The notes beneath the pieces were generated by a model. It did no database searches. It saw only the letters and a program-made list of their open reading frames with translations, and had not been told where the DNA came from. From contig NC_087261.1 in assembly GCF_037042905.1 (NCBI RefSeq), forward strand, positions 19,840,001-19,904,000: a stretch of DNA of 64,000 nt, given 5' to 3'. Source of the DNA: Lytechinus pictus. Taxonomy: Eukaryota. The position numbers were made by a program, and so were the translations under genes. Below, in pieces: positions 1 through 64,000 of this stretch (position 1 is its first letter; every line of letters begins with the position of its first letter).

Positions 1-511
1 CTTTAGCAATGTCATTTGGCAGTATTGTTTATCAACCTATGGACAGAATTCCCTGCAAAAATGAAATCGATTTGTTTATTTATGGATGAGTGAGCACGCA
101 TCAAAGTGGGAAAATTTGTATTTTCAATGTCACAGACTCATTTTAAAGGGTAATAAAGTGAATATTGGAGGCAAATTCGGTTTCAATTGTGACTTTAATT
201 GCTGTTGTTTTTAGCATCCATCATTTCTATCACCACACACTTTCCGAACTTTATACATTTTCATGGTTGAGCGAGCACATTCAAAAACTTAGGAATGAAT
301 ACTCTTTATACTGCATAAATGTATTCTTTTCCTAACAATTTCTCATGATCAGTTTAATTTATGGACAAAAATTAATCAGTGGTGGATCCAGAATTTCGAA
401 ATGGGGGAGGGGCATATAATTGGGGGAGACACCAACATTTTCAAATTTTAACATGATCTAACAAGTTCTAGAGGATAATACCATAAACCCCTATGATGAT
501 ACGTCACAATA

Positions 512-615
512 CAGGGGCCGCGGAACGGTTTTCAAAGTGGGGGGGGGGCTGACCATGCAAAAATCACAATCGTATGGTCATTTTTACATTTTTGTACATG
601 CTTCCGCGGCCCCTG
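512..615. mobile_element. Short hAT-like MITE (CAGGGGCCGCGGAA TIRs)
   Basis: caggggccgcggaa at 512 and ttccgcggcccctg ending at 615. Confidence 0.6.
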
Positions 616-1535
616 CAATACATTGTGCTCACTCAACCATGAACATACGATATCAAAATTGTGTGTGGAGTGGCTAACTGATGGATAGTAAATCAGCATA
701 ACACCATAAAATTCACCTAAAAACAACTTTTGCCCAACTTTGTATTTGCACAATCTGAAAAACGACTCTTGTGACCTTCAAAAATTGTCATTTTTAATTC
801 AATCTTTAATTACTCATGCATGACTCAACCGATCAATCTCATTTTTCACCAGGAGGTGTTTGATGAGTGTAGAAAACCACCTACGAAATATCATATCTCA
901 AAATAATACCGTTCAAAAGTTACAGCAATTTGATTTAGGGGGGACTTACTTTTTTGTTGTGTATATTTATATATATATATATATTGTAATGTAGTGATTG
1001 TATAAATCACTACATAAATATAGCCTAGACATCATAATGTAAAATACCCCTTCTCAGAACCATCCCTTTTTATGTCCATACCCCCTTCTCAGAACCCTTT
1101 TCATTTATTTAATCCACGCCAATAAAAACCCTTATTGTTAATAGCTCAAACAACCCCTAATCATAGAACAAAGAACTGCCTTCCCCTTCCCAATAATCAA
1201 ACCCCCCTTTTGTCCTATACCCAAACACTTGGATTATAATTTATGTAGAAGCTTGAATATATATTGAGTGTACACCCAAGGGTGGAGGTTAGAGATAAGT
1301 TAAGATCATCACAGAGTTAAGATCTACATCGACGTAAGTTGTGATATGCTTTTCAACTCTACATGTAATATCGCTGAAGATGGATTATTAATCAAGTTTC
1401 TTGATTGAATTGTACATCGAACGTTCCCGTGTGGTCATTGATGCTCCCAACTAAGATATGAACGATCCCAACACAACAATATATATATATATATACGATA
1501 AAATAACGAAGTATGTCCCCCGTCACGGAAAGAAA

Positions 1536-1623
1536 ATAATAATCAAACTAAATGAAGAATAGTCAAAGAATGCTCAAATATTTGAGCATTCTTTGACTAT
1601 TCTTCATTTAGTTTGATTATTAT
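1536..1623. repeat. Perfect 88-bp palindrome (no spacer) between (TA)n tracts
   Basis: 1536-1579 is the exact reverse complement of 1580-1623 (centre caaat|atttg). Confidence 0.9.
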
Positions 1624-1786
1624 ATATATATATATATATACAATGTCCATTTCATATGGATTTCGAACCAATGTTATTGATCGGTGCATGGGTGTGTAGG
1701 TGTATTTGTATTTTTTTTCCTTAGGCGGTATATCCCTTCATTTATTTTGTACATCTCTTTTTTAATCCGTCTGTGATGTTGGATAG

Positions 1787-4700
1787 ATATCGACAGCGAT
1801 CCTCCAGTTGTGACATGCTCTAATATTACTCTTGGGGGAGCCTTTCGTAATACCTTCTTTGGCCTCCGCTTAGATAATACGTATACTTACATGGATGAAA
1901 ACCCCGACCCGAGTGGGATATCGTACAATGTAACCACAGGGTTCGCAGGAGACTTATTTCCTCCTGGAAATACTCCTGTTACAATGTTTTCAAGAGATAC
2001 CTTTGACAACGTGGCCACCTGCCAGTTCTACGTTCAGAATAGCCGTAAGTATGATTGAAATTGTAATCAATTGTAATCATTCTGGTCGTTCATAAAAGGA
2101 CATACGTTTCATATTAGCAATAAAGTATGGTTGGGTTTACATCATGCCGGATGGCTTGTACTCTATCGTTATGTTAATAATCACAACAAATTATTTGGAA
2201 CAATGTCTGACAAAGACAAACTAAACTCACGGGGCTCATGAACGTCTTGCAGAGGTTCTGCAAGGATGCAACGAAGCAAATATATACAAGGGCAAATTCA
2301 ACATGCGTATTTTATGCAACAAAAGTGAGAAAAACGTAAGCTTAAAATTATAAACGTTCGGAAGCTTCGTCCATTGTTTGCGGGGGTCGCTCATCATTCG
2401 CGAGTACTTAAAAAAAACTTCTTCCGTTCTTTATCGCCTTTGGCATTTTTTTTTTTCAAAAAGGCACTTTTACAATTAGGTATTGTTAAATGATATTACG
2501 GTGTTTTCGCAACTGCACCGCGTGGGACGGATTCAAGAACGCTTTAAATGTATTGAAAATACCTGTGAAATGACAATGAAACCGCAGGGGGACTGTGACG
2601 AAAATTGGTGAACCGGAACAAAAGTTTTGTCCCAAGTTCCGGAGCTGACGAAAAATTGCAAATCTGTCGTTTTTCCATAGTCCAGGGCGAAACTGCTGTT
2701 TGCATTCAAACTTTCCTATATATGCCTACACCACTGATCCTATTGAACGGGATAGCGCACGAATAAAACTATTAGTTATTCCTTTGAATTAATCAAAGAT
2801 CATTTTGTCAGCCCTTTGTTACATGCCCTTCGTCACAAAGCAAAAGCCAGTGCTAAACGGCAATAGTATATGACCACATCGGATACTTAGTTGCACAAGG
2901 CGCTTCAGACAAGAAATATATATATATATATATATAAATATCCAAGTCCAAAGTTTAAAAATGAATACATAAATGGTAGGTCTGTCGACTTAGATCAATA
3001 GAATATAAAGAACTTGATAAATAGTAAAGAGAGTACGATGTCTCGTTTCGTCATTCATACATAGTAGAATGGTGAAAAATAGAATCAGTCATTTAATCTG
3101 AAACTTCAAAATTAAAATAGTCATGATAGTCGCAGCGGCTAACTTGATCACATGCCTTCATTTATAGACCTTATGTATTTGACATCATAATATCATAGCG
3201 CCCTCCCTCAGAGGATATAGGAATACACGTAAACGGAGTGTCAGGGATGTGCCAGCTGCAGATCACCAACACATGCAAAGCAATGGCTTTAGCCTCTTAG
3301 ATGGCGGCGACATGACGTCAATGCATAAGGTCTACTGGGAAACAAAGTAAACCGTGAAAAATCCTTTTAACATGCCCTGTTAGACAGACTATACTAATCA
3401 TCCTTTTTTTTAAGACAGTCAAAAGCTTGCCTGTCACCTGCCCTGACTTGGATCGGAATGTTACCCTAGATCTGGGGGAGACAGCACTTTCCTTTGATCC
3501 AAATTTCGGAGCTGATGACGTCATCAGGTTTCTCCCTCTGTACCGGTTTCACAGAAACGTGAACGTTGAGGCGTCCATTGATGGTTTGCCTGTAGGGAGC
3601 CATGTTACTGCGGGGAGACACGAGGTCGTTGTCGTTATCTCTGATGACGTGTTATCGAGGACATGCACAGGATTCTACAACATTGAAGGTAAGAACAGGC
3701 AGCGCCATATAATAATAATAATAATAATAAACAGTTCTTGTATAGCGCATATCACAATTATGAATAATGTCTCTATGCGCTTCCAAAGGACTTGGATATT
3801 ATTACCCCAGCTGTAGCTTGGCTGCCGTAATTACTAAGATTACAGCGCACACGCATTTCAAGGAATAAATTCCTGCCAGGTACCCATTCACCTCACCTGG
3901 GTTGAGTGCAGCACAATGTGGATAAATTTCTTGCCGAAGGAAATTACGCCATGGCTGGGATTCGAACCCACGACCCTCTGTTTCAAAGTCCGGAGACTAA
4001 TCCACTGGGCCACAACGCTCCACTATCACATGTATCACCTCAGTTTTCTCTTGAACACTCAATATAAACGTTTTCAGGAGTCTACATGGTCTCCTTAATG
4101 CATCACTAATATCAAGGGATAGTTTCATGAAGCATGTGAAAAGACTTGAATGTCGGATGTTATAATCGACAAGTCCCGTTACCATATATAAACCGGAGGC
4201 CTATTTTTCAGCCAATCAAAATCAAGGAAAACTATCAGATCTGACAACTTGTTGGATGACCAATGTTGAGGAAACGCTCCCTCGAACTAAGATTGCTTAA
4301 ATTCACCTTAATCATTGCCTGTTATAAATGTCGGGTGAGTTCCATGTAAGCTTCGGGTTATTTCCTATGGACGGCTGTAAGGGCAAAAATTAGTGACCTT
4401 AGAACATTGCCACCATTATATTTTGCTGTGCTCTTATATTTCTGCCGTTTCGTTTCTATATCTGCCAGTCTGTTTTTGAGCTACTCGGGGAAACTCATTT
4501 TATCGTAAAATAAACTTCTTTCTGAATCAGCTGGGTTTTTTTGTGGCTGTCATATGCGTGTGGGTGTGTTAGTTCTGTGTCAGTCTATAATTCTGCGCTC
4601 TTATATTTTGCAAGCTGTCTATATTTTGTGTTTCAAGTTTTCTTTACTTTAGAATTTATAGTTGTAGATCTTTATTTCAGTGTTTTTATCGAATTTGTTA

Positions 4701-7700
4701 TTCATATTTTTTGTTTATGTTTTAGTTTTTCATCTTAACTCTATAAATATTACTCTCTTTTTGGGGGGGTGCTCTTATTTTATATCTGTTGTCGATATTT
4801 ATGTACGTAATTTTATTTATGTAGTTTTGTCCAATAATGATTGCCTGTATGTTTGCACTTATCTTTAATCTGTGATTGTCTTCCTCCCAATCCCTATATT
4901 TCTTTTGGTCTTCGCTGTTCTTATTTTAGTCTTAATTTCTGCAGTTGTTTTTATTTTTTGTCTTATGTTTATTTCGAAAGTTGTTTTATTAGGTTTTTGT
5001 TTATAATCTTATGTTATACTATTATCTTATTTCTGCATTATAATCACACTTATTTCTGAATGTTCGTTCTAACATGGCTTATTCATTTCTAATGTAAATG
5101 AATTTGGCCCTTATAGCCGCCCATAGGTATTCACACGAAACCTACACTGAACTCACCCTGCCTTTAATAACAAGCCCCCATTTCACGAGGAACTACTGCC
5201 TAATACAGGTCTGCAAACAACGATCAGCAGGAGGCTTATGTTGACTAAAATCATAATCATTATTGCAGCATGGTCGTTTAATTTCAAAATAAATGATGAT
5301 GATAATAATTTAATGATTATGATTATATATTGTCTCTGTTTGCCATGACAACAACACTTCGGAAACAAAATGCTTGTTTTGACCCTTCTTTTTTTTTCTT
5401 TTACTTTTTTCTCTACGTTATTGAATTAAGAAATGTAACACTTTTTGTCATTTCAATTTTCATATTTGGCTTGATAGGAAAAACAATTTGTTTTATTATT
5501 TTCAAAAAGCATACTTTGTTCCCACGTTTTGAAATATTCAGTATAATTGTTTAAACATGAAAACGAACTATCTGATAGCACCTTGTTGATTCCTTTTTGT
5601 ATGAAATAGTATTTTCCACCTGTGAAAAAAATACAGGAATGTAATTTGTAAAACTATTTTTATTTATTTCTGCTGACACCCATGTAGCAAGACAACGCTT
5701 TTCTAAACTAGGTGACAAATAATAATAATAATAATACACAGCATTCATTATGCGCCATCTATCTAGTAAACTATTTCGAGGGATGGAGGGATTACGGGAG
5801 GGAAAAAATCACATTAACATACAGTATTCAACAACTCTTTTCTATGAACAGCTAATATTTAAATCATAATTATAGTGAATAATGTCATCTTCATTCTTCG
5901 ATATTTCAAACAGATTTGAGCATAGAAGGCATTTCATTATCTTGAAGTGGTAAGATAACCTTCACAGCAAAAAACTGTGGTGTTAACCGGTGTACATAGA
6001 GGACCACACCAGTTATTTTACACCGGTGTTGAATTGGTGGTGTTAGTTTTACACCTATAGGTGTCATTACAACACCTTTGGTTGTTACATTTACACGCTT
6101 TGGTGTTATTTTTAATCTCTAGGGTGTAATTTTAAAACCTCGGGGTGTGGTCCTCTATTAACACCAACTGGTGTCAGTTTTAACACCGCAGTTTTTACAG
6201 TGTTTATGTGGGGTTTTTTTCTTGCAGGAGTAGTGGTAAATTGCGACGTCAGACAACTGTCATTGGAAATCCCTTCCAGTGTTCTGAAAGATGGAGTTGA
6301 TCCCTTCTCTCTTCATTTCCTTGATAATTCTCCTGGTGATTGCAAAAGCTCTATAGATACTGATGGGATAATACATCTATCGACTGCATACGACGCTTGT
6401 GGAACCACCTCAGAGGTAAATCCATGGCCAGGTGCCATCTATCCCGGTGGGTGTTTCATAAAATGGTCGCAACCTTACGAAAGATTTTTACGCACGACTG
6501 GTGACCCTTGCTTTTGCTAATACTTCAGCCACATTTCCCCTACGGCGGCCGTACGGCGAGTCGAAAACGGCCGTTTTATTCATTTTTACTCAAACCACCT
6601 ATATGTAGCTGAAAAAAATGTTAAAACGTCTGTTTCCGACTCGTCGTATGGCGGCCTTAGGGGAAATGTGACTGAGGTATAAATAATGTATTCCTATGAA
6701 GCTGACTAAGCACAGAGCATGTTCCTGTCGTGCGTAACTCTACGAACAGTTACATGACCCTTCTCACCCCCCCCCCCCCCCCCCCCGGGGTTAAAAAAAC
6801 TTTCTTGCATTCAACTGATTGTCATTATGCATGATTAAAGCAAACAAATGGGAAATCGGAAGCATATATTAATAATAAATTATTTAATATGCATTCGCCC
6901 ATTCGCCATGCATTGCCTTACAAATAAGACCTACACTGATTAATCATATTAAACTTAGCAAATCCCTCAACATCCAAACTGATATTTTTTTACATGACCA
7001 TTAGCATACAATACACAAAATTCTACATGTACGGCCGTGTATCTCTTATTTCCTATTTATTCCACACACACATATTTCCATATTGATCGTGTCACATTTT
7101 AGGTTGTTTTTTGGTTGTGTGGTTTTGTTTATTTTATGTTGTTGTTTATATTGTTTTAGTATAGTTTATGGGAAAAAAACAGAATTTGACTATCGGAAAG
7201 CTCCAGTGATTTTCTGGTAGCAATTTGATATTATTATTATTATCATTATTATTACTACTATTATCATCATCATCATCATTATCATGTTTTATTGTTATTC
7301 TTTTCTCTCTCTAAAATATAGTCATCGGGGGACAACATTACTTTTTCCAACGCAGTTACTGATTCAATTGGAGCGAACGGCCCCAACATCCACCTTCCAG
7401 TCCAGTGTGTATTTCACAAAGATCGGGTTGTCGATGGGACTCCTTTTGACGTTACAAGGGATAGCTTCTTTTCGATCAAAGGTGTGCTAAAGGAGGAGCA
7501 CATTGACCAATCCCATGTGGTTTGTCATTGATTGTATATTATAAATAAGTTCAAGTTCAAGTTTATTTATTCAAAACCAAAAACATTACATCATAATCAA
7601 AAATAGATATACATACAACGTAAATGAGTACATAAACATACATCAATTAGATTATAGCATAGACGAATTGGTTTTAGGACCCCTTTATAAGCGAAGCTTG

Positions 7701-10700
7701 TGAGTAGGGCCCTGGAATACTTATGATTATTAACATAAAACATAGGATATACTAATATACAAGATACAAAAGAAGAGAAAAAAATATATATAATAAGGTT
7801 AAGACGCTAAAAATAGAATGGAAAACTACTTCAAACACACATATACACACACACACACAACCACATCCACCCACATATGCACATACTAAACATAAATTCT
7901 GAGTAGTTCGTCAACTTAATTGTAAATACATCAACTTGAAATACATATTGAAGGAAAATAATTATAATTTCTCAAGAAAGCAAATTTTGGATAATATTTT
8001 GAACATGAAAAGAGTTTTTTTTATATCAACAGGTAAATTGTTCCACTCTTTAATACATGATATGTGAAAGGAGGTCAGAGTGACATTTGTTCTCGCAAAT
8101 GGCTGACGAATAAGATCCTTCTGACGTGTATTATAATTATGTATTTGTGAATTCTGAAGAAATAATTTTTTTAAGATACATTCTTGAGGCATTGATTGTA
8201 GTTTGAACATGAACAATGCACAATTGAACGACACAAGTTCACGTAGTGGTAGCATTTTCAGACGAAGAAATAACGGAGTACTTGGATGTCTATAATTAGA
8301 ATTTGTTATAAGTCGTTTTGCCCTTTTCTGCAATACTCTCAATTTATCAAGATAAGACTTGAAAGTGTTTACCCAGACAACATTACAATATGTCAAATAA
8401 GGTAGAACAATACTATTGCATAATGTTATCATTTCAGGTAAAATTGATTTTAACCTAAAAATAACACCTACACTGCGAGACACCTTTGTGCAGACAGCAT
8501 CTAGATGATTTTTCCAGGATAGATGCTCATCGATATATAACCCAAGATACAAAATATTGCACTTGGTTCAACATCATGACCCCCTATATGAAGACAAGTT
8601 ATATGCCCTGGAAGCTTTTTACCCTTAGAGCGGAAAATTATGCACTTGGGTTTTCGAATATTCAACAATAGCTTATTGCAACAAAACCATGAATACAGCT
8701 TCTTAATTTCTTGATTTGCAACCAGTAGCCATTTTTTTCTACTGACTTATCAGATAGCATCAGATTGGTATCAGCATACAGGGAGTATGAGAATAATGTT
8801 GATGAATGTATTATATCGTTTATATAGATCAGAAACAACAGGGGACCAAAAACAGAACCCTGAGGTACACCATAGTTAATCGTAGCATGTTTGGATCTAG
8901 ATCTTTCTATCATAACAAATTGTGTCCTATCACACAAATAGCTTCGGAACTCTGACAATGCTACACCACGAACGGCCCCAAATAAGTAGTCTTAAGATAC
9001 GATTTTGATTAAACTATTAATATTACAGTGAATAAATAAGCATATTATTTAATTTGTTTGGAGAAACGAAAATTGTTTTTTTTTAGAGTAAAAGTACTTG
9101 TTTTGCTACTTGTTTTGCTACTAGTGAATTGGTGCGTTATCATACAAATGGGTCTTTATTACTAGACAACACTGATCAGAGGTTTCCCATATGGCATGTA
9201 TGGGCGAGGTACTTGGCCAGATTTTAGTACTTGAGGACTAGAAGTGGTACTTTTAAGGCTGTTTGTTCACATCTGCTTTAAGAGTGAACGCATTCTATTG
9301 CAAGAGTTGTGTGTTCCGAACGTGCTGGGGTTTAATATTTTTAGGCGGCGACTTGCTGACGTTGTTTGGTGAGGCAACAATGATTAGGCTACTGATGGCA
9401 TAATATCGTATAAATCGTTTGTACAATCATGATTATCATTAGTTATTCTTATAAAATAAAGTCATGTTATGACCTCACGTCTCTACCTCTGGTAAATCAT
9501 TAGTAGGCTAACCATGCTAGCAGTTTTGGAATAGTGACTGAATTTTTTAATGAAAGGACATGGAAGAAGGAGTAGGAATCGAGAGTGAATGGAGCGTTGT
9601 GGTCCAGTGGATTAGTCTCCGGACTTTGAAACAGAGGGTCGTGGGTTCAAATCCCAGCCATGGCGTAGTATCCTTCAGCAAGAAATTAATGCTCATTGTG
9701 CTGCACTCAACCCAGGTGAGGTGAATGGGTACCTGGCAGGAATTTATTTCTTGAAATGCCGAGCGCGTAAAAGCTGATTGAGCTACAGCCAGGGTAATAA
9801 TATCCAAGTCCTTTGGAAGCGCATAGAGACGTTATTCATGTGTTATGCGCTATACAAGAACTGACTATTATTATTATTATTATGTTTCCATTGCAACTGA
9901 CAAATCACACATTCTATCAATACTCTTTCATGTTTTTTTTTTACCTGTACCCTATCCACCACCATCTTTGACTTCTCATGCAGTAAAACATTCACTGGTG
10001 TCAATCCAAGCGGTGAACATATCGTTCAGGGGGTGGGGATGATATATTGTCTCACCCCCCCCCCTCCCACCACCACCACTTGAAAAGTAGGATGCCATGG
10101 TTTTAAGCCAGTGAAAACACTGGACTCTCAACGTAGAGGGGCTGTTTTGAATTTTTGAGAAAAATATAAGAAAGGTTCCATCATTGTTTCCGCATTGACT
10201 CAGGAACGTTCTTAAGCCAAAGAATGGGAGGGGCGATGAAAGAGCCACCATGCTTCGTCCCTCCAATCATTTGAAACTTTGAAGATAAGAACATTTCATA
10301 GCCCTTGTTTGTGGCTACAACCATCACCTCTAATTTCTCACAGGAAGTAAACTCATAAAACCAAACGTGTTTTTCATTAAAAAAATATATATATTTCGGT
10401 TGTCAAGTTACGTAATGTACACATGTTTTTCGATAAGTTCGGCTATAATTTTTACAATAAAGCGGGAGTGTACTGTATATACATGTACATGTTTGATAGT
10501 GGGAGCTGTTATCATGAATCCCTCCAAACGCGAAGGGGTTACAATTCATTTTTTTTTCTGTCACTTCAGGGTTGGCTTCCTTTCATTTGACCTTGAAGAG
10601 GTACGATAGCAAAGAGTTCACATCGGTGGCCACCTCCGAAATGGTTCCTCTACGACAGATTCTCTTCTTTGCGGTGTCTTTTCGTCATGACCCGTCTCCC

Positions 10701-12454
10701 GATCTCTCCCTCTTTATTGATACCTGTTGGGCAACGCCGGAGCCTGCTCCGAATCATAATGGTTCAACGAGATACACTTTCATCCTGAACGGGTAAAGGT
10801 TTGATCAGACATGGCGCGACAAGTTCTTTGTGCAACCCGTTCATCATGGACTACTGTCAATCTGTTTAAGCTGACAGGGCCCCGTCTTACAAAGAGTTAG
10901 GATTGATGTGATCAACCTTAACTATATGAAAATTTATCATTGTCATAATTTTTCCAATTACAATGAACGTATAAGTGGAACGTTTTGACGAAACATGCAT
11001 TTTACATGTTGGCGGTGGTAGCTTTCTATAGTTGTGGTTGATCGGATCAATCGCATTTCTATGTAAAACGGATGCGTTCAAACATCTTTCTGCAATTAGG
11101 TCATTTAAAAACCAAAGGTATTCGTTATTGCTCCGGGCATGTCATCAGGGTCGGCTTGAGGACGGTTTCATTTGTGTAACTGTAGCCTCAATCCATATGG
11201 TCAATTTGATTAGACTGATAAGGTCTATTAAACTTTAGATGGGCGACATTGAGGGCCCCCGTGAACGATTTTTACAGAAGGCACCATCCCCCCCCCCCCC
11301 CCATCCTTTTAATTATTCGTAACTTTTCGCTCAGGGACGTGCAGAGGATTCAAGAACAAAGTAAATGTATCGTCAAATGCCCGTCATGACAAAGAACATC
11401 TAAGAAATCTGTCGAAAAGTGTTGAACCGGAACAGCAGTTTAGTCCTAGATTCATAGCTGACGAAAATATGCAAATGTATCGCTCACCAAGAATCGCAAA
11501 ACTGCTGTTTTGGGTTCAACAATTTTCGTCACCAACTTCTTCGATGTACTTCTTTATTTTACGGAGCATCGTACAATACATTTATTCTTTTCTATAATCC
11601 CCTTTCATTGTTGAACGACAACTTCCTTTCGTATTGATCCTAGTTGGCGGTAGTGTCTCTACGAAACCTGTAATCGGCCTACAGGTTTATTGATTGCGTA
11701 TTATTATTCTTTTAAAATTGCCTACATTTTGCAAGAGGCAAACTGAAAAAGTGAACTGTGTCCGCAAAGATGCTAGTTTGATTTTTCAAACTGAGGATTC
11801 TGTATTTTTCTTACTTACAACAGATGTGTTGTTGATGGAACAGTAGAGTACCCACTTCTAGGGAATCAACAAAAACAAGGTTTTTCTATTGAAGCTTTCC
11901 GATTCCTCGGGCATTCTACACAGGCAAGTATTGTCAGGTTATGATTTGGTGAGCTCGATGATATTGGTATAATGGTGGGAATTCTCAATACTGTAAGAAT
12001 ATGGGACATAGTGATATTGATGATAATAAATAAAGGAATGGCTTCTTAAGTTAATGGAAAGTCAGCGCCAGGGTAGATGAGCCACAACTCACAAGTATAT
12101 TTTACCATGTGTATGAGAGGACTGACAGAATATTCTTGTTGGATGATCGAAGTGGCCAAAAAGGTTGGCATGGCTGGATCGTGCTCGCGACAGATGAGAG
12201 CGACTAACCTCTTAAATGTAATAACAAAGATGACATGCAGGACAAGTACTATATGCATAGATGAAATTTCTATATTTTTCATTTCTTCTTCACTTTAGGT
12301 CCACATGCATTGTTCTGTAATAACGTGCATGGCTAATAACCCGCATAGCCGATGCAAACAAGGATGCCTTCCAGGGGACGGCGCTAAACCAATGCCCATG
12401 ACGGTTGGAGAAGAGCAGGTTTCAAGTGATGGTTTTTCCGTCGTTGGCTCGTAG
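1787..12454 (+). CDS. HYR-domain + ZP-module secreted protein (5'-incomplete; 7 exons visible)
   Basis: Exons 1787-2044, 3419-3688, 6228-6415, 7322-7481, 10570-10792, 11824-11923, 12299-12454, all phase-compatible (1,1,0,1,2,0). Exon 1 DIDSDPPVVTC...FPPGNTPVTMFSRDTFDNVATCQFYV is an HYR domain; exon 2 is a degenerate HYR-like domain. VVVNC...STAYDACGT / ITFSNAV..LPVQCVF is ZP-N. LFIDTCWATP..YTFILNGC..FSIEAFRF..VHMHCSVITC..SRCKQGC is ZP-C. Stop TAG at 12452-12454. Confidence 0.9.
3170..3320. repeat. Dispersed repeat; inverted copy at ~35815-35957
   Basis: catagcgccctccctcagaggatataggaata vs tattcctatatcctctaagggagggcgctatg; gatggcggcgacatgacgtcaatg vs cattgacgtcatcgcgccgctatc. Confidence 0.7.
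3708..4021 (-). mobile_element. tRNA-derived SINE with (TAT)n tail
   Basis: Minus-strand head GGAGCGTTGTGGCCCAGTGG (A box), GGTTCGAATCCC (B box), (TAT)n tail; near-identical to the copy at 9591-9883. Confidence 0.9.
5963..6202. mobile_element. CAC...GTG MITE (EnSpm/CACTA-like, 2-bp TSD TT)
   Basis: cacagcaaaaaactgtggtgtt ... aacaccgcagtttttacagtg; ends 25 nt before the ZP-N exon acceptor. Confidence 0.7.
6521..6679. mobile_element. Palindromic MITE
   Basis: tacttcagccacatttccc...gggaaatgtgactgaggta inverted arms. Confidence 0.65.
7551..8979 (-). mobile_element. 5'-truncated, frameshifted non-LTR retrotransposon (CR1/L2-group) RT C-terminus + 3'UTR
   Basis: Minus ORFs 8662-8958 (YLCDRTQFV..GVPQGSVFGPLLFLIYIND..YAD) and 7962-8552 (YLGLYIDEHLSWKNH..). 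AATAAA(CTTGAA)n tail. 8-bp TSD AAATAAGT at 7543-7550 and 8980-8987. Confidence 0.92.
9591..9883 (+). mobile_element. tRNA-derived SINE (same family as 3708-4021)
   Basis: ggagcgttgtggtccagtgg...gggttcaaatccc...gcgctatacaagaactgac(tat)n. Confidence 0.9.
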
Positions 12455-12883
12455 GATAAGCGGCTTTACAAGGAAAGCAACGGTGACACCCATTAGAAGA
12501 GGTCATGCATTTATAAAATCCAGGACTTCCTCATATATTCATCACTAGGGACTTTTCGCATTTACTGCGGGGAAACTTTCAACAACGCAATTCCTTTAGA
12601 AATGCAATTAAAATCACAATGGAGAGCCGAGGGGCTTTTGTTGTAAGTTGGTGGACTGGGACAGTAGATCATCCGAAGATTTGCACCGGACGAACAATTG
12701 CAAATATGTCGTTGTCCAGAGTCGAGATATTCCGATGCACTCCCGGTCCACTAACTTTCGACAAAAGCCTCTTAGCTCTCCGTTGTGATTTGACTTGCAT
12801 TTTTAAAAGGAGTTGGTGCGTTGTAGAGAGTTTTCCCGTAGTAAATGCGAAAAGTTCGGGTACCTTCGTCACTACCACTTATA

Positions 12884-14236
12884 CAGTGCGTATCAAAAAA
12901 ACGGGACAGTTTTGAAAAGTCTATAAAAAAATTTGTTTCAAATTATGGCATTTATATTTTGATGTTAATAGATGCTCTGAGATCTTATCTTTGAAATGCC
13001 ATTAAAAAAATGTGTTCATGCTTGAGTGAACACGGGACTTTTTGTCGGGGGTTCAAAAAGTGGCTTGCACCAAACTGGCAGAAATGAGAAATTTGATGAT
13101 CACACTTCTGGCTAATCAGCAGACTTTCTCTTAACCTTTTCATTATCTTTGCCACGATTTTTCGAATTATGCTGTCAAATTTAATTTACAAATTTATTTA
13201 TTTACTTGAATTATTTTGTTTTTTCATTTAAACTTCTTTTACCTTTGACTTTTCCTTCATTAGTAAGAAAAGAAGACTTTTTGTCAACCCAAGCAAGAAG
13301 ATTTGCATTATTAATTGGGAAAACTTGTAATCATTCAAAACCTTTTATTATGTGAAATGAATTATGTTATGGTACCTTAAAAAACATGAATCCTATTTTC
13401 AAGGGGTTATTGATTCCTTGACCAAGTTTTATTATGTGCTTGACTGGACAAACAGGAAAGGATTCATGTCTTTCAATGGCAATGGTGTATTGAGTCAATT
13501 CTGAAGGAGCTAGATACAGCAGATCGAATAAAATGTATTAAAAAGTTGTGAGCGGGCGAAGCGAGCAAGCAAAAATTTCCACTTTTTTCATTGAAATATC
13601 AAATTTTGTGATAGATTTTGACATAATATTCGGAAAATAAATCATATTTCACTTTATATCTTTCCTTTTATTTCCTTTCCACTTTTCTTCTTTTTTTTTA
13701 TTGAAGGGGGGAGCACCCCGAGCCCCCGCCCATCTGCATGCCACTGTTCAAAGGCACCATAACCTTCGCAGCACACAATGAAAGGATTTGAAAAAAATAC
13801 ACGCTTTCCCATAGCTTAGGTTGAAAAAATGTTTGTTTTTGCTTAAAGAAGAAATATTCAAATCTAAAAGAGAACACATTACAAAGTAACAGCAACAGAC
13901 CAATTTAAGCAAATAAACAGATTTGAAAATAAATTTTGACCGCATAATTCAAAAATTATTGCAAAGATAATGAAAAGGTTAAGAGGATGTCTGCTGATTA
14001 GCAAGAAGTCCGATCATCATATTTTTTCATGTTATGCCATTTTGGCGCAAGCCTCCTTTTTAACCCCAGACAAAAACATTCCGTGTTCGCTCAAGCAAGA
14101 ACGAAACTAATTTTTTTAATGGCATTTGAAAGATAAGACTTCAGAGCTCCTATTAACGCTAATATATAGACATCATAATTTGAAGAAAAAAAATTAAAGA
14201 CTTTTCAAATCTGTCCCGTTTTTTTGATACGCACTG
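12884..14236. mobile_element. Non-autonomous Tc1/mariner-type DNA transposon with long TIRs, TA TSD
   Basis: ta|CAGTGCGTATCAAAAAAACGGGACAG...CTGTCCCGTTTTTTTGATACGCACTG|ta; ~300+ bp imperfect inverted arms; no transposase. Confidence 0.88.
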
Positions 14237-16075
14237 TAGTTCCACCATCACTACCAACACTGCCACCACCAATAGGATCTCGACTCACCCCTTAGAAGAT
14301 GTCTTCCGTAATTATGTACATGTTCCTAAATGAGCAGAACTCTGGTTGTTGTCCATGCCACTTTGCTATCCATTAATAAAACGTTTACCCAGGATCAAGT
14401 TAAGGGAAACAGACATTGTCTTATGAAGACATTACACAATGTAGTGTAAGGATTTGCTCCACGAAATACGCATAAATCAATGTTCTACCCAGCGAACATC
14501 CACGTTTTTTTTTTAGATATTGTTTATATACTCAACGTTTGGGAGGACAAAGATTAACTGTTTGCAATAATTATGCTTTACTGGCGTACAGACGGTAGGG
14601 GCTTTGGAGCAATGCCCCTCCCCAGGACAACTACAAAGAGTTTGACTGGATAACCTTATATCACTATCATACCATCACTATCATACTATAACCTTATATC
14701 ACTATCATACGTACGAATTGGGTCATATTTGACACATTCCTCGTTAGGATGAAGCGATCGATCTCGAACTATAGGACATATTTGAATACTCCTTATCCTT
14801 GCTAGAATCTGTTCGATTTCATCTTCGTGTCTGTGTTAGGCGATAGGATACATTATATACGGTATATGGAAAATATACAGAGCATCGTCTGTGTGATCAT
14901 GTGATCATAATTTCACTTCGTCTAGAAATATGTCAGTTCTGGTTATTTTTTTTATTCAGAATTCTTGTAATTGAGTATTATACGAGTGTTAATCGAAATA
15001 AGTTCGGATAGTTCTTTGTACAGCACAATTTTTTTTTCAAGTTAATATGTATACGTCTGCTTCTGGGATTCTGTACTATTTGATAATTGGGAGTTTTCGT
15101 TCCGCGTCGCACGACCAAATTAAGAACGCAGTAAGTGTATTAAAAGTGCCCGTCAAATGTCGGTCTATGTTGAGAATTGATGAACCGGAACAGCAATTTC
15201 CTCAAGTTTCGCAGCTGACGAAAAATTGATTAAAATGTCGTTTGTCCAGAGTCCAGGTCGACTTTGTTGTTTTGATTCACCAATTTTCGACAAAGACTTC
15301 TTGTTTGTGCTTTGTCACGAAGGGCATTTGACAATACATTTTCTATGTTTTTTAATCCGTCGCGCGACGTGGAGCGAATGCTCCCTTATAATCCCATCAT
15401 CACCCACTTACTGTATGAGCTAAATCTTTTCATGCGATTAATAAATTCACCTGATTGAAATTATTCTAATCCTGTTTTCAACAAATTCATTTTATGATAT
15501 AATAAGAATAGGAAAATACGAAAATGTGACAAATTTCCAATGAATCAATTGATACATTATCTTTGTCATGAATGAAGAAGAAGTATTTGAAAACGCAATA
15601 CTGACGGTCTGTCATGTCTATAATTTGATAGTGTAAAGGAGGGTTAAATCTTTACTAGATTCAACGTTCAGAAAACCATAACATGTGTTATCACGCGATA
15701 CGCTTTACCAATCTGCGAGAATTTATCGACCAATTTTACTTAATTAAATATAAATAAAATCCAAGTAAAACACATTGAAGTACATCAATTCAGTACTATA
15801 AGGCCTAAAAAAGAGTATGCACTCGCCATATATACAGGCCCAGTGGAAATAAATAGCAAGAATATTAAAAAAAAACAATACAAATGTGAATATTAGAACC
15901 GTGTGTTTTATAACAAGTCAACGTACATTTTTGGAAGACCAACTAAAACACAAAGCTTGTACCTGTGTGGGCTTCTCCGAAAGAATGGCAGTAAGGAAAT
16001 TAAATTTATACATGGACATCTGCATTCCAAAGTACTACGTGCCCTGAACATTTGGAAACAGAATCTAAACACTAT

Positions 16076-16386
16076 GGCCCGTATTCTGAAGTCGGGTTTA
16101 ACTTAAACTCAGGTTTAAAGTTGTGGTTTAAGTATGGACAGCCAATTGTTACATAATCACTAAAAGTAGAGATATCATACTTTCAGCTCATTCGGCTCTC
16201 AAATCATTCATAATTGTGTAGGAAGTATAAATAGATGATTGTCTTCACCATCAATGATTCAGAAAAGAGCACAGTAAACATAAGAAACATACAACTTAAT
16301 AAAAATTGTGATACTTTTGGCTTCCCATACTTAAACCACAACTTTAAACCCGAGTTTAAGTTAAACCCGACTTCAGAATACGGGCC
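16076..16386. mobile_element. Palindromic MITE (GGCCCGTATTCTGAAGTCGGG TIR); relatives at 17764-17820 and 28147-28468
   Basis: ggcccgtattctgaagtcgggtttaac...gttaaacccgacttcagaatacgggcc. Confidence 0.85.
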
Positions 16387-17117
16387 ATTCATATCACTAA
16401 CGATATCAGATTCCTTTGATCACTACAAAAATTGTAATACGATAGTTACCAGCTGAATGCATAAAACAAATAATGCATGCATTGGTCCGAAATTATAATC
16501 ATCAAACAACGATCAAAACATATTAAAGCACATAAAGCGAAGCCAATGAAGTGCAATGCAAGGGATAGACCATGTGTGCAGTGATAACGGGGGCGAAGGA
16601 GCGGGGAAAGAGATGGAAAAATAAATAGAGAGAGAGCGATGGAGATCAGAGATCAGAGATAGAATGAATCTGCATACTTGTCAAGTGCCACTAAAATTTT
16701 AGACTGTTAAAACGTAAAGTTATCCCTTCATACTCATTAATATAATTGCTCTTTTGCTTTCGTTAAAGTCGGAAATAGCTCATTTGATACAAAACCAAAG
16801 TCGAAAGCACCAAAAAAAATCGTGTCTTCTTTTCGTTTACTTGCTTGCATATTTTGTAGGATCTGTTTTGAAAAAAATATTTCACCGAAACTTTTAAAGC
16901 ACAATTATAAGTATTCATTACAATTACTTTATTAAATAGTAATAATTATTATTGCTCTTTTGTCGGAAATGGATAATGATTTCGTGTAAGTCAAATCGTT
17001 GAAAGGTCAATTGATCTTTTCTATTACCAGAGGAAAGATTATCTGTATTCGAAACTGTTGAATCAATATTTTACCATCTTTCGAACAATGTAAAGGGGAG
17101 CTGACAGGGAAAGCATC

Positions 17118-20100
17118 ATGATCTGGTTTGTCTGCCTTTGTGGATATCTTGTATTTGGTAAGTTACTTAAATTTCTTTCATTCCTTTATTTTGCTACTTC
17201 TGTTCTTTAATATGCCAAATTTTATGATAATTATTGTACATAATGATATCAATCCTTCATCTTGAATTGTTGGGCTTTGTTTACAGAAACAAATTCCTGT
17301 TCTGTGGAATACGCGTACAATTTTAGCGTTCAGTGTGTGATTTTTTCTGTTTTACTTTTGTTTGTTTGCTTTTCTGATTATGCTGGTAACGCTATTTCGG
17401 ATTTTTATAAATTAGCCTCACCTGGCAATTACATCAGTATGCAAATCATAGGACGCCATTTAGAGGTTCCAAGTGTTAATAACTTTTTGAGGTGCATCGT
17501 CCTTACGTTTAGGAGCTTGCCCGTCCCCTACCCTTAAAAAAAATAAGGCAAATAATTTGGGTTACATTTACTGATAATATTCGCTCTACTGTCATTTATG
17601 CTGTTACTCAAAACACCACTAGCAAAAACTGTGGTGTCATCCGGTGTGACACCAAGGAACTCACCAGTCATTATGTACTCCGGTGTTTAATTTACAGTGT
17701 TAGCTCAACACCAATGGATATTATTACAACAAAACATGTATTAATTCTTAATTTAACGCTCTTTGGCCCGTATTCTGAAGTCGGGTTCAATTTTAATTCT
17801 GGATTAAAGTTGTGGATTAACTATCAGTTCGTCCACTCACCAAATGATCTACTTTCATTTACTCTAATGCCATTCCGTCTAATAACCAGTTGGTCCAATA
17901 GCCATTTAGTCCATATACCATTTGGTCTAATAGGACCAAGTGTTACATTGTGTAAAATGAATGAAAATGGAATGGATATTAGACCAACTGGTTATGAGAC
18001 GATATGATGAGCGTAAGAAACATATTTGGTCCATTGGACCAAATGGTTGTTAGACCAAATGTTGATGGACGGAATTGTATTAGACTTCTAATAAATGAAA
18101 GCAGACCATTATGGAGAGTCGACGAGTTGGCAGTACACGCTAACTCAAGGTGTAACTTTAACACCGAGTAAGGATTAAGGCTTTATATATATACACTGTA
18201 AAAATGATGTGCTAATTTAGCACTTACAGTGCTTGTATAGTGACTGCACTACGAGTGCTGATTTTCTAGTTCAAATTTAAACTAGAAAATCAGCACTCGT
18301 AGTGCAGTCACTATACAAGCACTGTAAGTGCTAAATTAGCACATCATTTTTTACAGTGTATGAACACAAATTTTTACAGTGAACAGTTGTGTGTATGAAG
18401 TTGCCTCCTCGTCTTTTATTCATTTTACAATCAGATTTTTCGTATGTCGCTCTTGGTTTGCGACTACACTCGAACCCTGATGGAAAAGAAACGTCCATGG
18501 CGGGAAAGGACGCATCACTCACTTGTTACTATTCGCCAGCCCTATCGTCTCCAGATCAATTTGACTCTCTCTTTTGGAAGTTTTCGCCAAAGAATGACCC
18601 AGCGAATGAGGTTGAGTTGGCATCCTACAGAGTTTCTATGGGAATAAGGTAAGCAGGCGCTGTACTAATGCCCCCCCCCCATTGTAAATGAATAAGAAAT
18701 ATTAAAACACTCCCCTTTTCGCCACTAAATCAAGATACCTGTGTAAAAGTTTAAACCCTGGATACGTCTATTTTAGTCATAAGCACTGGGCATATTTGTA
18801 ATTTTCTAGTATAGTTTCTTTGTTGAAAGACTGAAATTCTCCCGCGTCTGTCGCTTTAAATCCCTAACCTATATAGGCTATTCCGTAAGGATTTTCACAG
18901 AAGCTTTATCCATGTGCTTAGCTTTTTTATTTCTGTTTTGCTAAAGCCATTGAACTTAGTGTCACTTTACGTTGAATGGATATTTAAGATTACCCCAAGA
19001 AATATTATGGTTATGATGGTTATATATAAAACTACGAAATTAAAACTAACTTGCATTGGTTAAATCAGCGGTTATTCCTATTTATACTTATCACAGGCAA
19101 TGTGATGAAAATATGATGAAAATAATAAGCAACATTTATGCAGCTCTAATAATACATTGTTTCAAAGCGTCGCTCACTTACCCCGGCTTTAGCACGGCTA
19201 CTCGTATCGGGCGCAGGAGCATTCAAGGAACTTCTTCCTACCGGGTACCCCAATTACTACACCTGGATAAGAGTGACCGATGTAGACAAACGCCTTGCCA
19301 AAGGGCGCGAGTGCTGTGGTGGGATTCGAATCCCCGTACCTTGTGGTTCAGAGTCCGGAGACTTATCAACTGAGCCACACCAACTCTACTAAATACGGTA
19401 TTTACCGTTATGTACAGAGTATCTTAGGAAACAATGTCATCACGTTCTAGGGGAAGATGGCCATGCATTTAAAAAATACATATCAACCTTAAGGATTTCT
19501 TTCAGCATTCCTTAACCCGCTGTTTTTTAAGCTGTTGGAACTTCACAAACAGCGCCATGGAACAGCAGCTAGAGAAAACAAAAAGATAAAATGGGGGAGG
19601 GGTCGATATTGAAAGGAGGTGTAAATGTAAAGAAAGAATCATTGTGGCGAGATCAAACGCTGATTAAACGTAAAATGGTGATAAACAGATTTTAGAGGGT
19701 AACATTACGGCCCATTAGCGCCCCCCCCCCCCATTCCCTGACGTGAGTTGAGGCAAGGTCGTATGGGACAGTTAATTGTGATTCAAGCGCACACCCCCCC
19801 CCCCCCTAAAAAATGAAGTAGGCGTACCTCAAATACTTACACTCACCCAAACACGCGGGCGTGTACGCACATCCCTCAGTTTCGGTTCATTTTGATTAAT
19901 TTGAAACGGTGTTGAATCTGATCCGATATTTTTGTTATATATACATGATATAGTAGTCGCTAGCAGCTATATAAGCCTCTACTTTACGGAAATGAAGAAA
20001 AGGTAAAGGAAAGTAGTATTGTATTACTGGCTTGAAATATATTAGAGACCTTGACAAATTATTGTGATCCTTCTGAGATAAACTAATTTGCCAAGTTACA

Positions 20101-23100
20101 TACCAAAGAAGACCAATTTCTAATCCATCCTAATATACAGGGCCTTAAAACTAATTTCCTGCGAAAGTACCAGATTCTATTATGTGCATATGTTTCGTTA
20201 TATTAATTTCATTAATATATTTTATCCATACTTTCACTTGATTATTGTAAAGTAATCTCCTTGTATCGATTTGTCCGTAAACATTTCCTTTGCATAACCA
20301 TGATAACCGGACGCCTCACTTTCACATGATATAGTGGTTACGTTTGCCGTGCTGACGCCTGCAATCATTTTACTTATAGAATAAAATGAAAGGAAATATG
20401 AATTTAAACGTGTTAAAGGTGTTATCGACTTAAAATAAATTTATCTAAATAAATAGAGTAAATTTCTCTGAGCAAAACACCGAACTTTCATCAATGTCTT
20501 ATAACAAATAGCGGAGTTATATAATTTTACACTTAAACGAGATCTTGTGAAAATAGTTTTCGAATATGGAATTCCCTCCCTTCCAATGTAATTTCTAGCA
20601 CAAATGTTACTGCATTTAAAAATTAAAAACAAAACTCAAAAGTTCACTTGTAATTATGTATGCCAATTAATCACATAATTCATTTCCACACCCTTTCCCT
20701 GACCCCCCCCCCCCCCCTCCCCTCTCTTGTAGGTTTACCGTCTTATTTCTTTTGTATTGTTCGTATTTATTATTGTTACCTTTTCACTTTTATGTACGTT
20801 AATATATATGTATTGGGTGTCCCACTCATCAAGCTTTGGCTTTTAGGGGCACCCTAATCATTTAAACTATATTGTACATTCATGTATGAATTTGTATATA
20901 TTTTGGTTTATATATTGATTTTTTAAATGATTGAATAAATTGAATTGAATTGAATTGAATTGAATTGAAAATAACACTTCCCATTTGTAAAGGTACAACA
21001 GCGGATTGTCGTCGAAGTTGAGACTGAATGCGAGCTGGCAATATGGAGGATTACTGACGATCATGAACACTACCTTGGATGATCAAGGGGACTATACTTG
21101 TCAGGTTGCAACATTGATGGGCTTTGAAGACAGCATTATAACACTTACAGTTTACGGTAAGTTCAAAAGTTCACTGCAAAATATCCGAAAAATACAACCA
21201 CCCCTAAAGCCTACTAGCTAAAGTCAAAGTTTAAGTTTATAAGCCCAAAGATGTGACCTATAAAGAACTACATTGGAGTGAATGGCACAGAACCTCAAAA
21301 CTGACTTGATCAGTTCAAATATATGGCGCTATCGTGGCTGTTTTTTGTTTTTTATGTAACACAGATCAAATAATCTTTTTGGAGGGTATTCATCTAAACG
21401 TTATCTATTCATTTTTGTAGAGATATATCAAGGAGTTACCAGCACTGGTAACCCCTTGGTTATATTCATATATGGCATTCATTTCAGCCGTACCACGGTA
21501 TCTTCAAATCTACGACGCAAGCCATCAACTGATCGACCACACATCACCTTTGCAAATAGCTTCAGGGGAGCCGTACATCATCTTTTGCGCAGCCTTTCCA
21601 GCATCCAGCCCGGCAGCTAACCTGAGCTGGCAACTTGACCCAACACTGAAAGTAGCCCGTAACATGATCTACGCCGCACCGGAGAACGTAACATCGTTAA
21701 CCAGGCCCTCATCATCGTCGTCTTCGGCGAGGGGATGGGAATTCTTCGCTACGGAAAGGCGGCTTGTCCTGACGCCGAGGGATGAAGACCACGGAGCGAT
21801 CATCCGTTGCTCTTGCGATCATATTGGGTTACGTGAGGATTTATCCGTCTCCATCACACTGAGTGTGCTAGGTAACTTTATATCAAAACTTCTCTTCAAT
21901 GGGTTTCTTTTATAAGAAGAAGTAGGAAAAGAGTGTACACACAATCTGCACACACCCCACCTAGACACACACATGCAATTTGTTTCTATGTTTTTAAATT
22001 CAATTTAATATGGGCTTATCATTATATTTCATTTCAATTGTTTATACAGAGTGAGTCAGAAAAAATGTCCCACTTTTGTAAAGTTGAATTGTTTAAAATA
22101 TGAATATTTAATCATTAGTTTCATGATATGTCTTGATAGGGGTATCCTCCAAGTACACTCAGGTACCATTTTCATTTGATCCCCTGCACGCATGACTGAA
22201 CATCGGACAATCTTTAGAAGACTGTCAGATCTCACTTGCGCCAAGTTACTGGGTGATGAATAAAACAGTGCTTTAGACAAAGACAGTCAGACAGACAGAC
22301 TGGTATGCTCACACACACACACACACCCACCCTCACAAACACACAAACACACACAACACACATGGTAATAACTGGTTCATAATTTTCTCTTTTCTGATTA
22401 AGCATTGATTTTTAGCAAGATCGCTGAATGTTTAAGTGGCAATTCCCGACAATCTTTCCCCTTTAAACACATTCACTATCACCATCATATCATCATCATC
22501 ATCCTCATTGTCATCATCTTGATCTTGATCTTCATCTTCATCATCATCATCAAGTGCACATAAATCCAATATGCTGGTTATGTCTTGTGTTGGTTAACAA
22601 TGAAAATTTACAATGGATGTCTGTGCTTTTGTTGCACATGCCTATAAAAGGGCTTGCCTGATTTGGCAGCAGTCACTTGAGCCTCTTTTTACAGTAGCAA
22701 AAGTACACGAATCATGGTTCGTCCTCAATTCACACCACAACATCGGTCATTTATGGTCACCGAGTATGCAAGGACGGACTGTCTTCGTTCAAAAGAGTGT
22801 TTTATTCCCCACCATGTAACTTGGCGCAAGTGAGATCTGACAGTCTTCTAAAGATTGTCCGCTGTTCAGTCATGCGTGCAGGGGATCAAATGAAAAAGGT
22901 ACCTGAATTTACTGGGAGGATACCTCTATCAAGACATATCATAAAACTAATGATTAAATATTCATATTTTAAACAATTCAACTTTACAAAAGTGGGACAT
23001 TTTTTCTGACTCACTCTGTACAGTCGTTTCTGTAATTAACAGGATAGTGAAATCAAGTATGTGTTTATTTTTTTGTCTCTTAATTTCGTCATGATATCAA

Positions 23101-26100
23101 TGATACTAGGTAGAATTTATAAAAACTAAAATAAAAATGATTGACAGCATATTTGATCAATCAGAGAAAATACGAGTTTGATTTTAAGGATAAATCTTAG
23201 GATCTCGTACCTTTCCTCGGCTCCTTTTTTGTATTCTTTAGTTTTTTCCCTTTCTCTTTATCATCTTCTTCCTGTAATTCTTATTCCTTCTAATAATTCA
23301 TTCTTTACCTTCCTTCCTTCCTTTGCTTGATTTCATTTCCTTTTTTTTCTTCTACACACCCATTTCTTTGTCTCTCACAACTGCAATTAGTAAGATTCTG
23401 GCACTCTTATATAGGCTTGTATATTTGATGGAGTTGGAGAATAATATGGCCGACACAAAATAATTTACACACCTCTCACTTTGTGGGCAGTTTCTCCGAG
23501 TTACATCCGGGTATACACCGGTGATTTTCGGCCTCTGACTGACACCGGAAGCTTAAACGTTTCACAGGACAGTGAGGTGTCCTTCGTCTGCATGAGCACC
23601 AGGTCGAGGCCGGCAACCGTCCCACGATGGTGGATTGGCGATGACGAGATTACAGACGATGTGACAAGGACGGTAATCCCGTACGACGATCAAGATCTCT
23701 ATGATGTATCCAGTCGCCTGACCTTGGGAAAGGTTCTCCGACAATATCATGGCAAAGCTATTGCTTGTTCGGCTTCCGCTTTGAATCTTCGACCTGTGGA
23801 AACGAATTTCACTTTGCTCGTTCTGGGTAGGCACAATTTGATTTTTGACCCATGACTAAACTTGTTGGCATGTGACTAAAGGGACTTCCATAAAGACAAG
23901 GTGTCATTAGCACGCGAGTTTAAATTGTATGATTTTTATTTCATGCCGGAAAGAAAGTTCAGGTCGGGTAACCAGAATCCTGTTAAATGGTCTATCGTTA
24001 CTTGTTTGAATCCCATTAGCTTACATTCACCCATATGAAAACTAGTTAAATAGATTTTAGATTTCTTCAAAAAGCTCTACAATAGATCACGACGTGACAA
24101 TTTGTTTAAGTGGTCAGTTTGCTTCTTAATAACCTATACCTATGCAGGACCACCGGACCCTCCACAAATAAGAAACATCTCAGTGGCCGTCACGGAGGGA
24201 AGATCAAGTTCTTTAGAGTGCGTCGCCTTGCATGGGTACCCTCCAGCAGACATCGAATGGCTCATTGACGGATATTCTACTTCCGATTTTGATACCGTGA
24301 TTGTGAAACGATGGCGATATGATCTCGTAAGCCGTTTGACAATTCACCCAAACCGAACTATGAACGGGAAAGAAGTCACCTGCATCGTCCGTTTTCCGTC
24401 AGTCCAACCAACGGAAATGAACAGTTCGGTGTCTTTGAATGTTTCATGTGAGTTCAGTGCAGGCATTTCCACAATATTTTAAGTTAACTTTTTTGGCAGA
24501 TTCCCTGACCTTGACATAGCTCTTCACTAACACCTTTCACTGTTTCATGCTTCCGATTTATTTTTGGGAGAGGCTTTATATTCTCACTCGTAGACCATGC
24601 CCCACGCAAACCACATTCATCGCACCAGTATCACATTATACCACATATTCTTCGATCCATGTGGATACTCCTTGCAAATCGATAGTCAATATCCTACGTT
24701 CAACCTTGGACATTTGCACATTATGTTAGGAATCTGTCCTTTCGATATGACAAGATGGGTTTCTTTATGCTTGTGTCATTTAGTTTTAGATTTCTCGTTG
24801 TAGTAATTTTTTTGTGTTTCCGATGGCACATTCCGGTCCGTGCAGGATATGATGCACTGATAGCGCCTATAGACCCGAAACGAGTTTGCTCTAACCCAGG
24901 CCAAAAACGTAGAAAAGCTGATCCGCGACCGAAATAAATACTAAATACAATTTTGACAAAACCCAATTTCTGAGATCGAGGCTAGACCGAAGATCCAGCT
25001 AGTTTTTAAATAATTTGATTGTACCTTAATTATTAACAATGATTTGCACTTATGGTAATATATAGATCACCTTTACAATGATTTGTATTCTTTTGCCTCG
25101 TCTATTGCCAACAGTTTGTCCATACAGCCTTTCCATATCATGCCAACCCGTGTCGGCTGGCCAACCCAGTGACATCACTTGCAGATCTGCACTGGGAAAC
25201 CCCGCCCCCAGCTTACTGTGGACCCTCGACGGACAGGGGATCGAAGACCTTCATGTCAATCAGTCAGAGACTTCAAGTAGCAGTAACACCACAATGGGGT
25301 TTTTCTCTTCGTCTCTATTTTCGAGGAGTTTCGACGCCGATGACCACGGGAAGCTCGTCCGGTGCTGTGCAGCGCGGAACGTGATTTTGGGATGCACTGA
25401 ATATGTCTGCGCGGAATGTCCACTGAATGTTTATTGTAAGTAATCTACTCTTCTTCTAATCAATAATTGTTCCATATCTACCAAAGATAGTTTATTTTGA
25501 TTACTGACACTTCAGGATACGATCTAATTTCAATATATCAGGAAATAAAATAAGAAGGTGACACATTAACAAGGTGCAAGTGACATCTCCAATGTATTGA
25601 AGCTTCCTGTAAATGGTGCGCCAAATGTTTACATTTCGTTGGCATAAAAGCTTGCAAATACAGCAAGATTTAAAGATGGAAGAGATTGTTTGTTGATAGA
25701 ACGACGAAGGATTTTTCCCCCAATTATTCTTTGATATTAGGTAAACCGAAACTTCTCCAATCTGGAAATGACATGGTAAAGTCGCGCCATGAGTACTACA
25801 TTACCCTTAGTTGCTCAGCCCGTGGGAATCCATACCCCTCGATAGAATGGTACAGTCCATGGATGGTTCAAGATTCGCCCATCAACGCATCTACACCTGG
25901 CGTCATCTCACTGGTCGATACCATTATTGACGGGGGTGGGTCTGATCGGGTGACTGTGCAGAGTACATTGGTGATCGAATCTTCGGCAGGAATTGATGCA
26001 AAGGTTCAAGGGGTCAGGTGCGAGGCTTCGAACTCCATCGGCTCCACTTATACAGTATCCTTCTTTGGCAATGCATCGGGTAAGATTTTGTAAACTGAAT

Positions 26101-29100
26101 TTACTGTGATACTCGAATTTACCTCCATTCTGTTATAGAACAACCTCGAAAACTTGACCCTTCTGCCTTAACTTATAATTCCCATACCTTTGGTTAGGTC
26201 TTACCTAGTATGGACAAATACTTAACAAAAAAAACAGCGTTGTGCTCCTTCAGGTAGCAGATGTGATATTACGTGGTTCAATAAAAAGGGATGGTATTTG
26301 ATGGCAAAATTAGTTATCATGAATTTTACATTCGACAAGAACAATTTTACATAGACATGATATAAACAATGTCTGGATATCGTCAATTAGGTGATTAGGC
26401 AACCTAGTCTTTTGGGGAAAATCGTTTTATATCACTTATAGATGCTCAACGCTTCTATCGAGGAGGGGATATTCATATTTAATGCTTCTACTTATACCTA
26501 AATCTTGAAGATATCTCTTCAGTGTATGACCCAAGGACTGGTCTTTTGACGGTGCGTTATGATCCTGATTTCATGCCGGCACTGGCCGCTGCCATACCCT
26601 GTGTCCACGTGGATTACAAGCTCGCTAGCACCCAAGCATGGAAGTGGGGTGCCACTTGCTTCAGACTGCAAACTAATGAGACGGTAGTCCAGGTCCAAAG
26701 TGGGCTAGAGAACACTGAGCTCGGGCTGAGGGTGTGCTTCTACGAGGAGTTCTGTAGCAGTCCGCTGCCACCTCGACCATGTGAGAATACTTTGCACTGT
26801 CATCTCTCAAGATTGCACGCAAGTATCGAATTCTTTGCCATTGCTTATTAAAATCGAAACTGGATCGAGGAAATCTGTACTCACGGGATAGACTGATCAA
26901 ACAAAAGATAAACATTCCACATATCTGTATGAGTTAGGAAGGACAAAATGATTCTATAAACATGAATATATTGATTGATAAGCATTTCATCTATTTGGGT
27001 AAATGTTGGTTAAATCATGCAAATAAAACTTCCAAGATTATTTTTTTCTGATTTGTATCCATTACCATGGTTGTTTCCTCAACTTTTCATGAAATCGTTA
27101 GACATTTATTGCATTTCGTTGAATTTGACATGATCATTGATATATATTGAAAAACAGGAATGCTTCCGACTATTCTGATACATTTTTTGGGGGGTGGGGG
27201 GTAAATACTAGGTCATGATCCAAGAATTGCAGGAATAGTTTGATCCTGAGCTGGTGAAGATGTCACACCTGGGTTACAATAGGAGGACTAATTATTACTA
27301 CGAGTAGACAAGTAATCTGTCTGGATTTCATTTTTTTTTTACTATCAAAGTCTTGTGTTGACTGGGTCATAATGGAAATTAATCAAAATGCATGGAAACA
27401 TGCATGCATCTCGTTCATCATCTAAATCAGCCTTCATACTCCAGTCAAATCGCCAAAAGAAAAATGATATTTCTTCACCGGTTGGGCAAAGGAGGTTCAG
27501 TGATTACGTTTCCCAGAATCGGTGTTAGACGGCAAATCATACTAATATTCTTCTGCCAAGCAGCTATGTCCGATTTAAAATATAACAACTGTGTTGGTCC
27601 GGTCCAAATGAATATTTTCTGTCTTCATGTTATAATAACGCAAGTGAAACCTACAGTAGTCCAGAATCAGCCCTTTGGTTTCAGTTTAAAGTCTCCTCTC
27701 CTCGTTTTCTTCTGATGTATTTATCTTCACTGGAAATATCTCCGGGGAGGGGTTAGTGGGGTTGTTTCTTATTCGGGCGTAGAGGTAGAGGTTGCTTTAT
27801 TTGCCCACCTGATTTGGGTGAAACATAATAATCTTAGCAAATGACGAGTGCTGGGGCTGTTCAAGGTATATGACAGATTTGCTTTAATATTTTTACAACG
27901 ATTTTTTACTTTCCACCGAATTTTCTTCTTTTTTTTCTTTCTATTGAATTTCATAGCTTTTCAGAAATCAACAAGACCAATCAACATTCTTCTGGTTCCA
28001 ATATTGGTCGGTGCAGCAATCGGTGGGATTCTCTGTTTCTCAGGGGGATTCATTATATGTCGCAAAAGAAGCAAGAAAGGTATTCACTTTTTGTAATTGT
28101 AAAGTAATTCATGATTTTAAACACTGCATGAAATCTTTGGATTCAGAGGTCCTTATTCTGAAGTCGTGTTTAACTTAGACCACGGTCTAACTCTCTGCTA
28201 AAATTATGGGAGCCAAAAATTCAAAAATTCTGTTTATATTGTATACTTCTAATGTTTACTATTTTGTTCCCGTTAGCTTTCATAATGAGAAAAAATACTT
28301 TAAAATACTTCAGTTATCATTCCCAGACAATTATAAACAATTTGGGTGTAATATGAATTAATAAATTGGATGTGTAGTGTTACAGATTTGTGCTCTAATT
28401 GGCTGTCCATAGTAAAACCACAAGTTTAAACCAGGGTTTAATTGAAACCCGAGTTCAGAATACGGGCCAAAAAGATTATATTTGAATCTGAAAGGTCGAA
28501 ATGTAAAAAAAAATAGATGTTGACTTTAAGGCGTTTGTTTGTATACAAGAAACCGGACGGCCGTTCGGTTCTTCATGTCAGCAGTTTTATAAGGCACATT
28601 AAACGAAATCATTGTTTCATTGAATGTTCGTTGTATCAGGACGTACTAGGTCGATTCAACCTGATGATCGAGGGGACTCCAGAAGGATCCAGAATTCCTC
28701 CAGACGTAGGCCCACAGAACAAAGTCTTCATGCAGGAGAAGGAGGTAAGGACATAAGCAAGAGGCACATTTGCCATTGACGTGCTTAAGATTATTTCCGT
28801 TGTGACGAAGATGATTGTAAGAGTTGATTTTAAGATGGTTCGCCAATCAAACAACTGTCATACAAGGATGTTCTGGTGTTATCTGTCACGCTTTCCAATT
28901 GTATCATATGTTCATATTGCAATCTTATGCATATCACTTTTTTCCAGAATAAATGCATCCTTACACAAGGGGACATGTGGACCCCCCCCCCCCCCCGTTA
29001 TTTTGAAAACCTTTCTTGTGCATTTTGGGGGGGCTAGTTACACTCACGGTGTGTCACCGATCCTCCAATTTCAATCTAAATACGAAAAAATATATATTCT

Positions 29101-32100
29101 AATCACCTCCGTCGCTTACAGGTCTACATCATTTATTGATCTAGTTACGAGTTCTGCATGTGTAAGGATTAAAAGTATAAGTTTGAAGTAATATCAAGTA
29201 ATTGCGTACTGTGTACTTTGTTCACGTTTTCCCCTTCAGTCATCTTGTCACGATAGCAGATAGATAGAGCCTCTCAGGTTATAAAGTATCCCTTATTCAT
29301 ATACAGTTCGATCCTAGACTCCATTTCCAAGAAGGTCATTACGATTTGACAATGGTGAGGTACAAACATACTTTTCATCCATTTTTATGTTACCTGTTTA
29401 TTTTATTCGGTGTCCTCATTTAGTAGCCGCCATCAGTTCTCCTATCCAGATACAACGGGGTTTTATGAACCATTACATGGACATGGGATCTTCAGCTTTA
29501 CAAGGAGCCGCATCTTCACCGCAGACCCTCCAGCTTAGCCCGTTCACAGGTAGGACAAACCAATCGGAGCTTCCGCTATATAGGGTGGTAGCTTGCCAGT
29601 GCCACACTTGCAGCTTCCTCAAACAAGCCATGCTTTGTCAGATCTATGTAGCTGTTAAAACATACGCTAAAAATAATCTTCCAGCTACACCTATTAAAAT
29701 ATTGTGGGTATCAGGTTGATTCAACACCGTTGTTCTAGTGCGTCGTGGTCTAGTGGTTCTGACTCTCGCCTTTCAGAGAGTCGTGGGTTCGAATCCTACC
29801 CATTGTGTCTTTTCCTTCAGCAACAAATTTATCCACACTGTACTGCGCTCGACCCAGGTGAGTTGAATGGGTACCCGGTATGATAAACTCATTGACGCTT
29901 TATAGCGCTGATATGGCAGCTCAGCTACGGCCAGGGTAATGATAGCAACTTGCAAGCGCAGTTAAGTATATGCACGTAGTAGTCCCTATAGAACAGCGGT
30001 ATATAAATGGAGATATTATTGTTATTGTTAATACTATTCCATAGCATAGGTCTATAGGCCCGTACTTTAAAATAGGTCCTCCATTTGTGTTAATAGATTT
30101 GGATTAGACATTTCCTAACCTATTTCAGAGGTTGTGTTGTTGTTATTCCTTTTGTAAATTATGCTTTGGCAACGCCATTTGATCAAGAATTAATTGTTGT
30201 AAAATAGCATAAGTAAACAGAGGGGGGAATTGCCAAAACTATATACAACATGTGCATGGTGGTAAGAGTGGACGAGTTAACATTAATAAAAGGAGATGGT
30301 CACCATACAGTTTAGGAGTACATGTCAAGAAAAAAAATCTTAAAGCGGTCAACCCCCCCCCCCCCCTCCCCAGAAAAAAATATGAATAAAACAACAAAAT
30401 AAAAGGCAATGTTACGTCAATTTACAACCTTTCAAAATGTGCAAAACAGGAACCACCACTGTGCAGTGCAGTACAATAATTGCTTGCATATTGGGCTGGA
30501 AAGGTGTCACATATATACCATCCCCCTTCCCCTTCCGGTATCGCACATGATTTCGTCTGATACCCCTCAGATCAATGCTGCTTCTTTTCAGGAAGTAATC
30601 TTGATATTGCTATCCTTATTTTGTACAGATCCAGGTCATCTGTTCGCGTATGAGGACATGAGAGTGGACGGACTACAACCATCCAGTCCCGGTTTAGCCC
30701 ATTACGCTGTGGGCAGCCAATCAGGTAGGCTGTTCAGAAGATCAGATGACGTATAACCCTTTGACTTGTGAAATGTTTAATACCCGCATAGGCTTTGTAT
30801 AGGGACCACAAAGTTCCAATAGGCAATAGATTAATTTGATAATGTTGGTAGTTTGTGGGGGAGGTACGACCGAGATGTCGCCACAGGCTCAAGGACAAGG
30901 AGAACCCACAAGCTTTCAAACAAGTAAAATAAATTTTTAAAGAGATAAAAAGTCAGAGAATTACCTGAAGAAAATTATTGAACAAAAAATTGCTGTGTGG
31001 TGTGACTGCCTATGCATTGTGAAATTAAGGGGAGGGGGATATCATCATGGTGTAATTTGCACTCATAAACATACATCCTTTACAATTGTTTATGAAAGCA
31101 GAAGTTTCTTAATTTTTTTTTTTTTTCATTTAATCTAGCCTATACGTGGTTCCGCAAATAAAGTAATAAATTTAAATGAATATGTAATTTAATTGTCTAT
31201 TATGGCGAACAAAATGGCTACCCGGCGGACGTTATCTGAGTTTTAAAGAGAAAATCACTTTTCTAAATTGCACTAACTGCTCATCAATCTGCCTCCCAAA
31301 AGTGAAAGTCTAATCTCAATCATGGAAAAAATAATTTCTAAAACACTGTTTGCGTTTTGATAATTTCATTAAACGAATTCGTTTTCAGTGGTAGCCTCTC
31401 GTAAGGTCATTAATGCAGGCGTCTTATAAAATGCATGTAATCCATTTTCGTTGCATATTTAGAGACTGTCAATAGGCCTACAATGTCGTATTATTATTAA
31501 AAAAACTCAAACCCAAGTGAAACATCCCAGACGTTCATATCAAATTGATCCGTCACAGATAATCTCACAAGCAACTCATGGGAATGGGGGGGGGTCTTTA
31601 AGACAGCCCTATAGGGAAGATTTCCTTTTGCGACAGCCACCCAAAGTGAAAGTATATATCTTAGGGTTGGGGTTAGGGAGGCTGTCGCAAAGAAGCATTT
31701 TTTGTACTATAAATTCACAATGTGTTACCTTTTTTTGTAGTGGATACTGTGCTGTATACCAACATGCTCACCTCTACACCTTTGAAGAGAGCTGACTCCG
31801 GGATCTGCTGCACCTATTCCGTATCGCCACCCAAGCCGCATTCGCCCCGTTCTGAAACCGATCCGTCCCATGCGCAGAACACGTACGAATCCGCCATCTT
31901 CACCACGCCCGCCCTTAAATTGCAGATGCCCCCTCCTGGAAAAGAATGCATGGATACCTACGCCCCAATGAGTCCTTCGGATGGCTTCAAGTTGTCTCCT
32001 TCACCAGGTACCGTGGCCGCTTCCGAGTGGAGTTTCGTCCCTACCGAAGCGACCCCAATGGGAGGCAGGTCGCCAGCTTCTCCGGACGGAACGCTCTATG

Positions 32101-32120
32101 TTAATACCAAGCGTAATTAA
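17118..32120 (+). CDS. Nephrin-like immunoglobulin-superfamily type-I membrane receptor (~1065 aa: signal peptide, 6 Ig, FN3-like, TM, Tyr-motif tail)
   Basis: Exons 17118-17157, 18435-18648, 20993-21156, 21488-21871, 23491-23826, 24148-24447, 25115-25435, 25741-26079, 26511-26780, 27957-28079, 28640-28744, 29424-29549, 30629-30724, 31741-32120; all GT-AG, total 3198 nt in frame. Signal peptide MIWFVCLCGYLVF; V-set (LTC..LFWK..DQGDYTC); C2-type domains (C..P..W..DHG..C); TM ILLVPILVGAAIGGILCFSGGFII followed by CRKRSKK. The cytoplasmic exons 28640 and 29424 are the least certain. Confidence 0.85.
18194..18358. mobile_element. Near-perfect hairpin MITE, CACTG...CAGTG, TA flanks; second copy 35657-35809
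   Basis: Arms pair almost completely around ttcaaatttaaa. Confidence 0.85.
19118..19380 (-). mobile_element. Diverged tRNA-SINE related to the 9591 family
   Basis: Plus strand gggattcgaatccc (B box on minus), agtccggagact, taccgggtaccc core. Confidence 0.7.
20690..20969 (+). mobile_element. LINE 3' end (stem-loop + AATAAA(TTGAA)n tail) abutting an Ig exon acceptor; similar tails at ~38340-38550, ~43230-43840(-), ~54130-54270(-)
   Basis: gggtgtcccactcatcaagctttggcttttaggggcaccc hairpin, then aataaa(ttgaa)n; same architecture as the 3' end of LINE 7551-8979. Confidence 0.7.
22047..23018. mobile_element. Non-autonomous Tc1/mariner-type element with ~220-bp TIRs, TA TSD
   Basis: ta|CAGAGTGAGTCAGAAAAAATGTCCC...GGGACATTTTTTCTGACTCACTCTG|ta. 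ORFs 22056-22280(-) and 22797-23009(+) are mirror images of the two TIRs. Confidence 0.88.
29738..30030 (+). mobile_element. tRNA-derived SINE (related family)
   Basis: gtggtctagtgg A box, gggttcgaatcct B box, cccaggtgag..gaatgggtacc core, tattattgtt tail. Confidence 0.75.
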
Positions 32121-33739
32121 GTCAGAAGTATGGTCGGTTAATCCCTCTAGTGGTGCGTTGGTATTGTTTGAAGATTTATCAGGGAGTGTCAAGTTCAAAT
32201 TTATTCTAAGTATGTTTGAGGCTTACTAGAATCAGATACAGTTGAATGATCTTTCACAGAAAGCAGGTCATGTCCAATTAATAATAACAAGTATCTGTTC
32301 TGATGCATTTATATTTGGCACGTTCGCCGGCAGGTTCGACATAAATGATTGTGTGTAAATAAATACTTCAAAGCTTTGTTAATACGTTCTGCATCATGCT
32401 CATTCAGATGCCAAATCTACTACGCAATTCTGTCTGTATCAATAGAATCAACAATGAGCACTTAACTTGTAAATATGACATTTCACCAATCTTGGATAAA
32501 AGGGAATAAAATTACATGATTTTTAGGATTATGACAGCTTCATTTTGCACGATTTTCTTTTGCATATGTAATACAGATTGCACTAGCTGTGTCACACAAA
32601 ACATTGATTTGAATAATAAGGAAAAATTGGACAAGTCGCATATTACTAGGCCTACTGGAAATTAATTCAAAATCGGAGGTAAATAAAGTGGAAAGTAGGA
32701 CATATTGAATTTTTGCTCGATTTCACAAAAATATAGACACATTTATTCTTATGAAAATCATTTTTATCGCATGAAATTCAAAAAATTTTTTCATTGTAAT
32801 GTGAAACAAGAATACGTTCCTTCTGACCTCATAATGTGTAAACTCTATCGTTTCATCTTTTCGTGGTTAAACCAAGGCTTTACTTATTATCTAATTAATA
32901 AAGATTGAATACTCTATTATGTATACAATAAACAAAGAAATAGTAACATCGTCTCCTCTCTCATTTTCATGTCACGGGGATAGCTGTGCAGATAGTTGTT
33001 TTATGAAAAGTAAGCGAAATTTCACGTCATATATTTCTTATTATTCGAAGTTTTCAGCATTATCATTGTTTTATTATTCTCTATTTATTCAAATCATGTT
33101 TTTCTATCATGGACTTCACCTTAAATCTTCTTTATGTAGTTGCATAAAACTTCATACACTAGATAATCTTAAATGTGTAAATTCCTGTTCATGTATATAT
33201 TCTTTTTGATAAATAAAATATAAGGAAATCAGAATATCTTCAATTTAAAATGTTAAGATAAATATGGAAAGATCTATGTGTTTGCACTACTTTTTTCCAC
33301 ACACCCTGTACATGATATACGTGTTTATCATCATGGTGCAGTAGAGCCTAATAGTATAATATTTTTTAATGAACTTTCATAGAATGTCTATTTGTTTTTT
33401 TTATTTTATATCTATTCATTGTGCAATGTCAAAATATATTTTCGGCGAACTCGTCCTTTCACGACTGTCTTAATACAAAATAATTTCCAATTCCTTGGTT
33501 TACTTGTGATTGAAATTGCTGTAGTGCATAAAAAGAATGATATTACAATAATATATTTCCAACGTATACATGTTGAATATTGAAATGCACTTTTTCTCTG
33601 TCACATTTTATATGATTTGAGTTGGACCCGATACATGTACTTAGTCTATAGTTCTCAAAGTCGATGTTATTGAAATACTGGAGCCATATCAGTAGAGCAA
33701 AAACTCTGGTGTTGATTTAACACCAGCCCGGAATCTATA

Positions 33740-35123
33740 CAGTGCGTATCAAAAAAAAACGGGACAGATTTGAAAAGCCTATAAAATTTTAGTTTCAAAT
33801 TATTATGTCTATATTTTGGTGTTAATCTGTGCTCTAAGGTCTTGTCTTTCAAATGCTATTAAAAAAAATTAGTTTTGTTCATGCTTGAGCGAACACGGGA
33901 CGTTTTTGTTGGGGGTTCAAAAAGAGGCTTGCGCCAGAATTGCAGAATATGAGTAATATGATGATCGGACTTCTTGCTAATTAGCAGACTTCCTCTTAAA
34001 CTTTTCATTATCTTTGCCATAATTTTCGAATCATGCGGTCAAAATTCATTTTCAGATCTATTTATTTGATTGAATTATTCTGTTATTTCTTTTTAATATG
34101 CTCTCTGTTAGCTTTGAATATTCCTTCTTAAAGCTAAAATTATTTTTTTCAACCGAATTATGGGAGAGCATGGATTTTTTATTCAAATCCTTTCATTATG
34201 TGCTACAAAGGTTATGGTGCCTTTTGAACAAAGCCACACAGATGGGCGGGCGCTCGGGGGTTGCTCCCCCCCCCCCCCCTCAATTAAAAAAAATAATGAC
34301 CAAGAAAAAAAGTGGACAGGAAATAAAAGGAAAGATAGAAAGTAAAATATGATATTATTTGCTGAATATTATGTCAAAATCTATCACAAAATTTGATATT
34401 GTAATTAAAAAAATTGGGAATATTTGCGTGCTCACTTCGCTCGCTCACAACTTTTTAATACATTTTACCCGATCTGCCATATCTAGCTCCTTCTAAATTG
34501 ACTCAATACACCATTGTCATTGAAAGACATGAATCCCTTCCTGTGTTTCCTGTCAAGCAATTAAACTTGGTCAACGAATTAATGACCCATTGAAAAATAG
34601 ATTCATGTCTTTTAAAGGTACATAACATAATTTGTTTCACATAATAAAACGATTTGAATAATCACAAGTTTTCCCAATTAATAATTCAAATCTTCTTGCT
34701 TGGGTTAACAAAAAAAAAATCTTCTTTTCTCAGTTACTTTTGAAGGAAAATTAAAAGGTAAGAGAAGTTTAAATGAAAAAACAAAATAATTCAATTAAAT
34801 AAATAACTTTGTAAATGAAATTTGACAACATAATTCGAAAATTGTGGCACAGATAATGAAAAGGTCAAGAGGAAGTCTCCTGATTAGCAAGAAGTCTGAT
34901 CATTGTATTACACATATTCTGCAATTCTGGCGCAAGCTTCTTTTTGAACCCCCAACAAAAACGTCCCGTGTTTGGTCAAGCATGAATAAAATTTATTTTT
35001 TTAAATTGCATTTCAAAGATAAGACCTTAGAGCATCTATTAACACCAAAATATAGACATCATTATTTGAAACTTAAATTTTATAGACTTTTCAAATCTGT
35101 CCCGTTTTTTTTTATACGCACTG
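33740..35123. mobile_element. Second copy of the 12884-14236 Tc1/mariner-type element (opposite internal orientation), nested in a CACTG MITE
   Basis: Same TIRs and TA flanks. It interrupts MITE 33697-35313 at a TA; an uninterrupted relative lies at 37940-38191. Confidence 0.88.
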
Positions 35124-37231
35124 TATATGTCCACCCCAGAGAAGTGTTAAACAACACCAATTTCGTTTTGGTCTAACACCACAAAGGTGTTTATACACCA
35201 ATTAGTATTAAAACAGCATCGGTTTGATTCCAAACTGGTGTTGTTTCAATACTTCTCTGGTGTGGACATAGATTCCAGGCTGGTGTTAAATCAACACCGG
35301 AGTTTTTGCAGTGCACCTATACTGTCGTACTTTGGCAAAAGGAAGCAAGTTACGAAAGTGTAATTTGTTGTAAATGAGCAATGTGTGTTCGTCATTTACA
35401 TAGGCGTCAATGCAATTTAACAGCATATATGTTCTTCATTATCTTTCCATAAAATGATAATTTCTTCCCCAAATTTTACCTGAATGTGCAACATGTAAAG
35501 GGTGTTTCAGAAACAACAATATCTCAAATTTGACCGATGTGTCATTTGCTTCCATTTGCCAAAGTTGAGCAGTATAGGCCATGTAGGCATAAACCTTGCG
35601 GGCTCAGTATTTCATCACCATGGTCATACATTTCATAGATTGTGTTTGCCCATATACACGCTAAAAATGAAGTGGTAATTTAGCACTTAATGTCCTTGTG
35701 TAGTGACTGCACTTTGAGTGCATTCAAATTTGAACTAGAAAATCAGCAAAGTGCAGTCACTATATACAAGGACATTAAGTGCTAAATTAGCACTTCATTT
35801 TTTAGGGTGTACATTGACGTCATCGCGCCGCTATCTTAGAGAATAAAGTTTTTGCTTTCCATACGTGATCGCATCTCTGACAACCCTATTTATGCGTATT
35901 CCTATATCCTCTAAGGGAGGGCGCTATGACATTATTACGTCATACGCATAAGGTCTTTACTGAGTTTTGTGTATATTAATATTCTTTAATGATTTTCCAT
36001 GGTGTATGTAGATTTGATTAATTTCAAACCACGATGAGTTTACGATTTCTTAGAAATGCTGAAGTCATGAGATGTGATCCCTGGGGACTGGGGATGTGTC
36101 CCCCTTCGAGTGCTATTTTGTATTTATTTTCTTCTCGTTTGTATAGCAGCATATGGCAGAGGGTCATCCCTAAAAGGGACTAAAATCTCATGAAATCGCG
36201 GCGCATGATAACACAGATCAGTAACATATCTTGGAAAATCTGGTTGATACTACGTCCAGCATGTCCAGTAATGAACTTTTAAAAAGAGATTATCATAATT
36301 CCAATAATGCAACCTGTTGCTAATGTTCAATTGCTTTACTCTGCCCCGATTTTTTTTCTCAGCCTAATTCACCACTGCAGTATAAGGCAGGAAATTGGAA
36401 ATGCATTGTCAGATCATTTTTTTATTATTATTATTTGACCCTATAACCTGATAAACGACTCCTGATCGAAACTTGTCATTGATAGGCCCAACGCATCCGG
36501 TTTGCTTAGATCATGTAGATTGTGTTATCAGCACATTATTGATATCCGCTGTAGCGTAATGTGTCCAAGTAAAATTTAGGGTTAGTGATTATTTTTTTCC
36601 ATCAATCCATCAAAGATTAAAACAAATTATGATATTTTTTTTATTTGTGACTATATATGCAACCAGCTTCCCCATGTACATCGTGTAATAAAAAATCAGT
36701 GAATGTTATTTCTGCAAAATAATAATAAATAAAGTTGGTTTGCATTGTACCTTAAGTATATTTTTAGTTATCATGAACCATTAAAAATTGAAATGTATGC
36801 ATTTTATATTACATAACGTACTTATGGGGCAGCTGCTCACATATGACGTCACAATTAAATCAAAAATTCAAAATCTAATAACTTTCTTAATCTTTGATGG
36901 ATTTTCCTCAAACCTTTACCAATATTTTTATTGATTTTCTGGTATTTTACAACAAACCTTTCTTCAGGGTGAACTTCCCCTTGAAGAGCATGCTCTCTGA
37001 AGAGAGTCTAATCTTCCACAAAGAAAATGGAGGATATGCAAGGTTTGAAACGCAAGAACTAAAATCTCGTGGAGGTGTCTTTTGAGCCCGGTCCTTTAAG
37101 TCAAATTCTTGTCTGATATTCGTTCAAATTAGTTTTCCTCACTTGTACATTCTCATTATATTGATGAATAAGATTGAAAATTCTGACTAAAATCATGAAA
37201 ATAAACTTGCATTTTATTAATTGGTTTGATT

Positions 37232-37930
37232 GCCTGAGTGGATGAGTGAGTGTGCCTTAATGAGCGAGTCGGTGAGTGTGTGGGAGATTGGGTAATTAAG
37301 TAGGAGTCTAGGGGTGATTGAATCGGGAGTGCGTGGGTGATCAATGACTGGGTAAGCCTATGGTTGATTGAGTGGGTGAGTTTGTTGGTGATTGAGTATA
37401 TCAGTGGGGGAATGTGGGGTAATTAATTGTTTGAGTGTGTGGGTGATCGGGTAATTCCGAAGAAGTGTAGGGGTGATTGAGTAATTCAATGCGGGAGTGT
37501 GGGATAATTGAGTGTGTGGTTGATTTGTGTAATTCAGTAGGAGTCTAGGCGTTATTGAATAATTCGGTACGGTAGTGCGTGGGTGATTGAGTAATGCAGT
37601 GTGTGGGTGAGCCTGTGGTTGCTTGAGTGGATGGCTTTGTTGGTGATTGAGTATTTCAATGGGGGTAATTGAGTGGGTGAGTGTGTGGGTGATTGGGTAA
37701 TTCAGTAGGAGTCTAGGCGTGATTGAATAATTCAGTGCGGTAGTGCGTAGGCGATCGAGTGGGTGAGCGTGAGCGTGATGTGGGTGAGTTTGTGGATGAT
37801 TAAGTATTTCAGTTTGGGGATGATTGAGTGAGTTTGTGGGTTATTGAGTATTTCGGTGGGAGAGTGTGGGGTGACTGAGTAATCCCGTGATTAAGTAATT
37901 CAGTGGATGAGTGTGTGGGTGGGTGTAGGT
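37232..37930 (+). repeat. Degenerate G/T-rich minisatellite (GGGTGATTGAGT-like units)
   Basis: Many imperfect gggtgattgagt / gagtgtgtgggt units; larger duplication taattcagtaggagtctaggcg at ~37530 and ~37698. Confidence 0.75.
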
Positions 37931-37939
37931 GTGCCGACA

Positions 37940-38191
37940 CACTGAAAAAAACTCCGGTGTTGATTAAACACCAGCCCGGATTCTATATATGTCCACACCA
38001 GAGAAGTATTGAAACAACACCAGTTTGGAATCAAGCCGATGCTGTTTTAATACTAATCATACTAATTGGTGTTGTATAAACACCTACCTGGTGTTAGACC
38101 AAAACGAAACTGGTGTTGTTTAACACTTCTCTGGTGTTGACATATATAAATTCCGGGCTGGTTTTATATCAACACCGGAGTTTTTGCAGTG
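37940..38191. mobile_element. CACTG-type MITE (empty relative of the nested 33697-35313 copy)
   Basis: cactgaaaaaaactccggtgttgat...atcaacaccggagtttttgcagtg. Confidence 0.85.
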
Positions 38192-38588
38192 TACTGGTGC
38201 TGACATTGTGTATATCACTGTTCCTGAACCTTAATTAATTTTTCAAAATGCCATAACTTACTTTATAATCAATTCTTATAACATTTTCGCCTTCATGCTT
38301 CTATTATTTCCATTTTGCTTTCACTTGCATCTTTTAGTCAATTGGTAATTAAGGGGGATCCACAATTTACAAGCTTTGCTTTTTAGTGGATCCCCCTCAT
38401 TTCCATTTATGCTCTATATTATACTGGTTTTTTTTCTGTTTTTTTTTTACGAAGTAAGAATGCCCTTCTGTAAAATTGTACTTGATTTGTATTACTTTAT
38501 ATTACTTTGTATTATGTTTTGAATGGAAATGAAATAAAGAATTGAATTGAAAAAAAAAGTATTCAGTATAAACAGTATACGACCAATC

Positions 38589-38758
38589 GGGAGCCGTTTC
38601 ATAAAGATGTTCGTTAGTTAAGAGTGACTTTAAGAACGACTGGTGATCCTTTCTTTCGCGCTAAACCATCGCCAATGAATATACCATTCACCACAAGAAG
38701 GGATCACCAGTCGTTCTTAAAGTCGCTCTTAACTTACGAACAACTTTATGAAACACCC
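38589..38758. mobile_element. Palindromic MITE (GGGTGTTTCATAAAG family)
   Basis: gtttcataaag..gactttaagaacgactggtgatcc / ggatcaccagtcgttcttaaagtc..ctttatgaaac. Confidence 0.75.
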
Positions 38759-40435
38759 ACCTGGACTGTTAACGAACCGGAGCGGGGTAAATGGAGAAGA
38801 TAATTCAAATCTATAGGCACACTCAGAAAATGAGCAATCGATTCGATATTTTGAATGGATACTAGATTCTATACTGAGAATCTGATGATTTTTAGCAAAA
38901 TTATTACATGTCTAAGCATTTGACTAAGATTATTCATTTTTGTTACAGAAACTAGTGTCTCTTCGATGTAGTTTGATAAAAATTTGAGTAACATGTCCAT
39001 GAAGTGGAACAGGAATTACATTGATACTATTGATAGATTGATATACGATCTTTTATTTAATTTCCAAATATGAATAACAAAATATACAAAGCAAACGAAA
39101 TTCTTTTTTTTTTTTAATGAACTTCTCAGGGAAACGCAGAGTATACAGCGGCCCATGGAATGAATATGATATCAACGAAAGTATTACACAACCCGTCTGC
39201 ATGTATTTAAATGTCAAATGAGAATTGTTTTTTTTTTCATATAATGAAATACAAAAGAAATAGTGAGTGGATGATGTCATCGGTCTCCTCATTTGATTTG
39301 ATTTGATTTGATTTGATTTTTTTGCATACCGACCAGGATACTGTTTTGTGAAATTAAGCAAAAATTTGAAATGTCAGAACTTTCTTATTTCTTACATCTG
39401 ATTTTGATAAATTTTCAGTGTTATGTTTGCTTGATTTTTTCTCTTTTTATTCAAACCAACATTTTGTTGGGGTGGACTTGTTCTTTAACAAACAAAACAT
39501 TTGTAAACTCGATAATTGGCTATTATACTTGGAATGAAGATATCACACTGTATAACTATACGATTACACTAAATACGTCATAACAAAGTGTAAACAAATA
39601 TATTGATTAATAAACTCCGCTAAACAATGCCATGAATTTCAAGCAAACTAATTGAGCTTAAATACGGATGGAATGTCGAATCGGGTATATTGCCATGAAA
39701 ATTGACGCACTTCATATCATATTTATATCATTATGAATTTCTTAAGCCCTGATTAAGCAGCATTCATATCGGTTTCTGATATCTAAGGAAAAAACCGACG
39801 GCACTTCTGGCTTTTGCGCTTTCGCGTTTGCTCTGATTGAAATTGCTAAATACTAATTGAGAAATGCATTCTCCGCAAAATATGCATTTATTCCTTTTTT
39901 AAAAAATCCATACATTTATTTCAGAAAATACAACCTCTAACTAAGCTCTGATGAATTATCATCATCACATAGGCCTACACATTCCTATGCAGATCATCTA
40001 TCACAAATTTGTCACAATAACAAGTCAACGTCACTTGACCATTTTGACGCTGGTTTCAATATTTGCACATAACCAAACCGGTATAAAAATTTGTGTAAAT
40101 ATATGTTATATGATTTGACATAGTCCAAATGGACAAAAGAAATATTCGAATATAGTATGCGGGAGGACCTATTTTAAATGTGTAGGCAAATACTCAGAAT
40201 GTGATAATGTAAACCTCTTGGTGTGATGATAATGCCCAAAAAAGGAGTTCTAATATAATTTTCCTTACAAGTACTTTAATTCCTCATTTAGCATTCATTT
40301 TCGCTTTCTTCTGATTCTCTGTCTCCTTTTCTCTTTTAATAACTGTAACCCCTTGCCATGTGTAATACAGTTGAGCAGGATAAGACTATAATAGATATGT
40401 TTTGGATGAGTAAAATGTCTTTCCTTATGATATGC

Positions 40436-42744
40436 CTAATTTTCATTCTCATTTTCGTCCAAACCAGATATCAAAAACCCTCGTGTGACCTTGCCGTCTG
40501 GATCGACGGTGTTCATTAGGTTAAATAACTCGCTGGTTTTTATCCACTCGCTCTGTCCTTCATACCACACATCCAACAAAAGAAAGCGGTCAGTGTCGCG
40601 GTGGTAAGCGGCCAGCGGGCTGAAATGTCCTACCTGAATAGGTCCTGAATCGGTCGTGAAAGTCTGAGGGTATAAGTAGTTGACCATCACTCCTTGCGAA
40701 GAATCGCCGTGCGACAGCGCCTGGATTGCCCTTGACCGGAATGTATCGACATCGATAACCTTGGCATAGAACTTAGTCGTTGGAACGCCATGCGCCTGCA
40801 ACAAGCACTGGATTTCGTAAAGCGTGGCGCCTCTTTTTAGAACTTCTTCGCAGTTTACGATATTTGTCGTCTCTTTGAATGAAAACATGTTCGTATCTCT
40901 GTAAGGAACTTCGGTGACGTCACATGTGGAATGGTTGGCTGGATTTGGAAACTTTATCCCGAAGTATCTCGCGCTCATGAGGAGGGCGGCGGATTGGATG
41001 CCGCAAAAGCCCATTTTCTCCTGAAAGCTGAAGATCCTGATGAGGAGTGTCTGCCGGAACGCGGCGTCTTCTAGCAAACCTTCTCCCTCTGGAGATTTTA
41101 GAGGAACTTTACCTGGGCTCCACCAGTCTCTGTTTGGAAAGATGAATAATTTGACAAAATTCACAAAGGTACTTTCATAAATTATCTACAACGTGCTCTC
41201 GTCTTAACCCACATTACCTCGATTGTCTCAAGTAGCCATATTACATTATCCGAGTTTCCTTGCTGGAGGGGGCTGGAGGCAGAGATTAGATACTATGCTC
41301 GGCCAGTAAATGTGATAAACCATTATATTAGTCTCTGTCTGGTACTATCATTATTTCAAGCATTCTTTTTATTGTGACAATCCTTCTGAATAGGGTTTGT
41401 CAGTAGTTGTTGGGAAGAGTATATTTTTGCCTATATTATGACACATTTTCAAAATATAATTTTTTTTATTGCGTAAACAAAATTATTGCCAAAAGTATAA
41501 AAAGAAAATGATTCTTTAAAAAGAATCATATCAATATTACAAACATGACGAAGGTCGTGCTATTACGAGCCCAGAGATCCGATTATAACACTGGTTCAAG
41601 ACATTTAGCATATTTCGCATTTATGGATCGCGTAAACATCATTAATACTTCTACGATGATATTCTTTCTGTCTCTTTAAGGTTAGATTACATGTTCGACC
41701 GACAACCATGGTGATGGCTTTCTAAAATCACCAATTATCATAGTGCGCTATAAAAAAAAGTGGTTATGTAAAATGTGACTGTTCACTAACATATTCACTT
41801 CATAAAAAAACATGCAGCATACAAGATGTTTTCTATCTCATTGTTAATAATATATCGCATTCGTGCATTGCTCTCAACAGACTATTCAATTATTGTTCAC
41901 TGTTTCATTGTAAGTCATTTTTTTACGAAATGTCCCTGAAGAATATGACCATAAGGCACGAGAACGAAAAGTGATTTACCTCCATGGAAAACATTACGAT
42001 CATATATAAATCATGCTGCCATCATTACCTTCATTAAGATCTATATAGCAGTATAACTGCACTAATTGAGCAGCCATGCATGCAACGTAAATCGATGCAA
42101 ACGCCACTGACTGAATTGAACCACACAGTAAGTTTACTAATTGCTATCAGGGTATACCATGGTATACGATGATGACACCTGTATGATACCCATACATGTT
42201 CTTATTATGTTATGTTCGCCACTGTTGTACCATAGTAAGATCCATGATCATTTTGACTATATAGAGCTAAGGTTAGCCCCATAATGGACACACCAATTGT
42301 ATGACAAAAATCTGGAAATGGCTCCTTTCACCGGCGCCTGGGGTTAGATGCTAGAAGGACTCGACCCCCCCCCCCCCCAATCCCGGTACTGGTTTTCCAA
42401 GACATGTCTACACGCCATTAACCATGTTAACATCTTCGGGACTAACGACCTAGGGGGGGCTGAGAATGGCTTCTCAATTGTAATGTCATGGATTGATAAT
42501 AAGATTACAAATTGCACAAAGAGCTATTGGTTAAAAAAAGATACGGATTCCGATCTGGAAGATCAACATTCATCCGTTTCTGCGTAAACAACACCACTGA
42601 CTATCATAAAAGACGTATGAACACATAGATATGTTAATTGAAGATCTACAAATAAAATATATGATCTAAAAATATCAGATGATGTCATTTTCTTTCCAGC
42701 TTATTACTAAATGCTTACCTGATATAGGTCAAAGCGTTTCCCAT
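40436..42744 (-). CDS. PCS: Phytochelatin synthase family (glutathione gamma-glutamylcysteinyltransferase-like), catalytic domain only, 239 aa
   Basis: Exon 1 42744-42719 (ATG GGA AAC GCT TTG ACC TAT ATC AG|gtaagc) splices in phase 2 to exon 2 41129-40436 (tttccaaacag|A GAC TGG); total 720 nt. PCS-family motifs FQEKMGFCG (oxyanion Gln + catalytic Cys), VMVNY, GHFSPLAAYH (His), FLLLDV (Asp), MNTVD..TRGF. Confidence 0.9.
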
Positions 42745-43920
42745 ACCGATCCTCGTTGATGATCACATAAGAAGCAAGTTTGTATAACAGTGTAGAATGT
42801 AAAATATTGCTCCTCGACGTCTATATACATTAACTACAGGCATATGTCACACGTCTGTTGTGTATTTCTTGCAACAGTTAAAATCATGAAGTATGACATT
42901 ATCAAATGCTTCACGTTTGATGGTAAAACAGAGCTGAGTTGCAAGCTTAAGAGAGAGTAAGATAAAAGCCGAGTTTATAATGGTGTATCAACATTCGATG
43001 GGTGATCACCTGTATGTGTATACAAGAACATATCGAGTACAAAGTCCAAACGATTCAATAAATTAAATTGCCTATTACTTCTGAACGTCTTTTACAGGGT
43101 TCAAAGACTCTATAGAATATTTCATTATGATCACGTGTCAGTAGGGGCGGCACCATGGTATTTTCTGTCGGGAGTGCAAGACGAAGCAAAAGTGACGTCA
43201 TTCTTTAGCACTACAATGGTCTCATTTTTTTTCATTCATTTCAAATAAACATTTATTTTCCTCCATTTTACAAAATTTCTTCATTTTTGTTAACAAGAAT
43301 TAATATGAAATCAATTACCATAAAAAATATGAATATATACAACTTATGTGTACAGAAGAGAGCGTAGGTCCCTAGAAAATACAATACAAAGATAAGAAGG
43401 GCTAAAAAAAGAAAAGAGAAGAAGGGAAGAAAACGAGAGAGGGAGAAGTGAGCAGGAAGGTGGGCATGAGTAAATTACCGAGTACCGAGCAAATAGAGCG
43501 TACAACAATGTATGATGGAGAAGAGAGAGGGAGAGATAAAACAAATAATGCCGCAGCAACAGCTGCACATTATTAATGTCATCATGTTAACTTAAGATCA
43601 AAAGGAATATAAGGTATGAGGATATTCATGCATAGGATGATAAAATCTTTTTTTTATCTTAAATTTTAAGCTAGTTGCTGACAAGGATTTTTTTATGTAG
43701 TCCGGAAGATCATTCCATATTTTCGGGCCAGAATAACGGATGTTGTGTTGAAAGATAATCTTCCTATGTTTAGGAATATATATTTGGTTATTTGTTCGGG
43801 TATCAAAATGATGTATATTTGATACATGCGTAAAGAATTAATAATGACATGATCCAGATTTGACTATTTTACACTCGTATATTTTTTTCTAAATCATTTT
43901 TCTCTCTTTGTTGGAACTAT

Positions 43921-43960
<40 letters not shown>

Positions 43961-46450
43961 ATATATATGAGACGGGGTCAGAACAACTACACCATGCCGC
44001 TGCCTCCAAACATTTTACAGTCCTTTAAGTTTAACGTGAGGACTTCACCTACTCTTTCTCTTCTTCGTCGTTCCATGATCCAACTCAATCTCTTTCATTT
44101 TCATTTCTTAATCATCTTCTCTTCATTCTGCCATATGTGGTTTACTATAGACGTACTATCAAATCCTTGGTTCCACCATCAAAACATTCATTTTCAGGAC
44201 CGTACACCACCTCCGCGTTAAAAACAGATTGTTTAGACGGGCATTTTTGCGTTACAACATGTTTATTTGAAATATACTTGCATCTTTATTTCGTAATCAG
44301 TCAATGTAAATGACGTTTCTTGTTAGCTTCATTTCATTACATTATTCTAAAAAATTACTGTTATCCTTATTTCTACTGTAGGGATTGAAAATAAACGCCT
44401 TCTTGTAAAGGGAGGCTTAATTGTCGAAGAGAAGAAAGTAATATAAGTTCAAACACATCAGCAAAGATAAGTAGATCATAACGAAGTCGAAGACGGTGAA
44501 TAAAGTAAACGGAGAGTGTGTCTGGATCTTGTCTGTATCTGCATCTGTATGTTATATCCGTCTAATTATACACTTGGCCTCTCTGGTCCACATCAAAATC
44601 GTATCCACAGTAGGCCTAACATAACAATATTTGAATTAACCTAGCTGAAGCTCACCAGTGAAATAAAAGGAAATAGAAAAACCCAACTAAAATGCAATAA
44701 CCCAATTGGTAAGATAAACCAATGAGAAAGAATTAAGATGAGGAGGGGTAAATGACCAGGGTGATTGAATAATGTTCAACAACAACAACAACAACAAACC
44801 AGATGTGAGGATGGAATGAATGAGCACATCTGAAAAGAAAAGGAATGAGGATGACCAGAGAAGGTAGGATATGGACTGATGTGATGAATAAGAACATAAG
44901 TATCTATAGAAAGTTTACTGAAATACATACAGACTGAACTGAGCAGATTTCAAACAGAAACAAATAATGTTCAATTATCCTTTCTACACTAATATTGAAA
45001 CTGCTACCCTTAATTACTCCTACAATCGTTACCACTACAGTAACTATTACTAGTACTGTTATAATAAATATAACTAATATCAGTAATGATAATAATAAAT
45101 AGGGGCCTATTGATAATGTGGGGTTAGAAATAATACAAGTCTTAAGGGGGAATAAAATGTTCAACTGAACATGGGAAAAACACAAGCTCAATCATACACA
45201 TCAAACAGAAGCAAACGGAGAGGAGAAGATGGAACTTAGCTATGAAGACACGGGAACAAAATAATGAACTGAACTCGAATATGTCGATGGAGTCTGGTAG
45301 TGCAGTGCTTTATTTGCTGGGCTTCCTTGCCTCAGTAAAACTCAAAATTGCATTATAAAATTAGTATATATCCAAATTACACAAAATCAACCAATGAAAA
45401 CAAAGAAGTGGAAAAGTCTAATTCATAAAAATAACCAATAAGAGATAGAGGATGGAAATGAATAAGATGTAGGGATGGTTACACAATAAGAATGTTGAAC
45501 TAAAGAATCAGATGTGGGAATGTAATGAATGAACACATCTGAATAGGAAAGGAATGACAGGAGAAGCAGATTGAAAGTCAAATGTAAATGGATGACAACA
45601 GAAGCATCAAGAATATAAACAAAGCTGAACTAAATACCAAAGCTTGAACTGTAAACTATTAAAGGAAACCAAATGTCAAAATAACAGTCCTACAAGAACA
45701 TCAATAATCATAATGCTAATAATATCAACAAGAACAATAATACTGATGCTGCTTCTGTAATTTTGCTAATATAATGTAGTTTACCACGCACGAATGATGT
45801 TATGTAAGATTTGTTCAAATCTTTCTCTTTGATATGATAATCCATTGTTCATTATTTCAGCTAAAAATCGAAATAGATTTAAACTGTTTTTTTTTTCATC
45901 ATTTGACATGCGGAGTGGAACATGTTCTGCTTTCGGTGTTGCGTCAGCCTTGACCTCTTCTTCATGTTTCCTGTATATAGATATAAAAGACGTATGATAA
46001 TCAATATTGATACTGGAAATTAGGAGTCACATCAATGAGACAGAATTAGCGTAGCCAGTGGGCGGTGCAGGTGGTAGCCCTCTCCCCTTCCCACATAAAA
46101 ACAGTTTTTCCCAAAAAATAAATAAATAGAGGGAAAAAATAGAAAATGGAAGAAAAGTAGCTCCGCAGTGGGAGTTGAGAAAAATTATTAAACCCAACTG
46201 GTTGAATATCGGCCCTACCTCATTTCTAAAACATTTTTTAGATTCAAGATTTTTGTATTGGTCAATGAACGCAACGCATACAAAGAAATTTGGTTTCCAA
46301 TGGTTTTAACAATAAGTATACACAAATATGAAAAGTACAATACATCGTAACAATATTGAAATGATTCACATGAACAATCAATATACATGTAAATTATTAA
46401 TAAGAGTCCGCAATTACTTTAATACCCCTAAAATCCACAATGCATGTGGA

Positions 46451-47437
46451 CAGGGGCGTCGATCCATTTTTCAGATTGGGGGGGGGGGCAAAATCATGAA
46501 TCAACTTTCCAAAGGCACTCGATCACACAAAACAAACAAACAAACTCACACAAACATATGCCTATATATATGACTCATGAGATAGAGACACATATCTCAC
46601 CAACAAATTAATGCGAGCGCGAAGCGCGAGCTGAAATTTCTTTATATTCTGACCTGAAAGCTTGATATTCTAAGCATTTTTGGTACTAATGATTAAGATG
46701 GGTATCTAAAAAACAATAGATGCGAGCGCGAAGCGTGAGCTGAAAATTTTGATATTTCGATCTGAAAAAATTTAGTTTAATGGACGTTTTTAATAAAGAA
46801 CAAGATATATATCCAGAAGCGGATCTAGAGGGGGGGTTGGGGGGGGTTGCAACCCCCCCAAAAAAAAATCCGGGGACCATTTTTTTAAATCTTATCTTTT
46901 TTGATGCAAGAAAACGCCATTTTCACACACAGATTTTCAAAAATTTTCCCTACTGTGGGAGGGGGGACACCCCCCTCCCACACCCTCCCCCCTCGCTCGC
47001 TCCGCTCGCTTGGACTCGGTCGCTATGCTCCCTCGCATACCACCCCAACCCCCCCCCCTTTATAAAAAGCTGGATCCGCCCCTGATATCCAACAAAAGAT
47101 TATTGCAAATCGAAGTGGGAGTTCTTTTGAGGTCTAGAACTGAAAACGGGACATTCTATTCACCTATTTAATCATGAAAAGTATGGGTTTTTGCTACAGA
47201 AATGATGCGAGCGCGAAGCGCGAGCTAAAAATGTTTATATTCCAATCTGAAAAGCGGACATTTTGAGCACGATTTTAGATAAAGAACGAGTTGTGTATCT
47301 CAATTTCGCTTGCTGATTTCTGTGTAACATTACAATCTTATTTTATTTTTTACACATGCGGAATTATTGGGGGGGCAAAACGATATGTTTGCCCCCCCCC
47401 CCAATATTTTCATTGGTGGGGCGATCGCCCCCCCCCC

Positions 47438-47468
<31 letters not shown>

Positions 47469-47484
47469 AGGATCGACGCCTCTG
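46451..47484. mobile_element. Non-autonomous hAT element, 8-bp TSD CATGTGGA, with nested hAT-like MITE (46814-47084)
   Basis: catgtgga|CAGGGGCGTCGATCC...GGATCGACGCCTCTG|catgtgga; internal gcgagcgcgaagcgcgag subterminal repeats; inner cagaagcggatc...gatccgcccctg. Confidence 0.85.
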
Positions 47485-48137
47485 CATGTGGATAATGATG
47501 AAAGGTATGTAAAATATGCTGCTATATTATCCCCTATCCTAGTACGGTATGTTGATCGCTAAATTTCAAACACTGTAAAAGTAGAATTTGATAGTATCCG
47601 TATACAATATAACACTTGTACAAGACAATGGTGCACAAAAGTAAGTCATAGAGAGGAGAGGAAAACAGGGGAAGAGAAATAAGATGAAGAAGGAGAAGAA
47701 AAGATCAAAGAGACATGAAATAGGAGGAGGAATAAGGAAAAAGAAAGAAGAAAAAGACATGTTAAATTTGAGTTGAATAGAATCGCTGTACTTGTTTCAT
47801 GACTTGTTTAGGGGTTCAATTCAGGGTATACTTGCCAAGGGTATCGTTTTGTTTCAATACTTGTTGATGAAAATACGCTCCGAAATCTGCCGCGACACCG
47901 GCCGCGATTAGTCTGCAGGCACAGACCCCAGTTATTCGCATATAGTGCATAATGTAGAGTCTGAAGTAGTGAGACTAGATTCACAATGTAATTTAATTGG
48001 CTGTATTTGACACAGACAGAGCCTTTTGCGTCTAGTCTTTCTCTAGACCTGTTATTGGTTAAGGTCGGGGTTAAGGTGCATAAGGTGTCAAATATGAGTC
48101 TGTTTTCTCAGACTAGAACGCGATGGCCATGTACGTC

Positions 48138-48311
48138 GTGCGCATGCGTTGATGTATGTAGGGGAATTTGAAAAAAAAGTAAACAAATTCTACACGCCAC
48201 GGTGATACAAGATATTCCATTTACGGAGAGCATCCGCTGCAGAGCTGAGTTACATCATCCGCTAAGTAAAGGACGTGAGGAAATAGAGCTATTTTTAGAA
48301 TAACATATTTG
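48138..48311 (+). promoter_or_regulatory. Probable promoter / 5'UTR exon of the HNH-like gene, with NRF1-type site
   Basis: GTGCGCATGCGT (NRF1/P3A2-type palindrome) at 48138-48149 in a locally CpG-richer stretch, followed by a strong donor TG|GTGAGT at 48311/48312. Confidence 0.45.
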
Positions 48312-48565
48312 GTGAGTCAACTCATCAGATAAAGTTTAAAAGAAAGATATTCAACTAAAAAGCTGTGAAATTGCACTTGTCTGGGAAAAATTTGGTTGCT
48401 AGTCCCACATGTAAGCTTTTGTGTGGGGTATATATCAATTGGTAAGTGACAAAATATTAACCCATATTATTAACAACAACAACATATTAACCCTAGGCCT
48501 AAAGAGTAAAGTTAGATAAATAAGTATTGTCATTGAGTCTAATGTCATATATTATAGATCGAGAG

Positions 48566-49512
48566 GGCGCTAGTGTAGTTTCGCACCTCCCCGTTTAATG
48601 GTTTTCAAACATGTACAATCTCACCCTAAATAATTCACAACCTAAAATACTTGCATCTGAGCCTCCAAAGTCCAGTAGAAGTTGAATATTTGCCGTTTTG
48701 ACACTTTTTTACAAAGTTTTACACCTATTTCGGAATCACTCGGTCGCTTGATCAAGCTCAGCGCTGCACGCACATAAGCAGTCGGTACGCGTACAGTACG
48801 TACCACCTAGTGAAGTGCAAGAAGAGCGAGTTTTTCTATGGTATCTTCAAAAAGATTTTTTCCCCTCTTTCAGCTTGCACCAAGTATTACGGTAGTGGTT
48901 TTTCACATTTCTTATTTCATTCAAACAAGCACACACACGCACACCCCACACACACCTTCACAGTGATTCACACAACAAACATCAACCACTCTGCACAACC
49001 ACTACCGTAATACTTGGTGCAAGCTGAAAGAGGGGGAAAAAATCTTTTTGAAGATACCATAGAAAAACTCGCTCTTCTTGCACTAACTGGGCGTTGTGGC
49101 GTGCGCCTGTAATCCAAGCTGTGGGGAAGTTACAAATTGATGCAGAGGTTCGAGCCCCGGTCACGTCTTTCGGATGGTGACGTTAAAGGTCGGTCCCAGA
49201 CGTAAATAATCATATCTGATTGATACACGTCTGACAAAACTCAAATACACACACACACACACACTTCACTAGGTGGTACGTACTGTACGCGTACCGACTG
49301 CTTATGTGCGTGCAGCGCTGAGCTTCAAGCGACCGAGTGATTCCGAAATAGGTGTAAAACTTTGTTAAAAAAAGTGTCAAAACGGCAAATATTCAACTTC
49401 TACTGGACTTTGGAGGCTCAGATGCAAGTATTTTAGGTTGTGAATTATTTAGGGTGAGATTGTACATGTTTAAAAACCATTAAACGGGGAGGTGCGAAAC
49501 TACACTAGCGCC
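48566..49512. mobile_element. Foldback MITE, GG...CC termini, 8-bp TSD ATCGAGAG (Merlin/hAT/MULE-like)
   Basis: atcgagag|GGCGCTAGTGTAGTTTCGC...GCGAAACTACACTAGCGCC|atcgagag. Arms 48566-48900 and 48997-49512 are near-identical apart from the SINE inserted in the right arm. Confidence 0.9.
49085..49261 (+). mobile_element. Candidate 7SL-RNA-derived chimeric SINE (Alu-domain head + B box + Deu/Nin-like core + stem-loop + (CA)n tail)
   Basis: Head ACTGGGCGTTGTGGCGTGCGCCTGTAATCCAAGCT matches the 5' end of vertebrate 7SL, as I recall it, at 27/35 positions by hand. B box GGTTCGAGCCC at 49147-49157. Core CGTCTTTCGGATGGTGACGTTAAA. The empty site is present in the left MITE arm. Confidence 0.75.
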
Positions 49513-50404
49513 ATCGAGAGTAACAACTAACATCACATGCCCAAGATTCGACATTAAGTAGTCATTACTCAGACATTAGGCCTAATCATGTTATATTATA
49601 ATAGTAATTATTAATATTAGTAGCTTTCCTGCAAAAGTGCAATATTTTTTGGTTCTAAAATTAATTGCACAATCAGACATTGTTTGTTCACTTTCAAATT
49701 CCATCTCATCTCAATAAAAGGTATCGCCATATTTCACGGCCGAGGCCCAAGATTCGACATCCCTGCCCTCCCGCATTGCGATCGGGTTAATTACACTACC
49801 GGTATTTGCATTGACATAGAATCACGTTTTTGAGCAATTTTGGATGCACTTACAAAATGTTGCATAATTTCAAAACTGTGCACCCGGGCATCGCAAAGTT
49901 ATCTCAGAAGATGCGCAAAGCTTGAAAGTAAAAAGTCACCGAGCGGCGAGATTAAAAAAATTATTGTGGTCACGTAGTGACATAATTCATTTAGGGGGGG
50001 TCACATTGACCGCATCCCAAATTAGTGAGGGTTGAATTTTAGCTACAAAGACAACATTTATAGATCTTTTTATTGTTAAAAATGAATTCCTTGTCCAAAA
50101 TAACAAGTTGACACAAAAATCATTAAAATAACTTAGACTTATGCAGAAGCCAAGATATACAATTTTGATGAAAATGGGTTAGGGTCAATAACCTTTTTGC
50201 CCCAAATCGTTTTTTGGGGCGGCACCCCCTCAATGTTTGACTGATTTTTCTGAAAAGGTGTCAAAATACTCAGGAGCACAAGCTACAGTAGGCTAGGCAA
50301 TGGCACTAGATTTGTGCTGTAGTCATGTGTCCAAAAAGTCAATAACAAGTTAGATGAGTTGGCCTCAAATTTTCTTTCTACATTTTGAGTGAACAATGTA
50401 GTTA

Positions 50405-50587
50405 AAATAATTGCTAGAGGGTATTCATTTGTCTCACAATCTACTATGGTCAACAAGGAAATTGCAGCGGCACTCGAAAGCTCGTGAACTTGTAAGCTAG
50501 TGAACACTTTTTGCGAGAGTGATCACGAATTTCCTTGTTGACCATCGTAGATTGCGAGACAAATGAATACCCTCTAGCGATTATTTC
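50405..50587. mobile_element. Small palindromic MITE
   Basis: aaataattgctagagggtattcatttgtctc... / ...gagacaaatgaataccctctagcgattattt. Confidence 0.7.
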
Positions 50588-51218
50588 AGTCCGCAATAAT
50601 GAACCTATTTAGTAATGTAGTTAAACTTAGCAACATCTTCACATTTTCTAGCAGCCAAGTTGATTATCTATTGATGTGACATGTTTCCACGGCTCCTCTA
50701 AGAGACTCACACAGTCCTAGGTCAGCATAAAAACTTTAAAATGCCTATTTTTAGCCACTAGCCCACACAGTATAGCATATAGGGATGGACCAATATGCAT
50801 ACATGATTTTATGGAGTATTTAAGCCTTATTTTTCATTTCTTAATGAATTTTGAGGTAAGTTTTGAGCAATGTCTGTGATAATATTAATGCTAATAAATT
50901 AAGGAAATGCTTTTTAGTAGAAATGCTGTTTCGTTTTTTGTTTGTTTGTTTTTTGTCCTACCTACACAAGCTGCATCTTTTGAGCTGGTCCTCTCTGTGA
51001 TTTGAAACATTGACATTTTTTCACCCTGTATAGCCCACCACTATTCAAATGCAGCAACTTTAACTTTATCATCACATCTGAACAAGTTCCTATTTATGAA
51101 TTCAAGAATCTTGCTTGCATCTCTTACAATGTAACTGACAGTGGGTCCAGGACATATCACTGGATAGATCAAAATCTCACATTCTCATTCATTTTTCCCC
51201 CTCTCCCCCTTAAGCAAA

Positions 51219-54200
51219 ATGACATGGACACGACACCATGTAGAGGTAGCTGAAACATGTGCTCATAACCATCCCCACACGAGTCACCTCACCGAGTGCA
51301 TCAGGGTTTTCATCAAGGATTCTTACTCCAGAACATTTCAATCTGGTAGCAGCGGTCAGATGTTTGGATGCATGGTCAGCTGGGGCTTGGGGTGCATTGT
51401 CTTCCCTCTCTGTCTTGGTGTCTTTCAGGTAAGCCCTTGGGGGTGTTTCATGAAAGTTGTCAGCCCTGACTTAATTGCCAGTGCTGACAATTTCAGTGAA
51501 ATCCTTTGCACTTTGATTGGCTGAGAGACACTAGCCTCTGACTGTTACTATAGTAATTGTTGGAAAAAGTCAAGTTGTCAGTGCTGTCAACTTTCATGAT
51601 ATGGTCCCCATCTCTCTGTATGATCCACTCAGACACCATTTTGGAAATTATGCAGGAGGTCTGCCCTTTAAAAGTCAAATCTCCTGGTACCATAGTAATA
51701 CGTTTGAATCTTTTGCTGAAATTTGACTTGTGAAATATTGTTCCCATCTAAGCAATTATTTGTTATATGGGGTGTTATGGAAGAAAATATTTGCAATCAA
51801 TTGTGAATTTCTGTTGCAAATTTACGACTGACGGATCAATAGAGTACCGAAGTGTGACGTCATCAATTTTCACTTTTGCATTTCAGCGCTTTTTATACCA
51901 TATTTTGGGAGAGCATGATGAAAAACCCTCACATAAAGAGAAATAGCAAAATTTCAGTGACATGTGTTCTGTAAACCTAATCTGACACCCGCGTGGTAGG
52001 TTCGATTGCCGTAAATTTGGTATCAAAATGTGCGGGAAGGATCAGAGAAAAAGTAATGGAATTTCATTTCGAAATAGTGAGGCGTTAGGAAGTACCAACC
52101 AAAATTTGACAGGGGGGGCATTATGCCCCCCCCCCCCCTCCCGGAGTATTAGGGTAAATTAGATCTACGTTACAGTTCATCCATGCCCGAGATATGTTGG
52201 ATAAAACCTCTCAGTAGTTGTAGGGAGATGTAATGGACCAAAACAAATCACCTTTTTATTTGTTGAAAGGCCTTATTAGTTGCAAATCATATACTCAGTA
52301 ACTCGAATGAGAGGCTGATTTTGCCCCTAACTTAAATCATACAGCTGCATTATAAGTGGCAATTAGCCATGTATAGTAGATATGTAATGTCGCTAGAAAG
52401 AGTAGCTGGACAAAAAAAACTACAAAAAAAGAGAAAACAAAGAAGATGTACAGTATTTTTGTATATGCACACTACAGAAGGACCTGAATCGGTTACATTT
52501 TATGAATTATCAAAATGCTTATGTATGCAATTTATCAATAAATTTGCATGACAACAAACTGTACTTTGAGATGTGCATCAGACTAGTTGTCATATTTTGA
52601 AAGCCCAAACTGTAGTATCGCCAATTTATGCGATGATCCCTGTGACTATACCTGTGACCATGTTAAAGTTTGCTGATGTGGTTTACGGTACACCATGTGA
52701 AGTGTTGTAGAAACAGTGGAAAGGAGAAGAGAAGAAATGGATAGGCGAGAAAGTGGAGATTTGAGAGTAGAGTATTCTTTCTTGAAAGTAGTCCTGAAAA
52801 GGACTGTAAACCAGGAAAGATTGATGAGTTGAGAACAGCTTGAGTAGTAGAGCTAGTGAGGAGATGCTGGCTTGAGTCGGCGAGTAGAGATGATGAGTAG
52901 TAGACTCGACGTTTCGGGCAGGTTGACTGTCCGTCCGTGTGTCCGTCTTCACACTCCTGAAGACGGACAGTCAACCTGCCCGAAACGTCGAGTCTACTAC
53001 TCATCATCTCTACTCGCCGACTCAAGCCAGCATCTCCTCACTAGCTCTACTACTCAAGCTGTTCTCAACTCATCAATCTTTCCTGGTTTACAGTCCTTTT
53101 CAGGACTACTTTCAAGAAAGAATACTCTACTCTCAAATCTCCACTTTCTCGCCTATCCATTTCTTCTCTTCTCCTTTCCACTGTTTCTACAACACTTCAC
53201 ATGGTGTACCGTAAACCACATCAGCGATTGTACATACCACCATGCAAACCTTCAAACAACATATGTTAAAGTTTGCAATCAATCGCAAACTGGCATTGGC
53301 CAATCAAGGTCTATGTTCAGCAAACCTGTAGTCTCATCTACACTGTACCAAACTTTTTTTATTTTTATGATTGATCACAAATTGTTTGTGTTACTAGGGC
53401 CTATGAAGTTTTTCACTCTTTAATGAAAAAGCATATCATGTATGATCTGTTGAACTTTGTCCCTTCTTCCTACCATGCATGTTGTTGGTTTTATCTTTTT
53501 AGATCGGTGTATTCAAACCATTATCAGTGACATCCTCTCATCTGCTGGCTCCTGCTATTGGCCTGTGTTCTGTTGCTGTGTCAGGCGTAGCTTCATCAAT
53601 CACTGTCTTCGCTGCATACTCAAACTACAATGGTAAGAATGTTTTCTCGGGCCTGTTAGTACTGGAAACATAAATGGGCCTTAGAAAACCCATGACCAGC
53701 CTCCCCAAAACTGACAATAGGTCACCAGGGAAAGTTCTCTGTAAATAATCAAAATATTTTCATACTGTCAAAGTTTGAAGTTGTATAACTAAATAAAACA
53801 CAAGATACATTAATTAATTGTATCATTAATTGAATTGATACTCATTATCAGTCTGCTCATTGTTTTTTTTTTTTGTTTTTTTTTTTTTTTTTTTACTGCA
53901 TTATGTTTTCCCTCGACAGTATCTGAATCAAGAGAGCTGGATATGAGGTTCACAGATCTAGTTTGCTATGGACTTGGGTCTGCTGCAATGTTCAAACTAC
54001 TCAGGGGAAAATTTTCATCTGTTCTTCCAAGTACTATTCTAAAACCAGGTATAACATAGCACTACCCATCCTAGATCCCATTTTATGAAGACACTGCTAT
54101 AATATCAAGTGCACCATTTCTATAATCAATTTTCAATTTCAATTTATTTATTTACCATCTTTAAAAATAAGTATACATAAAAATCTGTCTGATATGAAAT

Positions 54201-57200
54201 ACAAATACACATTGTTTATAAATGGAGGGATACCCTTAATAAGCACAGTGCTTGTAAGCAGGGTCCCAACATACACTACGGTATACATTTGAGGTTAACA
54301 TTATAATACAAATTATACATGATAACATTATAATACAAATTATACATTAAAGATACATTTTTTTTTTTCAATTCAATTTATTTTTCATTCTTCAACATAA
54401 TACAAATAGTTATTATTGTTACATATGTAACAATAAACACCCACATACACATAAATTAGAGAGAGAGAAACAGAAAGAGAGGGGAGACAGTGTAGGTGGA
54501 AGAGGTAAAAGAAAATAAAAAATTAGTTTACTATTAGCCAATCAAATTGATGGATTTCAGTAGCTTTTAACACTTATGCATATTTGTTATTGTAACAAGT
54601 TTTATGGAATGGGGCCCAGGTTGGTAATAAAAGTCTAACTGAGCAAAAACTTTAAACAAAAAAAAATCTTATTTAGGTAAGCCATTGACTTTTAAAGCCT
54701 GTCTAAAGCTTTGATGAAGGATTAATAATGTGAATTATACAGGTTCTGCAGAAACTACAGTTACCGTTGAATCTTATTCAATCTGTAATTCTTTGTGAAA
54801 TTTGAATATTTTGCACTCTCTGTCATAACTGTTTGTACTTTTCTTTTAAATAGAACCATTAAGTACTTATAATGCATTTTTGGCTGGGAGCACCTTGAGC
54901 ACCTAACAGAGGTGGATTAATATTATGTGCACTACATAAATAACCTATAGTATTATACAAATGATGCACTGATGTGAGTGCATTGGCAGATTTTGTGAGC
55001 ACAAGGCACAGCCGAGTGGGTTTAGACTAGTTTCCATAGTTACCGCATGCTCACTAGTCCTACCGATGCACAAACAAACCTGTGTATCATTTGTTTTATA
55101 GAATGGTGGAATTTTTTTTGGCTAAAATTACATGTACTTGTGCAGGATACCCATTCTATAAATTATTATTGTTATTGTCTCAAGGGGCGTTTGCAAAGAG
55201 AGGTATTCCAGCAACAAAGAACTACGCTAGCAGTGGCAAGAAAGCAACATTGGCAGCCATTGGAAGTCGGCATGGCTGTCACACGTGTGGGAAACGCTGG
55301 ACCGCTAAGAGCTTCATTGCTGACCACCAACCACCATTATCAGTAAGCTTCTTCCTCTCTCTATTATTTACTATTATTTGTTTGTCGTCACCTGTGCCTG
55401 GGGGGCGAAAAGCGAACTGAATCACTATGACCCGCAGGTCTCTCCTCCCGATATAACTGATTGGGGGGAGTGCAGGTGAACCACTTCACCGGGGTTTCCC
55501 CCTACTCTTATACGAATAGTCATTAGTGCAGTGGGTTCTTAATGTGCAAAGGTGGTGACTCTCCTCTAGACGGGGCCTCCATTTAACGTCCTATCCGAGA
55601 GACGGAGTGTTTTCCATCGTAACATAGCCTGCATCTATGAAACATGGGAGAGACGTTTACACACAACGCACTGACTTCAGTCATCCGCCCGGGGTGGACT
55701 CGAACCCACGATCTTTGGTTCGATGGGCAGACGCGTTCCCGACTGAGCCAACAACGCTCTCCTCATTTCCCTTTTTTCTCTATTCTTTCTCACTCTTTCA
55801 TGTCCCCTCTCCATTCTTGCATGTAGTGTTATGTTTCCGGTTTTCTATTACGGCGAATGTTTCATGAAGCAGCTGGTCAGTGATGTTCACCTACAAGTTT
55901 GCTCTTAGCCAATCAAATGCTAGGATTTCGGTAGCTTATAACAAATGGTCAATGAAAATGAACCATTTATGAAATGCTCACATGGTTTGTCGCGTAAGTG
56001 CAAGATTGTACAAAGCTACAAATTTCACCACTGACATAAATACTTCGGAGCCTAATGGGGTATTGTAAGAGACTTGCACTCTCATGTCAATGTTTGGTCG
56101 CAAAATCAGTCATGAGTCTCAGAGTCTGGTATTTAAAGATAAATGTAAAAGTAGTTGCAGTAAACACTGATTTCACGAAAAAGTCTGTAAAACCAGGCTT
56201 AATTGTCACTATATCATCGAGGATCTAGATCTGGTACAGTTACATAAACTGAACTTTGTGAAATCTTGAAATCTACGCTGAAAAATGTTCACACTAAAGA
56301 TCACCAACACAGATAAGTGCACGTGGGACAGTGTATTATTATTGCTTTGAATGTCGGCCCGACGCTTGACCCGAATCCCGTGCTTATTTGCTAATTTCTC
56401 AGCAATTACACAATTTCTTCCAGAATCCTTTGGCGCATATTTTTTATTTATACAAACAGACACTTTGGTGGTCATTTTATTGGATTCTGTACGAACTCAT
56501 TTTGAAATCGTTACCACAACTGGCATTTATCTCTAATTGCAAATTCGCAATCAAATGCTTGTCTGCGTCTTTTAACAAAAAATTAAAATCAACTTGTTAT
56601 TTATATATCAATCGACAATAAAGGAATGACACTTCACTCACAATAGTTGAATAATTGTACCTTAATTTATTAGGCAGCTCATGACTTCAACCGCGGCGCC
56701 GTCAAGGGGCGAATTACCATCGTTGCATTGGCACTGAAACCAATCCACCACAAGGTGGCGCTATAGCACAAACAACAAACATTGGCGTGACCACTTTGTC
56801 TTTTTCCCTTCCAACTGTTAAAACTGCATATGGATTGGTGATTACAAATCATTAGCAAAGTAGCAAAGTATTAAACTTCTAATTCCATGTGAACAGGTAC
56901 TACCTTACAAAAAGTCAAAAAAACGATGCCATATCTCTATACAGAATAAAAATCTACCAACCTCTAAAAGGTATAAAAATTCCGTATAACAATAAATAAT
57001 GCTTATTAAAAAACAACCATTGTAATTATTCTTAATAATACAAATATCAAACCCTTACAGTACTAATGTTGAAAACGTTACATAATTACTATCAAATTAA
57101 AATCAAAACATCTCATCTTTACCTATCAGCAAGGATATAACCTGGTAATATAAACACCACACCTACATATGTGCACTTTCCGAAAGATATAAACACACAT

Positions 57201-60200
57201 AACATTGCATAAAATGTGTAACATACTGTTAGGGGCACTAACATGCTTTCTTAACCAAAACCATAAGATGGAACAATTTACATCACAATACATGTACATG
57301 TGTATCTTCAACATCCCCATAAAATCAAGCATTCTAAACAGGCGGTAATTAAACATTGACACCATGTCACAAACTAAACCAAAAACAAAACCAAATCAAA
57401 TGTCATTTCAAGTCAATCATTTAAAAAAAATGTTATTCAAAACAATGAAACTGTCAATGCTAGTCCCTTAAAAAAACTAACAATCAATGCCTTTAAGTAT
57501 AACTCATATTATGGGAAAAAACCAGCCCCTTTTGTGCTAAACCATTTAAAGGCAAACCAAAAACAGCAATACCATACATTACGCCAAAATAGTGAAAACG
57601 TAGACGTTATTGGCTCAAAATATATCCTGTAAATGAAAACAAATAGAATTACATACCTGTTAAACTTAAGAGCACACATACAGGAAAGGAAACCATAAAC
57701 AAAGTAAGTGCATGTTAATCCCAAACGCTACTATCAAGTCCCATGTCATCTAAGTAATCTAACCTAAAAACACTATACTAAACAAATTATAAAATTGCCA
57801 AACTATGCAATAGTTAAATAATGTTCTTATTAAATAAAGACACAATTCATAACCAAAATAAATGTATTGATAAACCCATTACTGTAAAACCATTCCATAA
57901 ATAAACAGGGACACTTAGTAATAAAACATCTGCAAAACAAGAAGTCATTAACTTCACGAACATTAAAATGGACCCTTCCACAACCATCAAAATAACAAAA
58001 AGGATTCCATACATAGTAATATACACAAGTGCACAGTCAGGTGAACTGTTGTCACACTGGATATCACATAGTCACGCTGACGAAATTAAAAATAACGCCG
58101 TTATCTTGTAGAAAACAATCAAATGCTAAGGTAAAAGGCATACATATACATCCATAAAAGTGTGTGGTGAAAATAATTATGTGAAATACAGCAAATGTGG
58201 AAATCTTGAAACACACCCTGGAAAAATTATGTTAGGCATATCAAATACAAATCAATTAAAATATGGATACTTGTATATGATTTACATGTCACTTCCCCTA
58301 AACAAATAAAAGTAGCACACACACAGCCAGTAAACATTAAAATGTCTAAGCAAACAACAAACTTCAGTCTAAAAATCAAATTTAATGACAAACCAGTAGG
58401 CATAACAAGCACATTAAAACATTAACACAATCAGCTGTACCACTCCAACCCGATGAAAGGCTAATAAAGAAAAATGTGAAAAACATAATTCCTTAAAAAA
58501 ATAAAGGCATAAGCATCACAACAAAAGTAGCAGTATACAGTTAATAATAGAAAAGGGAATATATCTTGCAAAAAATGTGGGAAAAAAAACAATAGTACTG
58601 TATATTCTAAAACGATACATTATGTATGCAATAAAAACAATCAATTATGCAATAAAAATGTAAAGGAAAGAAATTAATTGTTACCATACATAATAAAGAC
58701 AATATATCATACATGCAATTAACAGTGTCCATAGTATGCTGCATCATTAATTGTCCATGAACAAAGAAGTAAAACAATAGCAGTCAATATAGGATGTTTA
58801 TCCCAGATGTCACTATAAAAAGTGCAAATGTCCATCTCTCAAAATCAAAGGGAGGATACAACAGTTCAATGGTACCTTGAATCAATGTCTGGTGGACGAC
58901 CAGGAGGGGGTCCTATGGACAACCAAAATGTTGAGGGGCCTGGCCGTTGTTCTGAAGGTGGAGCGATGCTCGCAGGCGACGTCCTATGAACACGGTGACG
59001 AAAAGCCAAAAGAACAGTTCCATGGGATGGGTTGTAAAAACCAGTCACAGAAACAAAGGGGGCATACAGTCTATTGCCAACATCCGGCGGGGGACCTGGT
59101 GGGTCAATAACCACCGTGGTGAGGTCATCATGAGTAGGGATACTGCGTCCTTTGCGAACATCCGGGGGGCGACCTGGTGGGTCCATAACCTCTGTGGTAA
59201 GGCCTTCACTAGTAGGGATACTGCATCCTTTGCGAACATTTCGGGGGCGACCTGGTGGGTCTGTAACCTCTGTGGTAAGGCCATCACGAGTAGGGATACT
59301 GCATCCTTTGCGAACATCCGGGGAGCGACCTGGTGGGTCCATAACCTCTGTGGTGAGGCCATCATAAGTTGGGTCACAGTGTTGGTAGCAAGGGACCAAG
59401 CACTCACCAATGAGAGGAGAATCCATCACTACAGGATTAGAATTAGAAATAGTAGCCAGTGAAAACTTGTCAAAATCAGTATTCTGTAGACATTCTGCTT
59501 TACTTAACAGGTTGGCGTGTGTAAGGTTGGGTTGGGTGTCTATAACAATATCCACAGCGGGACCAGACGTTGTGAGCTTCACGTCATAGTCAGGAACCGA
59601 AACTAGCTCGGACTGAAGTTGCTGGCATGCAGCGACATCGTTCTGGGTAGCAGTGACTAGGTCAACCGACGAGCTGTTAATGACTTTGATAAAAGCAGTG
59701 CCTGATGGTGAAGGGTCACACAAGGGCGTTATGACGGAAGGCACGTATTGCAGTGTCTCCATGCCACCGGGCATATGCGGAACGACCGGAGGTACGTGTG
59801 GCAATTCGTCGGTGCCACCGGACATACGTGGAACGATAGAGGGCGTAAGTGGCAATTTCTCGTCGCAACCGGATATGAGTGGAACGCTAGGCGCATGTTG
59901 CAATTTCTCAGTGCCACTGGGCATATCGGAAATATGGTCATGTGAATTGATATTGCGTATCGACAGCGAAGCGTCAGGACCATAAGTGTACGACGGTCCA
60001 TCACCTATGGTGATGCGGTGCTTAGCAGGACGGATGGTAATGTCATGTAACTCTATGAATGGAATTCCTGCATGAACTTGAATAAGCGGTGAGTCTACGA
60101 CATACGCTTCGAAAAGCAAGTGTTCCCCATTCCTACTTAAGGTAAGACTTGTCGTACCAATAACTGGAAGGCGCAAGGAACGGTTAGCATAACACACCGA

Positions 60201-62479
60201 CCGAAGGGTATCTGTAGGCCTGATGACAGCACCAAGACTTTGAACGCTGGAAAGACCAATGAGGTTCTGTGGTGAACCACTGACAAGTTTGACCTGGACG
60301 AGCTTTTGACCATGAAAAAGATTGACACTTGGAGACGGAGAGGAAAGGCTGGCCACTGAAAACTGTGGCGAATGTGTAACCTTGGAGTGGTACTCACGTA
60401 ACTCCGATGAGTCACTCATATCATCGCCGAGAGAATCTCCTTGGATTTCATGCGGTCTGCCTGACTCTGGCAAGACCTCGGCACGACCGAAAGAACTATC
60501 TATTAAGCCTGTTCTAACAGGCAAAGCATCCTCACTATCCGAAATAGAACAATCATAATCATCATAGCGGCATTCATCACTCTCAGATAAATCAGAGACA
60601 GAGTCAGCATATAGAAGTTGACAATCATCTTGATAATCATCACTTACATCCAAATACTCTGACCAAACTGATTTGGAAGAAGTCAAGCAATTTTGTGTAC
60701 TGATACTTCTTTCAGACTTTTTCAAGAATGAGCACTCACTTTTGTTATGACTACAATTATATTTAGATACTGAATAGGAGGGATTGTCACAAGTAGGTCC
60801 AACGTTTGAGCAAGAACTAGATCTGTATCCAACACTATTTGTGTTATGTGTACTAGCTTTATGACTGTCTTGATTATGTACTGTACAATGTAAAACCCTA
60901 CTTGCTCTAGGAAAGGAATGAGAAGGGTCTTCAATGACAGACTCATCATGATCAAAACAATATTCATCATCACATGCATAATCATCATTGTTTAAATCAT
61001 ACAAATCAAGAATGTCACAATCACTCACAATCATATAATTTTCTTTCTCTCTTCCGATTTGGATTAATGTTGAATTATCATTAATAATTTGTTCATGTTG
61101 GTTATGTTTAGTGTAGTAGCCTCTCTCTTGGGCATGATACTGGCGGCCGCTCTCTCGGGCCTGTGGAAGGTACCGGTACATGTACCGGGGATAAGCCATC
61201 GTAAAAGGCTATGTGTGGGGATGAGTGTTAGCCGTGGCGTGAGAAGACATGATTAACAACGAACTACAACTACCTATCACGAAAAATGATGCTTTTCGAC
61301 CGAATGAACGCTAGGGTAGCAGTGGCCATCCTATTGTGTGGATAGACAGGGATCGAACCTGCTGCCACCACGACAATAAAGGAATGACACTTCACTCACA
61401 ATAGTTGAATAATTGTACCTTAATTTATTAGGCAGCTCATGACTTCAACCGCGGCGCCGTCAAGGGGCGAATTACCATCGTTGCATTGGCACTGAAACCA
61501 ATCCACCACAAGGTGGCGCTATAGCACAAACAACAAACATTGGCGAATAGTAAATTAGCAATAGAAAATTTGCAGTTGATTGCAAATATTTTCTTGCATC
61601 AACATCTTGGTCAGGCTATGAACTTTACAGTAGGCCTATAGCCCACACCCATGCGTGGGGAAGAACTTTTATAAGAAAATACATGTAACTCTATCAAAGA
61701 TAGACAGTGCATAATCTCTGAAGCCTTCTGGGCATTCGTGTGTCGATACAACTTAAATATATAGTACCAAAGGAAGAGTGTTCTTGTGACACAAAACTTT
61801 TTCGTTTTCTAAAGTTTGGGGAGTAAAAATGGCCATAAAGTATTGCACAGGCACAAAAAAGGGGAAAGTATGGATATGAAATTACTGTAATTCTTAATAT
61901 GAAGTTTGCATAATTATTTATTACTATATTAGTTTCATTCAATAAATTGTGATAAGATCCTGTATTTTCATATGAATAATGAATAACACATAACCTCTTC
62001 AGACATTGATCTTCAAAATGGAAGCCAATTCTCCTCATACTATTAAAGTGCTCCCCAGTGCTTTATGCTTTACATTGACAAAGTTCAAAGGGCCTGAAAA
62101 CGTGGTCACGTATGGATAATTTTTCTCACTATAGAACATCGATGTCATCTTTTATAATTCAGGCCTATACATAACCAATTATTTATCCTTGTTCCGACAG
62201 TTACCAAAGAGAACGGATATCATCCACACGCTATCCAAGCTGTTCCGCCCCCACGAACCGGAGTACCGATTCTACCCCCATTGTCCCAGCTGCTCACGGG
62301 TCCAGATGACGTACCTTGGTGCGATGGCCAACCAGCGCACCACCGACCTCACCAAGGGGCGCGTCGTACGGATGGATTTCAATCATATCGTCACGCATGC
62401 CATGTCGTTAAGACTCTATCACCTCTATCTACCTTTTCCTGTGGTTCTGGCTGCTGCGTACAATGCATGTGCGGGATAA
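51219..62479 (+). CDS. Uncharacterised 301-aa membrane-associated protein with C-terminal Zn-binding HNH/His-Me-finger-like domain (GCHTCG...DHQPP...FYPHCPSCS)
   Basis: Coding exons 51219-51428, 53503-53632, 53920-54048, 55185-55342, 62201-62479 with canonical GT-AG and phases 0,1,1,0; 906 nt in frame to TAA. A probable non-coding first exon ends at 48311 (G|gtgagt), with an acceptor at 51214. The gene model is solid; the domain call is by motif recognition only. Confidence 0.82.
52674..53262 (+). mobile_element. Penelope-like element terminal fragment in inverted (fold-back) arrangement, 14-bp TSD
   Basis: Arms 52672-52935 and 52962-53225 are reverse complements (264 bp). TSD ATGTTAAAGTTTGC at 52660-52673 and 53263-53276. 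Contains a minimal hammerhead motif typical of Penelope pseudo-LTRs. Confidence 0.8.
52953..52993 (+). ncRNA. Minimal type-I hammerhead ribozyme motif
   Basis: Stem I ACUC/GAGU; core CUGAAGA(C); stem II GGACAG-UCAAC-CUGCCC with one A.C mismatch; GAAA; palindromic ACGU stem III; predicted cleavage after GUC (C52989). Confidence 0.75.
55362..55760 (-). mobile_element. tRNA-headed Deu/Nin-domain SINE
   Basis: Minus strand GAGCGTTGTTGGCTCAGTCGG (A box), GGTTCGAGTCC (B box), CCGTCTCTCGGATAGGACGTTAAATGGAGGCCCCGT...TTAAGAACCCACTGCAC...AAGAGTAGGGG (Deu/Nin core). Confidence 0.8.
56133..56536. mobile_element. Kolobok-like MITE (TTAA-type flanks); another at ~62982-63597
   Basis: ttaaAGATAAATG...CATTTATCTctaa termini; ttaaagggaatcca...tggattcccc in the second. 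Confidence 0.6.
58866..61199 (-). CDS. 777-aa retroelement ORF with degenerate retropepsin-like protease and tandem peptide repeats; no RT/IN
   Basis: KLVSGSPQNLI..YANRSLRLPVIG..FEAYVV..VHAGIPFIELHDITIRPAK is a retroviral-type protease fold with the catalytic D[ST]G replaced by VSG. 17-aa and 26-aa repeats follow. Confidence 0.7.
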   Translation of the reverse strand: MAYPRYMYRYLPQARESGRQYHAQERGYYTKHNQHEQIINDNSTLIQIGREKENYMIVSDCDILDLYDLNNDDYACDDEYCFDHDESVIEDPSHSFPRASRVLHCTVHNQDSHKASTHNTNSVGYRSSSCSNVGPTCDNPSYSVSKYNCSHNKSECSFLKKSERSISTQNCLTSSKSVWSEYLDVSDDYQDDCQLLYADSVSDLSESDECRYDDYDCSISDSEDALPVRTGLIDSSFGRAEVLPESGRPHEIQGDSLGDDMSDSSELREYHSKVTHSPQFSVASLSSPSPSVNLFHGQKLVQVKLVSGSPQNLIGLSSVQSLGAVIRPTDTLRSVCYANRSLRLPVIGTTSLTLSRNGEHLLFEAYVVDSPLIQVHAGIPFIELHDITIRPAKHRITIGDGPSYTYGPDASLSIRNINSHDHISDMPSGTEKLQHAPSVPLISGCDEKLPLTPSIVPRMSGGTDELPHVPPVVPHMPGGMETLQYVPSVITPLCDPSPSGTAFIKVINSSSVDLVTATQNDVAACQQLQSELVSVPDYDVKLTTSGPAVDIVIDTQPNLTHANLLSKAECLQNTDFDKFSLATISNSNPVVMDSPLIGECLVPCYQHCDPTYDGLTTEVMDPPGRSPDVRKGCSIPTRDGLTTEVTDPPGRPRNVRKGCSIPTSEGLTTEVMDPPGRPPDVRKGRSIPTHDDLTTVVIDPPGPPPDVGNRLYAPFVSVTGFYNPSHGTVLLAFRHRVHRTSPASIAPPSEQRPGPSTFWLSIGPPPGRPPDIDSRYH
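59077..59365 (-). repeat. 78-bp coding tandem repeat (~4 units, DGLTTEVMDPPGRPPDVRKGCSIPT)
   Basis: Repeated gacctggtgggtc..taacctctgtggt..ggcc..agtagggatactgc..cctttgcgaacat. Confidence 0.9.
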
Positions 62480-64000
62480 AGGGTCATTAAGACAGGGCGT
62501 GACAATACTCTGCAATCGTTTTTTTTTTAATGTGAATAGTGTTACGGTCATCTTACATTCCAATTTACAAAAGTGTAGTGAATTTCCCTCCCCTTCTTTT
62601 TTCATTCATTGTGAAAGTGGGGGGTGTTTCACAAAGATTTAAGTGTGACTTAGAGGGTATTGCAAGAAAATATCTGAAATCAATTGCAAATATTCTGTTG
62701 TAATTTTACAATTGATAGATCAATTTTAGCTGTAGCAAATCAGATTACCCTACTTGTTTCAAGAAGGAGATTAGCAATTAATCGCGAATTTTTCATCAAT
62801 TGCAGGACATATGATTGATTTAGGGACCGAAATATATTTGCAATTGATCGCAAGTTTTTTGCAACACCCCATTAGAGCCGCACTTAAATTTCATTTGCGT
62901 GTGGTATATAGCACCTCACCGCATTGGTCGGACAATGAGCACAGGACGCGCATTATCTTGTATCCATCAATCAGATTACGCATTAAAGGGAATCCAACCC
63001 AAATAAAAGCTTGTTTTCTGGAGGATAAAGAAAAATCAGACAAGTTGATAGGTGGAAGTTTGGACAATATATCAGACAAACAGTAAGAAAGTTATAAATT
63101 TTTAAAAGTTGTACACATTGGTATTAATGGTAATCACTCTACACATGGAGACTTCAGATTGGCTGCATATGTGATGTAAGGCAAGGACTACGGTACTCTT
63201 CTATGTACTCCAATACATGAAATGGCTAAGATGTCATTTTATTCAAAAGTTTTACTTCAAATTGTATTTTTCTTTCATGAGGACATAAAACAATATACTA
63301 CCTGGGTTATATTTAGATTACTGCCCCAGCGGAATAGGTATTTAGGAGAAAACCACAAATCTCTGATAGTTAAGTACATGGCCTATGGAAAATGAGAAAA
63401 TTGTAATTGCCCCTTGTCATAATTTACTTACCCAGTTGCCAATTTGAAATCTACATAGTCTTAGGGATCTCAGTTTTAAAACAGCCACAACTTTCTTATT
63501 GCTTGTCAGATTTCTTTCAAACTTTCACTATTCTGATTTATTTATTTTTCTCCATTCCAACACAACAATTTATGACCAGTGCTGGATTCCCCGTTCAAAG
63601 CAGATACGAATTAATAGCGCCATCTCGAGTCCACGACTTCTCATACCTGGCCAGTTCCCTGACCCATAATGCTAGTGTAGTCTAGTGATATAGACCCACT
63701 TGAATAACATGCTAATTTACTACTATACAGCAATAATTATGTTACCAAGCAGCAAAACAGCTACTTTTCCTCTCAAAACATTTTAGTTTCTCTATGCAAA
63801 TACAATTATAGGTCAATTTATTCTTTGTAGTATTAGTAGATATCTGAAAACGTATATTTTAAGACTACTTATTTAAAACACACAGTCAATGAGAAACCAC
63901 ACACAGTTCACTCCCCCTTTAAATAGCATGTGCATGTTGGCATTTAAGCACGACTCTCAGTCACACTTAACTCTTGGTGAAACACCCACCCCCCCCCCCC

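Follow-up and report, generated by a model that had tools for sequence, protein, structure and literature searches.

LOC129281084 of the sea urchin Lytechinus pictus probably (we put it at about 70%) encodes an NGO1392-like nuclease of the HNH/EndoVII (His-Me finger) type which would be fixed to a membrane and would stem from a bacterial toxin cassette acquired early; the gene is expressed and present as a single copy. It lies in a stretch of 64,000 nucleotides of L. pictus DNA, the whole of which is called the window in the following. Proteins of this kind are already known: the urchin protein is a eukaryotic member of the NGO1392-like / Tox-SuFu-Nuc HNH clade. To our knowledge the eukaryotic members of this clade have not been the subject of any bench work, and none is known to be active.

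The initial annotation proposed that five exons are spliced to give a protein of 301 aa, and that an intron of 6.9 kb splits the catalytic motif. The gene structure (Table 1) was borne out in full. All borders are GT..AG, the exons add up to 906 nt (301 aa and a stop codon), and the protein they encode agrees at every residue with RefSeq XP_054773048.2 / XP_063968045.1, the product named 'uncharacterized protein LOC129281084 [Lytechinus pictus]'. Raw reads from two stranded RNA-seq runs cover the four junctions: 40 and 42 reads join exon 1 to exon 2, 34 and 40 cross the joint 53632/53920, and 53 and 48 cross the joint 54048/55185. In run X19, 59 reads pass from 55342 into letters identical to the 30 nt with which exon 5 opens at 62201, and the junction across the 6.9-kb intron is therefore confirmed. 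The RNA depth is about 40-68 in the exons and about 0 in the introns outside repeats; the first mates map to the - strand, so the RNA is transcribed from the + strand. There is one copy of the gene in the 812-Mb genome. LOC129281084 is a genuine gene of the sea urchin which is expressed and spliced, and a recent transfer from bacteria to the animal, or contamination, was rejected because RNA reads confirm all four of its spliceosomal introns.

Table 1. Features of LOC129281084 and its fourth intron (nucleotide positions in the window)
Feature	Position	Strand	Residues or length	Remarks
Exon 1	51219..51428	+	residues 1-70	start ATG, GT donor; RNA joint 51428/53503
Hydrophobic helix 1	from 51357		from residue 47	start in exon 1, end in exon 2
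Exon 2	53503..53632	+	residues 71-113 plus one base	AG/GT borders; RNA joints on both sides
Hydrophobic helix 2	53548-53628		residues 86-112	Gly/Ala/Ser-rich
Exon 3	53920..54048	+	residues 114-156	borders and RNA joints
Third helix	53949-53999		residues 124-140	weaker, hydrophobic/amphipathic
Exon 4	55185..55342	+	residues 157-209	first HNH half; reads continue from 55342 into exon 5
GCHTCG	55274-55291			first zinc knuckle
DHQPP	55322-55336			
D203-H204	55322-55327			putative catalytic pair
Intron 4	55343..62200	+	6858 nt	interrupts the HNH motif
LTR element	56613-61545		4933 nt	within intron 4; direct repeats 56613-56787 and 61371-61545
ORF in LTR element	58866-61199	-	777 aa	
Exon 5	62201..62479	+	residues 210-301 and stop	RNA loose-end consensus = nt 62201-62230
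CPSC..Q	62282-62305			
C237-x-x-C240	62282-62293			second zinc knuckle
Q244	62303-62305			on alpha helix
H275	62396-62398			eukaryote-specific tail

Exon 1 encodes a poorly conserved N-terminus ahead of helix 1, and in exon 3 the third helix is followed by the conserved linker GGRFxSVLPSxLxxP. Exon 4 codes for a helix (residues 173-186), the first zinc knuckle and the strand beta1, which ends in the putative catalytic Asp-His and is followed by QPP. Exon 5 continues with an inserted helix, beta2 (FYPHC), the second zinc knuckle, S241 and the alpha helix; further 3' it encodes a conserved tail found in eukaryotes only (TH..SLR.YHL.LP.P), in which H275 is invariant, and then a short hydrophobic C-terminal helix.

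The motifs GCHTCG, DHQPP and CPSC, which the initial annotation had read as an HNH/His-Me finger with DH as the catalytic pair, are all present. C188, C191, D203, H204, C237, C240 and Q244 are invariant in 45 full-length eukaryotic proteins, as are the exon-4 residues G183, G187, H189, G192, P206 and P207. The pattern CxxC, DH, CxxC, Q, with its D203-H204 pair, does not vary in 56 eukaryotic and bacterial domains, and Asp-His is unchanged across more than 130 eukaryotic sequences. At the level of sequence the urchin domain thus retains every residue which defines the clade, i.e., the four Cys, the Asp-His and the Gln of the alpha helix.

The predicted structures agree with the proposed fold. 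In the full-length model (pLDDT 85, pTM 0.82; pLDDT 81 for the domain-only model) the order is beta1 (201-205), insert, beta2 (232-236) and alpha (238-256), which is a beta-beta-alpha topology. When the domain model was compared to solved structures with VIA-align the top five matches (ZRANB3 HNH, T4 endonuclease VII, GVE2 HNH, Gme HNH and McrA) were all HNH/EndoVII; their Z-scores of 3.5-3.9 are under 4, and the fold call therefore rests on the agreement among the hits, no single one being strong. Generic helical matches dominated when VIA-align was given the full-length model, and Foldseek against the PDB returned nothing significant with either model. Matches in AFDB were an 'HNH endonuclease' (E 1e-5, rmsd 2.6) and the tips of an RHS core protein and a HINT protein. 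The best PDB match of the profile was Gme HNH (E 0.013) with CHxCG, DH and PxCxxC in register, D203-H204 aligning with D53-H54 and C188/C191/C237/C240 with C38/C41/C73/C76. No Pfam family came above threshold for the single exons, the full urchin protein or the 56 domains; the urchin protein and its exons stayed below the gathering threshold of the canonical HNH models (PF01844 / PF14279 HNH_5), and among the 56 domains two gave a match to HNH_5 (best E 1.4e-4, 22 bits vs. a cut-off of 27.5) and one to HNH. A word-index search with the exon-4 ORF gave zero candidates, and a features search of the ESM Atlas gave leads for exon 4 only (bacterial hypotheticals, HNH and GH-E) and none for exon 5. 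A C2H2 zinc finger was also considered and rejected: the PDB matches of this type were weak (E 0.014 or worse) and covered residues 27-48 of exon 4 only, the pattern C-x2-4-C-x12-H-x3-5-H is absent from the urchin protein, and the C2H2 proteins found in a library search with exon 4 are multi-stretch false positives of a C-x2-C-x12-H look-alike.

The zinc-ribbon HNH enzymes, e.g., the Gme HNH nicking endonuclease Gmet_0936 (PDB 4h9d; PMC3765158), McrA, GVE2 HNH, ZRANB3 HNH and T4 endonuclease VII, give a picture of how such a domain might work. Like the Gme HNH type, the urchin domain has two CxxC pairs of the structural-zinc kind, 'CHxCG' first knuckle included, an Asp-His which ends beta1 and precedes a P, and a second CxxC which opens the alpha helix. 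It differs in carrying a helical insert of 25-35 residues between beta1 and beta2 and in falling under the threshold of every Pfam HNH model. The metal ligand directly after the second CxxC, Asn77 in Gme HNH (PMC3765158) and His in many HNH enzymes, is absent and replaced by Ser241 (Ser or Ala in bacterial members), while the invariant Gln244 takes the place of the Lys three positions further on. By analogy the four Cys would hold structural zinc, and His204 would act as the general base, with Asp203 and Gln244 as ligands of the catalytic divalent metal. With such an active site the urchin enzyme would be expected to cleave DNA or RNA in a non-specific manner, presumably like the toxins.

The Ser in place of a metal-binding Asn/His could also mean that the domain is a former nuclease, zinc-stabilised and HNH-shaped yet catalytically dead, which binds nucleic acid or protein while tethered to a membrane. 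In line with this, no conserved hairpin Asn could be aligned, there is a weak likeness to C2H2 fingers, and the eukaryote-specific tail with H275 suggests added non-toxin functions. The precedent is the C-terminal Tox-GHH of the animal teneurins, a domesticated toxin which has lost its active site (PMC3417536). Tox-GHH, too, is an HNH-fold toxin tip of bacterial Rhs/YD origin which animals keep in a membrane protein. It belongs, however, to a different HNH clade, and in the teneurins the YD shell is complete and the nuclease active site gone, whereas the urchin family kept the tip only (helices and nuclease) together with its catalytic residues. Moreover, Ser/Ala with the invariant Gln is also found in bona fide toxin tips which keep immunity genes, and this is therefore the normal active site of the clade and not a eukaryotic decay; the constancy of Asp-His in eukaryotes would be hard to explain without catalysis. 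We thus consider a dead nuclease rather unlikely.

The clade was flagged computationally in 2011-2012 by Zhang, Iyer and Aravind. In the papers of 2011 (Zhang, Iyer and Aravind, PMC3113570) and 2012 (Zhang et al., PMC3482391) its eukaryotic range is metazoa, green plants/algae, stramenopiles and apicomplexans; the signature in the Table of PMC3482391 is CxxC, DH, CxxC, Q, and the immunity families given there are Imm21, Imm-SuFu, Imm13, Imm33 and Imm38. The prototype, NGO1392 of Neisseria gonorrhoeae, is a MafB-type toxin. We place the urchin protein in the clade by comparison with what has been published on its signature, its architectures, its immunity partners and its phyletic range. The signature is identical and sits on an HNH/EndoVII fold, the bacterial domains form tips of RHS, HINT, TcdB/TcaC and PVC-metallopeptidase (eCIS_core) proteins with immunity of the Imm21 type, and the published eukaryotic range matches the one found here. 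It should be noted that the sections of these papers which treat the clade describe the nuclease domain only; they mention neither N-terminal helices of the urchin type nor the 'TH..SLR.YHLFLP.P' tail and the protist tail anchor found here.

That the motif variant occurs at the tips of Rhs and other polymorphic toxins was suggested in the initial annotation, and homologs were indeed found at such tips with Imm21 genes adjoining. A profile search placed the domain at the very C-terminus (last ~100 residues) of ORFs with RHS repeats, which are 2044, 2050 and 3896 aa long; the longest also has SpvB and TcdB_midN. The eukaryotic profile matches the tip of the 2044-aa ORF with a probability of 99.3% and an E of 6e-21 (hhalign), and the urchin protein itself is 35% identical to this tip (BLASTP, E 3e-14), the similarity beginning at P150. 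By tblastn the urchin domain matches an annotated Burkholderia RHS protein (E 9e-6) whose gene has an Imm21 immunity gene directly downstream. A myxobacterial ORF carries an Imm21 domain after the nuclease, a HINT toxin was among the matches, and tandem two-domain bacterial versions have eCIS_core N-termini or lie within or beside T6SS clusters. A Xanthomonas protein had no relatives among the GTDB contigs, and tblastn against phage genomes gave no match, so that the members reported from mycobacteriophages were not recovered here. Judged from these alignments, the tips of bacterial Rhs, Tc-like and HINT polymorphic toxins are homologs of the C-terminal half of the urchin protein, at about residues 150-262. 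None of the four outcomes which the initial annotation had named as fatal to its reading, namely a non-nuclease zinc finger in structure prediction, a DH pair that varies among orthologs, a lack of bacterial homologs and exons left unjoined in transcripts, came about.

Given relatives which are delivered toxins of Rhs, Tc-like, eCIS and T6SS-linked systems, the urchin protein could itself be a weapon or an executioner: its glycine-zipper-like helices would enter the membrane of a target or an organelle, and the attack of the nuclease on nucleic acid would be directed at microbes or infected cells or would form part of programmed cell death. Hydrophobic helices ahead of the nuclease are a trait which it shares with toxin tips. 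Imm21 and eCIS_core had no match in the urchin genome, but the controls of these searches were without a match too, so that the result carries no weight either way. The single copy without lineage-specific expansion, the low divergence (96% identity between Lytechinus species, presence in all echinoderm classes), the lack of a signal peptide in the urchin protein and the steady expression in bulk RNA all speak against a weapon, and the same argument from conservation is made in the part of PMC3113570 on this clade. We find this reading quite improbable.

Three hydrophobic segments had been noticed in the N-terminal half. A Kyte-Doolittle scan gave two strong ones, at residues 47-79 (peak 2.09) and 81-110 (1.87), and a weaker third at about 124-140; in the predicted full-length model helix 1 spans residues 45-74. 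G90 in helix 2 and S151 in the linker are invariant, and G143 and P150 near-invariant, in the 45 full-length eukaryotic proteins. Hydropathy is the evidence which points to membrane insertion of the urchin protein. The high pTM could instead reflect a compact helical domain packed against the nuclease, and it is on this point that the one published idea on function bears: a role in DNA repair was suggested for the eukaryotic proteins in the sections of PMC3113570 and PMC3482391 on this clade, before it was observed that these proteins are built like membrane proteins. The hydrophobic segments of a conventional soluble repair nuclease would be buried helices and not membrane spans, and the modelling of helices and nuclease as one compact unit at a pTM of 0.82 is compatible with that. 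This is at variance with two adjacent helices of 27-30 residues each, with a mean hydropathy of about 1.9-2.1 and rich in Gly/Ala/Ser/Cys, with an additional terminal tail-anchor-like helix in the protist members, and with the label 'Transmembrane protein' which several members carry in UniProt; neither a nuclear localisation signal nor a repair-protein partner domain was seen. We give a soluble repair nuclease hardly any weight.

A new observation is that hydrophobic helices rich in small residues also lie upstream of the nuclease in bacterial Rhs tips, where Gly/Ala-rich segments are found between the Rhs core and the nuclease. The helices and the nuclease may thus have been inherited from a bacterial toxin as one unit. 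In hhalign of eukaryotic against bacterial tips the similarity ends at about residue 135-150 and does not extend into the helices, and homology of the helices is therefore a suggestion. In its most explicit version, which we hold as tentative, the idea is that the whole post-cleavage Rhs C-terminal cassette (membrane-entry helices, 'PSxLxPG' linker and HNH) was domesticated as a resident integral-membrane nuclease guarding one face of an internal membrane, its location replacing the immunity protein; its job might be, e.g., to degrade stray organellar or foreign nucleic acid. If true, this would define an unrecognised class of membrane-anchored nucleases, one that is conserved across algae, apicomplexans and sea urchins.

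The initial annotation suggested a possible horizontal acquisition. Orthologues occur in all five echinoderm classes (echinoids, asteroids, ophiuroids, holothurians and crinoids) and in the hemichordate Saccoglossus, and the full architecture is common to oomycetes, green algae, chromerids, apicomplexans and diatoms. A transfer restricted to the animal lineage was rejected on this distribution: any transfer from bacteria is ancient and common to many protists. In a tree from a quick search (113 columns, midpoint root, SH-aLRT 80-84 on the key branches) the ambulacrarian sequences cluster and the eukaryotes are sister to single-domain Rhs tips.

The membrane-fixed nuclease which we favour would have come into eukaryotes at an early stage, the probable source being a bacterial toxin cassette which already carried hydrophobic helices ahead of the nuclease, and would have descended vertically within Ambulacraria. 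The N-terminal helices and the hydrophobic C-terminal tail (in protists also the tail anchor) would hold the nuclease at the face of an internal membrane, with the basic nuclease domain probably on the cytoplasmic-type side, and access to nucleic acid would be restricted by location and not by an immunity protein. For an active nuclease inserted in this way the initial annotation suggested organelle nucleic-acid turnover, cell death or defence as possible roles. The family offers a clean, datable case of a bacterial weapon module kept intact, with its catalytic residues, in eukaryotes. L. pictus is genetically tractable, and a gene which is expressed from a single copy lends itself to localisation and knockout work. 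What the protein does in the urchin would probably also hold for the apicomplexan parasites, oomycete pathogens and marine algae that have it.

The intron which interrupts the HNH motif holds an LTR element (Table 1). The ORF of this element has no Pfam match. Its two LTRs are 175 nt each and 100% identical, and it is this young element that has enlarged the 6.9-kb intron 4.

LOC129281084 is a real, spliced and expressed gene. The five exons proposed in the initial annotation were recovered at the same coordinates, and they splice cleanly through introns which are GT..AG in every case to a coding sequence of 906 nt, specifying 301 aa. The spliced product (P0151) is identical in sequence to the RefSeq protein XP_054773048.2 / XP_063968045.1, "uncharacterized protein LOC129281084 [Lytechinus pictus]"; the gene model is already present in public annotation. 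The L. variegatus orthologue differs at 12 of the 301 residues. The gene is single-copy: searching the 812-Mb L. pictus assembly with the exon peptides, and again with the family profile, gave no second locus. Contamination is excluded by the four spliceosomal introns and the chromosome-scale context of that assembly; N is absent from the whole window.

Raw reads of two RNA-seq runs, both stranded and depleted of rRNA, were mapped over 51100-55500 together with two Logan contig sets, and read depth was taken from roughly 6% of each run. The junctions 51428/53503 (40 and 42 reads in the two runs), 53632/53920 (34 and 40) and 54048/55185 (53 and 48) all have GT..AG borders. In one run, X19, 59 reads extend beyond 55342 with a consensus that matches exon 5 perfectly over its first 30 nt, from 62201 on, so that all four joints are backed, including the exon 4/5 joint, across which the HNH motif is split. 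The exons have a depth of about 40-68, the introns are without reads except in repeats, and first mates lie on the minus strand as expected for plus-strand RNA. The deep antisense RNA at the start of intron 4, which has many loose ends, probably comes from a highly expressed repeat family separate from LOC129281084. The inverted repeat in intron 1 resembles a foldback element. It is covered by RNA reads on both strands, with "opposite strands" joints, and therefore the repeat, or copies of it elsewhere, are transcribed. The 6.9-kb length of intron 4 is mostly accounted for by an LTR-type element, whose long ORF has no Pfam match.

Features of the window, in window coordinates
Feature	Position	Strand	Detail
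Exon 1	51219-51428	+	splice borders and RNA
Exon 2	53503-53632	+	splice borders and RNA
Exon 3	53920-54048	+	splice borders and RNA
Exon 4	55185-55342	+	splice borders and RNA
Exon 5	62201-62479	+	splice borders and RNA
Inverted repeat, intron 1	52672-53225		264-nt arms 52672-52935 and 52962-53225, 100% complementary, 26-nt spacer
Antisense RNA, intron 4 start	55363-55500		depth ~1000, first mates on + strand
LTR-type element, intron 4	56613-61545		4933 nt; identical 175-nt direct repeats 56613-56787 and 61371-61545
ORF in LTR-type element	58866-61199	-	777 aa
Tandem repeat inside this ORF	59074-59373		78 nt
Phytochelatin synthase open frame	40436-41164	-	242 aa; PF05023, E 5e-30
Series of exon-sized ORFs	21472-26093	+	one immunoglobulin C2-set/Ig_3 domain apiece

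Pfam recognised nothing in the exons or in the whole protein. AlphaFold2 models built with the family alignment are confident for both the full-length protein (pLDDT 85, pTM 0.82) and the HNH domain (pLDDT 81). The modelled domain runs from a helix (173-186) through the first zinc knuckle, beta1 (201-205, with Asp-His at its end), an inserted helix and beta2 (232-236) to a second CxxC, which opens a long alpha helix (238-256); the predicted layout is beta-beta-alpha. Foldseek of the models against the PDB gave no significant match. An exhaustive VIA-align search placed the HNH of ZRANB3 (Z 3.9), T4 endonuclease VII (3.7), GVE2 HNH (3.7), Gme HNH (3.6) and McrA (3.5) at the top, followed at lower ranks by the HNH domains of Cas9, IscB, Cap5, TagI, Hpy99I and PacI; these scores are individually weak, and the weight of the predicted HNH/EndoVII fold lies in the consistency among the matches. 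The best match of the family profile to PDB sequences was also Gme HNH (4h9d, E 0.013), with CHxCG, DH and PxCxxC in register. Gme HNH binds zinc by C38, C41, C73 and C76 and has D53, H54, N68 and N77 in its active site (PMC3765158). The urchin D203-H204 align with D53-H54, whereas the metal ligand N77 is replaced by Ser241 and a Lys three residues on by the invariant Gln244. The metal site of the clade is therefore non-canonical, and we infer that its ligand comes from Gln244, which lies one turn along the helix from Ser241.

The initial annotation had placed this motif variant at the tips of Rhs toxins, and there it was found. In the phylum to which Pyxidicoccus fallax (going by its name a myxobacterium) belongs, a profile survey covering 301 genomes detected the domain in 11 of them. 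In three of these it forms the last ~100 residues of RHS-repeat ORFs of 2044, 2050 and 3896 aa, the longest of which contains SpvB and TcdB_toxin_midN domains as well. An alignment of the eukaryotic profile with one Rhs tip has a probability of 99.3% (E 6e-21), and the urchin protein alone matches the same tip at 35% identity (E 3e-14), the similarity beginning at the "PSxLxPG" linker. The tblastn matches of the urchin domain include, at E 9e-6, a protein encoded on a Burkholderia plasmid and annotated as "RHS repeat-associated core domain-containing protein"; the gene next to it downstream bears the annotation "Imm21 family immunity protein". Further plasmid matches are a "polymorphic toxin-type HINT domain-containing protein" and a DNRLRE protein. 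A locus in another of the 11 genomes (L032 712-2571, genome G296) holds an uninterrupted 619-aa open frame with the nuclease domain at ~360-445 followed directly by an Imm21 domain at 457-600, which is either a toxin-immunity fusion or an immunity gene whose start lies in frame within the ORF. In a second form found in bacteria, each protein holds the nuclease domain twice in tandem; some of these proteins have an eCIS_core (DUF4157) N-terminus, accompanied in some cases by a GNAT domain. One tandem-copy protein adjoins the type VI secretion genes tssF-tssG-clpV in Xanthomonas campestris (L006 8001-8783), and another lies between tssC and tssG of a type VI secretion cluster in Pyxidicoccus fallax (L012 7845-8702).

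Obtained independently, these findings agree with what is published on the NGO1392-like clade in signature and architectures, in the immunity partner and in the range across eukaryotes. Table 1 of Zhang et al. (PMC3482391) lists for this clade delivery via MafB, T5SS, TcdB/TcaC and PVC systems, association with HINT, PVC-metallopeptidase, RHS and FilH, and the immunity partners Imm-SuFu, Imm13, Imm21, Imm33 and Imm38. LOC129281084 can thus be assigned to this described, computationally defined family, the placement being by these published traits. A literature search found no later papers on a eukaryotic member, and the 2017 His-Me finger classification makes no mention of the clade.

An exhaustive phmmer search with exon 4 gave 240 proteins at E <= 1e-3. 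C2H2 zinc fingers among them were rejected since they match in several stretches and mimic the C-x2-C-x12-H spacing only, whereas true relatives match in a single stretch. The named relatives are found in echinoids (Lytechinus, Strongylocentrotus, Diadema), asteroids (Patiria, Acanthaster, Asterias), an ophiuroid (Amphiura), a holothurian (Apostichopus), crinoids (Anneissia, Antedon), a hemichordate (Saccoglossus), oomycetes (Aphanomyces, Saprolegnia, Achlya, Thraustotheca) and a stramenopile alga (Triparma). Structure searches added uncharacterised eukaryotic proteins matching over the full length, several of which are, judged from their accessions, presumably from green algae, chromerids, apicomplexans and oomycetes; Atlas clusters among the matches carry the labels Cnidaria, Bacillariophyta and Chlorophyta. 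In 45 full-length eukaryotic sequences G90, S151, G157, G183, G187, C188, H189, C191, G192, D203, H204, P206, P207, C237, C240, Q244 and H275 are invariant. When 29 bacterial domains are added G183, C188, H189, C191, D203, H204, P206, P235, C237, C240 and Q244 are invariant. The predicted nuclease domain is homologous to the toxin-tip nucleases, and the signature residues of the clade are unchanged.

A quick maximum-likelihood tree (195 domains, 113 columns, midpoint-rooted) separates the tandem bacterial copies from a group in which the Rhs-type tips with one domain stand together with every single-domain sequence of eukaryotes. The N-terminal and C-terminal tandem copies form distinct clades, and the duplication is therefore old. 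The eukaryotic sequences are one group adjoining the Rhs-type tips (SH-aLRT 82-84). Within it the 14 named ambulacrarian sequences stand together with two unlabelled ones near Saccoglossus and Apostichopus, and echinoids, asteroids, crinoids and holothurians each form their own group. The tree, which is weakly supported and midpoint-rooted, fits a single early entry into eukaryotes followed by vertical descent in Ambulacraria, and nothing in it points to animals having received the gene separately. Any horizontal acquisition of the kind suggested in the initial annotation is ancient and shared across eukaryotes.

The three hydrophobic segments proposed earlier are two strong ones, rich in Gly/Ala/Ser/Cys (residues 47-79, mean hydropathy 2.09, and 81-110, mean 1.87), and a weaker one at 124-140; they are long helices in the AlphaFold2 model. 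The family alignment keeps this region from urchins to protists, together with the linker "GGRFxSVLPSxLxxPGAFA" and the tail "TH..SLR.YHLFLP.P", and many protist members end with an extra hydrophobic helix. Bacterial tips are built alike: the terminal "DPxG" motif of the Rhs core is followed by one to four hydrophobic stretches rich in Gly/Ala, and then "PSTLEPG.." or "STLRPGPFARNPIRA" precedes the nuclease. The accessible text of the papers on the clade does not describe this layout. Structural matches to bacterial proteins extend into the helices (query 73-263 for an RHS cluster, 82-258 for the 191-aa entry C2V4Y5), but hhalign against the bacterial tips found no significant similarity upstream of about residue 135-150, and the helices are therefore to be regarded as an architectural parallel, with homology not proven.

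The reading as a toxin-type HNH nuclease with membrane helices is supported. In the mechanism we propose, the four Cys would hold a structural zinc, His204 would activate water, and Asp203 and Gln244 would hold the catalytic metal. Helices and tail together may anchor the nuclease domain, which is basic, to an internal membrane on its cytoplasmic-type face, where a two-helix hairpin would place the N-terminus on the same side as the nuclease; a classical matrix or stromal presequence is disfavoured because the N-termini are short and variable. Location would then limit access to substrate and replace the immunity protein. As a conserved, toxin-derived and apparently membrane-bound predicted nuclease in a tractable animal, the protein is of interest for its biochemistry and cell biology.

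Elsewhere in the window, the phytochelatin synthase open frame points to an animal gene of this type upstream of LOC129281084, and the series of ORFs with immunoglobulin domains look like exons of a multi-Ig-domain gene.
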